NCBI GenBank assembly: GCA_000165425.1
Contig: CT868061.1
Span: 124,001 to 188,000, forward strand
Length of the DNA: 64,000 nt
From: Paramecium tetraurelia
Taxonomy: Eukaryota
Direction: 5' to 3'
Position numbers and translations under genes: made by a program. Below, piece after piece: positions 1-64,000 of this stretch; within the stretch, counting starts at the first letter, position 1; each line of letters begins with the position of its first letter. The notes under the pieces are model-generated. The model saw nothing but the letters and a program-made list of their open reading frames with translations, was not told the DNA's origin and did not search any database.

Positions 1-898
1 ATCTTCTGTTACTTAACTCTAGTGATGGGTCTATTATCACAAATCTAGTTGAATTAACATATGATTCAGCAAGGTATTTAAATCTTTTGTGAAGAACTCC
101 ATTTTTCTATCCTGCAATACCAACCAAAGGAATCTTATCATTTTCTACCTTCATGAATTCCTCCTCATTCAAAGAGAATACAAGGGGATATCCTTTAGTT
201 GAAATGAATTCTGATAACCCATCAATGTCACCATTATAATGAATTGGCTTCTCAATATCTTTATTTATCAATGTGTATTTATGAGGGTAATTTTATCGTA
301 ATTCATTATTCTCTACTATTCCAAATTTGACTTAAATATGATCCAAACTCACATTTGATAATTCATCTTAATCATTTACATATTTAAGAACTGCAATATT
401 TGATCTTTTCAAGAACAAATCAATCTAAGTTAATAGTAAATTTCTGAAGATACCTCTTCTTAAGTATATAATTTTGTAATTGGTCCATACGCATGTTATA
501 GAGCAAATTCAAATAAAATTTCCAAAGAATCAGAAGAATTTGGAAAATCATATGAGACTCCATTTCTAAACAGTTTCAATGTTGGATAAGCCTTAGCATC
601 ATGTTTAGCTGCCAATGATTTACTTTCTTGAGCATTGACTTCTCCTAATACAAATCCATATTCCTTCAATCTTTAAGCCAATTGAATGAATACAGGCTTC
701 ATTTTTTAGCTTAAGTTCAATTGATATTCAATACCAGTATCCACAAGAATCAATATAAAATTTGACCAATAATCTAGGATGCTCATCCAAAGCCTATTAG
801 AAGTTTCTACGACTTAATTGTAATATTCCATCAACTTCTGGAATTTGTTCTGTTGAAATAATGGCGAATGTCAGAGCTAGTAGTAAGATGAATTTCAT
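1..898 (-). CDS. Protein disulfide-isomerase-like thioredoxin-fold protein (3' end beyond window start)
   Basis: Code-6 translation MKFILLLALTFAIISTEQIPEVDGILQLSRRNFQQALDEHPRLLVKFYIDSCGYCQKMKP gives a signal peptide plus a CxxC (CGYC) active site after removing a 25-nt GT-AG intron at 710-734; later AKAYPTLKLF thioredoxin motif. Confidence 0.85.
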
Positions 899-1024
899 GA
901 TTATTTTTTTAAATAGAAATCTCTTGCGTGTATTTTGCAGTTAAAATGAAGAATTTTCTAGATTTCTTTATAAAATTTATAAATAATTTTTATATTTATT
1001 AAATACAAAATTATCCTAATTTAT

Positions 1025-2677
1025 TCAAATTTTGAATTAGAGTGATCCTTTATTATCGACATTCTATTTTTATTTTTGCTCCTCTTAATCTATTAAATAG
1101 AACAGAATTAGATACTTCTTTTTAATTTTGGCTGAATTTGATACATTTTAATTTGATGACTATGAGGAACATCATCCTCTTCATTAACATTGTATTCATT
1201 TTCTTCTAGGATGCATTCTTATTTTTTAATTTTTAATGATTAACTCTATTATCTTGAAGTAGACGTAAGTTAATCTTCTTTTTATTGATCAGTTGTATTC
1301 GACTTGCTCCTCATTTAAGGTGTAACACTTAGAGGTGTGGAAGTGATAGATTAATTTAACTCTTATCCCATTAATGGTGTTTTGGCATACAGTTCAGAGT
1401 TCTTTTTGTGTTTAGGGTATGTGTCAGCTCTTCAAAATATAAGCATAATTTACAAGATTAATTTATGATCTCCTTACTTTTAAAACCATGGATGTTGGAG
1501 AGCAAGTTCAGAACTGATTCTCAAATCTGGATTCTTTTCGAGCAATGAAGTCAAGAGATGAACAGCCTCTTCACTTAGGGGTTGATTTTTAATTAAACTG
1601 AATTCGATCTAACAATGATAGTTTTTCATCACTATTTCATCATATGACTAGGCTTTGAATGGAGATTGACCAGTCAACATGATGAACATCAGCACTCCTG
1701 CACTAAAGATATCTATCTTATAATCATAGATTTTATCCTAAAGCAATTCAGGAGCTACATAACCAGGAGTTCCGCAACGCTTAAACATATAATCTCCTTC
1801 TTAATTATAGAAATCAGCAAGACCAAAATCTGCAATCACCACATCAGCCATGTCTCTTTTTGATCTGAGTATCAAATTCTCTGGCTAGATAATTATCACT
1901 TTTCTTAACCTTTATGTCTCTATGCAGAACACCAACTGAGTGGATGTAATCAATAGATTGCAAAATTCTAAACATTATATGAGCAACAGTTTTCTCATCA
2001 TACGCTTTCCCTTTCATTTGATTAAACAATTCCCCTCCCTCAAGCAATTCACATACCATAAATATATAATTGTCATTCTCAAACACTTCACACAATTTTA
2101 TTACACCCACAAATTCCATCTTTCTCATTATTGATAATTCCTTAATCAAAGCAGGCTACAATTATAAAATGAATCTACCTTGTCAATTCTAATATCTTAA
2201 AATTTTAGCTTATCGAAGGCCTTTACAGCATACGTCGAGTGATCACTCTTTTTGGATGCACTGTACACCTTGACTTATTCGATAATGCTTTACCTTTGCA
2301 AAATTCCCCTTCCCAATCAATTTATTTATTGAGTATACATTATTGAACCCTCTCTAAATGCAATACTGTTTAAGTTACTTATACCACATTCCTTGAGCCT
2401 CTTCATTATGAGTAAGCAACTCAACCGATTTACGATTCTTTGTCAATTTAAATCCTATATCTTTTATCTTCTCCAAAGTAGCATTCTATAGATCTATATA
2501 TTTATGTTAACAAGCTAGTTTTCCATCCTAAAGAAAATAGTTGCTTTCTTTTTAAATTCCTAATTTAGAATTTTTGATCAGTGTTCCACTAATTTTTGGA
2601 TCTGATGCCTAAATTACTTCTTTAATCCATAAATTTGATTTTGGATCATCAAAAAATGAACCTTTTGGTAAATTCAT
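1025..2677 (-). CDS. Ser/Thr protein kinase (CaMK-like) with N-terminal PH-like region
   Basis: GKGNFAK glycine loop, YAVKAF, HRDIKPEN (split by an intron), IADFGLA, CGTPGYVAPE; several micro-introns. Confidence 0.9.
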
Positions 2678-3399
2678 TAATTCTTTTTTTAATTTTGTGA
2701 AATCAATTTATTGATTACATAATTGAGTCTAATAATAATAAAATCTTCTTAAATACTCATTTAATTTCTCCTTTTAATCAATTAATTTTTAAATTCACCT
2801 AAAACTGATTAAAAAAAAAAATATTAAACTTCAAATTTTTGTGAAAACTCTATAAACAGCTAAAAATTAAATTACAAATAAATTAAGAAAAAATTGAAAA
2901 AAAAATATGATAGCTCAATCTTAGTATATTAAATAATTATAAATAAGCATTATTAGCTCATCAATGGTTTATAAGACTATGATAATATTATTGGTAAGTT
3001 TTGAAAGTAATCATTATTATTTGTCATTAATTTAATTTACAATCTAAAGGACAAATCTTAAAAATGAAATATCCTCATATTAGGTATAAAGTTTAAATTG
3101 GAATACCATTTAAATTGATTAAAGTTAGTGATTCATTTACATAAAGTTCAATAAAATATTCAAAAATGAAAATCTAATACAATAAAAATCTAGTATATAT
3201 TAAGTGTAAACAACTTTATTCTTTTAATAAAATAAAGTCCGTAAATATATATTTTTTAAATAAAATCAATTATATTGTTTTAAAGAAGTTTGATCTCTTA
3301 ATGATTATTATCAAATAAAAATATTAGGATATTATTTTTTTTTATTTTCACTTTAATTTAGGACTTCTACTTGAATAAATTTTGTCTTATTTCACTTCT

Positions 3400-4130
3400 T
3401 CTAAATATTTTTAATTCTAAATTCTGAATGCCTGTGTTTAATCTGTTACTTTACACGAAGTAATGATTATTTGGTATATGCTTTGTGCTCCTTTTTTTGC
3501 AATAGTCCCAATAAAATCTAACGTTTATAGTTTGGTTTTATAATCATTTCTTCCTACCACTCGTTTTGGCAATCAATTTTACAATTTTGTAATTACATCA
3601 TCCTTAATTTGTAGGAGTAAATTTGTTATAGCTTTAATTTTAAGCAACCTTAAAATTGTTTTATCGACTTTCTTCTTAATCAATCAATTTTTCTATATTT
3701 ATGTATTCTCAAAGTATGATGCTACAGTATTATTTAGGAAATAAGGTTGAATTTATATTCATTATAAACAAATACTATGCGTAAATTAATAAGTTAAGGA
3801 TATGAGAACAACTTACAAAATTAGATACTAAAGGTTTCATATATTTTTAGACAGTTCTTTAATATTTGATTACTATCCATAAATATTTATAACTTAAAAT
3901 AACAGATCCTTGTGGAACAGTAGGTTTGAAATTTTAATCATTTTAGATCATCTTTTAATCTATTGTGAAATGAAGCCAAAATATCTAATCAATCTTATTT
4001 TTTAATAATTGAAATAGAATAGCTGTAGTAATTAGAATAAATAGAAGCTTATGTTACAAATAAATTTTCAAATATGTTATAGAGTAATTGACTATTAAAA
4101 ATCTAATATTCTAATCTAGAAATAAAACTT
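3400..4130 (-). mobile_element. Decayed non-LTR retrotransposon reverse-transcriptase fragment
   Basis: The minus strand gives, in RT order, KVLFLD (~4115-4130), VPQGSVI (VPQGS at 3904-3918), a shifted-frame NIY, and LLIYAQYL (3772-3783; YADD decayed). Many frameshifts; boundaries approximate. Confidence 0.65.
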
Positions 4131-4166
4131 TATATAATAATTTAATTATTAAAATCTAAATCAAGA

Positions 4167-6133
4167 TCATAAATCCCTTTTTTTATTCATTATAGCATCA
4201 ATTGAACTAAATAATTTTATATATATTACTTCTTTAAATCTTACTGTTTTTTTTCAAAATCAGTAATTTTTTTATCAGCTTTATATTAATTTTCTTATAA
4301 CCATTTAGAACTAGAATCAAGTAATAATTTTATTTCTGACAATTCAGCTTAACTTATTTAATTTTTATATTTTGATTGCTAATTTATACCAATTAATTTA
4401 CTTATATTTCAATTAGGAATTCCTTTTAATAAAGTTTTAAATTATTTATTACGTCCATTCTTTCTAAATAAATTTTTTCCTCTTTCTCACTTTCATCCTT
4501 TTATTTCTAAATTTCTTCTTTTGATTGTCTCATCAAATTTGTTATGACAATTTCATACTAGCTTAAACTTTTTGTATCTAAATCAAAAGCTGTAACTTAA
4601 AGTAATCCATTGTAATTTAGGGAAAAAGTAACTTAAATTTCAGGTATCCCTCTTTTAGCAATTTTAATGCCTTTTAATTCAAATAGTCCAATTTATTAAT
4701 TTAATATTGTAAATTTATTTTCTCCCTAAAAAACTTGAATTATGATCCTAGTTTAATAATCCAGAACTGAAGTGTATATTTTTGACAAAGTTAATGGATA
4801 TTTAGACATTTTAGGTATAATTATACTCATCATCCCTCCTAAAGTTTCAACGCCATAACTTATCGTAGTTTTCATGATTTCTGCAAATTGATATTTTTAA
4901 TATTCTTCTTTAGTAAGTGAATTTGCATAAATAGCAGCCCCAACGCAAACTAACTCATCTTATATTCTATCTTTAATGATCTTGCTGTTTACAAATATTG
5001 TTTCAATAATTTATTAGATTTTAGGAATTCTACTACTTCCTCCTACTAGAATAACTTCATCTATATCTATTATCTATAGATTAGAGATTTTAAATGTTGA
5101 ATTTATTACATCAATAACATCATTAAAATGTTCTTCATTCAACTCTTCAAATTTTTCCCTTGTAAGACTATAATTAAAATCATATCCTTCAATCAAATTC
5201 GATATTTTTATATGTGCAATTTTCTAGGAAGAAAGAGTTTCTTTAGCTCTTTAAGCTTCTGTTTTTAATACTTAAATTGCTTTTTTATTATGAATTATGT
5301 CAATTCTAGTAGATTTATATATATAATCAATGAAGTAGTTGACTATAGTCTAATCAAAATCTTCTCCTCCTAAATTTGGTTATGCCTAATGTTCTAAATC
5401 TTCAAATTTGTCCTTTGTTGCTTTCACAACTGTAATATCTAAAGTGCCACCCCCAAAATCAAATACAAAAATTATTTTTTTCTACGTTAAATTATCTATG
5501 CCATAAGCAATTGCAGCAGCCTTTGGTTCACTAATAATTCTAACAACATTAAAGCCGGCAATTTCTGCAATGTCTATAGTAGCTTCTTTTTAAGCATTAT
5601 TAAAACTGATAGGAACTGTTATAACTAAATTTTTAATTGGAACCTCTAAATAAAAGTGAGCTATTTGCTTCAAATATACTAAAACCTTTGCTTGAATATA
5701 ATCAATGCTAAATAACTTATTACTCTCATTTCCATACTAATCTACTTTAATACAAGTTCTATTATTTTCTTCAGCTATAGAATATGCCTATCTTTTCTTC
5801 ATCTTCTACACACTAGGATCAAAATAACTATGATTACTTCATAGCTTACTTTCTTCCAGTTAATCTTTTGAGATCATAAAACGTATTATTCGGATTAATA
5901 ATGGCCTATTCTTTAGCATCTTCCCCTACTATAAATTCATCATTTGATAAAGCCACAACTGTAGGTGTTGTTTTAGATCCAAATTTATTTGCAAGTACTT
6001 CAACTTTATCATCTCTTTAAATGCAAACACTTGAGTAAGTAGTCCCTAAATCAATTCCAATAACAGGATAATCATAAAGTTTGTCATCCGCATGAATAAT
6101 TGAAAAGAATACTCCTAAAAAAAAAATTACCAT
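4167..6133 (-). CDS. HSP70: Divergent HSP70-family protein with signal peptide (ER/BiP-like), copy A
   Basis: [15 protein letters not shown] leader, [54 protein letters not shown]; three micro-introns; ends MNKKRDL-TGA. Confidence 0.92.
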
Positions 6134-7559
6134 TTAATTCTTTATTTAAAATAATAATCAAACAGCACTTTATTTCTATAAAATAATATCTAAAAATTAA
6201 TCATAAATTTTGTATATATATTGTAGAAGAAGAAAATTTCAGATTTAATTTGTATCATTGTTAAATCGAATCAAATTAAATTAAAAAAAAAAAAAATTTC
6301 AATTATAAATTTGCAAAAAAGAATATACAGATATTAAAGTACATCATTTTTCTTTGACTATTCATACTTTTGATCTAAATTAGGTTTTAGACCATCCTTT
6401 TTTTCTATTTTTCTTTTATTCTTGATATTTTTACTTAAAAATTGCGCAAAAAGATTTTTTAAGAGTCATCATAATAAAAATTTGTATTTTATTCTTTTTA
6501 GAATATTAAGATTATCCCTTATTTTGATTTATTAGCAAAAATTATTAATATTGAAATGCGAAACTTCATACTCGAAATGCTGAGTAGGAACAAGAGTATA
6601 TCATATTTTTAATTCTAACATTTACAAAATATATCCAATTTGAAGTATTATAAATTCCTGTTCTATTTTCTTACCATAATAAAATTGAAGCAAAATATAA
6701 TTCTAAAACCACTGTGTTTTTGTAGTCTTATAAAAGTTGAAACATTATTCATCTATCATTTTTAATCGATTCAATTATAATTTCATAAATTTCATATATA
6801 AAATAATTAACTCCACTTAGATCACACAAGCATGTTTACTGTAGTATATAATTAAGATTGTTAAGCTGTAGCAGTACCATCACTATTAAAAAAATTGATG
6901 CATAAATCCCATGTTCACTTTAATTTCAAGAAAACTCAACTCTTCTATATTATTTTATCTTATGTTTTGTCTGGTATGTTTGTTTAATAGCCTTAGATAA
7001 TTACAATTAAAGCAGAATTTTGCTGTCATTAATGCTAAAAACTAGTGAAATATCTTTACGTAATTTTTTGAGTCTGAATGCAAGAGGACTTATAGGGCAA
7101 TTATCAGACTCAGAATCATCAAAAATTCAAAATTAGAAATTTAAGAAGGATATACATTTGAGATTTTGACTCAAAACTTAGTCATTTTGCAAAATGAAAT
7201 TATAATAAAATGTTCATTTTTAGATCTTTTTCACATATTTAACTTATTAATTTGAGAGATTTTATAAATATATTCCAAGAAGAACAATTTTTCCTTTATA
7301 ATTTTATAAGTTTATTGATTATTAGTATTATAATGTAAATACTTTACAAAGTTAAGTTCTCTGATAAATTGCAGATAATAATTTGTTCTCTTTGTTTTTT
7401 GGAAAGTTTTTATGTTTCCAAAATTGAAATCAAATTTGAGTACTTTTTAAATTAATGAAAATATCAAAATAGCATATTCAATTAATTTTTTTTATTATTA
7501 ATAAAATATAATTTTTCGATAGTTTAATTATATAGTTCAAAATTCCTAGAAATAAATAT

Positions 7560-7930
7560 TTATCAAGTGGGATTTTATTTAAGCAATATTTTTAGGCCGC
7601 AAAAGGAAACTAACAAAATCACAAAATGCATGCAACTAATAAGAAATCTAAAGTTTTGAATATTTGATAACCTAAAAAAAAATACTTATATACTTGATGT
7701 CATTGGAAATAACAATTATTAGCTTATCAGGTTATTGATGGTTATTTTAATCAAAATGTATATGCTAATCATCTAACAGAAGTAAGAATTCAGAAAATAT
7801 TGCGTGCAGTTAATATAATATTTATACCTCCTTATTCTACTTAAAATTGAACACAATAGAGTAGATTTTGTACAACCTAAAAGTAAATATTATTAAATAG
7901 AATTACACATAACTATTTTAATAAAATAGA
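7560..7930 (+). mobile_element. Decayed Tc1/mariner-IS630 DDE transposase fragment
   Basis: QVGF (DExGF-like) at ~7565, LAYQVIDGYFNQNVYANHL, then IFIPPYST, a frameshift and LNTIEQILYNLK at 7818-7882, matching the PPYSP-LNPIE-W-LK signature. The second-Asp segment is missing. Confidence 0.72.
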
Positions 7931-8153
7931 TAGAAGAATTAGAAAGTTACTTGGTTCTGTCTTAATATATATTTAAGAATGCCCCTTAATAATAATAGTT
8001 TTGGAGTAATTGATTATAATTATAATTCAATAATTTACTTTTACCTTCTCAGAATGAGTCAATTAAAATTGCTAATATTTTTCTTTTGCAATAACTAAAG
8101 TTTAGGTTTGAAAAAATGAATAATCATTAATCTTAAATTAATTATTGATTATA

Positions 8154-9765
8154 TCAAATATTCAGAATGTATATCAATAAGTTATATTTTGTTAATTATT
8201 CTGATTGATTCAAAATTCCAATTCTTCTTCCATTATGTTCTGTGTTAATTGATATGCATAATCTTTTTGGATCCTCAGGATCGAACGAATCACAGCCATT
8301 CAGATTAATTTTTTTATAAGGAGAAAAACCAAATGCTTTGTTAATATAATAATACCAACATATTTCACTAGTGTGGCTGCATTAAGCCAGATATAAATTT
8401 TTTGTTTCTTAAAAAACCTGAGTAGAGTAATCGCAGGCAACTAAAACTATCGTATTTGAATCTTCAGCAGCTATACAAATTAGAGGATCAGACCCATAAT
8501 TATATATTGTATAAAACAAATCTTAAAGAATATTTTGGTTAACAAACTTTTCAAAATTTTCATTATAGATAAGTTTAAAGGAATTAAAATTTGTCATTTA
8601 TAGATTTTAATGTATTCTCCCAACAAGTTGATTGGGAGTGATTGAGTAATTAATATTTAATTCAACTTGATTTGAATAAGAATGTGAAGATGACTAATTT
8701 TAAGAAAAATTTTAAAGTATTTGTGTTTCAATCTATGAATTAGGTTCCTATATGTCGGTAAAATTCTATTGTTTTTAATCCTAAAATTTAATTAAATCTT
8801 CAATTTGCGTATGTTCAGGTTCTTAATCATCTTTTTAAGTATTATTTCCATATGGTGTAAGTTAATGTTCTGAACCATCTTTTTAAGTATTATTTCCATA
8901 TGGTGTAAGTTAATGTTCTTAACCATCTGTTTAAGTGTTATTTTCATTTGGTGTAAGTTAATATTCTTAACCATCTGTTTAAGCTTTATTTCCATATGGT
9001 GTAAGTTAATGTTCTTAACCATCTGTTTAAGTATTATTTTCATATGGTGTAAGTTAATGTTCTTAACCATCTTTTTAAGTATTATTTCCATATGGTGTAA
9101 GTTAATGTTCTTAACCATCTGTTTAAGCTTTATTTCCATATGGTGTAAGTTAATGATTCTTAACCATCTTTTTAAGTATTATTTTCATATGGTGTAAGTT
9201 AATGTTCTTAACCATCTGTTTAAGTGTTATTTCCATATGGTGTAAGTTAATGTTCTTAACCATCTGTTTAAGTATTATTTTCATATGGTGTAAGTTAATG
9301 TTCTTAACCATCTGTTTAAGTATTATTTTCATATGGTGTAAGTTAATATTCTTAACCATCTGTTTAAGTGTTATTTTCATTTGGTGTATTTTATTGTTCT
9401 TAACCCCTATTTAATAATACTTTTTCAATTTAATTTATCTATTCTTTTTATTAACCTTTTGCAGTTTTTAAAATTACAGTCTATTTATCTATTTAGTATA
9501 TATTTGAATAACCATTTTGCTATACAAATTAATTTATTTCTTATTGTTCTAAATTTGGTTCACATTTATTAATGCAATGTTAGTTAAATTAATCATTTTA
9601 CTATCCTATTTTCACCTATTTCTAATTCCAATCTAACAAATTCTCTATTTGAATAATAATCATAAACGAAAAAGTTAAATTTATTGTTATCATGATAGTG
9701 TTATAAATAGACAGGAGGTATAAATATTTTCTCCAAACACTTTTTATTCGTTTTTCTTCTTTCAT
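8154..9765 (-). pseudogene. Unknown membrane-anchored protein with a 16-aa repeat stalk and Cys-containing C-terminal domain (family X, copy A); disrupted as assembled
   Basis: MKEEKRIKSVWRKYL plus a hydrophobic segment, PYENNTQTDGQEHQLT repeats, and C-terminal DPLICIAAE...ICWYYY...AFGFSP...RLCISIN...RRIGILN, clearly homologous to 18592-19560. There is an apparent in-frame TGA near 9594 and a +1 insertion at 9156. Confidence 0.65.
8815..9405. repeat. 48-bp tandem repeat, 12 copies (coding minisatellite)
   Basis: GGTGTA anchor at 8854, 8902, 8950, 8998, 9046, 9094, 9142, 9191, 9239, 9287, 9335, 9383; spacing is 48 except one of 49. Confidence 0.97.
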
Positions 9766-9899
9766 TATTTTCTTGATATTACTAATAATTAAAAAAAATT
9801 ATTGGATTTCCTTATTCCTCCACATTTAATATGCCCCCATCCATTCTAAAGAGGTTATTAATACAGCATGTATTTCTTTATATTACTGATAATGAAATT

Positions 9900-11100
9900 G
9901 AAATTATGCCAGAATAGCAATCTCATTTGAAATAAAACTCCTTAAGATCTAAAATTAAATTTACATATCCATCTTCAAAATCCATTCAGAATCTAATGGC
10001 TTCTTTCAGGGCAAATCATATCACTGGTTAGGATGATATTGGCAGTAGCCACAGATTACTTAAGAAGTATGATGGCACTTAATCCAGATATTTGGTAAGA
10101 AACAAAGTAGTTACATAAGAAATAATATTAGGTTTCAGGATATTAAGAAAAACTTCTTTGCAAATACATATTGAGATTAATATTACTCTTTAACAAGTTC
10201 AATTAAGGATGCATACAAGTATAGATAACAAAGTTAGGTTTCAAGTTAATAATTAGATTTTGCAAGTATAAGGCATAACTATTACTAAACAAATTAATCC
10301 TAATTTATAATTTACATAGTACAGCATAATTTGAAGATAAGAAACTTAAAAGTTTAGGTGAAAGGAAATACAATTTAATTTTTCTACTTGTGCCTTTTTG
10401 ATATTCTTTTGGTATAATATATATCAATTTTTATATATAACTCCTGAATTACACAAACCCATAATTTTATTTTTATAAAAACTATATTTGAAATTGATAA
10501 GAAACTTGGATGGGTAAGATAATGCGAATGAGCAAATTGAATCCTGAATATCATTAAAGGAATAATTCAGACCTCTAGAAAAAAAACCATTACAAACCAT
10601 ATCTATAGTTAATAAGCTAAAAGTAAGATCAATACCATTACAGAGATATTCTAGTCAGAAATAAAATAAAAGAAACATTAAAGAATTTGCTAATAAAATA
10701 ATTCAAAATTTAGAAGAATTAGCAATCATTGAAGTTCAGAATATAAAAATTTTCTGTAATAAATGCATAATAGGACCATATTAATCCGATTTATCTTAAA
10801 AACACATAAAACATTTCGTTCAAGGAAAATCCCTCAAGAATAAATATGGTAGATAGTTAATTATATATATAAAAATTCTTCCCAAACAGTATAAACAAAT
10901 ACAAATACACTAATCAAAATAATTTTATGAAATTTAAGTTCTATTAAAACCTAAACTCGCCAATAAATCTAAAGAAACCCATATTTATTAGGCTTATAAG
11001 AAGTAGGTTTTAATAAGTTAAATAATGAAGGAAATACAATTATTTTCATCTAAAAATAGTATGTAATCACTTTGGCTTATAATTATTTTTCAGGCACTAC
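9900..11100 (+). mobile_element. Possible decayed LINE AP-endonuclease region
   Basis: Fragmented A-rich coding-like sequence with QETK, QGCIQV and FYITP pieces in APE order, loosely resembling 21260-21340. Weak evidence. Confidence 0.3.
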
Positions 11101-12511
11101 TTATTAAGAAATTTTTCCATTAATGTAATAAGTCCTTAAGATTTGAGTGAGAATTGAAAATGTGCTTATATGGCAAGGCAATTTTATGATACTAGCCACC
11201 TTTATTACACTATTTAAACAAGAGTGGAAAATTCTCTGGAAAAATTGTCCTATGGTAGTAAATGAATTTTTAGTTGTACTTAACTGTTTTATAAAATTCC
11301 ACTTCTGCATTTCTAGTTAATATAACCAGTGTTTCAGTTCCTGCGGTGCTATTTGTGGTAAGCTTTTGGAAACACATAATTCTTTAAATCTAGAAGCTAT
11401 AATTTTTTATGGCTATCATTATATATTATATATGTAGAAAGCGAAGGGATTATATAAAAGAAGCGCTGTAAGATATTAATTATTGCAGTAATATGTTTGG
11501 GGGATATAGACATCGTTTTAATATTGCAAACTACCTCCATTAACGAAGTAGAAGGACTTATTATTTAATTGGATATAAATTTGCATAAATTGCTTAAAAA
11601 TGATTATTTTTGCAGGTAATTGATGTTATTCGATATTCCTTCTTAACAGATCGCCTTATTATAAGACATCAATCATAGTAACTATTATGTATGTTTTAGC
11701 ATTGCTATTTATAATTAATTATTCATGTAGTTTTTAATCATGTTTTTAATTCTTATTATTAGGTTAGTGATAGATTATCATTCAAATTATTCAAAAACAA
11801 GGAATTTTTCAATATTATCCTCTTTTTTTTTTAAATTTATTATTATTTAGATTTCTTCTTGTTTCATTTCTAAGAATTTATAAATTTTGTTTCATATTTA
11901 GTAGAATTATTTGAAATATTGGTGTATTTTAAGGTAATTAGTAATTGATTCGAAGATTATTTTTATAATAACATTTTATAGAGATGCAAAATAAATAGTA
12001 AATTATACCATATACAAAAATTTCCATTTTTATGCTAGTTTTCAACTACCATTCGTTTTTTTAAAGTATCAGGATGTTACTTCAATGCATAAGTAGTTTC
12101 TTTTGTGCTAAATTTTTCCTTCGATTTCATTAACATATTTTATTGATTATTTTTATCACTGAATTCTATAAGTAAAAATATCTACTTTAAAAAATTTCTT
12201 TATAGGGTATATAAATTAAAATTGTAGCTGCTTTAATTTGAATTTATCAAACTCAAATGGAATATAATTAAAATAATAAATGATATTAAATGGAGATGTA
12301 TCTATATAAAATATCCCTTTGGCTTAATTTAATTTTTACCTACAAAAATATGATCAAATTTAGATCTAAGCTTAGAATAAAAATGTTAATAATTGCCAAT
12401 TTATTGATTAAGTTTATTTAAGGAATAATAATAAAACGAGTTATTAGAATAAATACAAGTTTAGATTTAAAGAAACTCTCTTGGGCATTGCCGGGTGTGG
12501 CACGGAAACGG

Positions 12512-12810
12512 NNNNNNNNNNNNNNNNNNNNNNNNNNNNNNNNNNNNNNNNNNNNNNNNNNNNNNNNNNNNNNNNNNNNNNNNNNNNNNNNNNNNNNNNN
12601 NNNNNNNNNNNNNNNNNNNNNNNNNNNNNNNNNNNNNNNNNNNNNNNNNNNNNNNNNNNNNNNNNNNNNNNNNNNNNNNNNNNNNNNNNNNNNNNNNNNN
12701 NNNNNNNNNNNNNNNNNNNNNNNNNNNNNNNNNNNNNNNNNNNNNNNNNNNNNNNNNNNNNNNNNNNNNNNNNNNNNNNNNNNNNNNNNNNNNNNNNNNN
12801 NNNNNNNNNN
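12512..12810. other. Assembly gap (N run)
   Basis: Run of N. Confidence 1.
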
Positions 12811-13886
12811 GCTGGGAAGCTAAAATGATTAATTAAACATCATATTAATATAAGAGAAGTTCTAGATTAATAAATTATCATGAACAAAACAATTAGATTT
12901 TTTCAATTATTCAATAGGTGATTCTAAGAAAATATGTAAGATTGGTTTAATTTAGTTGTTATATTGACTTCACAAATAATATTATTGTTTCGAAATTAGT
13001 GTATATAAACTATTTCTAATCATATGGTGAACAGTTTTATTAAGCCTAATTTCAATTCAAATATCTTACATATATTTTATGAATGTAAAAAATTCTTAAG
13101 GCCAATTAATTTGCATAGTAGTATAATAATATGCACTTCAAATTTGAAGTGATAAGTAAAAAAAATAAAGCTGTATACAGGGATTTAACAATCGTTAATA
13201 TTTCTTTTTGTTATCCCTTATGAAGACTAGCAAAATTTAAATATTAAAAATTACACAATAATTTTGAAAAGGATACTTTTAATTTCTAAATTCAAATATA
13301 TAAATTCGAATTGAAGAATTGTGAGATACTGATTTTTTTTATTATTCTTATCATCCAATTTAGCGTTAACCATCTTGTTTATAATGCCTATAGAAAAAAA
13401 ACATTGATATTAATGAGCTAATATATTCACTAATTTAGCTGATTTTAAAATAAATTGAATGCTAAATTCCATAAAGCACAAATACATTTTTAATCGATTT
13501 ACATAAAAATCTTAATAATTTTTCTACAATATTGCATTATGTAGAATAAAGTTATCCATAAATTATTTAATAATATATTTTTCTTAAATATATAAAGATC
13601 AGTATGATGAAGGTATAATGATTACAATTTTTACAAATTGACATCTAAATTAAAAACAATAATAAATTTTGTAGATATTATCAAAAGGGAATTAATTTGC
13701 AAATTAGAAGAATATAGACCCCAATTTAGTTTCCTTATTTGTTAGGTTTTTATTGAGCAATTTTTCAATCAATGTGATTTTGCAGATATAACAAGAATAA
13801 AAAAAAGTAGAGAAAGCTTAGTCTCAGAAATAATCAGCAATTCATTATATAAAAGAAAATGAATTTACTAATTAATATTAATTTAA

Positions 13887-16627
13887 ATGATCACCAATCA
13901 ATTATTCAATCCATAATTAGGATCAAAATAATTTGCTGTTCCAAGATAAGAAAACAGAGCATGCTGTTTTTACCCACGTAGATTACTTATCTGTTATGAT
14001 TTTATAAAAAGAATTCCAATACCTCTAAAAGCAGTTCATTATTTTTTAAAGGTTTAATCTGGTTTTCTTATAGTGGAATTAAAATAAACCTATTCAACTT
14101 AAAGTTATAATGAACCAATAGAATTAGAATATTTATTTTCAATTAATAAAAATGCAGCTGTGACTAAAATGATTGTTGAATTAGGAGACACAAAAGTTTA
14201 TGGGATAGTTAAGGAAAAAGAGGAGGCTAGATAGGAATATGAAGAAGGAATAAAGTAGGGCAAGACAATGGCATACAGTGAGCAAGATGAAGAATTTCCT
14301 GAAATAAAAAGAGTTAAAATTGGAGCCCTTGCTCCAAAAAAAGAATTAAATATCACATTTGAATACATATAACCTTTGGATGTTTTTTTAAATAAGTTAT
14401 GGAAAGTAGAAGTTTAGCCAATGGTTGATGAAAATTATTTTAGCCTTAATAAATAATAGTAGAGAACTTAAAATCTATATTTTGAAAGACTGAGCAGATA
14501 CATTCAGAAATTTGTTCAGATAGATTAATTTGTATACAACTTCAAGCAAGATATTAGTGTATCCATAGATATCGGGTCTCCAATCACATATTATAAATGT
14601 CCAACTCATAAAATTTTAAGCGGAAATGCGAAAAATGAATACGCTAAGGAATAAATTAGTTAGGAAAATTTAAAGAAATTATATCTTATGTTAGAGGATA
14701 CACCATCTAATTTTATTCCAACAAAATAATTTACACTATTATTTTCAAGCGATGACGTAAATCTCCCTCGGGCGTTCTTAAGTCATACTAATAATGATGC
14801 TTTATTCGCATAAAAATATTGTGCTACATTGACATTTATTCCAAAGTTTAATTAAACAACTTTGGATGATGCATATTCACAGTACTTGGAAGAATTAAAT
14901 ATTGCAGAGAATCAAGCAATTAATAGAGGAACTTACTTATTCTTCATCGACAGAAGTGGATCAATGTCTGGAGGCAGAATAAAGAAAGCAAAATAGTCTT
15001 TAATTTTATTTTTGAGAAGTCTACCCGATAATTGTAGGTTCAACATCATTTCATTCGGAACAATGTTTAGATCTTTATGGTCGGATTCTAAGTAATATTC
15101 CCAAGATACATTGGATGAGGCTATCAAACATGTGAATGCAATGGAGGCAAATATGCAGGGGACGGAAATATTTAAACCATTTTAAGATGTTATCTATAAT
15201 AATCAATATGGCAAGTCAAAAACAACTACATTAAATATATTCTTGCTTACAGATGGAGAAGTTGATGTTTTCCCAATAATAGATTTGGTAAAGAGGAACA
15301 ATAAAGCAGAAACTAGAGTATACACTTTAGGAATTGGAGAAGGATGCAGCCAATATTTAATTAAGAATTTGGCGGATGTAGGAAATGGCAAATTTTAATT
15401 TGTAGCAGACGACGAGGATATAAATGCCAAAGTTATTGATTTGTTAGAAGATTCAATGACTCCTTATTTGCAAGGGTTTAACCTTGAATCAAATATTTCA
15501 AATATTGCTCAAATAATTCCAAATCCAGAATCAATTGTGTGTTTAAAGAAGAACTAAGAATTAACAATTTAAGTGTTATTTTCCCTTGAGCAGGTTACTG
15601 ATAATTTACAGCTAACTTTAAGTTGCTTTGATCCGTAAGAATAAAAACCAATTAAATATTCAGTTTCATTAAATATAAATAATTCTTAAGAAAATGAATA
15701 TTTTCATAAATTGGCTTCGCACAAATTTATCACATATTATGAAAACAGTCTAAACTATGGCGAAAATCACGTTAATTTTATCAAAATCAACAAGGATACA
15801 ATAGATGATTAGGATATCATCAACTCATCAGTAACACATTAGATATTAAGTTCTAAAACTGCATTTGTATGTGAAGTCTGTGACTTAGAAGATCAATTCA
15901 AATAGTAGATGAAATAAAAAGTATAAATCACATAAATTAAACAAAACTAATCGGTAGATTAACAGTTGATTGGTCTCCAAAGATTGGTACCTTGCTCATC
16001 AAATTTATATCGTCCAACAAGCTCTAAGGGATGTAGATAGATGTAATCTCAGCTTTCTTCATAACCCTAAATTTAGTATAGGCAAAAATGTTAAGAGGAG
16101 AAAAATCCTATTTAAATTTAATTCCAAAATGGCTGCTGATTTAAGAACAAGAAGATATGAAAAGGATGATAAACTGAATAGTTTATAGAAGGAGTGCAAT
16201 TAAGAAATGTCCTATAAATCAAAGAAATAGACACAAAATCTGATGGAAGAACAAAGAGCATTTCCAGTGAGAAATTAAAGAGAAGAAGAAAATTGTTAAA
16301 TTGATTAAATTTAATTAATTCTAGGGTTAGATTAAAAAAATGGAATATGACTAGTTGATTTCTTATGCCAAAGCTGACGGTGGATTCTTATTTGATGAAT
16401 AAGTTGAAAAGCAAATAAATTTTGAAGGGTGGAAGAATGAGGAAAGCTACCCATAGAATATCTGGCTTACTTTACTTGCTTTACTCTATTTGGATCAATA
16501 TTGTTCTTAAAATAGAAAGTCATGGCAACTAGTGTATTAAAAGGGAATATAATTCCTATAGAGAAATGGAGTTTCTTATAAGTAGTTGAAGGAATAATTA
16601 CTAAAGAATATTAAACAACAAATTTGA
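13887..16627 (+). CDS. VIT + von Willebrand factor A domain protein (VWA5A-like)
   Basis: VIT-like PIELEYLF...GIVKEKEEARQEYEEG...IGALAPK; vWA MIDAS FFIDRSGSMSG, FNIISFG, IFLLTDG, VYTLGIG; C-terminal LISYAKADGGF...WLTLLALLYL. Frame changes at ~16130-16330 are unresolved (introns or errors). Confidence 0.88.
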
Positions 16628-16675
16628 TTTAACATTTTGTGTCATAAATTTCAATCATATTTATTAATTTATTTA

Positions 16676-16940
16676 ATGAATTTAAGATTAATGCTAAGTA
16701 TAGCGTCTAGGGTGATTGGTGCACATAAACCTCTCACTTGGATGCAATACCCATAACTGCATTTGTATACTAATTTTTTGAGTATGGGTTTCACTAAATC
16801 CCATATTGCCTGAAACCTCAATATTAACAATCAGCACTTTTAGAAGAAAGCCTGCCAAGCTCAAAAAGGCCAAAAGAAAGCAAAGAAGAAAGAAAATCAA
16901 ACGAATGAATAAAGCCAATAGAGAAAGACGTAATTATTGA
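16676..16940 (+). CDS. Small basic protein, mitochondrial ribosomal mS38/Cox24 (DUF1713)-like
   Basis: Presequence-like N-terminus MNLRLMLSIASRVIG and C-terminal STFRRKPAKLKKAKRKQRRKKIKR. A one-base frame discrepancy near 16775 is not explained by a canonical intron. Confidence 0.55.
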
Positions 16941-16994
16941 GTAATTATTAAACACATATAAATATTATTGTACTTATATCTAAATATAAATTTA

Positions 16995-17640
16995 TCAAAT
17001 TTCTAGACGCTTTTCACTTACATATATACCATCCAAGAATTGTCTGATATCCTTATTTTTAACAGCACAAGCTTAATGAATAAGTGCACAGGTCAGTGAA
17101 ACATTATTCAAATCATTACCTTAGAGTGTTAGGACATCTAAAGAAACTATATGAATATTAAATACTCTTTTCTTCCTATTCATTTCTTGTGATTGTGACT
17201 CCTGGAAGGCATTTAATTGTTCTGATGATCTTTTCACCAAGGAAATTCTTAATTTCAATACCAAAACCTTTATCTAAGAGATTGATAATGATTGGAAAGT
17301 GAGCGTATGCCAACACCATCTTGAATTTATAACCAGTGGTCACACCTCTGATCATATTTTTGATTGAAGAGGCAACTGAATTAACTTGGCATCTCTATTT
17401 TCTATATGATTGCCACATTCTAACGCTGACTCTAGATTTGGAAGAATTGGTTTTCTTATTTACCTTCTTTTACACTTAGATATCTAAAGCAGCATGTCTA
17501 AAATTTTTGGTCAATTCACCTCTTGGTCCTAATATTTCTTAATATTCACTAATACCTTTTACTTTGACTTATTTGGATTTGGTTGTAATTTCAATCTTCT
17601 CAGGGATGGGAACATGCTCCTCAGTCAGAATGTATTTCAT
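16995..17640 (-). CDS. RPL9: 60S ribosomal protein L9 (uL6)
   Basis: MKYILTEE..., VKGPRGEL (intron), NMIRGVTTGYKFKMVLAYAHFPI, EIKNFLGEK, KDIRQFLDGIYVSEK. Confidence 0.96.
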
Positions 17641-18591
17641 ATCTTTTAATTCTTTTAATTAAATTTTTGAAGTCTCAACCCTTAATATTAAAAATTATGA
17701 TCATTATAAAATATAAGTATTATATCAGTTTATCATGTAGGTTCTTACCATTTATCTTGAAAAAGCATTTACTATAGCTCACTCCTAAAAAGAAATTAAA
17801 TATTACGCCATTTTCATTAACTCAATAAACAACTCTAATAAACAATTCATAATAATATTTAAGTTATTGAGAAAGTTTCAATTTTATGTTTTATTCTTAA
17901 GCATATTGATCTTATTACAAAAAAAAATGAATGTTATTTTGATTTTTTGATTTCATTGTTTCTTTGAAAAAAATATTTAAATTTATTAATTTAATAATTC
18001 TTATGAAATCTTGAATTTGCCATCTGAATTTGGCATTTATCTATGCTTGATTTTGTTAAGGATTAAGATGCGATGATAGCTTAATTGAATATTGTTGGCT
18101 AAACAGTATTATCTTAATTCTAAATAAATAAAAATATCAACAAAATAATTAAATATTTTAAGATGTAAAAACAAAGCCTCTTTTTTAGCATCCTAATATG
18201 TGACATTGATCTATTAATATCGAAAATACTTAAATTTTTGCATCTATATCTGCCTAATCTACATAAAATATTTTATTGGTCATTACTCGATATAAATATG
18301 TATTAATTAACTTTAATTAATGTAGTTTAAGTACTTTCTTTCTACATTTTACACTAAATAACCAATTTTTATCTATTTTATACTTCTGTAGAGTTTATCA
18401 TTAAAGCAAATCTTATTACAGTTTTTAATGCTTTGTAATTCAACAAATGTATGTCTAAAGGTGTTGACGATAAACTAGCACTATCATGATTTTACTATAA
18501 AGAGGAGAAAAATTTGAGAAAATGGTTTCCTAATAACCATTTTAGATAATTTTTATAGTTATAATATAAATAAAAGAAAATAGAAAAAATA

Positions 18592-19560
18592 ATGGGAAAA
18601 AATCGAAAAAAGAATGGAGTTATTAGAAAATTCTTTTAACGCTAATGGAACTATAGCACAGTTGTTATCACTTTCAATTTAGTCTTATCGTTATATTTAA
18701 TGATCATTATTGAAAAATAATATTATTTAACTTTTGATTAAGATGAAAAAATAAGATAGGAAATTCATGAATCAGTTAAACAGAATTGCAAACACTAATT
18801 AGAATCAATGCTTAAATAATAGGAAACAAATTAATTCAATTACCCTTAAGGGTACTCAACCCTATAAAAAAATGATATATTGACTAGTAGTTTATATGTT
18901 TAAAAAAATAAATATGATGAATAAACAAGTTAAACCAATGAAACATCATTAAATGATAAAATAATAAAAAATGACTCATAAAAACACAAAGATAATAATA
19001 AATTGAAGAAAGAGGAAGAAAATGAAAAAATAAAAATGAATAAAATTAATCTCTCATCTATTTACAGCAAAATCTCACCAGAAAACCTAGCTGGGAAAAT
19101 ACATAAAAATCTTTCAACTGCAAACTTTATTTCCTTCTAACTTATTTATAATGATAGGGTAGAAAAATCTTTAAATCAAAAAATATTTGAAAAAATATTT
19201 GAGAAAATATATACTTTCGGAGAGGATCCTTTAGTTTGTTTAGCTGCTGAAAAATAAAATACAATAGTTTTAGTTGGGTGTGATATCTCTACTCAGGTTT
19301 TTTAAGATACAAAAAATGTATATCTGGCTTAGTGTTAAAACAATAAAGAAATATGTTGGTATTATTATTAAGGTCGAGCGTTTGGTTTTTCTCCAAATAA
19401 AGAAGTTGATCTGACTTATTGTGATAAATTCAATCCTTTGGATGAAAACAGATTATGTATATCACTTAATGAGAAAGACAAAGAAAGAAGAATTGGAATA
19501 TTGAATCGATCAGAATAAATAAGTGGATTTAACTTATAGATATATATTCTTAATATATGA
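18592..19560 (+). CDS. Unknown membrane-anchored protein with Cys-containing C-terminal domain (family X, copy B; intact, no tandem repeat)
   Basis: 969-nt code-6 ORF: MGKNRKKNGVIRKFF, a TM-like segment, a Q/N/E/K-rich spacer, then DPLVCLAAE...ICWYYY.GRAFGFSP...RLCISLN...RRIGILN. The start could lie further upstream. Confidence 0.75.
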
Positions 19561-19795
19561 TATAATAATTTATATGTTTACATTAATAGTTATTGAGAAT
19601 TTTTCAAATTTAATTTTAGTTCGAGGAATAAATAATACATTATTCAATTTTCAAAAATTCAATTGTTATTATGTTTTTGTAAGACTTTTTGTGAACATCA
19701 AATTTAATAGAAATATCAATTGATCTAATTTTATATTTATAATGAATTTGAATTGAGTAGAACAATCCATAATAAATTTTTCTGAATTTTTTTAT

Positions 19796-19945
19796 NNNNN
19801 NNNNNNNNNNNNNNNNNNNNNNNNNNNNNNNNNNNNNNNNNNNNNNNNNNNNNNNNNNNNNNNNNNNNNNNNNNNNNNNNNNNNNNNNNNNNNNNNNNNN
19901 NNNNNNNNNNNNNNNNNNNNNNNNNNNNNNNNNNNNNNNNNNNNN
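19796..19945. other. Assembly gap, probably spurious (flanks overlap)
   Basis: 19946-20160 re-reads ~19575-19795 with T>C-type mismatches and homopolymer shortening concentrated near the gap. Confidence 0.85.
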
Positions 19946-20699
19946 AAAGTAACATAATAGTCATGAGAATTCCCAAACCAAACTTAGTTCGAGGAATAAA
20001 TAATACTTATTCAATTTCAAAATTCAATCGTCATAATGCCCTTGTAAGACTCCTTGTGAACATCAAACTTAATAGAAATATCATTTGATCTCACCTCACA
20101 TTCATAATGAATCTGAATTGAGTAGAACAATCCTTAATAAATTTTTCTGATTTTTTTATAATATGCGTTTCAAATTAAGCATTAAAATCTTTTATTAAAT
20201 ATATGAAATGATTATTATATTGATCAAATTTATTGACTTATTTAACCAGAGAAATTAATTTCGTTTACTTTTGCTTTATTTTTATCATTATTAACAATTC
20301 AATATATGCAAAAGTATTATAAACTAATAGCGAAATTTTGAAAATATGTTAAAATTATAGAATATGAAGTATTTCAATCGAATGTACAGATCATTCATTT
20401 ATTAAATATTTCATGGATATTTTTTGAATATAAATTTTTCAAAATGGCTAATAGCTAAATGATAAATTAAGAAAAAAATTGTAGATCAGAATAATTTTGA
20501 ATAATCAAATCTGAAAAATTAATAATTGATAGTGGAAATTATTTCTTCTCTTGTTTCTAATATTTAGGAGCAATTTGTGCTCTTATTCTATTTTGACCTT
20601 GATATTTATACTATTTATTAATATATGAAGATATTTCATACGGAATATTAAAATTAATTTGAAATATAAACTCAAAAGTTTTTTAATATTATATAAGTA

Positions 20700-23600
20700 A
20701 AAGAGGAAATCAAGATAGTATTATTGTCAGTTATTACAAAGAATAACCGAAAAGAAAAATACTAAAGTATAGAGAAATTTAAATCGATAGGCTAAACGAG
20801 TTCGAGATGTTAACAATAAATTATAGATACATAATTTGAATTCGAGAAAAATAAAAAGAATATTCTAAATTCGTATTAAACTTAAGCAGTAATTGAAAGT
20901 AGATTAATAAAGATATAGGATAGAAAATGAACATTTAGGATAGTTAAAATCTTGATTAATTATTTTTGTTTAATGTTTCAAAGCATAAAATAAGCTTAGG
21001 GGCTTAAATTACAACTATTTAAAATACTATATTAATGGAAATGGAAAAGAATAATAAAAAGAAGGTTAAGTAAAGCAATTAATGAATTCTAATAATTTAA
21101 AATTACAATTATTTTATTTGAATTCAAATTTGAAATATTTTAATTGAATTCTCAAGAAAAAACCAGATGATGTATTTCAAAGTAAAGCATCTTTTTAATA
21201 ATTAAGTTGATTAATAAAGAATTACCCTGTAATCTGCTTCTAAGCGAGAATCAATCAAGAGAAAAATGGATGCTTAATTATAGTAAAGCAAGGAACTTCT
21301 AAACAAATCCTTAAATGTAGAATATACCATACCCATAATAAAAATCCCTTGCAATGTTTATTAATATTCTCGCAAGTGACTTTTCACACTACATCATATC
21401 AACTTTATCATATTCAATTATAAAATTATATTATAAAATCAAATTTTAAGCTAATTTTGCTTTAAAATAAAAGAAACTCATCTTATTCAAAAAATATAAA
21501 CAAAAGAAATTATATCTATGAATCTAAAATATACCTTCTATAAAACAAAACAGTTATTAAATAATTCTTCCATAGTTTGAAAAGATTTTAATAAGTATTA
21601 CTTTTATGTAAGACACACAGTATTGATAAATATCACTATAGTAATATAATAAAAATGCTGAGTCTGAGTAAAACAAGGATTGGTCCTCAAATCATATGCT
21701 TATACAGCTGGTGAAAAATTATAAGTTATTAAACTGAACCCGACACACTGAACCCAGAAAATGAAATGTAAGTGAGTCAAAAACAACCTTTATAACTGGT
21801 AAAAACCAATCAACCACATATTATTCGCTTTTTAGATATAAAGGAAACTGTTAGGGAACTCTCCAGAATATAATTCTATAAAAAAACTTGGGGAGGGTAA
21901 TCGTCAAAGAAGTCTGGCGATAATTTGCTTCAAATAAAAGTGCCATTTTTTACGCTATATTTTTTTAAACCAAAGCCAAAAATTTAACCAGGAAAGTGTT
22001 TAACTTTAAATATCGGTATTTAAGAATACCCTACACTAAAATCTTCATAAAGAATAATCTTAGGGGAATTAAAATACATACAATTTGATATTTCCTCATG
22101 CAATATAGCAAAGTATTCAAACAAAAATATTATAATTCAAGAATAGGTAATTTTCTAGCCATAAATTATTGTAGCAAATAATTGTGAAATACTTTTTATT
22201 TGGCTTTCTGATCATATTTTCATTAAGATTAAATGGAGTAGCAAGAGCCATAAAATATATTGTTGCAAGAAAATGCACTATTTAAGAAAAATGACCAACA
22301 ATAGGTTTAGAGACCAGCTTGTTTGTATAATTATGCCAGTAAACCTAAGAAAGGATAAAGTGATTAAACAATATGAATAACTTTATTCAAAGTTCACCCA
22401 AAGTTAGGATGATCAATGAAAATCTTGAAAAGAGGTAGCTTCTACCGAACTAAGAGGCAGAAAAATAAGATACAAAATATCGAACCCTTTACGGTTCTAA
22501 ATTCGCTTAAAAGAGATAGGGGAATATTTAAATACTTTAAAGAAGAAATAAAATAATTGAATTTCTTACTGTATGTATTAAACTTGCCTTCAATGACTCG
22601 GAAAACCCAAAATTAAGCTCCCATCTAAATTAAAACTTCCAAATTTTAATCATTGTCTATCATAAAAAATACAAGTTTTAAAAGGAAATGTCAAAGAAAA
22701 AGCAATTTCTAGTGATGAAACTTTAGATACGTTCCTAAAATAAGCAAAATCTATCCAAGAGATACCCAACTTACTTCAATAGGACTTACCTAGGTATTCC
22801 TTCATAGAATATGTTTCAGCGAATTCACTCTTTAAGTTAGCGGAACTTCAATTTTGCTTTTCAATTGCACAATTATAATAAGAGCTATTTAAAATACAAA
22901 ATAGCTTGTTGTTTTATCTGTAAAAAAAATTAAATTAATGCGAATTGATTATAAGCAACATTAATAACACAACTAAGGAGTAAAATCTTTGAGTGTGCTA
23001 AATTGACATTTCAAGTGCTTCTAAACAATTAACAGAAAGAAACTCCTTGAAATCTTGAATTTTAATTTAGATTTTTTAAAGCGATGAATTGACTTTCTGA
23101 AGGCACCTCATTTGAACTGATATTTTAAAAGTCCACTACTTAAAAAAAGAAAAACTATGGCTAGAGAATTGATTTTGGTATATTTTTCCTTTATTTGTTT
23201 ATATTTATTTGAATAGGTTTTGAGGCGAATTTAAAAGTCAGTTTCAAAAAAGATTTAAGTTAAAGCAAATGCAAGTGATTTAATTTTCTTTGCTAAAACT
23301 ATAGAAGTTAAAAGAAAGCTTTTCATTTGTTAGGAGATATAGTTAATAAATGGATGCTCGAGTAAACAAAAAGTAGCTAGGTATATTTAATTAAGGATCA
23401 TTTCCAAAGGGAAATAATTCCCTTCCTGAATATTTGGTTATTAAATAGAATGTTGACCGATTTCAATTCAGTGTAAATAAATTAGTAATAAATTTATACT
23501 GATAGAGAAGGATCAACTTTTATTTGTAAATCTAAATTTGATTCATTCAAAAGCCAAGGGGAATGGATACAAATAATTGATAAGTCTTCGCAAATCAACG

Positions 23601-23800
23601 TCAAATAAGGTTACTGATATTTAGAAGACTTTAGGTATGAGTGGAAAATTAACAGTTAAAAGACAAAACTAGAGATACTATAGAAATTTTAAGATTAACT
23701 AAATGACGGTAAAGAAAATAGATTTAAGCATGTCATTATGATGAATATAGTATAAATTGTATACCTAAATCCTAAACAACCTTAAGACATAAATTATCCA
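20700..23800 (+). mobile_element. Decayed non-LTR retrotransposon (APE endonuclease + reverse transcriptase), near full-length ORF2 relic
   Basis: APE-like NGCLIIVK (~21266), ILASDF (21366-21383) and SSNHML (~21684); RT-like KAISSD (~22699), IDISSA/TINRKKLLEILN (23002-23058), VKANASDLIFF (~23260, decayed YADD) and VNKKQLGI. Many stops and frameshifts; boundaries approximate. Confidence 0.65.
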
Positions 23801-24718
23801 TTCTTGAATTTGACTAGTATTTTTATTAGATCATCATTTTTATCAGTTTCACCCAGATCTTTTATAATTCCTTGATAAGCTCAACCTTTTCATTACTTAA
23901 GAAATACTCAAATTTGATTTCCTCAATTTAGAACCATAACACTTTTAAATAACACCTAATCAAATTTTTATACCTACTATTGCCAATATAACTTTAATAA
24001 ACATATAAATTTAATAAAAAGTCAAACTTTTAGTAATTCCATCTTATTTTAGTCCTTTTTAGCTTTTGTTGTTATGTCTGTAAAAATGGCGACTTTATTA
24101 GGTTCTCATTTTTCACTGATCAAAAAGGAATGCTCCGCTAAAATGAGTTTTAAATCTCTATTTCATCTTGTATTTAATATTTTAATATTTCTATTTATTT
24201 TTCAATCACTTTCATTTTTATAATAATTATGTTCTACCTCATTTAAAATTGGTTAAATAAAATAATGTCTTGGTTAAGGACTATCCTGTTAATAAGTATT
24301 CAAAATAATTCCTTAATCCATCAGAATTTTCAAATTATGGATGCTCAACTCTGAGATTATTAGATATTATCTATATAACTTCTCATCCTAAATTCCTTCT
24401 TTATGATCGCTTATTATTATTCTAATTAAATTAAGTCATCTGCATGCACCTCATCCAAAATTATAATTAAAGGATAAACTAATACAATGATTTATAAAAT
24501 TAATTACTTTAAAGCATAATGTATTTAAGATCAAAATTTATAGATAAATATTACAAATTACAATATTTAATAAAGAACTAGGCACTATAAATATTTATAA
24601 CTTATTAGCAAGATTCTATATGAATCTTCGAAAAGGTGTTTCACTTTATAATTAATTTTTATATTTTTAAGTTGATAGCAAAATTCTGCTATTTGATTAA
24701 TATTTATTATATTAAGTA

Positions 24719-26698
24719 ATGTTATTTTTTTTCTTGGGATTATTTTCAATTACTTAAGCAACTGAAGAATTATATGATTATCCTATTATTGGAATTGATT
24801 TAGGAACAACTTACTCAAGTGTTTGCATTTTTAGAGATGATAAAGTTGAAATTATTCCAAATGAATATGGATTTAAATCAACCCCTACGGTTGTTGCTTT
24901 TAATGGCACTTTCTTAATTGGAGAAGAAGCTAAAGAATAGGGAATTATTAACCCATAGAATACATTTTATGATATCAAAAGATTAACTGGAAGAACGTAA
25001 GCTATGAATTAATTATAGATATCTTGATCCAAATGTAAACAGGGTTAAGAAAGGTTTACCCTTTACTATAATGCAAGAAAATGATAAAATTTGTATTAAA
25101 GTATCTTAGCCTAGAAATAAGAGTAATAAGATATTTAACATTGATTATATTCAAGCAAAGGTTTTAACAAAATTGAAGAATATAGCTAGTTCTTATTTAG
25201 GAGTTCCAGTAAAAAATGCCGTCATATCAATTCCTATTGGATTTAATGATATTTAAAAATAAGCCACTATAGACATTGCAGAAATTGCAGGCTTAAAAGT
25301 TGTTAGACTTATTAGTGAGCCAAATGCTGCTGTAATTGCTTATGGTAGGGACTATGTAACAGAAAAAACGAACATTTTTGTTTTTGATTTTGGGGGTGGC
25401 ACTTTAGATATTGCAGCAACGATAGTAACAAAACAAAAATTTGAAGAAATTGATAATTCATCAGAAATGAATTTAGGAGGAGAAGATTTTGATTTCAATG
25501 TTGTCAAATATCTCGTCGATTAAATATACAATTCTACTGGAATGAACTTAACTGATCATAAAAAAGCAAATTAAGCATTAAAAATAGAGGCTTAAAAAGC
25601 TAAAGAAACTCTTTCTTCATAGGAAATAGCTCATATAAGAATATCAAATTTGATTGAAGGATATGATTTTTAATATAATCTTACAAGGGAAAAATTTGAA
25701 GAGGTGAATCAAGACCTTTTTGATAGGGTTATTTCTACAATAAATTCAACATTTATAGTCTCTGAAACGTAAATAGAAGATATAGATGAAGTTATTCTAG
25801 TAGGAGGAAGTAGTAGAATTCCAAAAGTCTAAGAAATTGTTGAGAAAAGATTCGTTCACAGCAAGATCATTAAAGATAGAATATAAGATGAATTGGTTTG
25901 TATTGGAGCTGCTATTTTAGCAAATTCACTCACTAAATAATTAGAAAAACAATATCGGTTTGTAGAAATCAAGAGGACCGCAATAAGCTATGGTGTTGAA
26001 ACCGATAAAGAGGATATGAACATAATTATACCTAGATTGTCTAGATATCCATTAGTTTTGTCAAGATTTTACACTACTATCGAAGATTATTAAACTGGAA
26101 TCTCAATTAATATTTTTTAGGGAGAAAGTGAGTTTACAGAATATAATGAAAAAATTGGAAATTTTAAATTAAGTGGTATTCAAAAAGCCACAAAAGGGGT
26201 ACCTGAAATTGAAATAACTTTTGCACTAAATTAGAATGGAATGCTTACAGCTACTGCCTTTGATTTAAATACAAAAAGCTCAAGCTAATTAGCCATTCAA
26301 ATAAAAAATAAGAAGAGACTTACATAAGAAGATATTGATAACCTTAGGAAAGAGAATGAGTAAGAAGAAAAATTAGATAGAGAGAAGATTTAAACAATAA
26401 GTAAGTTAAAAAAATATCATATGTAATTTCTAAATGATATAAAAGTAACATTTAATGAATATACTTTAGAAATCCAAATATAAATATGCATTAGGTGAGT
26501 CGCAATTATACGAAATAAAAGAAATTCTCAATACTAGTTCTAAATGGCTAGAAGATAATAGATATAAGCTTTAAACAACAACTCAAGACTTTTAAAATGA
26601 ACTGCAAAATCTTAAGAAGTAAGATTTAAAAATTATTTAGTTCATTGGATAAAATCCTGAATAGATAATAACTAAGAGACTCAAACCAAGACTTATGA
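24719..26698 (+). CDS. HSP70: Divergent HSP70-family protein with signal peptide (ER/BiP-like), copy B
   Basis: [14 protein letters not shown] leader, [54 protein letters not shown]; the same three intron positions as copy A; ends RDSNQDL-TGA. Confidence 0.92.
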
Positions 26699-27110
26699 TA
26701 TGAGAATATTAATAAAAGTTAAATTAATATTTTAAAGTTGAATGATCTATAAATAAGATGTTTAAACTTTTCAAACTTAATTACTCGTTCCCATTTTACT
26801 TACGAGTTGATTGTTAATCATACGGATATAATATTAGGGTTACTATAATGATATTACTTTCATTTAAATTTTTTAATAAATATCATCAAAATTTATTTTA
26901 AGAAAGCAGATAATTTAATAGTTTAGTTTCAGCAACATTCAAAAGAAGTACATCAGCCTGCCTGTAGGGTTAATAGGGAAAAATTGGTTATCCCTATGGA
27001 ACTCTCTGATAAAAAAGGATAATTATTAAAATGAAAGCTCAAAAAATTATTTAAATACAAGACCTGAATAAACATATTTATAAATTGATAGCTAAAGAAA
27101 TAATTACACA

Positions 27111-28486
27111 TCAGTTTTAATTAAAAAAATCGTGTTTTAGTAATTCTTTGGCTTCTGGTCTTTGAGATGGATCATAGGCTAGACATTGCTTTAGTAAATC
27201 AAAGAGTTAATTTTATTTTAACAGACTTAAGTAGTTACAATTCTGCCTGATGATTGAATTCAATTACAATTACTATTACTTTTAGATGATTCTAGTTGAT
27301 TAAATTGTAAAATTACTTGCTTAAATCTCTTCCTTTGACTGCAAATAAGCCATATTTGATTTAGGGTTTTCCTTATCTCATAATTTTGCCTTTATAGGAG
27401 AGCCAATTAGGAACACCATGCAAAATATCAAGTATTATTGCCCCTTTATTTGTTTATAAAAATACCATAACTCCAAACATCTATTTTTGGAGTCCCATGC
27501 ATTTTTGTAAGGGCTTCTATTTAAGTATTGTATTGATTAGAATATTTAGTCCAATTATGCATGATGTCAAGGGCCTCAGGAGCCATGTATTCTGGAGTAA
27601 TCATCCCAAATTGATCATAGTCTTAATTTGAAAATGCAGATCCAAAATCTATTATTTTTGGTATATTGTTTTCAACTAATATATTGTCTGGTTTTAAATC
27701 GAAATGAGTGACATGCTTTTCATTAATACAGGAGATTCCATTTAGAATTCCATACATAAGTTCAATCAGTTTGTATGGATGCTCATACATATCCAACAAT
27801 TCAACAGTCTCGCTTATCTAAAATTATGATTAATTATACTGCATAAACTCTTTCTCCTTTATAGAACTCCCCTTTCATCGTATAGAGAACTTTGCTCAAT
27901 GGTTTCCCTCCTAACTCCTAAATAATCCAAGTATCTTTGTTTGAATGTTCCACCCCCATTATCTAAACAATGTTATCTGATTTTATGTAACTGAATTTTG
28001 CCTCTTTGCTTTATTGTGGTTTGGCAATTTGTTTCAATGCTACTTTCTGATTGCCTGTTGATGCCAACCATACTAATGCAAATCCTCCCCTAAATAGAGT
28101 TATTTAACTAATATACCTTCCCAAGAGTTCGAGCTTGTCAAATCCTATTAATTACCTATCTCCGTAGGTTCCCTTCTCCTCCTCAGTAAGTCCATAATCT
28201 TTATGCATTTTAAGAGATGGCAATCTGTTAGGTTTGAGTGTGAAGCTGCTATGCTTTTATAATTTTTAGGCATTATTTCCTGGAGATTAATTATATTCCT
28301 TTTACACAAAGTCTATAATCATTCGTTGTTGCAACAGTGAATCTAATCCTACTATATTGTTTAATTTAAATATTAGATATAAGCGATGTTATAATGGAGA
28401 GTATGATATAATTAAATACTGTTAGTTGAGATGGGAGTTCTTCTTGATTTCTAGGAGAGCTGTCTCTAGTAATGAATGGGCATCAT
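27111..28486 (-). CDS. Ser/Thr protein kinase
   Basis: GKGGFALVW (intron-split), VALKQI, HFDLKPDNILV, IIDFGSA, TPEYMAPE. Confidence 0.88.
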
Positions 28487-28554
28487 ATTAATTAATTATA
28501 TTTATACTCTTAACAAATATTTGATAATATATAATTATTTATATAATATTTGAA

Positions 28555-29023
28555 ATGTAAGAGTGGCCTAAGAAATTGTTTCTTGCTATTGCATTCATCT
28601 CTTGTTTCACCTGTTATGCAAGACCAGACTATAATCTCCCACTATTTGCCTTTGCTTATTTGCTTTGGGATATAGACAGACCTGTAAGTGAATCATTCAT
28701 GTGAATTAGGTATCACAAAAGATTAGATTAATTTACCTATTTGTTTATTCATGGATTATTGATTTCGTTTGGCTTGTTTATTGGGGTCCATTTTGGAATT
28801 CATCTACTTTCAGTCACAATTGGGCTGATGGAATTTAAACATTTGTGTTAGTGTTGTCCGTTATCAACTTTATCTTGAAAGTAGAAATTGAATTAATAAT
28901 GTGTAGTTGGGTACGATTGTAGTGTGCATTTTGGCAGAGAAAGAATGCAAAGATGCATTACATCCTGAAAATGCAATGGGACATGCGAAGAACATCTTTA
29001 ATAGTGATGGTTAGCATTAATGA
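28555..29023 (+). CDS. Small multi-pass membrane protein
   Basis: MQEWPKKLFLAIAFISCFTCYARPDYNLPLFAF...WIIDFVWLVYWG...LSVINFILK; two micro-introns; 3-4 hydrophobic segments. Confidence 0.75.
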
Positions 29024-29068
29024 ATTACTTAAATTTTTTAAAAAAAAATTAATATCTATTTTAAATTA

Positions 29069-29562
29069 ATGTCTTAATCAGTGCTTTGGGAAGTAGTTAA
29101 GGGCAACAATGCTTTTTTGGTCAAGAGAAATGGATTGACACTCTCAACCGATCCATTCAATAACACTGGAGTTTAAACATATAGCAGCACAGGTATAGAG
29201 GCATATTAATATAAAAAAGGATTTATTACAAAAAATGCTATTGGAGTAGTACCAACATAAGCAAAGGCTAATTAAATCAACAATGTGAATTTGGTTGCAA
29301 GAAAGAGCACAAAATTCTAATAAGCTGACAGAAAGACCAAGAATACTCAATCAGTTTATGCTTCAACTTTGAGTGTTAAACACGGAATTCACACAGCCTC
29401 AAGAGTATCATGTTTTATCAACCCTAGGTAATTAGAAAGAGATTTGGTACAAGAAGACTTGGATTATAGAAGGCAGCTCTTAGAAAATTGGTGAAGTTGA
29501 ACAGAGCAAATGCAGTAAGAAGAAGAAACGAAATCGCTGCCACTAAAGCATAAAAGAAATGA
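29069..29562 (+). CDS. RPL28: 60S ribosomal protein L28 (eL28)
   Basis: [34 protein letters not shown]; basic C-terminus; two micro-introns. Confidence 0.9.
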
Positions 29563-29948
29563 TTTGCATATTATCATACGATGTACAATAAATATATATA
29601 AATATTATTATTTTATAAATGGAAATTATTCATTTCACACAAATCTAGCATTTCTAAATACTAAATGAAATTACAATTGAAATATTCATAACAAACACTA
29701 AATGAAAGAAAAGTATTGATAAAAATCACAAATTAAGGAGATCTAATTATTATTTGATTAAATAAGGAAAACTTTGATCCTAAGTCTAATTTGATATTTG
29801 TAAAACAGCAAAATCATCTTTTGAATAATTCAAATCTAATGATGGATTTGGGTAATATAACAAAATTAAAAAAATAGTTGATGTTGTTTAATTTAATGAA
29901 ATGAATTATTTAATATTTTATGTAAATGTGTACTATACTTTAGAATAA

Positions 29949-30860
29949 TCATTATTTTTTGGTTTCTTCTTGGTGTTCTCTGGCTTATTTCTTTTCAAGA
30001 GCTGTCAAATACAAACCGTTATCATCTGGGAGTGAAATTAAGGACTTCTTTCCTTTGCCGATTGTGAAGATATTGTTGATTCTTGTAGAGAAATGTTTGC
30101 CATTTGAATCCTAAGATATATCTTTATTAATTCATACTTTAACATGGACGATGTCAAATGATCCAAGATGTCTTTCTCTGTGTTGGATGAGACCCACTCT
30201 TCCAATGTTATTACCTCCGATAATGTAACATAAATTTCCTAATTGATATTATAGATACAGATATTACCTGGTTCTTCCTTGAGGAAATCGACAATCTTTC
30301 CAGTTTCCAATTCGATTTTTAATGTGTCATTGACATGAATTTCAGGATTTGGGTATCTGATGGTTCTGCCATCGTTGGTAACAATATAAGGAACATTGTT
30401 TGGTCCAACCTTCTTTTGGGTTACTTTGACTAACTTGAATTTGGCCTCATCTGGTTTGATTGATTTTAATATGAATTTTCCTTGGACATCATATAAAACT
30501 CTGTAACTTTCTCTTGTCTTGTCGATTGTGATGACGTCTGAGTCATTAATTATATAAAAGTACCTTATAAGCCAACTGGATATCCAAAGTCGGATCTCAC
30601 TTTTCCGTCAACTTTAATATTACCATCCTTATCAGCGAGAATCATTTAGACTTCTCTTGCATACAAAGCATATTTCAATTTATGTTGCAATATAACAGAT
30701 AATGGGATTGATTCTCTCAATTTATGGGGTCCTTATGATGGTCTTGTTGTCCAATTTCCTCCTAATTTTGAGAGCATCCAACTCTTGGGTGCTGTGATTC
30801 TTTTCATATGTTTCTTGGGTCCTCGAGCCTATAGATAATAGTAATCACTATTCTTACCAT
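29949..30860 (-). CDS. RPS4: 40S ribosomal protein S4 (eS4)
   Basis: [20 protein letters not shown]...[11 protein letters not shown]...DGRTIRYP...GGNNIGRVG; an intron directly after the ATG. Confidence 0.97.
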
Positions 30861-30904
30861 GATTGTTTAAAGAAAAAATTAAAATCTTTTTAATTTAATT
30901 CAAA

Positions 30905-31636
30905 ATGTTAATATTCATAACATTCATAACATTAATAAATGCAGAAACATGTTAATGTAATACAGGTATATGTAATGCATAAACCTGTTACTGTCCTTAT
31001 CCTTTTGCAGGTGAACATTGCGATTACATATTGAAACTCGGATATGGCATGAACTACACTGCAGAATTCGATCACTATATTGGCCATAATAGAATCAAAG
31101 AGGATAATGATTGCAAATCTGATTGCAACAAATAAGGGCTGTGTCTTTAATCTTAATGCTATTGCAAATCCCCTTATGGAGGATAATATTGCTAATTTAA
31201 ATTGATATTTGTTGATGAGAGTGAAAATAATTCTACGCAAATATAAACTCTGGATAATTTATTTAATATTCACATGGATCTTTAAACTTCCAAGAACATT
31301 ATGACGTAGATAAAGCAATTCGATAAGAGGGAAATGTACAAGAAATGCCCAGTTCCTTGTAGGAATGGGGGCTATTGTGTATTTGGTCAATGTATGTGTA
31401 AATCTCCTTATGTGGGAGATTACTGTCAATTTCAGATAGAATTCGAATAAGGAATGCCTGTATAGTTTATAATTTAATGATAGCATTATCAAGTTTACAT
31501 GTTGATGATATTCTCATGTTTTGTAGGCATAGCAATAACAGTGATAATATTTATGATCTTGAAGTTTATCGAAGATGAGAAGAAGAAATACGAATTAATA
31601 AGTGGAGAAAACAAAGATCAATGGTAAAAAAAATGA
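30905..31636 (+). CDS. EGF-like repeat type-I membrane protein
   Basis: Signal peptide MLIFITFITLINA; three EGF-like units (e.g. CQCNTGICNAQTCYCPYPFAGEHC, CRNGGYCVFGQCMCKSPYVGDYC); C-terminal TM; 732-nt ORF. Confidence 0.85.
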
Positions 31637-31662
31637 TGAAATTTAATAATATTGTAATATAA

Positions 31663-32458
31663 ATGCAATTCTAATAATTAATGCCTGTGGGCTACGTGAA
31701 ACAACCTGCTCTTAAAACATTTGTATTAGCCAAGATAAAGAAAGAGAATACAGAGAAATCCATTAAACTTTATAAGCAAAAGTATCACCAATACTTCTAT
31801 CAGCACGACTATCTCAAATTGATTAAGCAAGGCTAAGAGAAGGATCATGTGCTGATGCTCTTTTGTTTTCCAGAGGTATTGCACTCAAGACTATCCATAG
31901 GACTTAGAGAAGATGAAGGGGGACTTTGAAATTGAGGAATTTCTTGAAATTTAATTGCCAAGTGTTGCACCTATACATAAAGAGTAGAAATCACTATATG
32001 ATGGATATTGGAATATCCTACATCCAAATTATGAGTATCCTCATAGGCAAAACAAGGATGCACCCCTGAAAATGCAATAGATTTTAGATACAAAAACTAC
32101 AAGGAATAAATGCATACTTTATAATGATGAAAATACTATAGTGATTGAAGCAGAAGATGAAACACACATCAACAATGTTAGACATTGTGTCATGGTGGCA
32201 ATGGAGAAGTTAGCAGAACATAACTTAAACGAAAATCATCAAAGGCACTTTCTGGAGAGTTAGTATTATGCTAGAGAAATGACTTTGGTAACATACTTTG
32301 AGCCTTGTATAATGTGTGCAATGGCGTTGATTCATTCAAGAATTAATGAGGTTTATTACTATCAGAAGAGAGTGACCGATGGAGGACTCAATGATCAATT
32401 ATAAGTAAATAATATGAAATAACTAAATCACAAATATTTAGTTTTTTATCAAAATTGA
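31663..32458 (+). CDS. ADAT3: tRNA-specific adenosine deaminase subunit Tad3/ADAT3
   Basis: HLKLIKQ-like N-terminal motif, HCVMVAM (Val in place of catalytic Glu), EPCIMCAMALIHSRI, LNHKYLVF. Confidence 0.88.
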
Positions 32459-32585
32459 TTATATCGATTCTATTGATTTCATTTATTTAATATAATAACT
32501 AATCACATTATTAAGATATAATAATTTATTTAATTATAAATTCTATATGTTGGCGAGAGTTGGTATTACAAATATATTAGTTTAC

Positions 32586-35382
32586 TCATAATCTTTACTT
32601 CCCTTAGGCTTACTTTAATAGATGCAACAATGTTTCTTGCCGACGACTCTTTCGTTTCTTTGACTATCTCTAGAATATCATCCGTTTCTCCTGGAACTAC
32701 GAAAAGGATTAACAACATCATACTTTAGCCACCACTTATGAGATGTTGTTATGACTATGATAATTGCTGAATTCACAAACTCTCTCGAATTGCTAAAAGA
32801 TATCTATGTATTATCCCATAATCTTATCCTAATCTTCTTCGTCATCTTCAGAACTATCATCTAACTTTAATTTTACTGATTTTCTTCTCATTACTTAGTT
32901 TATTTATAATGAGGGTACTTACAATACCTATTAATATCCTTGCTCATTCACTACACATAAGGACTCATTCCCTCCTCCTCTCTTCAAAACCTTCTCATAT
33001 ACAGGCACTTCCTCTTCAGGCAACTCTGCCGAAGATCCATAATTTATAGACAACTTTGGATTATTCTTCAGTCCTGCTGGATTTAGATATTAGTTATTCT
33101 GCGGCTAACAAAACCGAAAAGTCCTAGGAGATGATTCATCAATTGAGAGTTGAATCCTTTAGGATAAAGACGATTTTCCTTGTGTGTTCATCTGCTAGGT
33201 CTGAAGATTAGTTGGAATCTGATTGAAAGTGAATTGATTTCCAAAATGAATGCTATGTTGCTATTATAATTCCCTTATCTCTTCTATCTAAACAAGATCT
33301 TCATTTTTCATCATATAATTGAGCACACTTTCCAGAACAATGAAATGATGTTTCAATGCATACATCTTCCTTGTGTGATTATGTCTAATGTATCGAGGAG
33401 TTCTATCAACAGGAGTGAACTTTCTGTAATTGTATAAAGTCTTAATCCTATTGGGTATGCCAAATAAAAATGGACAGGTGTTTGTAAAATGAGAATCGCT
33501 TTAGCATGTATTACATTTAATTTAAATAGCCTTTAAATTTAGATTTTATGTTATGTCATCTGTTATCTATTAGAGTATCTCCTAAAAGGGATAGATTTCA
33601 ATATATATACATAATCGGAAGGGTGATCCTTGAAGACAGTGTGCAATTAATCTCTTGAGATCTGGAGAACTTTCGTTGTCTTAGAGGCTACGGCATCAAA
33701 AGAGTAGGATCTTTTGGAGAAGAAATCCAATTGCCCAATAAAGCACGGATTACTTATTTTCTATAACAATCTGGGCTAATCATTGAGAGTTAGTACTAGT
33801 TTGATCTCTCCTGTTACGAGGATAAATAATTAAGATGATTTATTATTCCTTCTGAATAGATAATCGTCAGATTGAATGTATTTCTCTTCCAGATACATAC
33901 ATAGTTTATTCAACAAAGGTTAACTGAAATTCTTAAAAAAGGATAACTAATTTAATATTTTAGCATTGACATCCACAATCATCTGATCTTTCAAACTTTT
34001 AGGTATCAAATCTGCGAATTATATTACTTTTTGAGAGGGTTTGCTCCATAAATACTCAAAATATCTTCTAAACTTAATTTAAAGATCATCAGACACATTC
34101 TAACTTCTTAGGTATCTATTCAATTGATTCATGTTATTCTTTAATTGAACTGATTGTTTTGAGAAGTCTTAGAATATGCCTCCAATATTATTTACAGTGT
34201 ATGCAAATGTTGCAGATGAAATCATAGTCATGAAGATTACAAAGATCCTTTCAGTCAAATTCACAGGAGTTATATCTCCGTATCCAATTGTTGTCATTGT
34301 AACAATACTCCAATAAAATGAGACTACGTATCTATCCAACCAAGATTCATTCTACAACTAGGCCACCTTCAACCAAGTCTTGCCTTCATGATGACCCCAT
34401 TCACCCCATTGTCCTATTATATGCCAAATACAGGCTGAAAAGTGAGCTACTAGAATCATAAACGATCTAGTGCATATTTATATGCATACATCATTTTAAA
34501 TAAATCGAAGAGTGCTGTTTGTCTGCTTGACAATTCTAAACGATTAAAAAGAGACGAGAATAAACTAGACAACTAGAATACTTTCAAAACTATCACAAAA
34601 TCAAAGTATCTAAAGTCAAATTGCTGGCCTATGAAGAATGGAACAACCAAAAACAAATCAATTAAAAATCCTATCTAATATTAATATCAGTTGACCTTAT
34701 ATGCAATAAAATTTGACAATCTTGGTTCTGTTAGTAATCAGTATTCCTTTGTTATAGATGCAAGTGTTGAATTTTAGGACGATTTCCAAGAGAAATGAGT
34801 AGACAGGCAATTATTCAAAAAAGAACTCCTTGCTTTTTAAAGGAAAATCCACAATTTCTGGGAATGAGATGCGCAAGGACACATAAAACACATTGATCGT
34901 CACAATAACAATCAGATAAATATTCCATATGATTATGACTGTGTCGTCTGGTTTTAATAGCCATTTTCGAGCATTACTACTTAAGAATTTGCTTTGATGT
35001 TCTGCCATTATTATTTAAATTTACATAGTATACAAGAAAACCAGTTGTTTAATTTAAGTAAGATTTACGAGGGCTTATCTCTTGGCAGCAATCCTTGATA
35101 TTTGTAAAAATTATAGTCTGCTGCTTTATCCTTAATTAAATTGAATTCTTGCTTAGTGAAAAGACTCAAATCCTTTCGAGTGATCTATTTAGTGAGTAGA
35201 ACTATGAATCTGGAGACTATAAGTATTATTCTGAATGCTCTGTATTTCCAAATTGGATTCTCGATTCCAAAACTTTGATGTTGAGTCCTTCTTGCCCACA
35301 ATAATACTTTGGAGCTCTTGTTCATATTGGTTTCAAGGGGTTCAGGACAATCCTCATTGTTACTTATTTGACTTACGATCAT
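32586..35382 (-). CDS. Six-TM K+ channel with cyclic-nucleotide-binding domain (EAG/CNG-like)
   Basis: S4-like VLKVFQLSS, HFSACIW, pore SFYWSIVTMTTIGYGDITP, C-linker and cNMP-binding region (FIGQLDFF); several micro-introns. Confidence 0.92.
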
Positions 35383-35405
35383 GAACAATATAATAATTAT
35401 ATAAA

Positions 35406-36275
35406 ATGGATAAACTCGATAAAATTATAGCATAATTAGACGAATTGGAAATTAGTTAAAAACACAGGGAAGAATTGCTCAAGCGAAATCAAGCCACTTT
35501 TCTTCTAAAATTGCCAAAAGTACCCAATCAGATTTTTTATTCAGGTCATTTTAATCTAGAGAGTGTGTGGGTTCTTAGATGACAATGATCTATATAGATT
35601 TACAGCAACTTGTTCTACTCTCAGAAAGGTAATGTTCTGTCCTTTGGGATTCAAATTGTTAATGCTTAGTAGAAATGCTAATCATATGGTTGTTGGACCA
35701 AAACAAGAAGAGATAGAACTTGAGCCTGAAAAGGTTGAGGATATAGCAAGTGAGAATTTATAAAACAATAATAACATGTTCGAGACAGAGGAGGATACTC
35801 TAGCTGAATTAGAGGTTTTGAAGGCTGTGCAGGATTTCTTATAGAGCAAATTGTCAGATTCATAAGCTAACATGAAAAAATTGCAGGAAATGTTGGATGA
35901 TGCTTAGGCTACTCTCAAATATCAAAGGTCAGTTAATCTCAAATTGCAATCCAAGATTAACATTTTGCAAAATCAATTGTCCACTTCTGAACTTCAGAGA
36001 TAGGATATCAAAGAGAATATGGCCGAGTTGATTTAAAAATATAACAAATTAGTAATACATTTTAGAAATGCTCATAGATCATCTAAATGGAAGAAGAAAG
36101 AGTCATCCTTTTGGAGGATAAGGAGAAACTTCTGGGACATAAGAAAGTCTTGATTGAAGAAATCTATAGATTGAGAAGATTGGTATCTTAGATGGAAGGA
36201 AATCAAAATAGTTATAAAGAAGCCTTGAGATAAATGAAAACCTTTATGGAATGTGTTGAAGTTAAATCTATTTGA
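35406..36275 (+). CDS. F-box-like motif plus coiled-coil protein
   Basis: LLKLPK|VILIQRVCGFLDDNDLYRFTATCSTLRK resembles an F-box; the downstream region is heptad-rich. Confidence 0.7.
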
Positions 36276-36413
36276 GTTTGTTATCTATTGAATTATTAAT
36301 TAACTTTGATGATGTACTATTTTCACAATTAATAAACTCATATTAAAATTGGATATTGAAGAGAGGTATTTTTAGTTTAAAAATCTTACCAAATATTCCA
36401 ATTTTAATTATTC

Positions 36414-37667
36414 ATGGATTATTAATTACCTTCTATGGCAGACCCATTCACTTGGGTTTCTTATACTATTTTAGGCATTCTGGTAGGCTTATCATAAGCT
36501 GGTGGTATTGGTGGTGGTCCAATTATATCTCCAGTCATGATGGTTTTATTGGGATGTCCAAGTAAAAAGGCAATTTGGAACACTTATATTATGCTCTTGG
36601 GAGGAAGTCTTGGTAATTTCATCAGATTGGGAAAAGAGAGAGTAATCATTTATATTTAATTGTTCTAGACTGCAAATGGAAGTGCTCCATTGATAAATTA
36701 TCAATTGGTTCAAATTACATTGCCTTTATTATTGGCTGGAGCAATTTTGGGAGTTGCAACAGGTAAATGGTTACCAAAACTGCTCATTGTGATCTTTTTG
36801 TTCGGTATATTACTCACGGTCTTTTTAAAAACTAAGAGTTTATACACAAAAACTCGCAGTAAAGAAATGAATGAACATTTAATTCCTGTTGAACTCAAGG
36901 AATTGTCAATATAGAACTAGAGTACCCACTCAAAAGAGTTGAATATAATCAAAGAAAAGGATGGAAGACTCTACCCAACAGAACCACTTACAGAAATCAG
37001 CTTAACTGTGTTAATTATCATAGTTGTTACATTATTAAAAGGGTCAGGAGCAGTACCATCAATTCTCGGAATAGATTATTGTGGTTTAGGTTTCCATTTT
37101 TTGAATATTGTCATATTTGGAATTGCTTGTTATAATGTTTACAGATATAGAAAATTTATATCGAAAGATGAAGAATATAAACAATCTATTGGTTATGATT
37201 TTTCAGATGGTAAAATGAGTGCAGTATTTGATATTACAGTTAAATCAAGTTTATATGCTGGATTTTTGGGTGGACTTGTTGGTCTAGGAGGAGGTGTAGT
37301 ACTGACACCTCTTTGGTTAGAAACTGGAATAAACCCTCCTAGAGCAGCAGCTTCAGCTACATTTACAGTCTTATTTACTTCATCCATCTCAGTTTTTATC
37401 ATTGCTCTTTCTGGAGGATATTAATTTGAAGAATTCATCATTTTAGGGGTAAAATATAATCATATGTTTTAGTTGGTTTCTAGTTTTGGCAGTTATTTGG
37501 TTGCAGGAGTCCTGAAACATATAGTGTAAAAATATCAAAGGGAATCAATTCTAATCTAAGTGCTTTTGGGAGTTATAGCATTTGGATTAATTATACTTCC
37601 ATTTTAATCTATTAAAGATGTTTATTAAAATCCGCTTGGTGCAATTTAATTCGGCCATTTATGCTGA
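36414..37667 (+). CDS. Sulfite exporter TauE/SafE family membrane protein
   Basis: LSQAGGIGGGPIISP, PLINYQL, GFLGGLVGLGGGVVLTP...AAASATFTVLFTSS. Confidence 0.9.
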
Positions 37668-37813
37668 TACTTTCAATGTCTTATTTATATATATATATGT
37701 AGTTATTTATAAAAATAATAAAGTATTACTTGAAACTTTTTAATATTTAATATATATATAATAAATGATCTCAATTAAATTTCATTTTGTAGATAATTTT
37801 TTTGGCTTTTTTC

Positions 37814-38382
37814 TCAATAATTATAAGTTGGACAATAAACTCTAAAGAATTTTATCTTCTTAAAATCATTGATTATAAAAAAATTGTCATGCCATACTTT
37901 ATAAGAAGTGTAATTTGATAGTATTCTAACTATGGAAGTTTCTTTAATTTTAGTTCTCAAACTTTTGAATTCAGTCCTATTTTGTTTAGTTTTGAGTTTC
38001 TAGTCTGTCATAGAATACAGAAATAAAGATTACCCTAATTCATCATAGGACTCTTCCTTATTATATATATTTATTAGATCACTAACTTTATTCTTTGATT
38101 TTTCATAAATCATCAATATTTTCTCTTTCTTGCATTCTTGATGATTTGGTTGACTTCTAATAACAAAATTCGCACTCCTCCTTCTAATTTCTAATTCATG
38201 AAAAGATGGTTCAAAAATAAGTTATCTTGATTTTAGAGAAAAATTCTATCTCTACTCTAATAGAATTAATTCAAATTAAATAGATTGTTAACAAGCACTG
38301 GTTACTTTAATAATAGCAATCCTTTATCTTATTCATTCAACTCTTACTTGAATTGTGGACACTACTTACCAAATATTCTCAT
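37814..38382 (-). CDS. Hypothetical protein
   Basis: Code-6 open frame MRIFGKQCPQF... with one putative intron; no recognisable motif. Confidence 0.4.
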
Positions 38383-38605
38383 TTTTTGGGGAGATGGCTG
38401 ATATTTATTTATTAATTCACTATATATTATTTATTTAAGTTAAATATCAATTAAAAAGCCATAATCGTAAATTTTAACCATCATTTGAAAAGATGCACAA
38501 TCAAATAATTTAAAATATATATATATAATTTAACAAATAAACCAAATATAGTAATTTAAATTTCTTTATGAAGAGTATTTAGGTTTTTTTAATATATTTA
38601 TATAA

Positions 38606-40195
38606 TCATGATATATTTGAAGCATTCAATTTATTTCTTTTAGCTTATTGTAGAGAAAATGTGTTTGATAATAAGGGTCTTAGTAGTAATTTGACTTAAT
38701 TATTTTTAGGAGATGTACTGAATTTCTTTCTGTGAGTACTATTTCTAGTTGTAGCTGGTTAATCTTCTAATCCAGTAAGTTAATGTAATTGTTGAAAACT
38801 ATTTTTAAGAGCTTTGGCATCAAATATCAATTTTTGAATTGTATTCTTTTTAAAATTCATGGATTCATTATCTGTATTCATTCCAAATAACTCCATAAAT
38901 TCAGCTAAAATCCGAATCTAAGATTTAAAAGTCTAATTCATAATATTGATTTGATCTTCAAGATTCAAGAATTCTTTTTGATTTGATTTTAGTTTTAAAG
39001 CATCCGAAACATCAATCTTGTTCGCCTTAGTCTTTAGGAAATCTTAAAGACAATCTATTTATTATGCAATATCTTGAAGATTATAGGCTTCCATCTGATT
39101 GATAACATTTTGCTTAATAGTTTCTTCTATTTTACTTATTATTTACTCTGTTAATTCCTTAGCCATAATTGCCTTTTGGTCATCAAAATATTAATAGAAT
39201 TTAGTGATTTATTTTGATGTTTCTTAAATTTAAAGCAAAATGTTTTAGGATTTAAGTCTATTTTCTTCATTTTCTTATTTTAATATAAGGAAGTCCATTT
39301 TGGTAGACTTTTGTAATAATTCATAATCTGTTGCCTTGATAACTTTGCGGAATCCTTCTACATCATTTACACTTTTGTCGACAATGTCTTGTATTTCTTA
39401 GAATTTGGGTAGGAGGAGATTCTGCAATAATGTAAGTTGTGATTGGGTTGCAAATTATTTGGAAGATTCTACAAATTCTTCAAATTCGTGTAATTTAACA
39501 GTTGTAGTTAAGTCTGATAGAATGAACTAAAGGGAAATTTATCAATTACTCAATACATCTTATTTGTTCACAATTGTGTTAATATTAGTATTGGTAAATC
39601 GTTTGAGCTCAATTAGTTACTCACTCACATGATGAAATCTACAATCCAGGAGATCTAATTGTTATAGGGTTAGGTCTTTAGGAGCAAATTTGGCTTAGAG
39701 TTTACTCATATGGTCACTTATCTCCTCTTCGAAGATGGAATGAAAATCCTGAGTACTTATACAAGAATCAAGGGATTGTTGAATTGTTGTTAATTCATTA
39801 TTGAATTGAGCTTAGATTTTGGTGAGATCTTCTTGACGTTCTCGTTTTAATTGACGAATTTCAATTTGAATATCATACAAATCTTCATGACTTGGTTTAT
39901 CTTTAATTTGCTAAGTCAGCTGTTAGAGAACATGATCTTGAGTATTAAATTTATACATGATGGCATCGGTTTGTTGTTTTGATTGATCTCTCAAATGATC
40001 TAATTTTACACTTATTGAATGATTTAATTCTGTAGAGATTTGGCTGATGAATTTACCTTTTGGTTTAAATGATAATTTCTTAGAGTCTTTGTTTTGTTTG
40101 CATTTCCATTACAATAGTCTGTCTGTATCGAATTCAAAGACATCACTCAATCCTAGAATGTACTCAAAGAGTAATGATACTGATTCTTCATCCAT
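38606..40195 (-). CDS. Hypothetical coiled-coil protein
   Basis: Long Q/E/K-rich code-6 frame starting MDEESVSLLFEYILG; at least one micro-intron. Confidence 0.7.
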
Positions 40196-40316
40196 GAGAC
40201 GAGAGATATATATATATAAAGAAATTAATAATTGTTGATTATCTGAAAATTAAGGTTGGGGAAATTACTCAGGTATAATGCTGAATAAGGATTTGATTAA
40301 TATAAATTGCTGACTT

Positions 40317-40670
40317 TCATAATATATTGACTAGATTATGGAAAATAACCCAAATCATTAAGAATAATAACATGTCTGTTCCGATTCCTGAATAATATGC
40401 ATCATAACTGGATTTGAAGTACTCTTTGACTCTGAAATTCATTTTGATTGCCAAACAAGCACTCACTATCAAGAATATTGCAACATAAATTCCAATTCCT
40501 ATCCATCCATCTAATATTATTCATCAATTTCTACCCATTCCCAATATACCTGCTATCATACCAGCATTCAATGATCCATATACTCTAAGGTTTTTAAGTT
40601 GATTGGTGTTTAATTTTAATCGTTCCTAATTGACTTCCAGATCATCCAATTCAACTTTTGGTTCCTCCAT
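40317..40670 (-). CDS. EMC6: ER membrane protein complex subunit 6
   Basis: NTNQLKNLRVYGSLNAGMIAGILGM|DGWIGIGIY...YFKSSYDAYYSGIGTDMLLFLMIWVIFHNLVNIL matches the EMC6/Rab5ip pattern (AGxxAGILG...FWxxxYxLVHxY). Confidence 0.85.
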
Positions 40671-40827
40671 TAATTAATTTATATATTAAATAATATATTA
40701 ATTATTCTCCTCTTATCATTTTTATCAATATATAATAATATGTCTAAATTATCAAGCCATTTCAAATTACCATTCATATCATTTTGGAATCAAAAGCATA
40801 TCAATTAAAAATTTAATTCTATTTTAC

Positions 40828-41747
40828 ATGGATTAAAGAATCTAATAGTTGGAACAATGCATTTTGCAATTGCAATTCTAAATCCTAATTAATAATATAC
40901 AAGTACCCAATGAGACAATCCCAGAATACTTGAGAATTATTGAAGTCCCAGCATTTGTTAAAGCAAAATTAAAATCCATTAGGTTCAATCCTTAATATGA
41001 AGCCAAAGATGCTATCTTCAAAAATGCTACGAATATTGGAATCAATCGAGTTTATTAAGGATATTGGTAAAATGAGAAGTAGAATGGAAGAGGTTAAGAA
41101 TTTAATGATTAGGAAAAAAAATTCTTTTATGGCTATTGGTAAAATGGAGTCTTTGTTTAAGGTTTAATTATAACTGAAAACTTTTTATTTGAAGGAGATG
41201 CTAAGGACGAACAATTTTTGGAAGGGGTTCTTGTTTTTTCTGATAAAAGAGTTTTTAAGGGTAAGTTTGTGCAATAAGCACTAAATGATGATGAGGGAGA
41301 GTATCTTAGTAAGACAGAAAAATACAAGGGAGGATTTAAAAATGGAATGAAGCATGGGAAGGGAAAATTAGAAAATGAGAATTTTACATATGAAGGAGCA
41401 TTTGTCAATGATAAGATTTGTGGTTAAGGAATATTGATAGAAAAGGCAAATGGGTGGAGACAAGAGGGTTTGTTCAATGATGGCAAATTGAATGGTAAGG
41501 GTGTGTACATTAGAAGTTTGGGAGATTATTATGAAGGTATTATTAGATTATATCAAATTAAGGGGATTTCAAAGAAGGTTAGAGACATGGCAAAGGCACT
41601 TTGAAGAGAGATGGAATAATATACCAAGGAAATTACATTGAAGGATTGTTGGATGGATGGGTGTAGATGACTTAGGAGAAGAGGATCTTCAAATGTTTTT
41701 TTGAGAAGGGAGAAGAAGATAAAAATAAAAGATCATTGGTTTAATGA
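40828..41747 (+). CDS. MORN repeat protein
   Basis: Repeated YxGxF/WxNGxxHGKG units (YQGYWQNEKQNGRG, YKGGFKNGMKHGKG, YEGAFVNDKICGQG). Confidence 0.9.
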
Positions 41748-41774
41748 ATATTATATTGTTATTCATTAAAGCAT

Positions 41775-42393
41775 TCAAAATCTCACACAATTTGTAAATA
41801 AGTACTTGACTATTTTGGAAAACACTAAATTTTATATGTCCAAATCTTTTGCATCTTGATTATCTGCCTTGAGTAATGATACCATTTTAGCTATCTCTTC
41901 ACTTAATTTTTCTAGCTTAACACGTTTAGTAAACTATTTTTGTAATTTCTCAAACCTCAAATTAGATTTCACACTCATATACATCAAAATCACCAACACT
42001 ATATATGATTCAAACTATACCTATTAAGTAAAGTGGCAACATCTTTTAGATTATTCTCCATATCTATTTGGAATATTCAAATATAATTAACATCATAGTG
42101 TGATACCATTTCCTTCTATTTCTCAAATCCAATCGCTTTTGATAGTTTAACACTCTCAACTAATAATTCTATTCACTATTGAATTCCTATTTGATAAGTG
42201 TCTCCAACAGAATGTTAACCTTAAACTAATTCAAGTATATCTAAATTGGTGCCCTGCACACTGGACAAGAGTTGTAATTTTGATAGAAGTATTTATTACG
42301 AACACACGGTTTACAAAACGTATGACCACATGTTAAAGTGATTGGTTGTAACAATGTTTATAAACATATTGGACAATCGAAAAGTTGTTGCAT
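41775..42393 (-). CDS. C3HC4 RING E3 ligase with C-terminal hydrophobic segment
   Basis: MQQLFDCPICLQTLLQPITLTCGHTFCKPC...SCPVCR. Confidence 0.88.
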
Positions 42394-42405
42394 AATTAAT
42401 TAATA

Positions 42406-44249
42406 ATGGACTCATTTCTACACACTATTTAGAGTATATAAAACATACTCAATGCACAAACAGACATTAAACACATCAAAAACGCCCTCAAATGCTTGAC
42501 AGATGATTACAAATTGCAACTCAAAATTAACTCTCTTCTCGTACAATCCCTTATCTCATTCATAGTTACTCATCCATCTAAGCCAATAAGATAAAATCAG
42601 AAACGCCTTGAATAAAGATCAATTGCTCTATGACTTCATTCTCAAAACCTGTCAGAACCAATAGAATGCCCTTAATTAGATTTCTTTGGAATCTTTGAAA
42701 TATTTTGGAACTGTTGCCTAGATCGACAAGTATCGAGAAGCCATCGACATTCTTATGAATGAAGGGATAGATTTACCAAATACGTATGTGTTTGCTAATT
42801 AGTTATTCGAATTGCAACGAAATCATCAAAATAGAGAAGTACTTACATTACAGTCATTTTAACAAATAGTTTATGATCATCAAATAGATCTGTAAGGTCT
42901 AACTACTATAGTCTAATCCATATCTACTATTGAAGAAAAACACATCTGCAGTATTATGATAACAATTATAATTCGTTAGTGCTTGATAGTTTTAAATCAA
43001 CTACTTTTGTAGAGAGAATATCATCAATTGAGGACATACTTAAAAGTGATCAAAGTATTTTAACAAGTGAGCAATTGGAGTAATTAAAAACTATTTAATC
43101 CTTTGAACAATAATTCAATAAGTAAGTGAATAAGCAACAAAAAGATAAATTCAAAAATTTCAATCAATTTCTAGAATGGATAGCAAAATAATTGAACATC
43201 AAGGTCTCCATAAAAGAGAACTAATTGCCTCCATAATAGAATTAACAATAAAATTCAGTTCCCATTTTGGTTATAGAGAATTAGCCATCTGATAGAACTG
43301 CCAAAAGTGTGAGATCAACCATTGTTTCAGAGCCATAAAAGAATCCTTTTCATGAGGGCGAAAAAGCTTTGAGGCAACGAGTTCAATTCGAATTGGAAAA
43401 ATTTAAGAGGAGATAATTACCGGATAAATAATATTCTGGACAGTTGGTTTAAGGATACTTGAACATCAATTAGGAAGATTAAAATTAATTAAAGAAGTTT
43501 AAGTTATCTAGTATAAAAAATAAATAAACGCTATTTGATTCTCCTGAGATCTAATTGGGAGTAATTAAGAAATTTATCTTAAAAGAAGAACTCAATTGCA
43601 ACTTTTTAGAATTAACTTTTTATATAGGAAATAAGCGTTAAAAGATCTTAGACAATTGTTCGATGGTTTTTGAGGAACCAAGAGGATTGCAATTTTGGGT
43701 ACCCTAAAATAAAATGGATAGCCAAATCCTAGGTAGAAAGTAATGTAGAATGTCATGTTTGATAGCCTATTAATATAGTCTATTTGAGCCATTGAAAGGT
43801 AAATATAATAAATATGAGGTTAATTTTAATGGATTGAAGATGATAAGGTGTGCGAGGCTGTGTTTATGGTCCCTTGTTTATTGAGTCAATTCATGAATTT
43901 TTTGCCAATAGGAAGGAGGTATTTTAAATACATTTGGAAGGAGAAGAAATTGTTTTGTCATAGATCAGAGATATTTAAATTAAATGAGAAGGTTATTAAG
44001 AGTGTGTTGGATTTTAAGAGGTATATTCCGAATTTGTGCTACTTGGTTGATTTGAAAGATTTTTTGGATGATGGAAAACCGTAATTGAAGGATTTGAAAT
44101 TGGGAGGAGAATTCACTTTATAAGATATACGAGTTAGATACTGGATAAAAATAATAATTAGATAGAATTTGGATGTGGTAGTGAAGGTGATAGGAATGAG
44201 TGATGCCATTCAAATAGTGAAATGTTTGGTGTTCATTTTGAAGGCATGA
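42406..44249 (+). CDS. Hypothetical protein (helical N-terminus)
   Basis: Continuous code-6 coding frame MDSFLHTIQSIQNILNAQ... with micro-introns; ends FILKA-TGA. Confidence 0.65.
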
Positions 44250-44279
44250 AAGATAATTTAATATATATATATTTATAAT

Positions 44280-45742
44280 ATGTAATAAATTGGACACTCG
44301 ATCTTATCAAAATGGTATATAAGTAATTCTATTGCTCCTTAGGTACTCATCAAATTACTTTTATAGAGCACTGTTTCAATATGAAGTGAAAGAAGAGGGT
44401 TATATTATGGGAAAACTTATAGAGAGTAAGGAGGATATTCTGGATGTGGTCATACATACCATTCGTTTTACTTATAGAGAAGGATTCCAAGCATATCAAT
44501 GTCAGAACAGCACTTTGACAACGGATTCTGGATGGGGATGTGTAATTCGAGTAGGATAAATGATGATGGCAGAACTCTTAAAAAGGCATTTGAAGTGTTT
44601 CTATAATGTGAATTTGTTCTAGTTTCCTCCGCTAATGTAGGAGGTCTTGCAGTTATTCAAAGATGATGATGAAATGGAGAGTTTAAAGGTATAGGGGAAA
44701 CCATCAAAGTATGGGTTTTCGATCTAGAAGATAATGAGAATAGCATATGAAGAATGGGGCAAGAAACCTGGAGAATGGTATAGTCCAAATCAGATAGTCC
44801 AGGCTATTTATAAAATTCTATCAGACAATAATATAATTTGTAAGTTTATAATTTAAGAGAAAAGATAGTTGCGGTTTGAGTCTTTTGCCCTTCTATGAGA
44901 GCCAAATAGATCTAAAGGTTATTTTATAAGAGATGTGTGTGATGGAAAATTGCATTTGTGAATAGAGAGTGTTTTTCATTGAGAAATTCTTACAGGATTT
45001 GGTGAGACTGGAGATTAATAAGGAGGAAGTAATTTAGGTTATACATGGGAATGATTCAATTAGTGATGTGTATTACGAGGATCTATCGTAATAGAATAAG
45101 CAGGAGATTGGAATGTTGTTAAAAAAATATGTTTGTTAGAAATGTTTTGTACCAATCAGAGCAGTGGCAATTTGTTTATTAAGTAGAATTGGATGTGATG
45201 AACCTAATCCAGATTACATTTAAGCCATTAGACAATTTATGAAGAAGAAATATTTTGCTGGATTATTAGGAGGTAGACCTAGGGAAGCTAATTTCATTGT
45301 AGGTTTTGTGGATGACAAATTCGTTGTATTGGATCCCCATTTAGTATAATAAGCCAATATGAATCCTGAAGAATATGTTAAATCGTGTTTTCCAGGTGAA
45401 GCTCTCTTTATGAGTGACAAAGAAATTGATTGTTCTCTTGGATTGGTGTTCTATTTGAAAAATGAAGAGGATTTGATTGAATTAATCTATGATATTTAAG
45501 CTCATCAACAAATCAACTTCTTTAGCTTTGCAACAATACAAAATTGGACGTACTCTAAGATTCAGAAAGAAGTAGAACTTGAGAAAATTAAAGAGATGCA
45601 AAATTTCTTAAATGAATTTCTGGTTTAATAATAATAATAAATTCTGAATCTGGATGTCTCAGCTAATCTAGAGGGTTATGAAATTGGTTCCTCCTAATAG
45701 ACACTTGTAAATGATATAGAATATAGTTATGAATAAATCTGA
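44280..45742 (+). CDS. ATG4: Autophagy cysteine protease ATG4 (peptidase C54)
   Basis: RFTYREGF, TDSGWGCVIRVGQMM (catalytic Cys), GKKPGEWYSP, GLLGGRPREA, VLDPH, IDCSLGLVFY. Confidence 0.95.
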
Positions 45743-45807
45743 GATATTTAAATATATCCAGTTGTTTTTGATGATATTAAGATTATTATTACTATTAATA
45801 TTATAAT

Positions 45808-47089
45808 TCATTATTTATAATTGTTTAAAATGTTTGTCAAGAAGGACAACAAGATCAATGAGAATTCTATCGATTAGATTAACTTCTTATTTCCCAAAAA
45901 TACGAACACTGCATATTGAGACAAGACAGCCAAAGTCAATGCTATAAATGCAATTGGAATGTTATCAACCACATTATCATATGTTGTCTATAAGATGATC
46001 ACATTGAAACTCAAAATGAAGCCAAACAATATGAATTACAATGATAAACAAAGTAATTTCAATATCAGATGCCCATACACAACTCCCAAAAGATTCAACG
46101 CTATCATCATACCTATCTAACATAAAGAAACTATTATGTTTATTTTGTATGGTTGGCTTATTAAAGTAGGCAAAAAGGCTCCTATTGTTGTGGCTACGCC
46201 CATCACGCAATAAGTAATGAAAATATACTCACCTTAATAATTGATGTAATTAAGACTCCCTATAGCTGGAGTGAATAACATTATAAATTGGTACATTATC
46301 ATATAAAAATGTTCATCCTTGTACATTCTCTTCTCTTATACTAAAAAAGTGTTGTGGATCACATTCCTTGAATTCATGGCTCCTCTCAAATTTTCCTTTG
46401 AATCGAATTCCTCCTCAACAGTTGAGTATCTTGGAAACCACAAATATGTTCCCACTCCTCCTAAAATGAAAATCAACATTGCGTAAATCAAGCAACCTCT
46501 TTTGTAATGTATATCCTCAGAATCTGATAGATCTCCAATCTTTGGGTTTATTAACAATTGAAGCACCAATCCAAATATCAACCACCCGAATGAAATCCCT
46601 CCCAAAAACTAACAGATGCATTTATCTCTATGTGGATTATTACACCATACCGAAATTAAGTGGATTTTCATTCAACATTGAATCCATAGGATCCAACAAT
46701 ACCAATCCTAACAAAAAAACATAGATATTTGGTAAGATATTCAAAATTAGAGGAATGTCTTTTATGAATCCAAAAAGAAACAAACTAAAAGAATAGATCA
46801 CTATTTATAAGAGGAGTACAACCATCTTCACCTTCCGATTAAAATATTTATTCAAGTACAACTATTCAAATACTTTTTAATTTTTATACTCTTGCAAGCA
46901 TCCCTAAATTCAATTCAACTATTAAGAGGAAGGATTCTACTTTTTATAAGTGGGTTTCCTCTTTATTCTCACCTAATTCATTAAGAGCATAGGTTTTGAG
47001 AATTGTCCAATCTATTGTTATTACGATGACATCATACTTAACGTAGATCCCATTATCATTTCTATGATAAAAGTGCCAATAATTTACAT
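45808..47089 (-). CDS. MFS-type multi-pass membrane transporter
   Basis: Many TM segments; GGISFGWLIFGLVLQLLINP motif resembles oxalate:formate antiporter-like MFS proteins. Confidence 0.7.
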
Positions 47090-47110
47090 AAATAATATAA
47101 TATTAAATAA

Positions 47111-47600
47111 TCATTATAGCATTTTATTGTTTTAATATTGTTACAACAAACTCCATAATTTTTCCTTAGATACTGAGTCTTATTCATCACTGCCACTATA
47201 AGTGATCATTATTTCTATATCTCTCTCAGATAATTGCAATCCTAAAATCATGTGTTTCATTTAATTTACCCCAAAATTCACTTTGCTTCTTTAATTCATC
47301 TTTGCTTATCTTTCCAGAATTGGTGGTGTCCATGATTTAGAAAATCATTTCGAAATTTTCATAGAGATTGTAGTTGAAATTAAATTATTCTGTAAATTGA
47401 TTTAGGTCGAGCTAATTCCCTCTTAGATTTTCTAGTTTCTTTACAAGCAATTCACAATTCCTATCGAGTCCTGTGGTTTATAGAATTTCTAAGAATTCGC
47501 TCACATTCAATAGGTTGGTTTCTGGCGATTTGAATTCATTGAATATTTCCATGATTTCTTATTGCTACTTCTGTAACATGGGTTTGTCTCCTTAATTCAT
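47111..47600 (-). CDS. Small degenerate EF-hand/centrin-like protein
   Basis: QQEIMEIFNEFKSPETNLLNVSEFLEIL and LSERDIEIMITYSGSDEQDSVSKEKL resemble EF-hand pairs; internal splice structure is uncertain. Confidence 0.5.
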
Positions 47601-47708
47601 TTATTTTAATAATTATTTAATTATATTAATTATGAGTAAATTTAAGTAATTCAGAGTTGCTTCATCAATGTCTCCCCATAAATACGTTTTTAAATTATAA
47701 ATAAATAA

Positions 47709-48760
47709 ATGAAATATTATAAGCAAGGTCAATTGCTTTGTTACATCGGAACATGGATGCCTTTTGTTATATTAGTCACAATATTTCTATTCTTCTACGG
47801 AGTGTATATGTAGGTATATGATGCCTATTAATGTTCAAGACCTACTTGTTGCCCAGAATAAGATCGGAGTACATTGAAAAACCAGTGGTAGAAATAAACA
47901 CTTACTTGATTCAATTAGTACACATCAATGACTATGTCTTCAGTAATTCAACTGTGGTAATTACAGTATTATTGCATACAATACTTGTTCTCTTTTTAAT
48001 TACATTAATAAGAGTAGTAACAACATTGCCTGGGAAAGTACCTAAGGAATGGCTGAACAGAGTGGAGGGAGAGATTAACAAGATGATTGAGAATGAGGAG
48101 AACATGATCAATTTTCACAAGAAAAGGATCATAGACATCAACATCCTTCTCTTCAGAAATAGATGATGAACAACGATTGTAATTGAATTCAAAAGCAAGG
48201 TTGGAATTGATAGATAAGTCTGGACATCGGTTCTGTAAGAATTGCTAGGCATTCAAACCGAAACGTTGTCATCATTGTCGTCAATGCAAGACATGCTGGT
48301 TGAAAATGGATCATCATTGTCAATGGCTTAACAATTGCATAGGTTACAATAATTATAAAATGTTCATCAATTTGCTTGGTTATTCATGTATAAGATACAT
48401 TATATCTAGGGTTGCTTATAAGTTTTATAATGCTAACTTACAGTCGTTGCTATTATGACACTCTATATTCATATTCATCTGATAGTAAACTATTCCTGGT
48501 TTCCTTCACTTTTTTGTATTGTTGTTTCTTATGGATACTTTTAACGGCCTTCACGTTTTTCCACTTATGGTACTCTAATTCATTATAATGAGATCAATAG
48601 GGCTATCAAATCCAACATCACAACCCTTGAATATTGCGAGAATAAACCCAGACAACCAGTTCAGAAGAGTGCTTTAGAGAATATTGTTGAAGTGTTTGGC
48701 ATCAATCCTTTAATTTGGTTCTTACCAATTTAACCAAATACGAAACCAATATTGGATTGA
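47709..48760 (+). CDS. DHHC palmitoyltransferase
   Basis: [53 protein letters not shown]; apparent +1 frameshift near 48122-48126. Confidence 0.92.
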
Positions 48761-48808
48761 AAAAAAGATAAATAAATTTACATAATCATATAATTATATT
48801 TTTACAAA

Positions 48809-49428
48809 ATGGAAAAAATAGATATATTAGTTAAAGTGGTAATCATTGGAGATACAACAGTGGGAAAGACAAACATTATGACGCAATATTGTGATACTAA
48901 TTTTAAAATGAACTCTCTTCCTACAATCGGAGCTGATTCCAGAGTAAAGATGATTTAAATGAATGAAAGAGAAACTATAAAAATGATGATATGGGATACG
49001 TGTGGTCAAGAGCGTTTCAAATCCATTACAAAAAATACATTTAAAGGTGCATAGGGATTTGTGTTGGTGTATGATATTAACATCAAAAAGCACTTTTGAA
49101 CATGTGGAAGGTTGGCTAGAAGTAAAACTTAATTTAATCTAAGTCAATTAAAGACAACATTGATACAAATACAGTTTCGATTGTTTTGGTTGGCAATAAG
49201 TCTGATCTAGATGAATTGAGGCAGGTTTCAAGAGATCAAGGACAGACTTTGGCCAATAAACATAATCTCAACTTTTTTGAAACTTCAGCCAAGTTGGGAA
49301 TTAATTTGAGTGAGGTTTTCATTTCACTTGCTAGAAATATCAGGAAAATCATAAACTCAGCAAATAAAGACACCGAGATGTTAACTACAGATAAAACTAA
49401 AGCTTAAAAGAAGAAAGGGTGTTGCTGA
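48809..49428 (+). CDS. Rab-family small GTPase
   Basis: GDTTVGKT, PTIGAD, WDTCGQERF, VGNKSDL, ETSAK, C-terminal GCC; apparent +1 frameshift at ~49079. Confidence 0.92.
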
Positions 49429-49452
49429 TATTCAATATACTAAATTAATTAA

Positions 49453-49914
49453 TCATTATGAAAGAATATTTTCTCTGCAAGTAGGACATTCTGGTTTTCT
49501 CAAAATCCATTCTTTTATGCAATCGTTGTGGAAATAATGATTGCATTATAGAATTTTAATTAAGATTTTCTCGTTTATCTCTAACAAACAAATTGAGCAT
49601 ACTCTACTTTGCTTATAATATATTTACTCTGACTCAGTAATTTCATCCACTCCAATCAGAATAGGAATGTCATCAAACAAATTCTTTGGTGTCTACTCTT
49701 TCAACACTTTTAAGTTTGTAGGTTTCAGTTAGGGGAATTGCAATAAATTTAGGTACATGAAATTCTTTGTAAGGAAAGATTTTTTCAAAGACTCTATGTA
49801 ATTGTTTCCCCAAAAGTATAGAGATTGTTGACTTATTGGCTTATGAATCTTTTTTTTAATTTCACAGACTTTGTCTTATGAACTGTTGGATAACTATTAT
49901 TTTTTTTGATTCAT
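49453..49914 (-). CDS. RING-H2 finger protein
   Basis: CSICLLEI...LQCNHYFHNDCIKEWILRKPECPTCR; 462-nt ORF. Confidence 0.9.
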
Positions 49915-50009
49915 TTGAAAATTTATTTTCTCACATTTTTTTACTAGAATTTGATATAAATAAAATATAAAACCTTAAATTCATTACCAAACTTTTTAAT
50001 ACAATTTAA

Positions 50010-50509
50010 TCACAATAATAATTATAATTCACTAGACAAATCAAGAATTTATGATAAGTATTAAATTTTCTAATTGTCCATGTATTTCAAAGACTGCTGT
50101 CTATGTTACTGCAATTCGCTACTTAGCTGTTCAATTATCTTATCCCTATTTCGCAATAAATTCTGACAATTCTATATGTCTTGAGCATATTGATTCTTTA
50201 ATTTGGCCACTTCCTACTCCTTCTCCAATTACAAAGCATTCAAATACTCCTTCTAATATTGTTTTTCTGCTTCCAAATCCTTCTAACTCTACTCAGTCTT
50301 CACCTTATTTGCTCCTTAACTTTACTAACTATATTGCAATATCTCTTAATCCTTCTTGCTCACCTCCTTTGTCAACAATTACAACTTTGTATTTAAGTAA
50401 TTGATCTGATCTCATTACTCAATATTATTACTTTCTATTCATACACCTATTACATCAATTGAATCTCAGCCTACTTCAACTCCTCCAAACGTGCAATCTC
50501 TGAGTTCAT
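50010..50509 (-). CDS. Hypothetical coiled-coil protein
   Basis: MNSEIARLEELKQAEIQLMQQVYEQK|INYLNTKL..., one 26-nt intron; start uncertain. Confidence 0.6.
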
Positions 50510-50619
50510 CCTATCGTTATTTAAATTAAATTATATTTTTGAAATCCTTACTATTTTTCCCTTTTGATCATCCAACACGAAAAAACAATTCAATATAAAT
50601 TAAATATTCCTATTAATAC

Positions 50620-51603
50620 TCACTATTTTAACATCCTCGTCCAATCGTATGATTTCCATATTAATTAAAATGCGTCATTCTCTTATTTGGCTTCCTACTC
50701 AGTTCTTGGCTTCGGACTCAAAACATTTGATTTCTCGACACTCAGAATCGATGCCAATATCTCTCTAGCAAAATTCGATGAAAAATTATTCTCATTCTCA
50801 ATCACATGAGCATATCCCAATTTTAAACTGAAATCTACATAAAAATATGCAAATCCTTTTGGAATCTATTTCCTTATGCCTCCCTTATTCTTTTGAATTT
50901 CAATGATCTTTTTGTGAGTAGCCCAGAATCCATCTAATTCATCCATCCCTTGTTTGAAATATAAATTTAAATTAGCCTCCTTGCTAATCTTATATGGTAT
51001 AGCAACACATTCAATAATTGCATGAGGGACATATTTAAACTTGAAAGCATTCTCATAAAATATGCACTCCAAGTTTGCCTTATCAAATGCTCCAACCAAA
51101 CATTTTTAAAAGTTTCTGATCTCTTCATAAGTCTCATCTTCCACATCTCTAATGCATTAAACATGTTCCATTGGCACTATCAACAAGTGAGTGTAAGCAT
51201 TATAAAACCCTTTAAATAGCACAATTATGATTTACTTTATTTTGGCAACACTAGCATCACATTGTTGCTTTGACTTAGAATGTAATATTGACTTAATTTC
51301 TCATTGCTCAAACAAAACTCGCATTCAGAAATCGCCTTCTATTATTATCTTTACTAAAACAGCATTTCGCCCTTCTTTTAATTTTCCTTGTTCTTTTCCT
51401 ATTTAGTTTTTTGATGATCTGATTTTTGATCATCATCCTCTAAGTCATCAAATTGTAGTCCTTTCTCCTTAATTCTTTATTTGTGCAATTGATCATCCAT
51501 AATTCTAACTTTCTCTATTAATCAACAATAAGTAATTACTCTATCTAACAGGTTCCTCAATTTCATCTTCATACACCTTACGTACTTTCACTCCTTTAAG
51601 CAT
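50620..51603 (-). CDS. CWF19L2: CWF19-like splicing factor (CwfJ C-terminal domains)
   Basis: CEFCL, HLLIVPMEH, CIFYEN, HAIIECVAIP, FWATHKKII, FAYFYVDF...GYAHVIE, WKSYDWTRML. Confidence 0.85.
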
Positions 51604-52137
51604 TTATATTAAAATAAAAATAATATTGATATAGACAACCCAAGTTTCAATATTAAATACATACAATAAGTGTATGAAAATGTAGCTGATAAGATGATCA
51701 ATATACTGTCTAAATATATTTGTCACTCTATCTAAAACTCATATTTAAAGACAATAAAGATTGATATGTAAAATTCATTATGATATTGTAAGGTTGGCTA
51801 TAGGTTCGTGTGGTTATTTATAGAATGTAAATAACATATATTTGGAAAGTGCCTGCAGTTACAAGAAGATTAGACATGAGCAGTATATTATGTAAAGAGT
51901 ATTTAAAATGTCTGAAAATGAGGAACCTCTTTACTAGTTACATTAATTAATGCAAATTAAAAAGCTATTATTTATTGTTGTTTGAAAATGGGATAACCAA
52001 AGAAAAGTATTGTAGAACTTAGGAATTCAGTACTAGATCTTGAATAATGTAATTGGGATTAATAATTATTAAAAATGATTTATTTTATAATCCAATTTTG
52101 TATGTTAGAAATAATAATATATATTATATAATTTTAT

Positions 52138-53827
52138 ATGTAACCATCATCAAAATAGCCACCTAAGGAGGATGAGTAATGCTCGGTGGAGGATCATATA
52201 CTGAAGAAGTTTGAATTGCTGGAATTTAAGGGGAAGGGAGCATACGGTGTGGTATGGAAGGCAATAGATCGTAAAACGAAATAAATTGTGGCACTAAAGA
52301 AAGTAAAGCTATTTATTTAATTCAGATTTTCGATGCTTTTCATAATGTAACTGATTCTTAAAGAACATTCAGAGAGGTGATGTTTTTGGAGCAACTGAAC
52401 AATCATGAAAACATAATTAAATTGACATCTGTCATAAAGGCAGAGAACAACAAAGATTTATATATGGTATTCGATTACATGGAGACAGATTTACATAAGG
52501 TAAGTATGTATGATTGAGAAGTAGGTCATACGAGCTAATATTCTTGAGCCTGTTCACAAGAGATACATCGTGTATCAAGTTTTAAAGGGTTTAAAATATC
52601 TGCATACTGGAGAATTGATACATCGAGATTTGAAGCCTTCGAATTTGCTGATCAATTCAGAATGTAAAGTGAAAGTAGCAGATTTTGGATTGGCAAGGAG
52701 TGTAGCAAAACCAGATGACAACACAAACCCAATTCTAACTGAATATGTAGCTACTAGATGGTATAGAGCCCCTGAAATATTGTTGGGATCTCAATATTAT
52801 TCAAAGGCAGTCGATATGTGGAGTCTAGGATGCATTGTGGGAGAGATGATAGTTGGAAAAGCCATATTTCCTGGAACATCAACTATGAATTAGATTGAAA
52901 GGATAATCGAACTCTGTGATCGACCCAAACCTGAGGATATCGAAGCATTAAGAGCCCCATTAGCAGAACGAGTCTTGGATGATATAAAAACACAAAAGAG
53001 GAAGAGTTTTGCTTAGTATTTTTCTGCTGCCTCTGAAGATGCTATAGATTTTCTCAGGTAAATTATACAATATTTATGAATCTCATAGAAAAACGCTGGT
53101 TTACAATCCCAATAAAAGAATGACGGTAGAGTAGGCATTTGAGCATCGCTATGTCAAGGAATTTAAGAATTGTGAAGATGAAACTAAGAGAGGTATTGTC
53201 GTTAGTATTTTTGTAGACTCTCCTTTTGAAACATACATGGATGACAATCGCAAATATTCGATAAAAGAGTACCAGAATTTTCTGTATAATCGCATAGTTT
53301 AAAAGAAGAGGAATGAACATAAATCATCATTGATGTTTAGAAACTAAAATAATGGGAGTGTCAATCTTAGCGTTGATAAATCCCCATCTCCAACTAAGAA
53401 GGATTCTTCTATAGTTAAGAAGGATTCAGAAACATCTAATATTGATAATGATTTTCAACATCATGGTCATGGTCGTGCTCTTCATCAGAAGTCTTAGTCC
53501 TACTCTTAAGGGTAGTTTATGCAGAGGAAAAACACCTCACAGGAGGATACTTAGTTTTAGGTCTCGACTCACCAAAGTCCTACTTATAAGAAGCATCAAT
53601 AGATGTTTCCGATTGTCGATTCCAGCAGTCCAATTAATAAAGGCAGTAGAAAGTCCTCCTTGGATAAAAAGTTACAAAGCACCATGACTTCTGCTCTCAT
53701 GTAGGCTACTCTGTCTCAATAATAATTCTCAAGAAAAGGATCTTAAGGTTCTATATCTAAAACAACTGTTTTCAATAAATCCACCATTAACACACAATAC
53801 AACTCCTTGTTTCAGAAAAAAAAGTGA
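52138..53827 (+). CDS. MAPK15: Atypical MAP kinase ERK7/MAPK15-like
   Basis: [30 protein letters not shown] (ERK7 signature), [21 protein letters not shown]; long low-complexity tail. Confidence 0.92.
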
Positions 53828-53884
53828 ACTTATTAAATATCTATATACCAAATTTATTATCTTTCAAAGATCATTAATATAATA

Positions 53885-54941
53885 ATGAAAATTAGCATAA
53901 TTTTAGGTCTAATCAAGCTAAAAAAGGAAAGAAGATAAATATAAAAAATATTGGACAACATCCATCCTGAAGAATAGCATTTCGCATCCAATAAATAAGA
54001 AGAAATTCTATATTACAATATCTACATGTTGACCATACTCCCTATTTTGAGGATATTAGAAATTGTGAAACACGCTCTAATTGAAAAATTCATCACAAAA
54101 ATCCCAGCATTTCATCCCTTCACTAAATAATAGGTTGAAGAAGAGTCCTTGCATATTTTCAACGACTTCCTTGACTCTCTGTCTTAAAAAGGACAAATGA
54201 ATGTCAATAAATATATACACAAGGTAATAAAAAAATACACCACATACTAAGAAGCATTAGAGATGGCCACTTCTGCTAAGACTCTGTTAGTTTAACCGAA
54301 TGATTTCTAAAGACAATCTTCAATATAATTAAAGCATATCAATGGGAATGTGAAAGTCAAATCAAAGATGTCTGATTTTTATGAGAATACTGCAGATGAT
54401 CATTTGTAAAGGAATATTGCAATGAATAGAACCTTCGATTTACTTTACATTTTTATAGGAGATATACATTATCACAAATTACTAGAGGATCCAGATTATT
54501 TATATAACCAGATCTAGCATATGAATCCAGATTATTGGAAAACCAAATACACACCAGTTATGCACAAAATAAGTGAATGCATTGATGAAGACTTGGAGGA
54601 TTTCATTAAGCAAGACGATAAGAATCAGAATAAATAAGAATAATAATAATAGAAACAAGAGTATTGTTGCATACTAAGAGCAATTTGTTAATATGCAGTA
54701 GACTTATTAAAGAGTGTGAATGTGGCTACTCTGTATTATTATTCAGTTAATTATTCATTTCAAAAATTTGTAAACCGTTTGGATGGAGAGGAGGATTTGC
54801 AGAGAATATTATATTTGACTTAGAATCATAATAGAGAGAGGAATTACAAATAACATGTGAAAGACTTTTTGAGAGGACGTTCAAATTTCATTAGAGAGAT
54901 GCGAAATAGGTGTTTGATTGATTAGGGAGAAAGAGAGTTGA
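53885..54941 (+). CDS. Hypothetical protein
   Basis: Code-6 frame MKISIILGLIKLKK... ending CLIDQGERE/S-TGA; no motif recognised; probably one intron. Confidence 0.6.
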
Positions 54942-54979
54942 TAAAAGTAATTTTAAATTTCTGAGTTTTTTATTTATTT

Positions 54980-55658
54980 ATGTTAAAACCACATAAAGTG
55001 TTGTTGCATGAGTTTGCTGAACTGATATTGAATCAGAGAGTAGAGTAGAAACCATCAAGTTTGAGACATTCGAATGTACTGAATTTGTGGCAGATCAAGG
55101 GAATATGGGTGGATGAGAATTCAGATTTAAGAGTGCAGCTAAATTTCTACATTTAGAAATGGAATACTAGGATTCTAGTTGAAGTTTGGGTCTTAGAAGT
55201 AATCATAACAAACGAGTAATAGAACAACACTAAAAAGATAATTTAAGATGAGTGATCAGGAATTTAAGAAGACACAACGACTGGCTCTTTTGCAATCGAG
55301 GAGTATTCTAGGAATATTGGCCAATCTCCCCCTCTCTCAAGAAATCCCTTCCTTTAATAAGCATATGAAAATTGCATACAATACTGAAAATAGTACAATC
55401 CCAACACATTTCCATACCATCAACTTCCCAGTCATCCCATGTTCAAGTAAAAAGGTCACTTACTTGTATATGCAGGTTCACTACTAAAAGGAAATTATAT
55501 TCTCTCCACAACCAAAATTAGCACAAAAACCATTCACTCAAAGAGAAGATGCTGAAATGACCACTTTGCATCAAATTCAAAAGAGTTTCAGAAAAAGAAC
55601 CAAGGCTTCTTCTTAGATAACTGAAACTCTGGAATACTTTATTTGCACTGTGAACTGA
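54980..55658 (+). CDS. Hypothetical protein
   Basis: Open code-6 frame 55113-55658; the 5' part (54980) is in a different frame, so the start is uncertain. Confidence 0.4.
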
Positions 55659-55701
55659 TAAATTACTATCTATATATTTGTATATAATAATTATTAACTG
55701 A

Positions 55702-57737
55702 ATGCACATTGATCCAACTCAGATGGTCAAGATTTCATTCTAAGCTAGCATTGTGATTTTCATTTCTTTAACATTTGCAGCAATTCTATTTGGTTAACCT
55801 GAAAAGTTGACAAGAGGCTTCGATCCAGATGGTAATTAGCATTATTATAAAAAGGAATTGCATGTGGTTCTGATTTTGGATCTAGAGATTATCCTTACAT
55901 TTATTTTGGCAATCCTACTCCCAATACTTTACATTAAACTGTCTGTGTGAAATCATGTCCTAAGCCAGATCATAAAAACGGCAGTACAAATACAAATCAT
56001 ATCTTTTAGTGCCAAAACAGTTAGATTGCATGCCTAACTCTATTATTCAGTAATGTTAAGCTAAGTTCTCTATAGACCATCCAGAAACTTAATTTTTAAT
56101 ATATGATACCTTCCTTTATAAGGGAAACATTTGTATGCCTCGAAATTTAGCTTATTATGAGGCGATCAAAGAAATATCCACACCTCCTTCTAGATTAAGT
56201 AATACCAGTGACGTCTACAAGAATAAATGGATGCTCCTTATCTTTATACTCGTTGCAGGCGTTGCATCGAAATAATTACTCACATAACTGAAGGCAAATA
56301 CTTAATATAGTGTTTGGGGCTTGACATTTGGACTATTCATTTTTGTGGGAACTTTGGGAGTTATTTTTGTTTCTTAAGCCAGAGATGCTATCGCCAATTC
56401 AATAGAAACTAATTCCATGTCTGCTTTTTAGGTGGATGAAGAATATATTTTGAAAATGAGTAATGTGCCCAATCCTATTAAAATGGTCATCTTATCTTTA
56501 ATTTTTGTAATTCTAACATTTTATGGAGCTTATTTCTTATACAACAATTACGATCGAATCAAAGATCTGTCACAATTATTTGAATAGGTTGAAATATATA
56601 TGGCTGATCATGAATACCTATAAGAAGCATCTTACCCTATGATTTTGGTCCTTAATTTCTTTCTATTCTTAACACTCTATACCATTCTGTATACATTTAT
56701 CAATATTTCTAATAGATCATTAAGAGCTTGTTTCGTGATTGATTTCTAATAGATCGGACCCTTTGAAAAAATCTAAGGAGGTGTTCTCTATTATTTCCAA
56801 ATCTTGATAGCGTTTTTCTTCTTTTGGGGAGTCCAAGTGATCTTTGGAATTAACAACTATATGGTGTCGTCATCTCTGGTGCAGTGGATTCAAGTGGGTT
56901 ACAATCAACACCAAGATGTACAATACAATAGGAATTAAGCTACACTTATTTTAACCAGATACTTTATGCAAGAAGCCTTCTATAACATTGGTAAAATAGC
57001 ATTTGCTTCATTTCTCTTATTGGTATCTCCAGTTAAATTTGTATGCGATGCTATTAAGGATTGGGCTGTCAGAAGGTAAAATTAGAAGTTTAGAAATTTA
57101 CTTACTAAATGTTGCTGTCTGCCCTTCATTCAAATATACAAAAAAACCAGACAAATTGAAGAGGTTGTTTACATTGAATAAGCAATCAATAGGAAGTATT
57201 GCATAACCGTTAATGTCTGTTTTAAATTCATTGAGGACTACTTGGAATTAAGATTAGAGGATTCAAATGCTGCTGAGCTTTTTGAATAACTAAGTACTTT
57301 CATTCATATAAACTTTAGGGAATACTGTAGATTCATTTTTATTGATCATCAAAATATTTATTGCACTACTTTGTGCTATCATTTGTAAGTTTATTTTGAG
57401 TTTCAATTACTTTTCAAATCATATGTACGAAACCAACCTCACTTCTTTGATAGCTGCTATCATAGGATATTATGTTGCATCATTATATTTCTAAATCTAT
57501 TCGATTGTTCTATAAGGTTTGGGTTATATTTATATAAGAACGATGAATATTTGTAAAAAGAACAATGAGAATTATGAAAGGAATTAATAAAAAAGAAGAG
57601 ATACCGCATTTGAAACATTTAAAAATATTTATAAAGTACCTATGTATATCATAACTTTTTAGGATTTTTCGGAAATTATGATTCACTTTGAAAATAAGAT
57701 TAGAAATTAGAAAACCAAAGAATAACTTCCTCATTGA
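55702..57737 (+). CDS. Choline transporter-like (CTL/SLC44) family protein
   Basis: GQPEKLTRGFDPDG|IACG...YPYIYF...VCVKSCP extracellular loop; multiple TMs; FYNIGKIAFASFLI. Confidence 0.85.
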
Positions 57738-58013
57738 TAAAATATATGCTTTTACAATTATATATATTATCAATAAATTTTCTATAATAAATCTGCGTAT
57801 CACTAAAAGTGTAAGCTAATAAATAAGTATCAAGTAAGAATTGGAGTGAGTTAATACCTAAATTATAACTTATTATCTTGAAGAACAAAAACAATTTATT
57901 TTTTCAATAAATTATTTGAAATTCTTAGATCTTATAATATATTTAAAGCATTTATATTGAAAATTATTTTATTATTGTTTAGACATACATCATATTGAAA
58001 ATTAATATAATTA

Positions 58014-60118
58014 ATGAATTCAAAACCGAAAAGTATTTTTGAATGTTTGGATGAACACTTTTAGGAGTTAGATTAAGAAGATGAAGATGAAGAGAATGAA
58101 ATAATGCAGAATGAAAATATTACAAATTATGATTAGGGTCCAGGATAAAAATAAGATAAGTCTAAACATATAGCGAGACCAAAGGATATAATCAAATGGG
58201 AAGATATCAATAAATTAGATGTTTAAGAAGATGATTTGTTTGAAATTTAAGAAGCACCAGAAGAGAGTGTTGTTTCATAAGTCAAAGATAATGAAAATTT
58301 TAATTTCGATTATGAAATACCAGTCCTAATGTTGGATGATGACAGTCAAATAAGTCAAGGAAAAAAAATTAAATTAGCTGGTTTAAATAATTACATTAAA
58401 TCTAAAGAAAAGGAAAGGCAGTAGGTTGAAGAAAATTTTTAAAGAATTGTTTAACAAAAAGCTGAAGAATTAATTCAAGAATAAAAAAAGGAGGAGTTGA
58501 TGAAAAAGATATAAAAGCAAAGTATTCCTTCTAAATTGCAATAAAAAGTCTAATCACTATTTTAATAAGTCGATTATGAAGCCAATCCAATAAAGATAAC
58601 TGCTTAATAAAGTATTACTAATTCAACAAATACCCCTTCTTTAACTAAAAAAAAATAAAATGATAATGAACAAGTGAGTAAATTGAAGGAAGAAATACTG
58701 AATCTCAAAAACCTAATAAATGACTATAAGTTACGCTACAATCAAGATTAGGATTTAATTAAGACTCTTAGAGTAACTATTCAGAAAGGAGACACAAATT
58801 AATCACGTACAAGTTGTTCAACTAAAGCTAGCAAAACAGATGATTTAATAAATGAAAATGAGCAATTGAAATAGGATATGATTACTTTAAAATAGCAACA
58901 TTAAAAAGAAATTGAGTCATTGAAATAGTAATTATCAAGAGTTTAGAAGATATAAGTAGGATGTCAATAAAGATAATAGAAGGATCAAGTAATACCAGAT
59001 AAAACTAAAGAAGAAATTACAAAATTATAGGCAGAAAAAGCCTAACAGGGTTCAGATTTCAGAAATAAATTAAATGAAGCAACTCTAAAAATTTAATAAA
59101 AGGATTAGGAATTAGAAAAATTAAAAAAACAAATTAAGACTATGTAAGAATAAAAAGAATAACCAGATAAATAATAGATCGTAATTGAAGATTTAAAATA
59201 ATAAATATAAAAGCTCAATCAACAGATTGAAGAAATAAAATAGAAGTACTTGTTTGATAATTAACTTAAACTATTATTCCCAATATAATAAGATAATGTT
59301 TTAGCTGTCCTTAATATCTTTTACAAATTAGAAAACACTAAAAATGCAGTCAATTTTATAAAAACTAAATTGAATACTGGATTTACTTATGTTTACTCAA
59401 AAATATACAATGTCTACAAATGGTTTAAATAAATGATTAAATTTAAGTGGACCAAATCAGTTGTGCATCATCCTGATAATTAACAACTTGTAAAAGAAGC
59501 TATTTAAAAAATAAGGACTAATCCCACTGTTTTAGAAACTGAAAATTAAAAATTAACAAAAACATTGATCTAGTTAGGCTAAGAGAACAAGGATCTTTAA
59601 GAAAAGTTATCCTCATTATAAATATAATACAATTAGAAAATTGAAATCTATGGTTAATTAGATGAATTAGTTAGAGTTGATAAAATATAATTAGCAAATC
59701 AATTAATGATGCGTATACTGAAAAAAGAAGCTGAGGATAGAAATAATGAGTAGTAAATAGAATACCCTGAATTATAAATTGTTAAAGTATTCTAATTACA
59801 AATATTTAGAAATATGCTGAGTTGATAATGCAATCAACTCTTCCTCAATATCAAAAGTCGTAATCACCTAAACAGGATAAAAACACTAAGGCTGTTGCAT
59901 CCCTATAAGGAATCAATAATAAATAGGTCTCCATTGCAGTTACAAAATGTGGACACATTGAAAGGCACTAAAAAAGAGATTAAAAGCCTACTAAAGGGTA
60001 ATATTATAATAAATGAATAATAAACTTTTAATTTAATTATTTTTACATTTAATAATGCAAAATATTATTAAAGATAACATTTTCAACTAATGAAATCAAA
60101 TAACGCCTAAAAATTTGA
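58014..60118 (+). CDS. Hypothetical long coiled-coil protein
   Basis: Acidic N-terminus, Q/K/E heptads; in frame after one 23-nt intron at ~59787. Confidence 0.75.
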
Positions 60119-60531
60119 TTTTAATTAATAGATAAAAGAAAACGCTTATTAACAAATTAGTTACTTCAAATCATAATAAGAAGTTAATTTCGGAAAAATT
60201 AATCTTTAGAAACTAGCTTAGAAGAAACAGTTTTCTCTCCCTCCTTATTAGTTTTTAAATTCTAGAAAGCTTTTTCAATAACAGAGTGAAGTGTTATTTA
60301 ATATTATTTTACTTTTGTTTTTTAATTTCTATAATAATTTGAAATGCATATCATAAAATAATTCAATATTTGAAAGAAAGAAAGAAAGAAAAAAAAAGTA
60401 AAATGAAATTTTAAACATGAGGTTAGGATTATTTAACCTTGTTCCATGTTGAATTTATTTTTAACAATGTTAAATAACAATGTAAATAGAATAATGGTGT
60501 GAAATAGTTAATTTTAATATTTGCCAATAAA

Positions 60532-63500
60532 TCAACTACTTTTATGATTGAATGATTTGTAATTAGAATTCTGAAGAAATTATTTTAGAATTTCATATTT
60601 ATCCTGCTTTGAATTTTCGTTCTGATTATATACGGTTGTTTATTCTAAAAAAGATATGAGTAAAACTACCCTTATGCATATGATAATTTTTATTTTCAGG
60701 ATTTTTCTATATTGCAATATCATATTATGCTTATGCTTCAGTAATACGATTTAATTTGATTAGCGTATTTGCTATTTCAAATATATTAATACCTTTATAA
60801 AAATATAGATCAGAACAACTAGGATTTATTAAAATTGCCTAATCATAATATTTTAAAGCTTCTTCCAAAAGATCCATTTAGTGTAATGTAAATGCTAATC
60901 AAGTATTCCTTTTTTATTTACCTTTATTAAAATAAAATTGATAGCACTCAGGATATTTCTAAATAGCTATATCAAAACTTTCTAATGATTGTTCAAAAAG
61001 TTTCATTTTAGCTAGAGCAATTGCTAATAAATATGAAATTGATTATGCCTTTATTGTTGTAAAATTTTGCATTATTTGAATCCCTTTAAATAGCAAGATC
61101 AAAAAATTCTAATGCTTCTTAAAACCTTTGCATTTCTATTAAAGTAGTAGCTTTTTATGAATTTAGGTTAAACGTACCTTTATTTTCATAATATTCTGAA
61201 TTTTCAGGATTCTTCTTTATAGCTAAATCATAAAATTTTAATGCTTCCTCATTTCGATTCTGTTTGGATAAAGTATTAGCTATTCTTAAATAAATAAAAT
61301 AACCTTTATTATGATAGTACTCTGGATTTTCAGGATTTTTCTATATGGCTAAGTCATAATATTATAAAGCTTCTTTAATTTTATTTTAATAGACTAAAAC
61401 ATTTGCTATTAGATTATATATTAGATTATACCCTTATTATGATAAAGCTCTGAGAATTCAGCATCAATACCTATGGCTAAATCAAACTATTATAAGGCTT
61501 CTTAATATTAATCTAATTTGCTTAGCGCAATTCCTTTTTGATAATATATTTGGCAATACCTTTTTTGTTATAAAAGTCAGCATTTTTTTAGTTTCTCTCA
61601 ATTGCATAATTATAATATTTTAATGCTTCATTTAAAGAATTCATATCTTCTAAAGTCATAGCTATCAATAAATATCAAATATTTACCTTTATTATAATAA
61701 AATGTAGCATTTTCTGGATATCTCTAAATCGCATAATTATAATACTCCAAAGCCTCTTCAAAACGATGCAATTTAATTAAAGTATTTGCTGCAAAAATAT
61801 ATTACATATATGACAAAACCTTTCTGATTATAAAATAATGGATTTTCTGGGTTTTTTTAAATAGCAATTTCAATTTATTCTAAGGCTTCTGAAAAACGTT
61901 ACAATTTTTTTAAAACAATAGCTATTATTATTACTATATATAAACATTTATTATAGTAATTTTCTGGACTTTGAGTATTTATTTTAATAGCATAATCATA
62001 ATATTCTAATGCTTCTTAATACCGATTCAATTTAAAATTAAAGCACTTGCTTACATATGTATATTTATTTTTTAATACCTTTGTTACTGAAAAATTCCGA
62101 ATTTTCTGGGGCTTTTTTTATCGCTTTTTCAAAATATATTATTGCCTCATCAATTCTATTTAGATCTTCTAGAGCAAAAGCTATTAAATAATATATAAAT
62201 ATAATTGATGCCTTTTTCGTTATAATGATCAGGATTATCAGAGTTAATTTAAATAGCAATATCAATCTATTCCAAAGCTTCTTCTTAACGGTTCAAGGCG
62301 ATTAAAGTAATTGCTTTTAAATAATTTTGAGTGACAATTTATACCTTTCTATGAATAATAATCAGACATTGTAGGATTTTTTGAAATAGCTAAATCACAA
62401 TTCTGTAATGTTTCTTCAAACCGATTCAATTTAAATAAAGCCATAGCTGCTCATTAAGTCTTTCATTTTACCTTTACAATAATATAAATCGGGATGTTAA
62501 GGATTTATTTTGATAGCTAAATCAAAATGCTCTAATGCTTTTTCAAGTTGGTTTAAATGGGCTAAATACTTGCTATACAATTTTCAACTTTTTTTACCTT
62601 TAATGTAATAATGGTCATAAAATTCAGGGTTTTTTTAAATAGAATAATCACAATTTTCTAATGCCTCTTCATAACGGTTCATTTGACATAAAGTGAAAGC
62701 TAAAATATTGTTTTTCATTACCTTTGTAATAATACTACTCCGAGTTTTCAGGATTTTTTTCAATTCCTTAATCATAATATTCTAATGCTTCTTAATAACG
62801 ATTCAATAAATGTAATGCAAATCCTATTCAATTATATTTTGATTCTTACCTTTTTATCTATAATTATCACCATTTTATGGATTTTTTTAAATAGCGCATT
62901 CAGACTGTTCTAATGATTCCTCAAACCTATTCATTTTTTGTAAAGTGTTTGCTACCGAATTTATAGCTTATTACCTTAAACTTTAAAATATATTTCTTTC
63001 TCTGGATTTCTCTAAATAGCAGCAACCACATTTTTTAATGCCTATTCATACTCTTTGCATTCAAATAAAGTATTTGCTTATTAATTTATAACTGTTATAC
63101 CTTTATTATTATAATATTCTGAATTTTCGGGATCAATTGAAAGAGCTTTGTCATAATGATTTTATGCTTCTTCAAATCTTTTTAATTAGGCTAAGGTGTT
63201 TGCTGTAGAAGAATGACTGAATCAATTCATACCTTTATTGTTATAATAATCCGCATATTTTGGATTTATTTTTATTGCTTAATCATAACATTTTAATGCT
63301 TCGTCTAAACGATTCAATTCATGTAGAACACTTGCTGTTCAATAATAATGGATTTATTATACCTTTATTATTGTAATAATCTGCATTATTATGATCTTTC
63401 GAAATTGCCAAATCATAATATTCTAATGCCTCCCATAGACGACTCATTTCATGTAGAGTAATTGCTTATGCTTTATGATTTTTTTATACCTTTGTTATAA

Positions 63501-64000
63501 TAGTATCCAGCATTTTACGGATTTTTTTTTATAGCATAATCAAAAAATGTTAACGCCTCATGAGGCCTATCTAAGTCAATTAATGTGTTTGCTTAAATTA
63601 AAAAATTGTAATTTCACCTTTGTTGTTGTAATAATCTGGATTTTCAGGATCTTTTTGGATAGCATAATTGTTATATTTTAGTGCTTCATGAAAACGATTT
63701 ACTTTTTTTAAGGCAATTGCTACATAATATGTTATCTTAATTTATACATTTTTCATTGTAATAAGTTGAGTTAGTAGGATCTCTCTGAATGGCTTTATCA
63801 TAATATTGTAATGCTTCTTCAAATCGATTAGAATCAAATAAAATGTTAGCTTTTAATTATAAATTTAATTAAACCTTTATTGTAATAATAATCTGGAGGA
63901 TGAAGATCATTCTTACTTGCATCAGCATTTTTACTCTATTATACTGCCTTCACTTGATTAATTTAGGCTGATTATTTTTAAGTGATATTTTGCACTATCT
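60532..64000 (-). CDS. TPR-repeat protein with 25 one-repeat-per-exon modules (5' end beyond window)
   Basis: Each exon encodes a 34-aa TPR (consensus A-N-T-L-x-x-L-N-R-F-E-E-A-L-E-Y-Y-D-x-A-I-Q-K-N-P-E-N-x-D-Y-Y-N-N-K). Exons begin at 60670, 60793, 60922, 61049 ... 63618, 63748; 23 are exactly 102 nt, one is 101 nt and one is 104 nt. Confidence 0.93.
60670..63874 (-). repeat. Diverged ~128-bp tandem array (102-nt exon + 21-31-nt intron), 25 units
   Basis: Regular AC/CTTT(A) donor and G/CT acceptor complements on the + strand about every 128 bp. Confidence 0.93.

What the first reader, a model, noticed from the sequence alone, without database searches (positions are those of the whole stretch)
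60532..64000. Modular TPR gene: 25 symmetric exons, one 34-aa TPR each, all introns at the same phase-1 position
Seen: every TPR sits on its own exon (23 of 25 exactly 102 nt), flanked by micro-introns that interrupt the codon after YYNNK at the same phase. Introns are divergent, scaffold residues are conserved, and other positions vary between repeats. Established: TPR arrays are ligand-binding solenoids; symmetric same-phase exons can be duplicated, deleted, swapped or skipped without a frameshift; Tetrahymena has analogous LRR genes built from 90-nt exons. Inference: this may be a Paramecium diversity-generating recognition-receptor family (innate-immune-like or self/non-self) that evolves by exon-unit shuffling and possibly alternative splicing or somatic rearrangement. 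TPR-with-intron genes may already be known in Paramecium; I cannot check novelty.
Basis: partly seen in the sequence, partly recalled or inferred. Interest (0 to 1): 0.85.

Follow-up and report, generated by a model that had tools for sequence, protein, structure and literature searches.

The report
Paramecium TPR gene, one repeat per exon
This is an intact Paramecium gene for a long TPR-repeat protein in which every 34-residue repeat sits on its own 102-base exon; the layout is real and striking, but it looks like an old, stable member of a TPR gene family already noted in Paramecium, not an immune-type diversity generator.

Summary
Observation confirmed. A minus-strand gene runs from 60532 past 64000; the window cuts off its 5' end. 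Under the ciliate code it has 25 internal exons separated by 26 introns of 21-31 nt. Every intron is phase 1, between TPR positions 7 (K) and 8 (A/G/S). In the window 23 exons are 102 nt, one is 101 and one is 104. An independent DNA contig (run X12) is identical apart from two homopolymer indels at exactly those two exons, so there all 25 are 102 nt and the frame is intact.

Pfam calls the repeats canonical TPR. The units are old: mean exon identity is 0.62 with no neighbour effect, and intron cores are no more alike than shuffled ones. Units resemble each other no more than units of paralogues.

Published P. tetraurelia data report "TPR coding exons", each with a germline IES near its 5' end (PMC6771405). 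The IES spacing I read there (122-131 bp) matches this gene's 123-133 bp module. Tetrahymena's 90-bp LRR exon arrays (PMC6564038) are a true analogue.

I found nothing supporting an immune-receptor role, exon skipping or somatic repeat-number change. Splicing was not shown directly. Verdict: new member of a known kind, moderate-to-low interest.

The parts
60532..64000 (-). TPR-array gene, 3' part. The 5' end lies beyond the window.
63875..64000 (-). Partial first visible exon: a non-TPR linker ending in PPDYYYNK. The frame is open to the window edge.
   Evidence: no Pfam family; no database protein shares its words.
63748..63849 (-). TPR exon 1, 102 nt. The exon-1/exon-2 junction codon is T|CA (Ser): exon 1 ends in T before the intron whose 5' site is at 63747.
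63618..63719 (-). TPR exon 2, 102 nt.
63490..63591 (-). TPR exon 3, 102 nt.
63363..63464 (-). TPR exon 4, 102 nt.
63233..63334 (-). TPR exon 5, 102 nt.
63101..63202 (-). TPR exon 6, 102 nt.
   Evidence: (TPR_1 E=5.7e-07 for this exon alone).
62975..63076 (-). TPR exon 7, 102 nt. This is the most degenerate unit.
62850..62951 (-). TPR exon 8, 102 nt.
62722..62823 (-). TPR exon 9, 102 nt.
62598..62699 (-). TPR exon 10, 102 nt.
62472..62572 (-). TPR exon 11: 101 nt in the window, with one base missing from a homopolymer in codon 3. It is 102 nt in the contig of run X12 (an A is put in behind 62563).
62345..62446 (-). TPR exon 12, 102 nt.
62212..62313 (-). TPR exon 13, 102 nt.
62181..62211 (-). 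GC-AG intron, 31 nt.
   Evidence: The GC is present in the X12 contig too (no other letters reported).
62079..62180 (-). TPR exon 14, 102 nt.
61946..62049 (-). TPR exon 15: 104 nt in the window, with two extra bases in a homopolymer. It is 102 nt in the contig of run X12 (2 letters left out at 62034). The exon-15/exon-16 junction codon is T|CT (Ser).
61820..61921 (-). TPR exon 16, 102 nt.
61687..61788 (-). TPR exon 17, 102 nt.
61560..61661 (-). TPR exon 18, 102 nt.
61432..61533 (-). TPR exon 19, 102 nt.
61304..61405 (-). TPR exon 20, 102 nt.
61178..61279 (-). TPR exon 21, 102 nt.
61049..61150 (-). TPR exon 22, 102 nt.
61024..61048 (-). GC-AG intron, 25 nt.
60922..61023 (-). TPR exon 23, 102 nt.
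60793..60894 (-). TPR exon 24, 102 nt.
60670..60771 (-). TPR exon 25, 102 nt.
60532..60644 (-). Last exon, 113 nt: a 37-residue non-TPR tail and the TGA stop.
   Evidence: no Pfam family.

Best explanation
This is an intact, ordinary member of the Paramecium TPR-array gene family. It encodes a continuous solenoid of at least 26 canonical, consensus-like TPRs followed by a 37-residue tail. The N-terminal part lies outside the window.

The one-repeat-per-exon layout is best explained as follows (inferred). An ancestral module of a 102-nt exon plus a micro-intron, sitting in phase 1 inside the codon for TPR position 8, was amplified by tandem duplication, for instance by unequal crossing-over. 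That is why all 26 introns sit at the homologous site.

The array then aged. Exon length stayed fixed because a TPR must be 34 residues. Intron sequence randomised, and intron length drifted within the 21-31 nt that Paramecium splicing tolerates.

The transcript is probably spliced constitutively into one long frame (inferred). The protein most likely acts as a protein-binding scaffold (inferred from the TPR fold); its partner is unknown.

By analogy with published P. tetraurelia TPR genes, each module probably also carries a short germline IES near the exon's 5' end that is removed from the somatic DNA seen here. This is inferred and was not tested.
For: - Gene model: 25 internal exons and 26 phase-1 introns at one codon position.
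- Both frame-breaking indels of the window are absent from an otherwise identical DNA contig, giving 25 of 25 exons at 102 nt.
- All 14 DNA-like runs hold 0.98 of the words. That is the share expected if each lacks just these two indel sites (about 1.8% of words). Only X12 was laid.
- Coding signal: 0 in-frame TGA in 759 codons against 10 and 60 in the other frames.
- Fold: TPR_1 E=5e-17 and TPR_2 E=5e-15 on a three-exon read-through. The closest solved chains are engineered or consensus TPR superhelices (9qhb E=1.2e-16, 8bu0 E=1.7e-12) and the OGT TPR domain (1w3b E=9.5e-08).
- Age of the array: exon nt identity is 0.62 on average (0.45-0.745) and flat across lags 1-12. Third-codon-position identity is 0.54. 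Intron cores are 0.576 identical against 0.574 when shuffled.
- Family: the closest named relatives are P. tetraurelia and P. octaurelia TPR proteins at 47-59% identity. Their sequences carry 7-9-residue inserts beginning with G right after K7, such as GTNIYLQLI and GSKFALFI. These look like this gene's own in-frame intron read-throughs, GYFIYLRI and GITVINQQ.
- Family period: in PMC6771405 Table S2, 26-30-bp IESs in 7 TPR genes lie mostly 122-131 bp apart. This gene's module is 123-133 bp. The Fig. [quoted passage not shown]
Against: - No splice junction was seen directly. The three RNA or RNA-like runs that were laid gave only 18-24-nt scraps. This is probably because spliced contigs fail the 95% likeness rule.
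- Two introns start with GC, not GT. If they are not spliced, the frame breaks after unit 13.
- No database protein matches this gene closely. The best identity is 52-59%, and nothing shares words with the first visible exon. Yet a neighbouring gene has a 94%-identical P. octaurelia counterpart. So either the gene is poorly annotated in relatives or it evolves faster than its neighbours.
- The N-terminal domain is unseen, so the function is inferred from the repeat array alone.
- Module duplication, as opposed to parallel intron gain at an AAG|G proto-splice site, is argued from parsimony and not shown.
Confidence: 0.78

Rival explanations
1. One reading: a diversity-generating recognition receptor (immune-like or self/non-self). 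Its repertoire would change through exon-unit shuffling, alternative splicing or somatic rearrangement of the symmetric exons.
For: - Symmetric 1-1 exons allow frame-neutral gain, loss or skipping.
- The most variable repeat positions include TPR positions 12, 5, 2 and 13 of helix A (entropy 2.4-3.1 bits). From memory, these face the ligand groove in TPR proteins generally.
- Some paralogues hold units 85% identical, so unit duplication has happened in the family.
- PMC6771405 reports that TPR genes are prone to temperature-dependent IES retention, a form of somatic variation.
- No close orthologue was found although a neighbouring gene is 94% conserved.
Against: - Units in this gene are uniformly old: nt identity 0.62, maximum 0.745, no lag structure.
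- Introns are saturated.
- Within-gene unit identity (0.44) does not exceed between-gene identity (0.44-0.50), so there is no sign of recent exchange or concerted evolution.
- The one DNA contig laid carries the same 25-unit array.
- Two paralogue N-termini have no Pfam domain: no NTPase, death-fold, signal or transmembrane family.
- Variable helix-A positions are a generic TPR property.
- Paralogues listed in Table S2 of PMC6771405 have low TPM, 0-0.8 for the periodic ones.
- No paper linking Paramecium TPR genes to NLR-type immunity turned up.
Confidence: 0.07
2. A decaying pseudogene: a dead paralogue whose frame only looks open because the ciliate code has a single stop codon.
For: In the window, two exons are frame-shifted (101 and 104 nt), two introns have GC 5' sites, and two junction codons give Ser instead of Ala/Gly. 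No annotated protein matches it.
Against: - Both frameshifts vanish in the independent contig of run X12.
- There are 0 TGA in 759 in-frame codons against 10 and 60 in the other frames.
- Scaffold residues are kept in all units (L11 in 23 of 23, K7 in 22 of 23, I28 in 22 of 23).
- Second codon positions are more conserved than third positions (0.72 against 0.54).
Confidence: 0.05
3. The identical intron positions arose by repeated independent intron gain at a recurring proto-splice site (AAG|G at K7/G8) in a pre-existing intron-less TPR array, not by duplication of an exon-intron module.
For: The exon end and next-exon start, AAAG|GC, fit the classical proto-splice motif (recalled from memory). 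The introns share no detectable sequence beyond the splice signals.
Against: This needs 26 independent gains at exactly the same phase with none elsewhere in the repeat. Paralogues show inserts at the same site. In the published family the germline IESs are periodic too, which points to duplication of whole modules.
Confidence: 0.08

Closest known systems
IES-rich TPR-motif genes of Paramecium tetraurelia (Vitali, Hagen and Catania 2019, Genome Res, PMC6771405; example PTET.51.1.G1500001)
   Same: Same genus and same domain. The paper speaks of 'TPR coding exons' in arrays (Fig. 8E legend). In Table S2 rows, IES points in 7 TPR genes are mostly 122-131 bp apart, matching the 123-133-bp exon-plus-intron module here. 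The closest named proteins to this gene are P. tetraurelia and P. octaurelia TPR proteins.
   Different: The passages I read describe IES density and retention. They do not state the exact 102-nt exon length or the uniform phase-1 intron site. Figures are not held and one supplementary file could not be searched, so the paper may show more than I saw. The germline IESs of this gene could not be examined, and its identity to any named gene was not established.
[quoted passage not shown] 2019, PLoS Biol, PMC6564038)
   Same: Both are tandem arrays of exons of one exact length, each carrying one solenoid repeat unit and separated by introns of a single phase. Both are explained by clonal expansion of an exon-intron unit, in an oligohymenophorean ciliate.
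   Different: This gene has TPR repeats, 102 nt and phase 1; Tetrahymena has LRR repeats, 90 bp and phase 2. Tetrahymena's young arrays keep nucleotide-level similarity, have long introns and lie next to a LINE-like element. This array is old, with 21-31-nt introns and no repeat element seen. That paper states that P. tetraurelia LRR genes lack such a peak and does not discuss TPR exon lengths.
Consensus/engineered TPR superhelices (PDB 8bu0, 9qhb) and the TPR domain of O-GlcNAc transferase (PDB 1w3b)
   Same: These are the best sequence matches among solved structures: canonical 34-residue TPR_1-type repeats in an uninterrupted array. UniRef's name for paralogue P0003 begins 'UDP-N-acetylglucosamine-' (truncated in the listing).
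   Different: No glycosyltransferase domain is present. Only 37 residues without a Pfam match follow the last repeat. The resemblance concerns the repeat fold only.
TPR-sensor STAND/NLR-like proteins of fungi and bacteria (recalled from memory; no paper read)
   Same: A long TPR array with variable helix-A positions.
   Different: No NTPase domain was seen; the 5' end is missing here and no Pfam domain was found in two paralogue N-termini. The highly similar, recently exchanged repeats that I recall as typical of such sensors are absent.

Membership tests
Tetratricopeptide repeat (Pfam TPR_1 PF00515 / TPR_2 PF07719) | 34-residue helix-turn-helix repeat that passes the Pfam gathering score. | tested here: met
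   A three-exon read-through scores TPR_1 at 61.4 bits (cut-off 27.8, E=5e-17) and TPR_2 at 54.8 bits. The single exon 63101-63200 scores TPR_1 at 29.5 bits.
Tetratricopeptide repeat (Pfam TPR_1 PF00515 / TPR_2 PF07719) | Conserved scaffold positions (small residue at 8, 20 and 27; large hydrophobic at 4, 11 and 24; Pro at 32). The position list is recalled from memory. | tested here: met
   In the 23 in-frame units: A/G/S8 in 23, L11 in 23, A20 in 20, Y/F24 in 16, A27 in 21, P32 in 18, Y4 in 20.
Paramecium IES-rich TPR-exon genes (PMC6771405) | Tandem TPR-coding exons with a period of about 128 bp. | tested here: met
   The module here is 123-133 bp. Published IES spacing is mostly 122-131 bp in 7 genes, from the roughly 46 of 270 table rows I read in a file that was cut when stored.
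Paramecium IES-rich TPR-exon genes (PMC6771405) | A short germline IES near the 5' end of each TPR exon. | not testable with these tools
   No germline sequence is available. The only hint is a TA at exon nt 10-11 in 23 of 23 units, and codon usage (Leu TTA/CTA) already explains that.
Tetrahymena 90-bp-exon LRR arrays (PMC6564038) | Exons of exactly 90 bp that encode LRRs. | tested here: not met
   The exons are 102 nt and encode TPRs. This is an analogue, not a member.
Tetrahymena 90-bp-exon LRR arrays (PMC6564038) | Extreme phase-2 intron bias. | tested here: not met
   All 26 introns are phase 1.
NLR/STAND-type receptors with TPR sensor | A central NB-ARC/NACHT NTPase domain upstream of the repeats. 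| tested here: inconclusive
   The 5' part of the gene lies outside the window. The N-terminal 285 and 316 residues of paralogues P0003 and P0009 have no Pfam family at E<=0.1.
NLR/STAND-type receptors with TPR sensor | Highly similar repeats with localised hypervariable sites, a sign of recent exchange (recalled from memory). | tested here: not met
   Mean unit identity is 0.62 at the nucleotide level and 0.44 at the amino-acid level, with no near-identical pair.
O-GlcNAc transferase (UniRef name of paralogue P0003) | A C-terminal GT41 catalytic domain after the TPRs. | tested here: not met
   Only 37 residues follow the last TPR, and they have no Pfam match.

The most novel reading that the evidence does not exclude
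Paramecium TPR genes may be a second, independent ciliate case of clonal arrays of exactly equal, same-phase exons (102 nt, phase 1), alongside Tetrahymena's 90-bp phase-2 LRR arrays. They would add a twist: every module is interrupted twice, by a micro-intron removed from RNA and by a micro-IES removed from DNA. Incomplete removal of either could then give somatic, environment-dependent variants of the solenoid, which the cell might exploit as a tunable binding repertoire.
Probability: 0.15. Interest if true: 0.6.

Novelty: new member of a known kind. Interest (0 to 1): 0.33.

Why it matters
The finding gives a clean example, to the base, of how a solenoid protein grows by copying an exon-intron module: 25 of 25 exons equal in length and 26 of 26 introns at one codon position.

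It also suggests that the 'unique' Tetrahymena LRR exon arrays have a TPR counterpart in Paramecium. A genome-wide look at 102-nt phase-1 exons, together with the known per-exon IESs, could be a tidy comparative study of module duplication, intron ageing and IES ageing on one clock.

It does not open a route to a ciliate immune system on present evidence.

Practically, the window's assembly carries two homopolymer indels that break this gene. The frameshifted and read-through stretches seen in annotated paralogues suggest that gene models of this family are often wrong.

Tried and rejected
- Whole genome: none is held.
- RNA evidence: runs X18, X19 and X20 were laid but gave only 18-24-nt pieces and no joints. 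No statement on splicing, exon skipping or expression follows from that. Runs X17-X19 have word shares of 0.56 and X20 has 0.51. These happen to equal the 0.554 expected if only exon-internal 31-mers are present. I treat this as a coincidence-level hint, not evidence.
All were chance matches; my estimate of pattern specificity was too optimistic.
- Search with the 41-residue first visible exon: no candidate.
I did not pursue it.
- Whole-library phmmer: 9409 hits at E<=1e-3. The top ten I looked up mix bacterial and archaeal long TPR arrays with Paramecium proteins. This shows only that the repeats are consensus-like; no orthologue emerged.
- Earlier scan notes: nothing relevant.
- Alternative models to rescue the two odd exons inside the window: a 36-nt intron with a 90-nt exon keeps the frame for exon 11, but nothing rescues exon 15. 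Both became moot.
- Invariant TA at exon nt 10-11 as an IES mark: Leu codon usage accounts for it.
- Literature: four searches found no paper describing a 102-nt or phase-1 TPR exon class in Paramecium or linking these genes to NLR-type immunity. A search on GC-AG introns in Paramecium gave nothing specific, judged from the listing only.
Full report
WHAT IS THERE

The feature lies on the minus strand. Read with the ciliate nuclear code (TAA/TAG = Gln), the three frames of 64000 to 60400 show TPR-like 34-mers hopping between frames. A chain of candidate introns gives a clean model:
- a partial first exon (63875-64000), open to the window edge with no ATG;
- 25 internal exons;
- a 113-nt last exon ending in TGA at 60532-60534.

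There are 26 introns of 21-31 nt (mean 26.1); 24 are GT-AG and 2 are GC-AG. Every intron is phase 1 and splits the codon that follows an almost invariant Lys. In the 23 in-frame units the split codon reads Ala in 19, Gly in 2 and Ser in 2.

In TPR numbering the intron lies between positions 7 and 8. Each exon therefore carries positions 8-34 of one repeat and 1-7 of the next. It is a permuted unit, not a structural repeat, although copying or removing one exon still preserves the array.

Coding is not in doubt. There are 38 in-frame TAA/TAG codons. There are 0 TGA in 759 in-frame codons against 10 of 782 and 60 of 759 in the other frames. Identity between units is higher at second codon positions (0.72) than at third positions (0.54).

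The regularity is far beyond chance. A splice-plus-102-nt pattern matches 13 times, all inside the gene, against 0.00 expected in 100 shuffles. A profile built from the units finds 25 units in the gene and nothing credible elsewhere in the 64 kb.

THE TWO ODD EXONS

In the window, exon 11 is 101 nt and exon 15 is 104 nt, and both break the frame. Comparison with sister units shows a missing base in a short homopolymer in codon 3 of exon 11, and two extra bases in a homopolymer in exon 15.

A 12,777-nt DNA contig of run X12 (depth 73) was laid on 60400-64000. It differs from the window at exactly these two places and nowhere else: 2 letters left out at 62034 and an A put in behind 62563. In that contig all 25 internal exons are 102 nt and the frame runs through.

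All 14 DNA-like runs listed hold 0.98 of the sampled words. That is what two indel sites would cost (about 1.8%). Only X12 was laid, and the tool warns that it may be the same source organism. I conclude that the frameshifts are assembly errors or private variants, and that the gene is intact.

WHAT IT ENCODES

Pfam calls the repeats canonical TPR: TPR_1 E=5e-17 and TPR_2 E=5e-15 on a three-exon in-frame read-through, and TPR_1 E=5.7e-07 on one exon alone. The first visible exon and the 37-residue tail match nothing.

The closest solved chains are engineered or consensus TPR superhelices and the TPR domain of O-GlcNAc transferase. No catalytic domain follows the array.

A whole-library phmmer search returns 9409 hits at E<=1e-3. 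The top ten I looked up mix long bacterial and archaeal TPR arrays with P. tetraurelia proteins, so the repeats are consensus-like. The closest named relatives are P. tetraurelia and P. octaurelia TPR proteins at 47-59% identity. No protein matches this gene itself.

A neighbouring VIT-VWA gene is 94% identical to a P. octaurelia protein. The organism is therefore an aurelia-complex Paramecium.

HOW OLD IS THE ARRAY

The 23 in-frame exons are 0.62 identical on average (range 0.45-0.745; random expectation 0.31). Identity is flat from lag 1 to lag 12. The best pairs are units 20/21 and 4/5.

Intron cores are no more alike than shuffled introns (0.576 against 0.574). At the protein level, units of this gene are 0.44 identical to each other and 0.44-0.50 identical to units of six paralogous proteins. 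Some paralogues (P0003, P0091) contain units 85% identical.

So unit duplication has happened in the family, but this array is ancient. It shows no sign of recent duplication, conversion or exchange.

WHAT IS ALREADY KNOWN

Vitali et al. 2019 (PMC6771405; passages, the Fig. 8 legend and parts of Table S2 read) report the following for P. tetraurelia TPR-motif genes:
- they are among the most IES-dense genes in the genome, up to 10 IES/kb and 1135 IESs in all;
- these genes are prone to IES retention at 18 and 32 degrees C;
- their function is unknown.

In the Table S2 rows I read (about 46 of 270 matching rows, in a file that was cut when stored), 26-30-bp IESs in seven TPR genes lie mostly 122-131 bp apart. 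One example is G1190163, with points at 251054, 251183, 251311, 251439, 251568, 251697 and 251825. That period equals the exon-plus-intron module here, 123-133 bp.

Arnaiz et al. [quoted passage not shown]

Annotated paralogue proteins carry 7-9-residue inserts beginning with G right after K7. These look like this gene's own intron read-throughs. I read them as unspliced 3n introns at the same site; this is an inference.

Xiong et al. 2019 (PMC6564038, passages read) describe the Tetrahymena analogue: tens of thousands of exactly 90-bp LRR exons flanked by phase-2 introns, explained by clonal exon-intron expansion. They state that they know of no comparable uniformity elsewhere.

My four literature searches found no paper that states the 102-nt, phase-1 rule for Paramecium TPR genes or links them to NLR-type immunity. 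Figures are not held and one supplementary file of PMC6771405 was not searchable, so this may have been shown without my seeing it.

INTERPRETATION

The best reading is an intact, old member of a known Paramecium TPR family, built by tandem duplication of an exon-intron (and probably IES) module, constitutively spliced, acting as a protein-binding solenoid.

- no recent exchange between units;
- the same array in the independent contig;
- no signalling domain in paralogue N-termini;
- generic TPR variability at helix-A positions.

What remains open:
- direct proof of splicing, including the two GC-AG introns;
- the unseen N-terminus;
- why no close orthologue is annotated in a sister species;
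- the germline structure of the gene.

Noticed in passing
window 62034 and 62563: The window differs from an otherwise identical independent DNA contig (run X12) by two homopolymer-length indels, and both break this gene's frame. All 14 DNA-like runs share the same 0.98 word share. These are likely assembly errors, which suggests other genes of this assembly may carry similar homopolymer frameshifts.
   Followed up: partly
window 62181-62211 and 61024-61048 (minus strand): Two of 26 introns begin with GC instead of GT, and the X12 contig confirms this. Whether Paramecium splices them is unknown to me. If it does not, the frame breaks after unit 13.
   Followed up: partly
exon nt 10-11 of every 102-nt exon (for example 61778-61779, minus strand): A TA dinucleotide (the Leu-11 codon is always TTA or CTA) is present in 23 of 23 in-frame units. 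Both window-specific indels lie within about 6 nt of it. It is a candidate site for the per-exon germline IES reported in P. tetraurelia TPR genes, but codon usage alone can explain it.
   Followed up: partly
proteins P0003, P0009, P0017, P0077 and P0091 (P. tetraurelia records): Annotated paralogues contain out-of-frame stretches and 7-9-residue inserts between TPR units. These look like unspliced micro-introns, so public gene models of this family appear to be frequently wrong.
   Followed up: partly
window 4201-5838 (-) and 25008-26495 (+): There are two Hsp70-family open frames about 20 kb apart on opposite strands (Pfam HSP70 E about 1e-110 each). They are clearly paralogous to each other.
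   Followed up: no
window 13863-16136 (+): A VIT plus von Willebrand A domain gene. Its best match is a P. octaurelia protein at 94% identity, followed by P. pentaurelia at 81% and P. primaurelia at 74%. P. tetraurelia entries reach only 59-67%.
   Followed up: partly
window 57999-59822 (+): Directly beside the TPR gene lies a 608-codon open frame with 66 TAA/TAG (Gln) codons and no Pfam family. It looks like a Gln/Lys/Glu-rich coiled-coil protein.
   Followed up: no
window 33356-34600 (-), 36360-37664 (+), 55874-57565 (+): Ordinary neighbours: a cyclic-nucleotide-binding ion channel, a TauE/SafE-like membrane protein and a choline-transporter-like protein. There is no second TPR gene in the window.
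   Followed up: no
PMC6771405 Table S2 (P. tetraurelia scaffolds 100, 104 and 119): Periodic-IES TPR genes occur as adjacent pairs or triplets (G1000001/2, G1040080/81, G1190163/4/5). These may be tandem paralogues or single long genes split by annotation.
   Followed up: no
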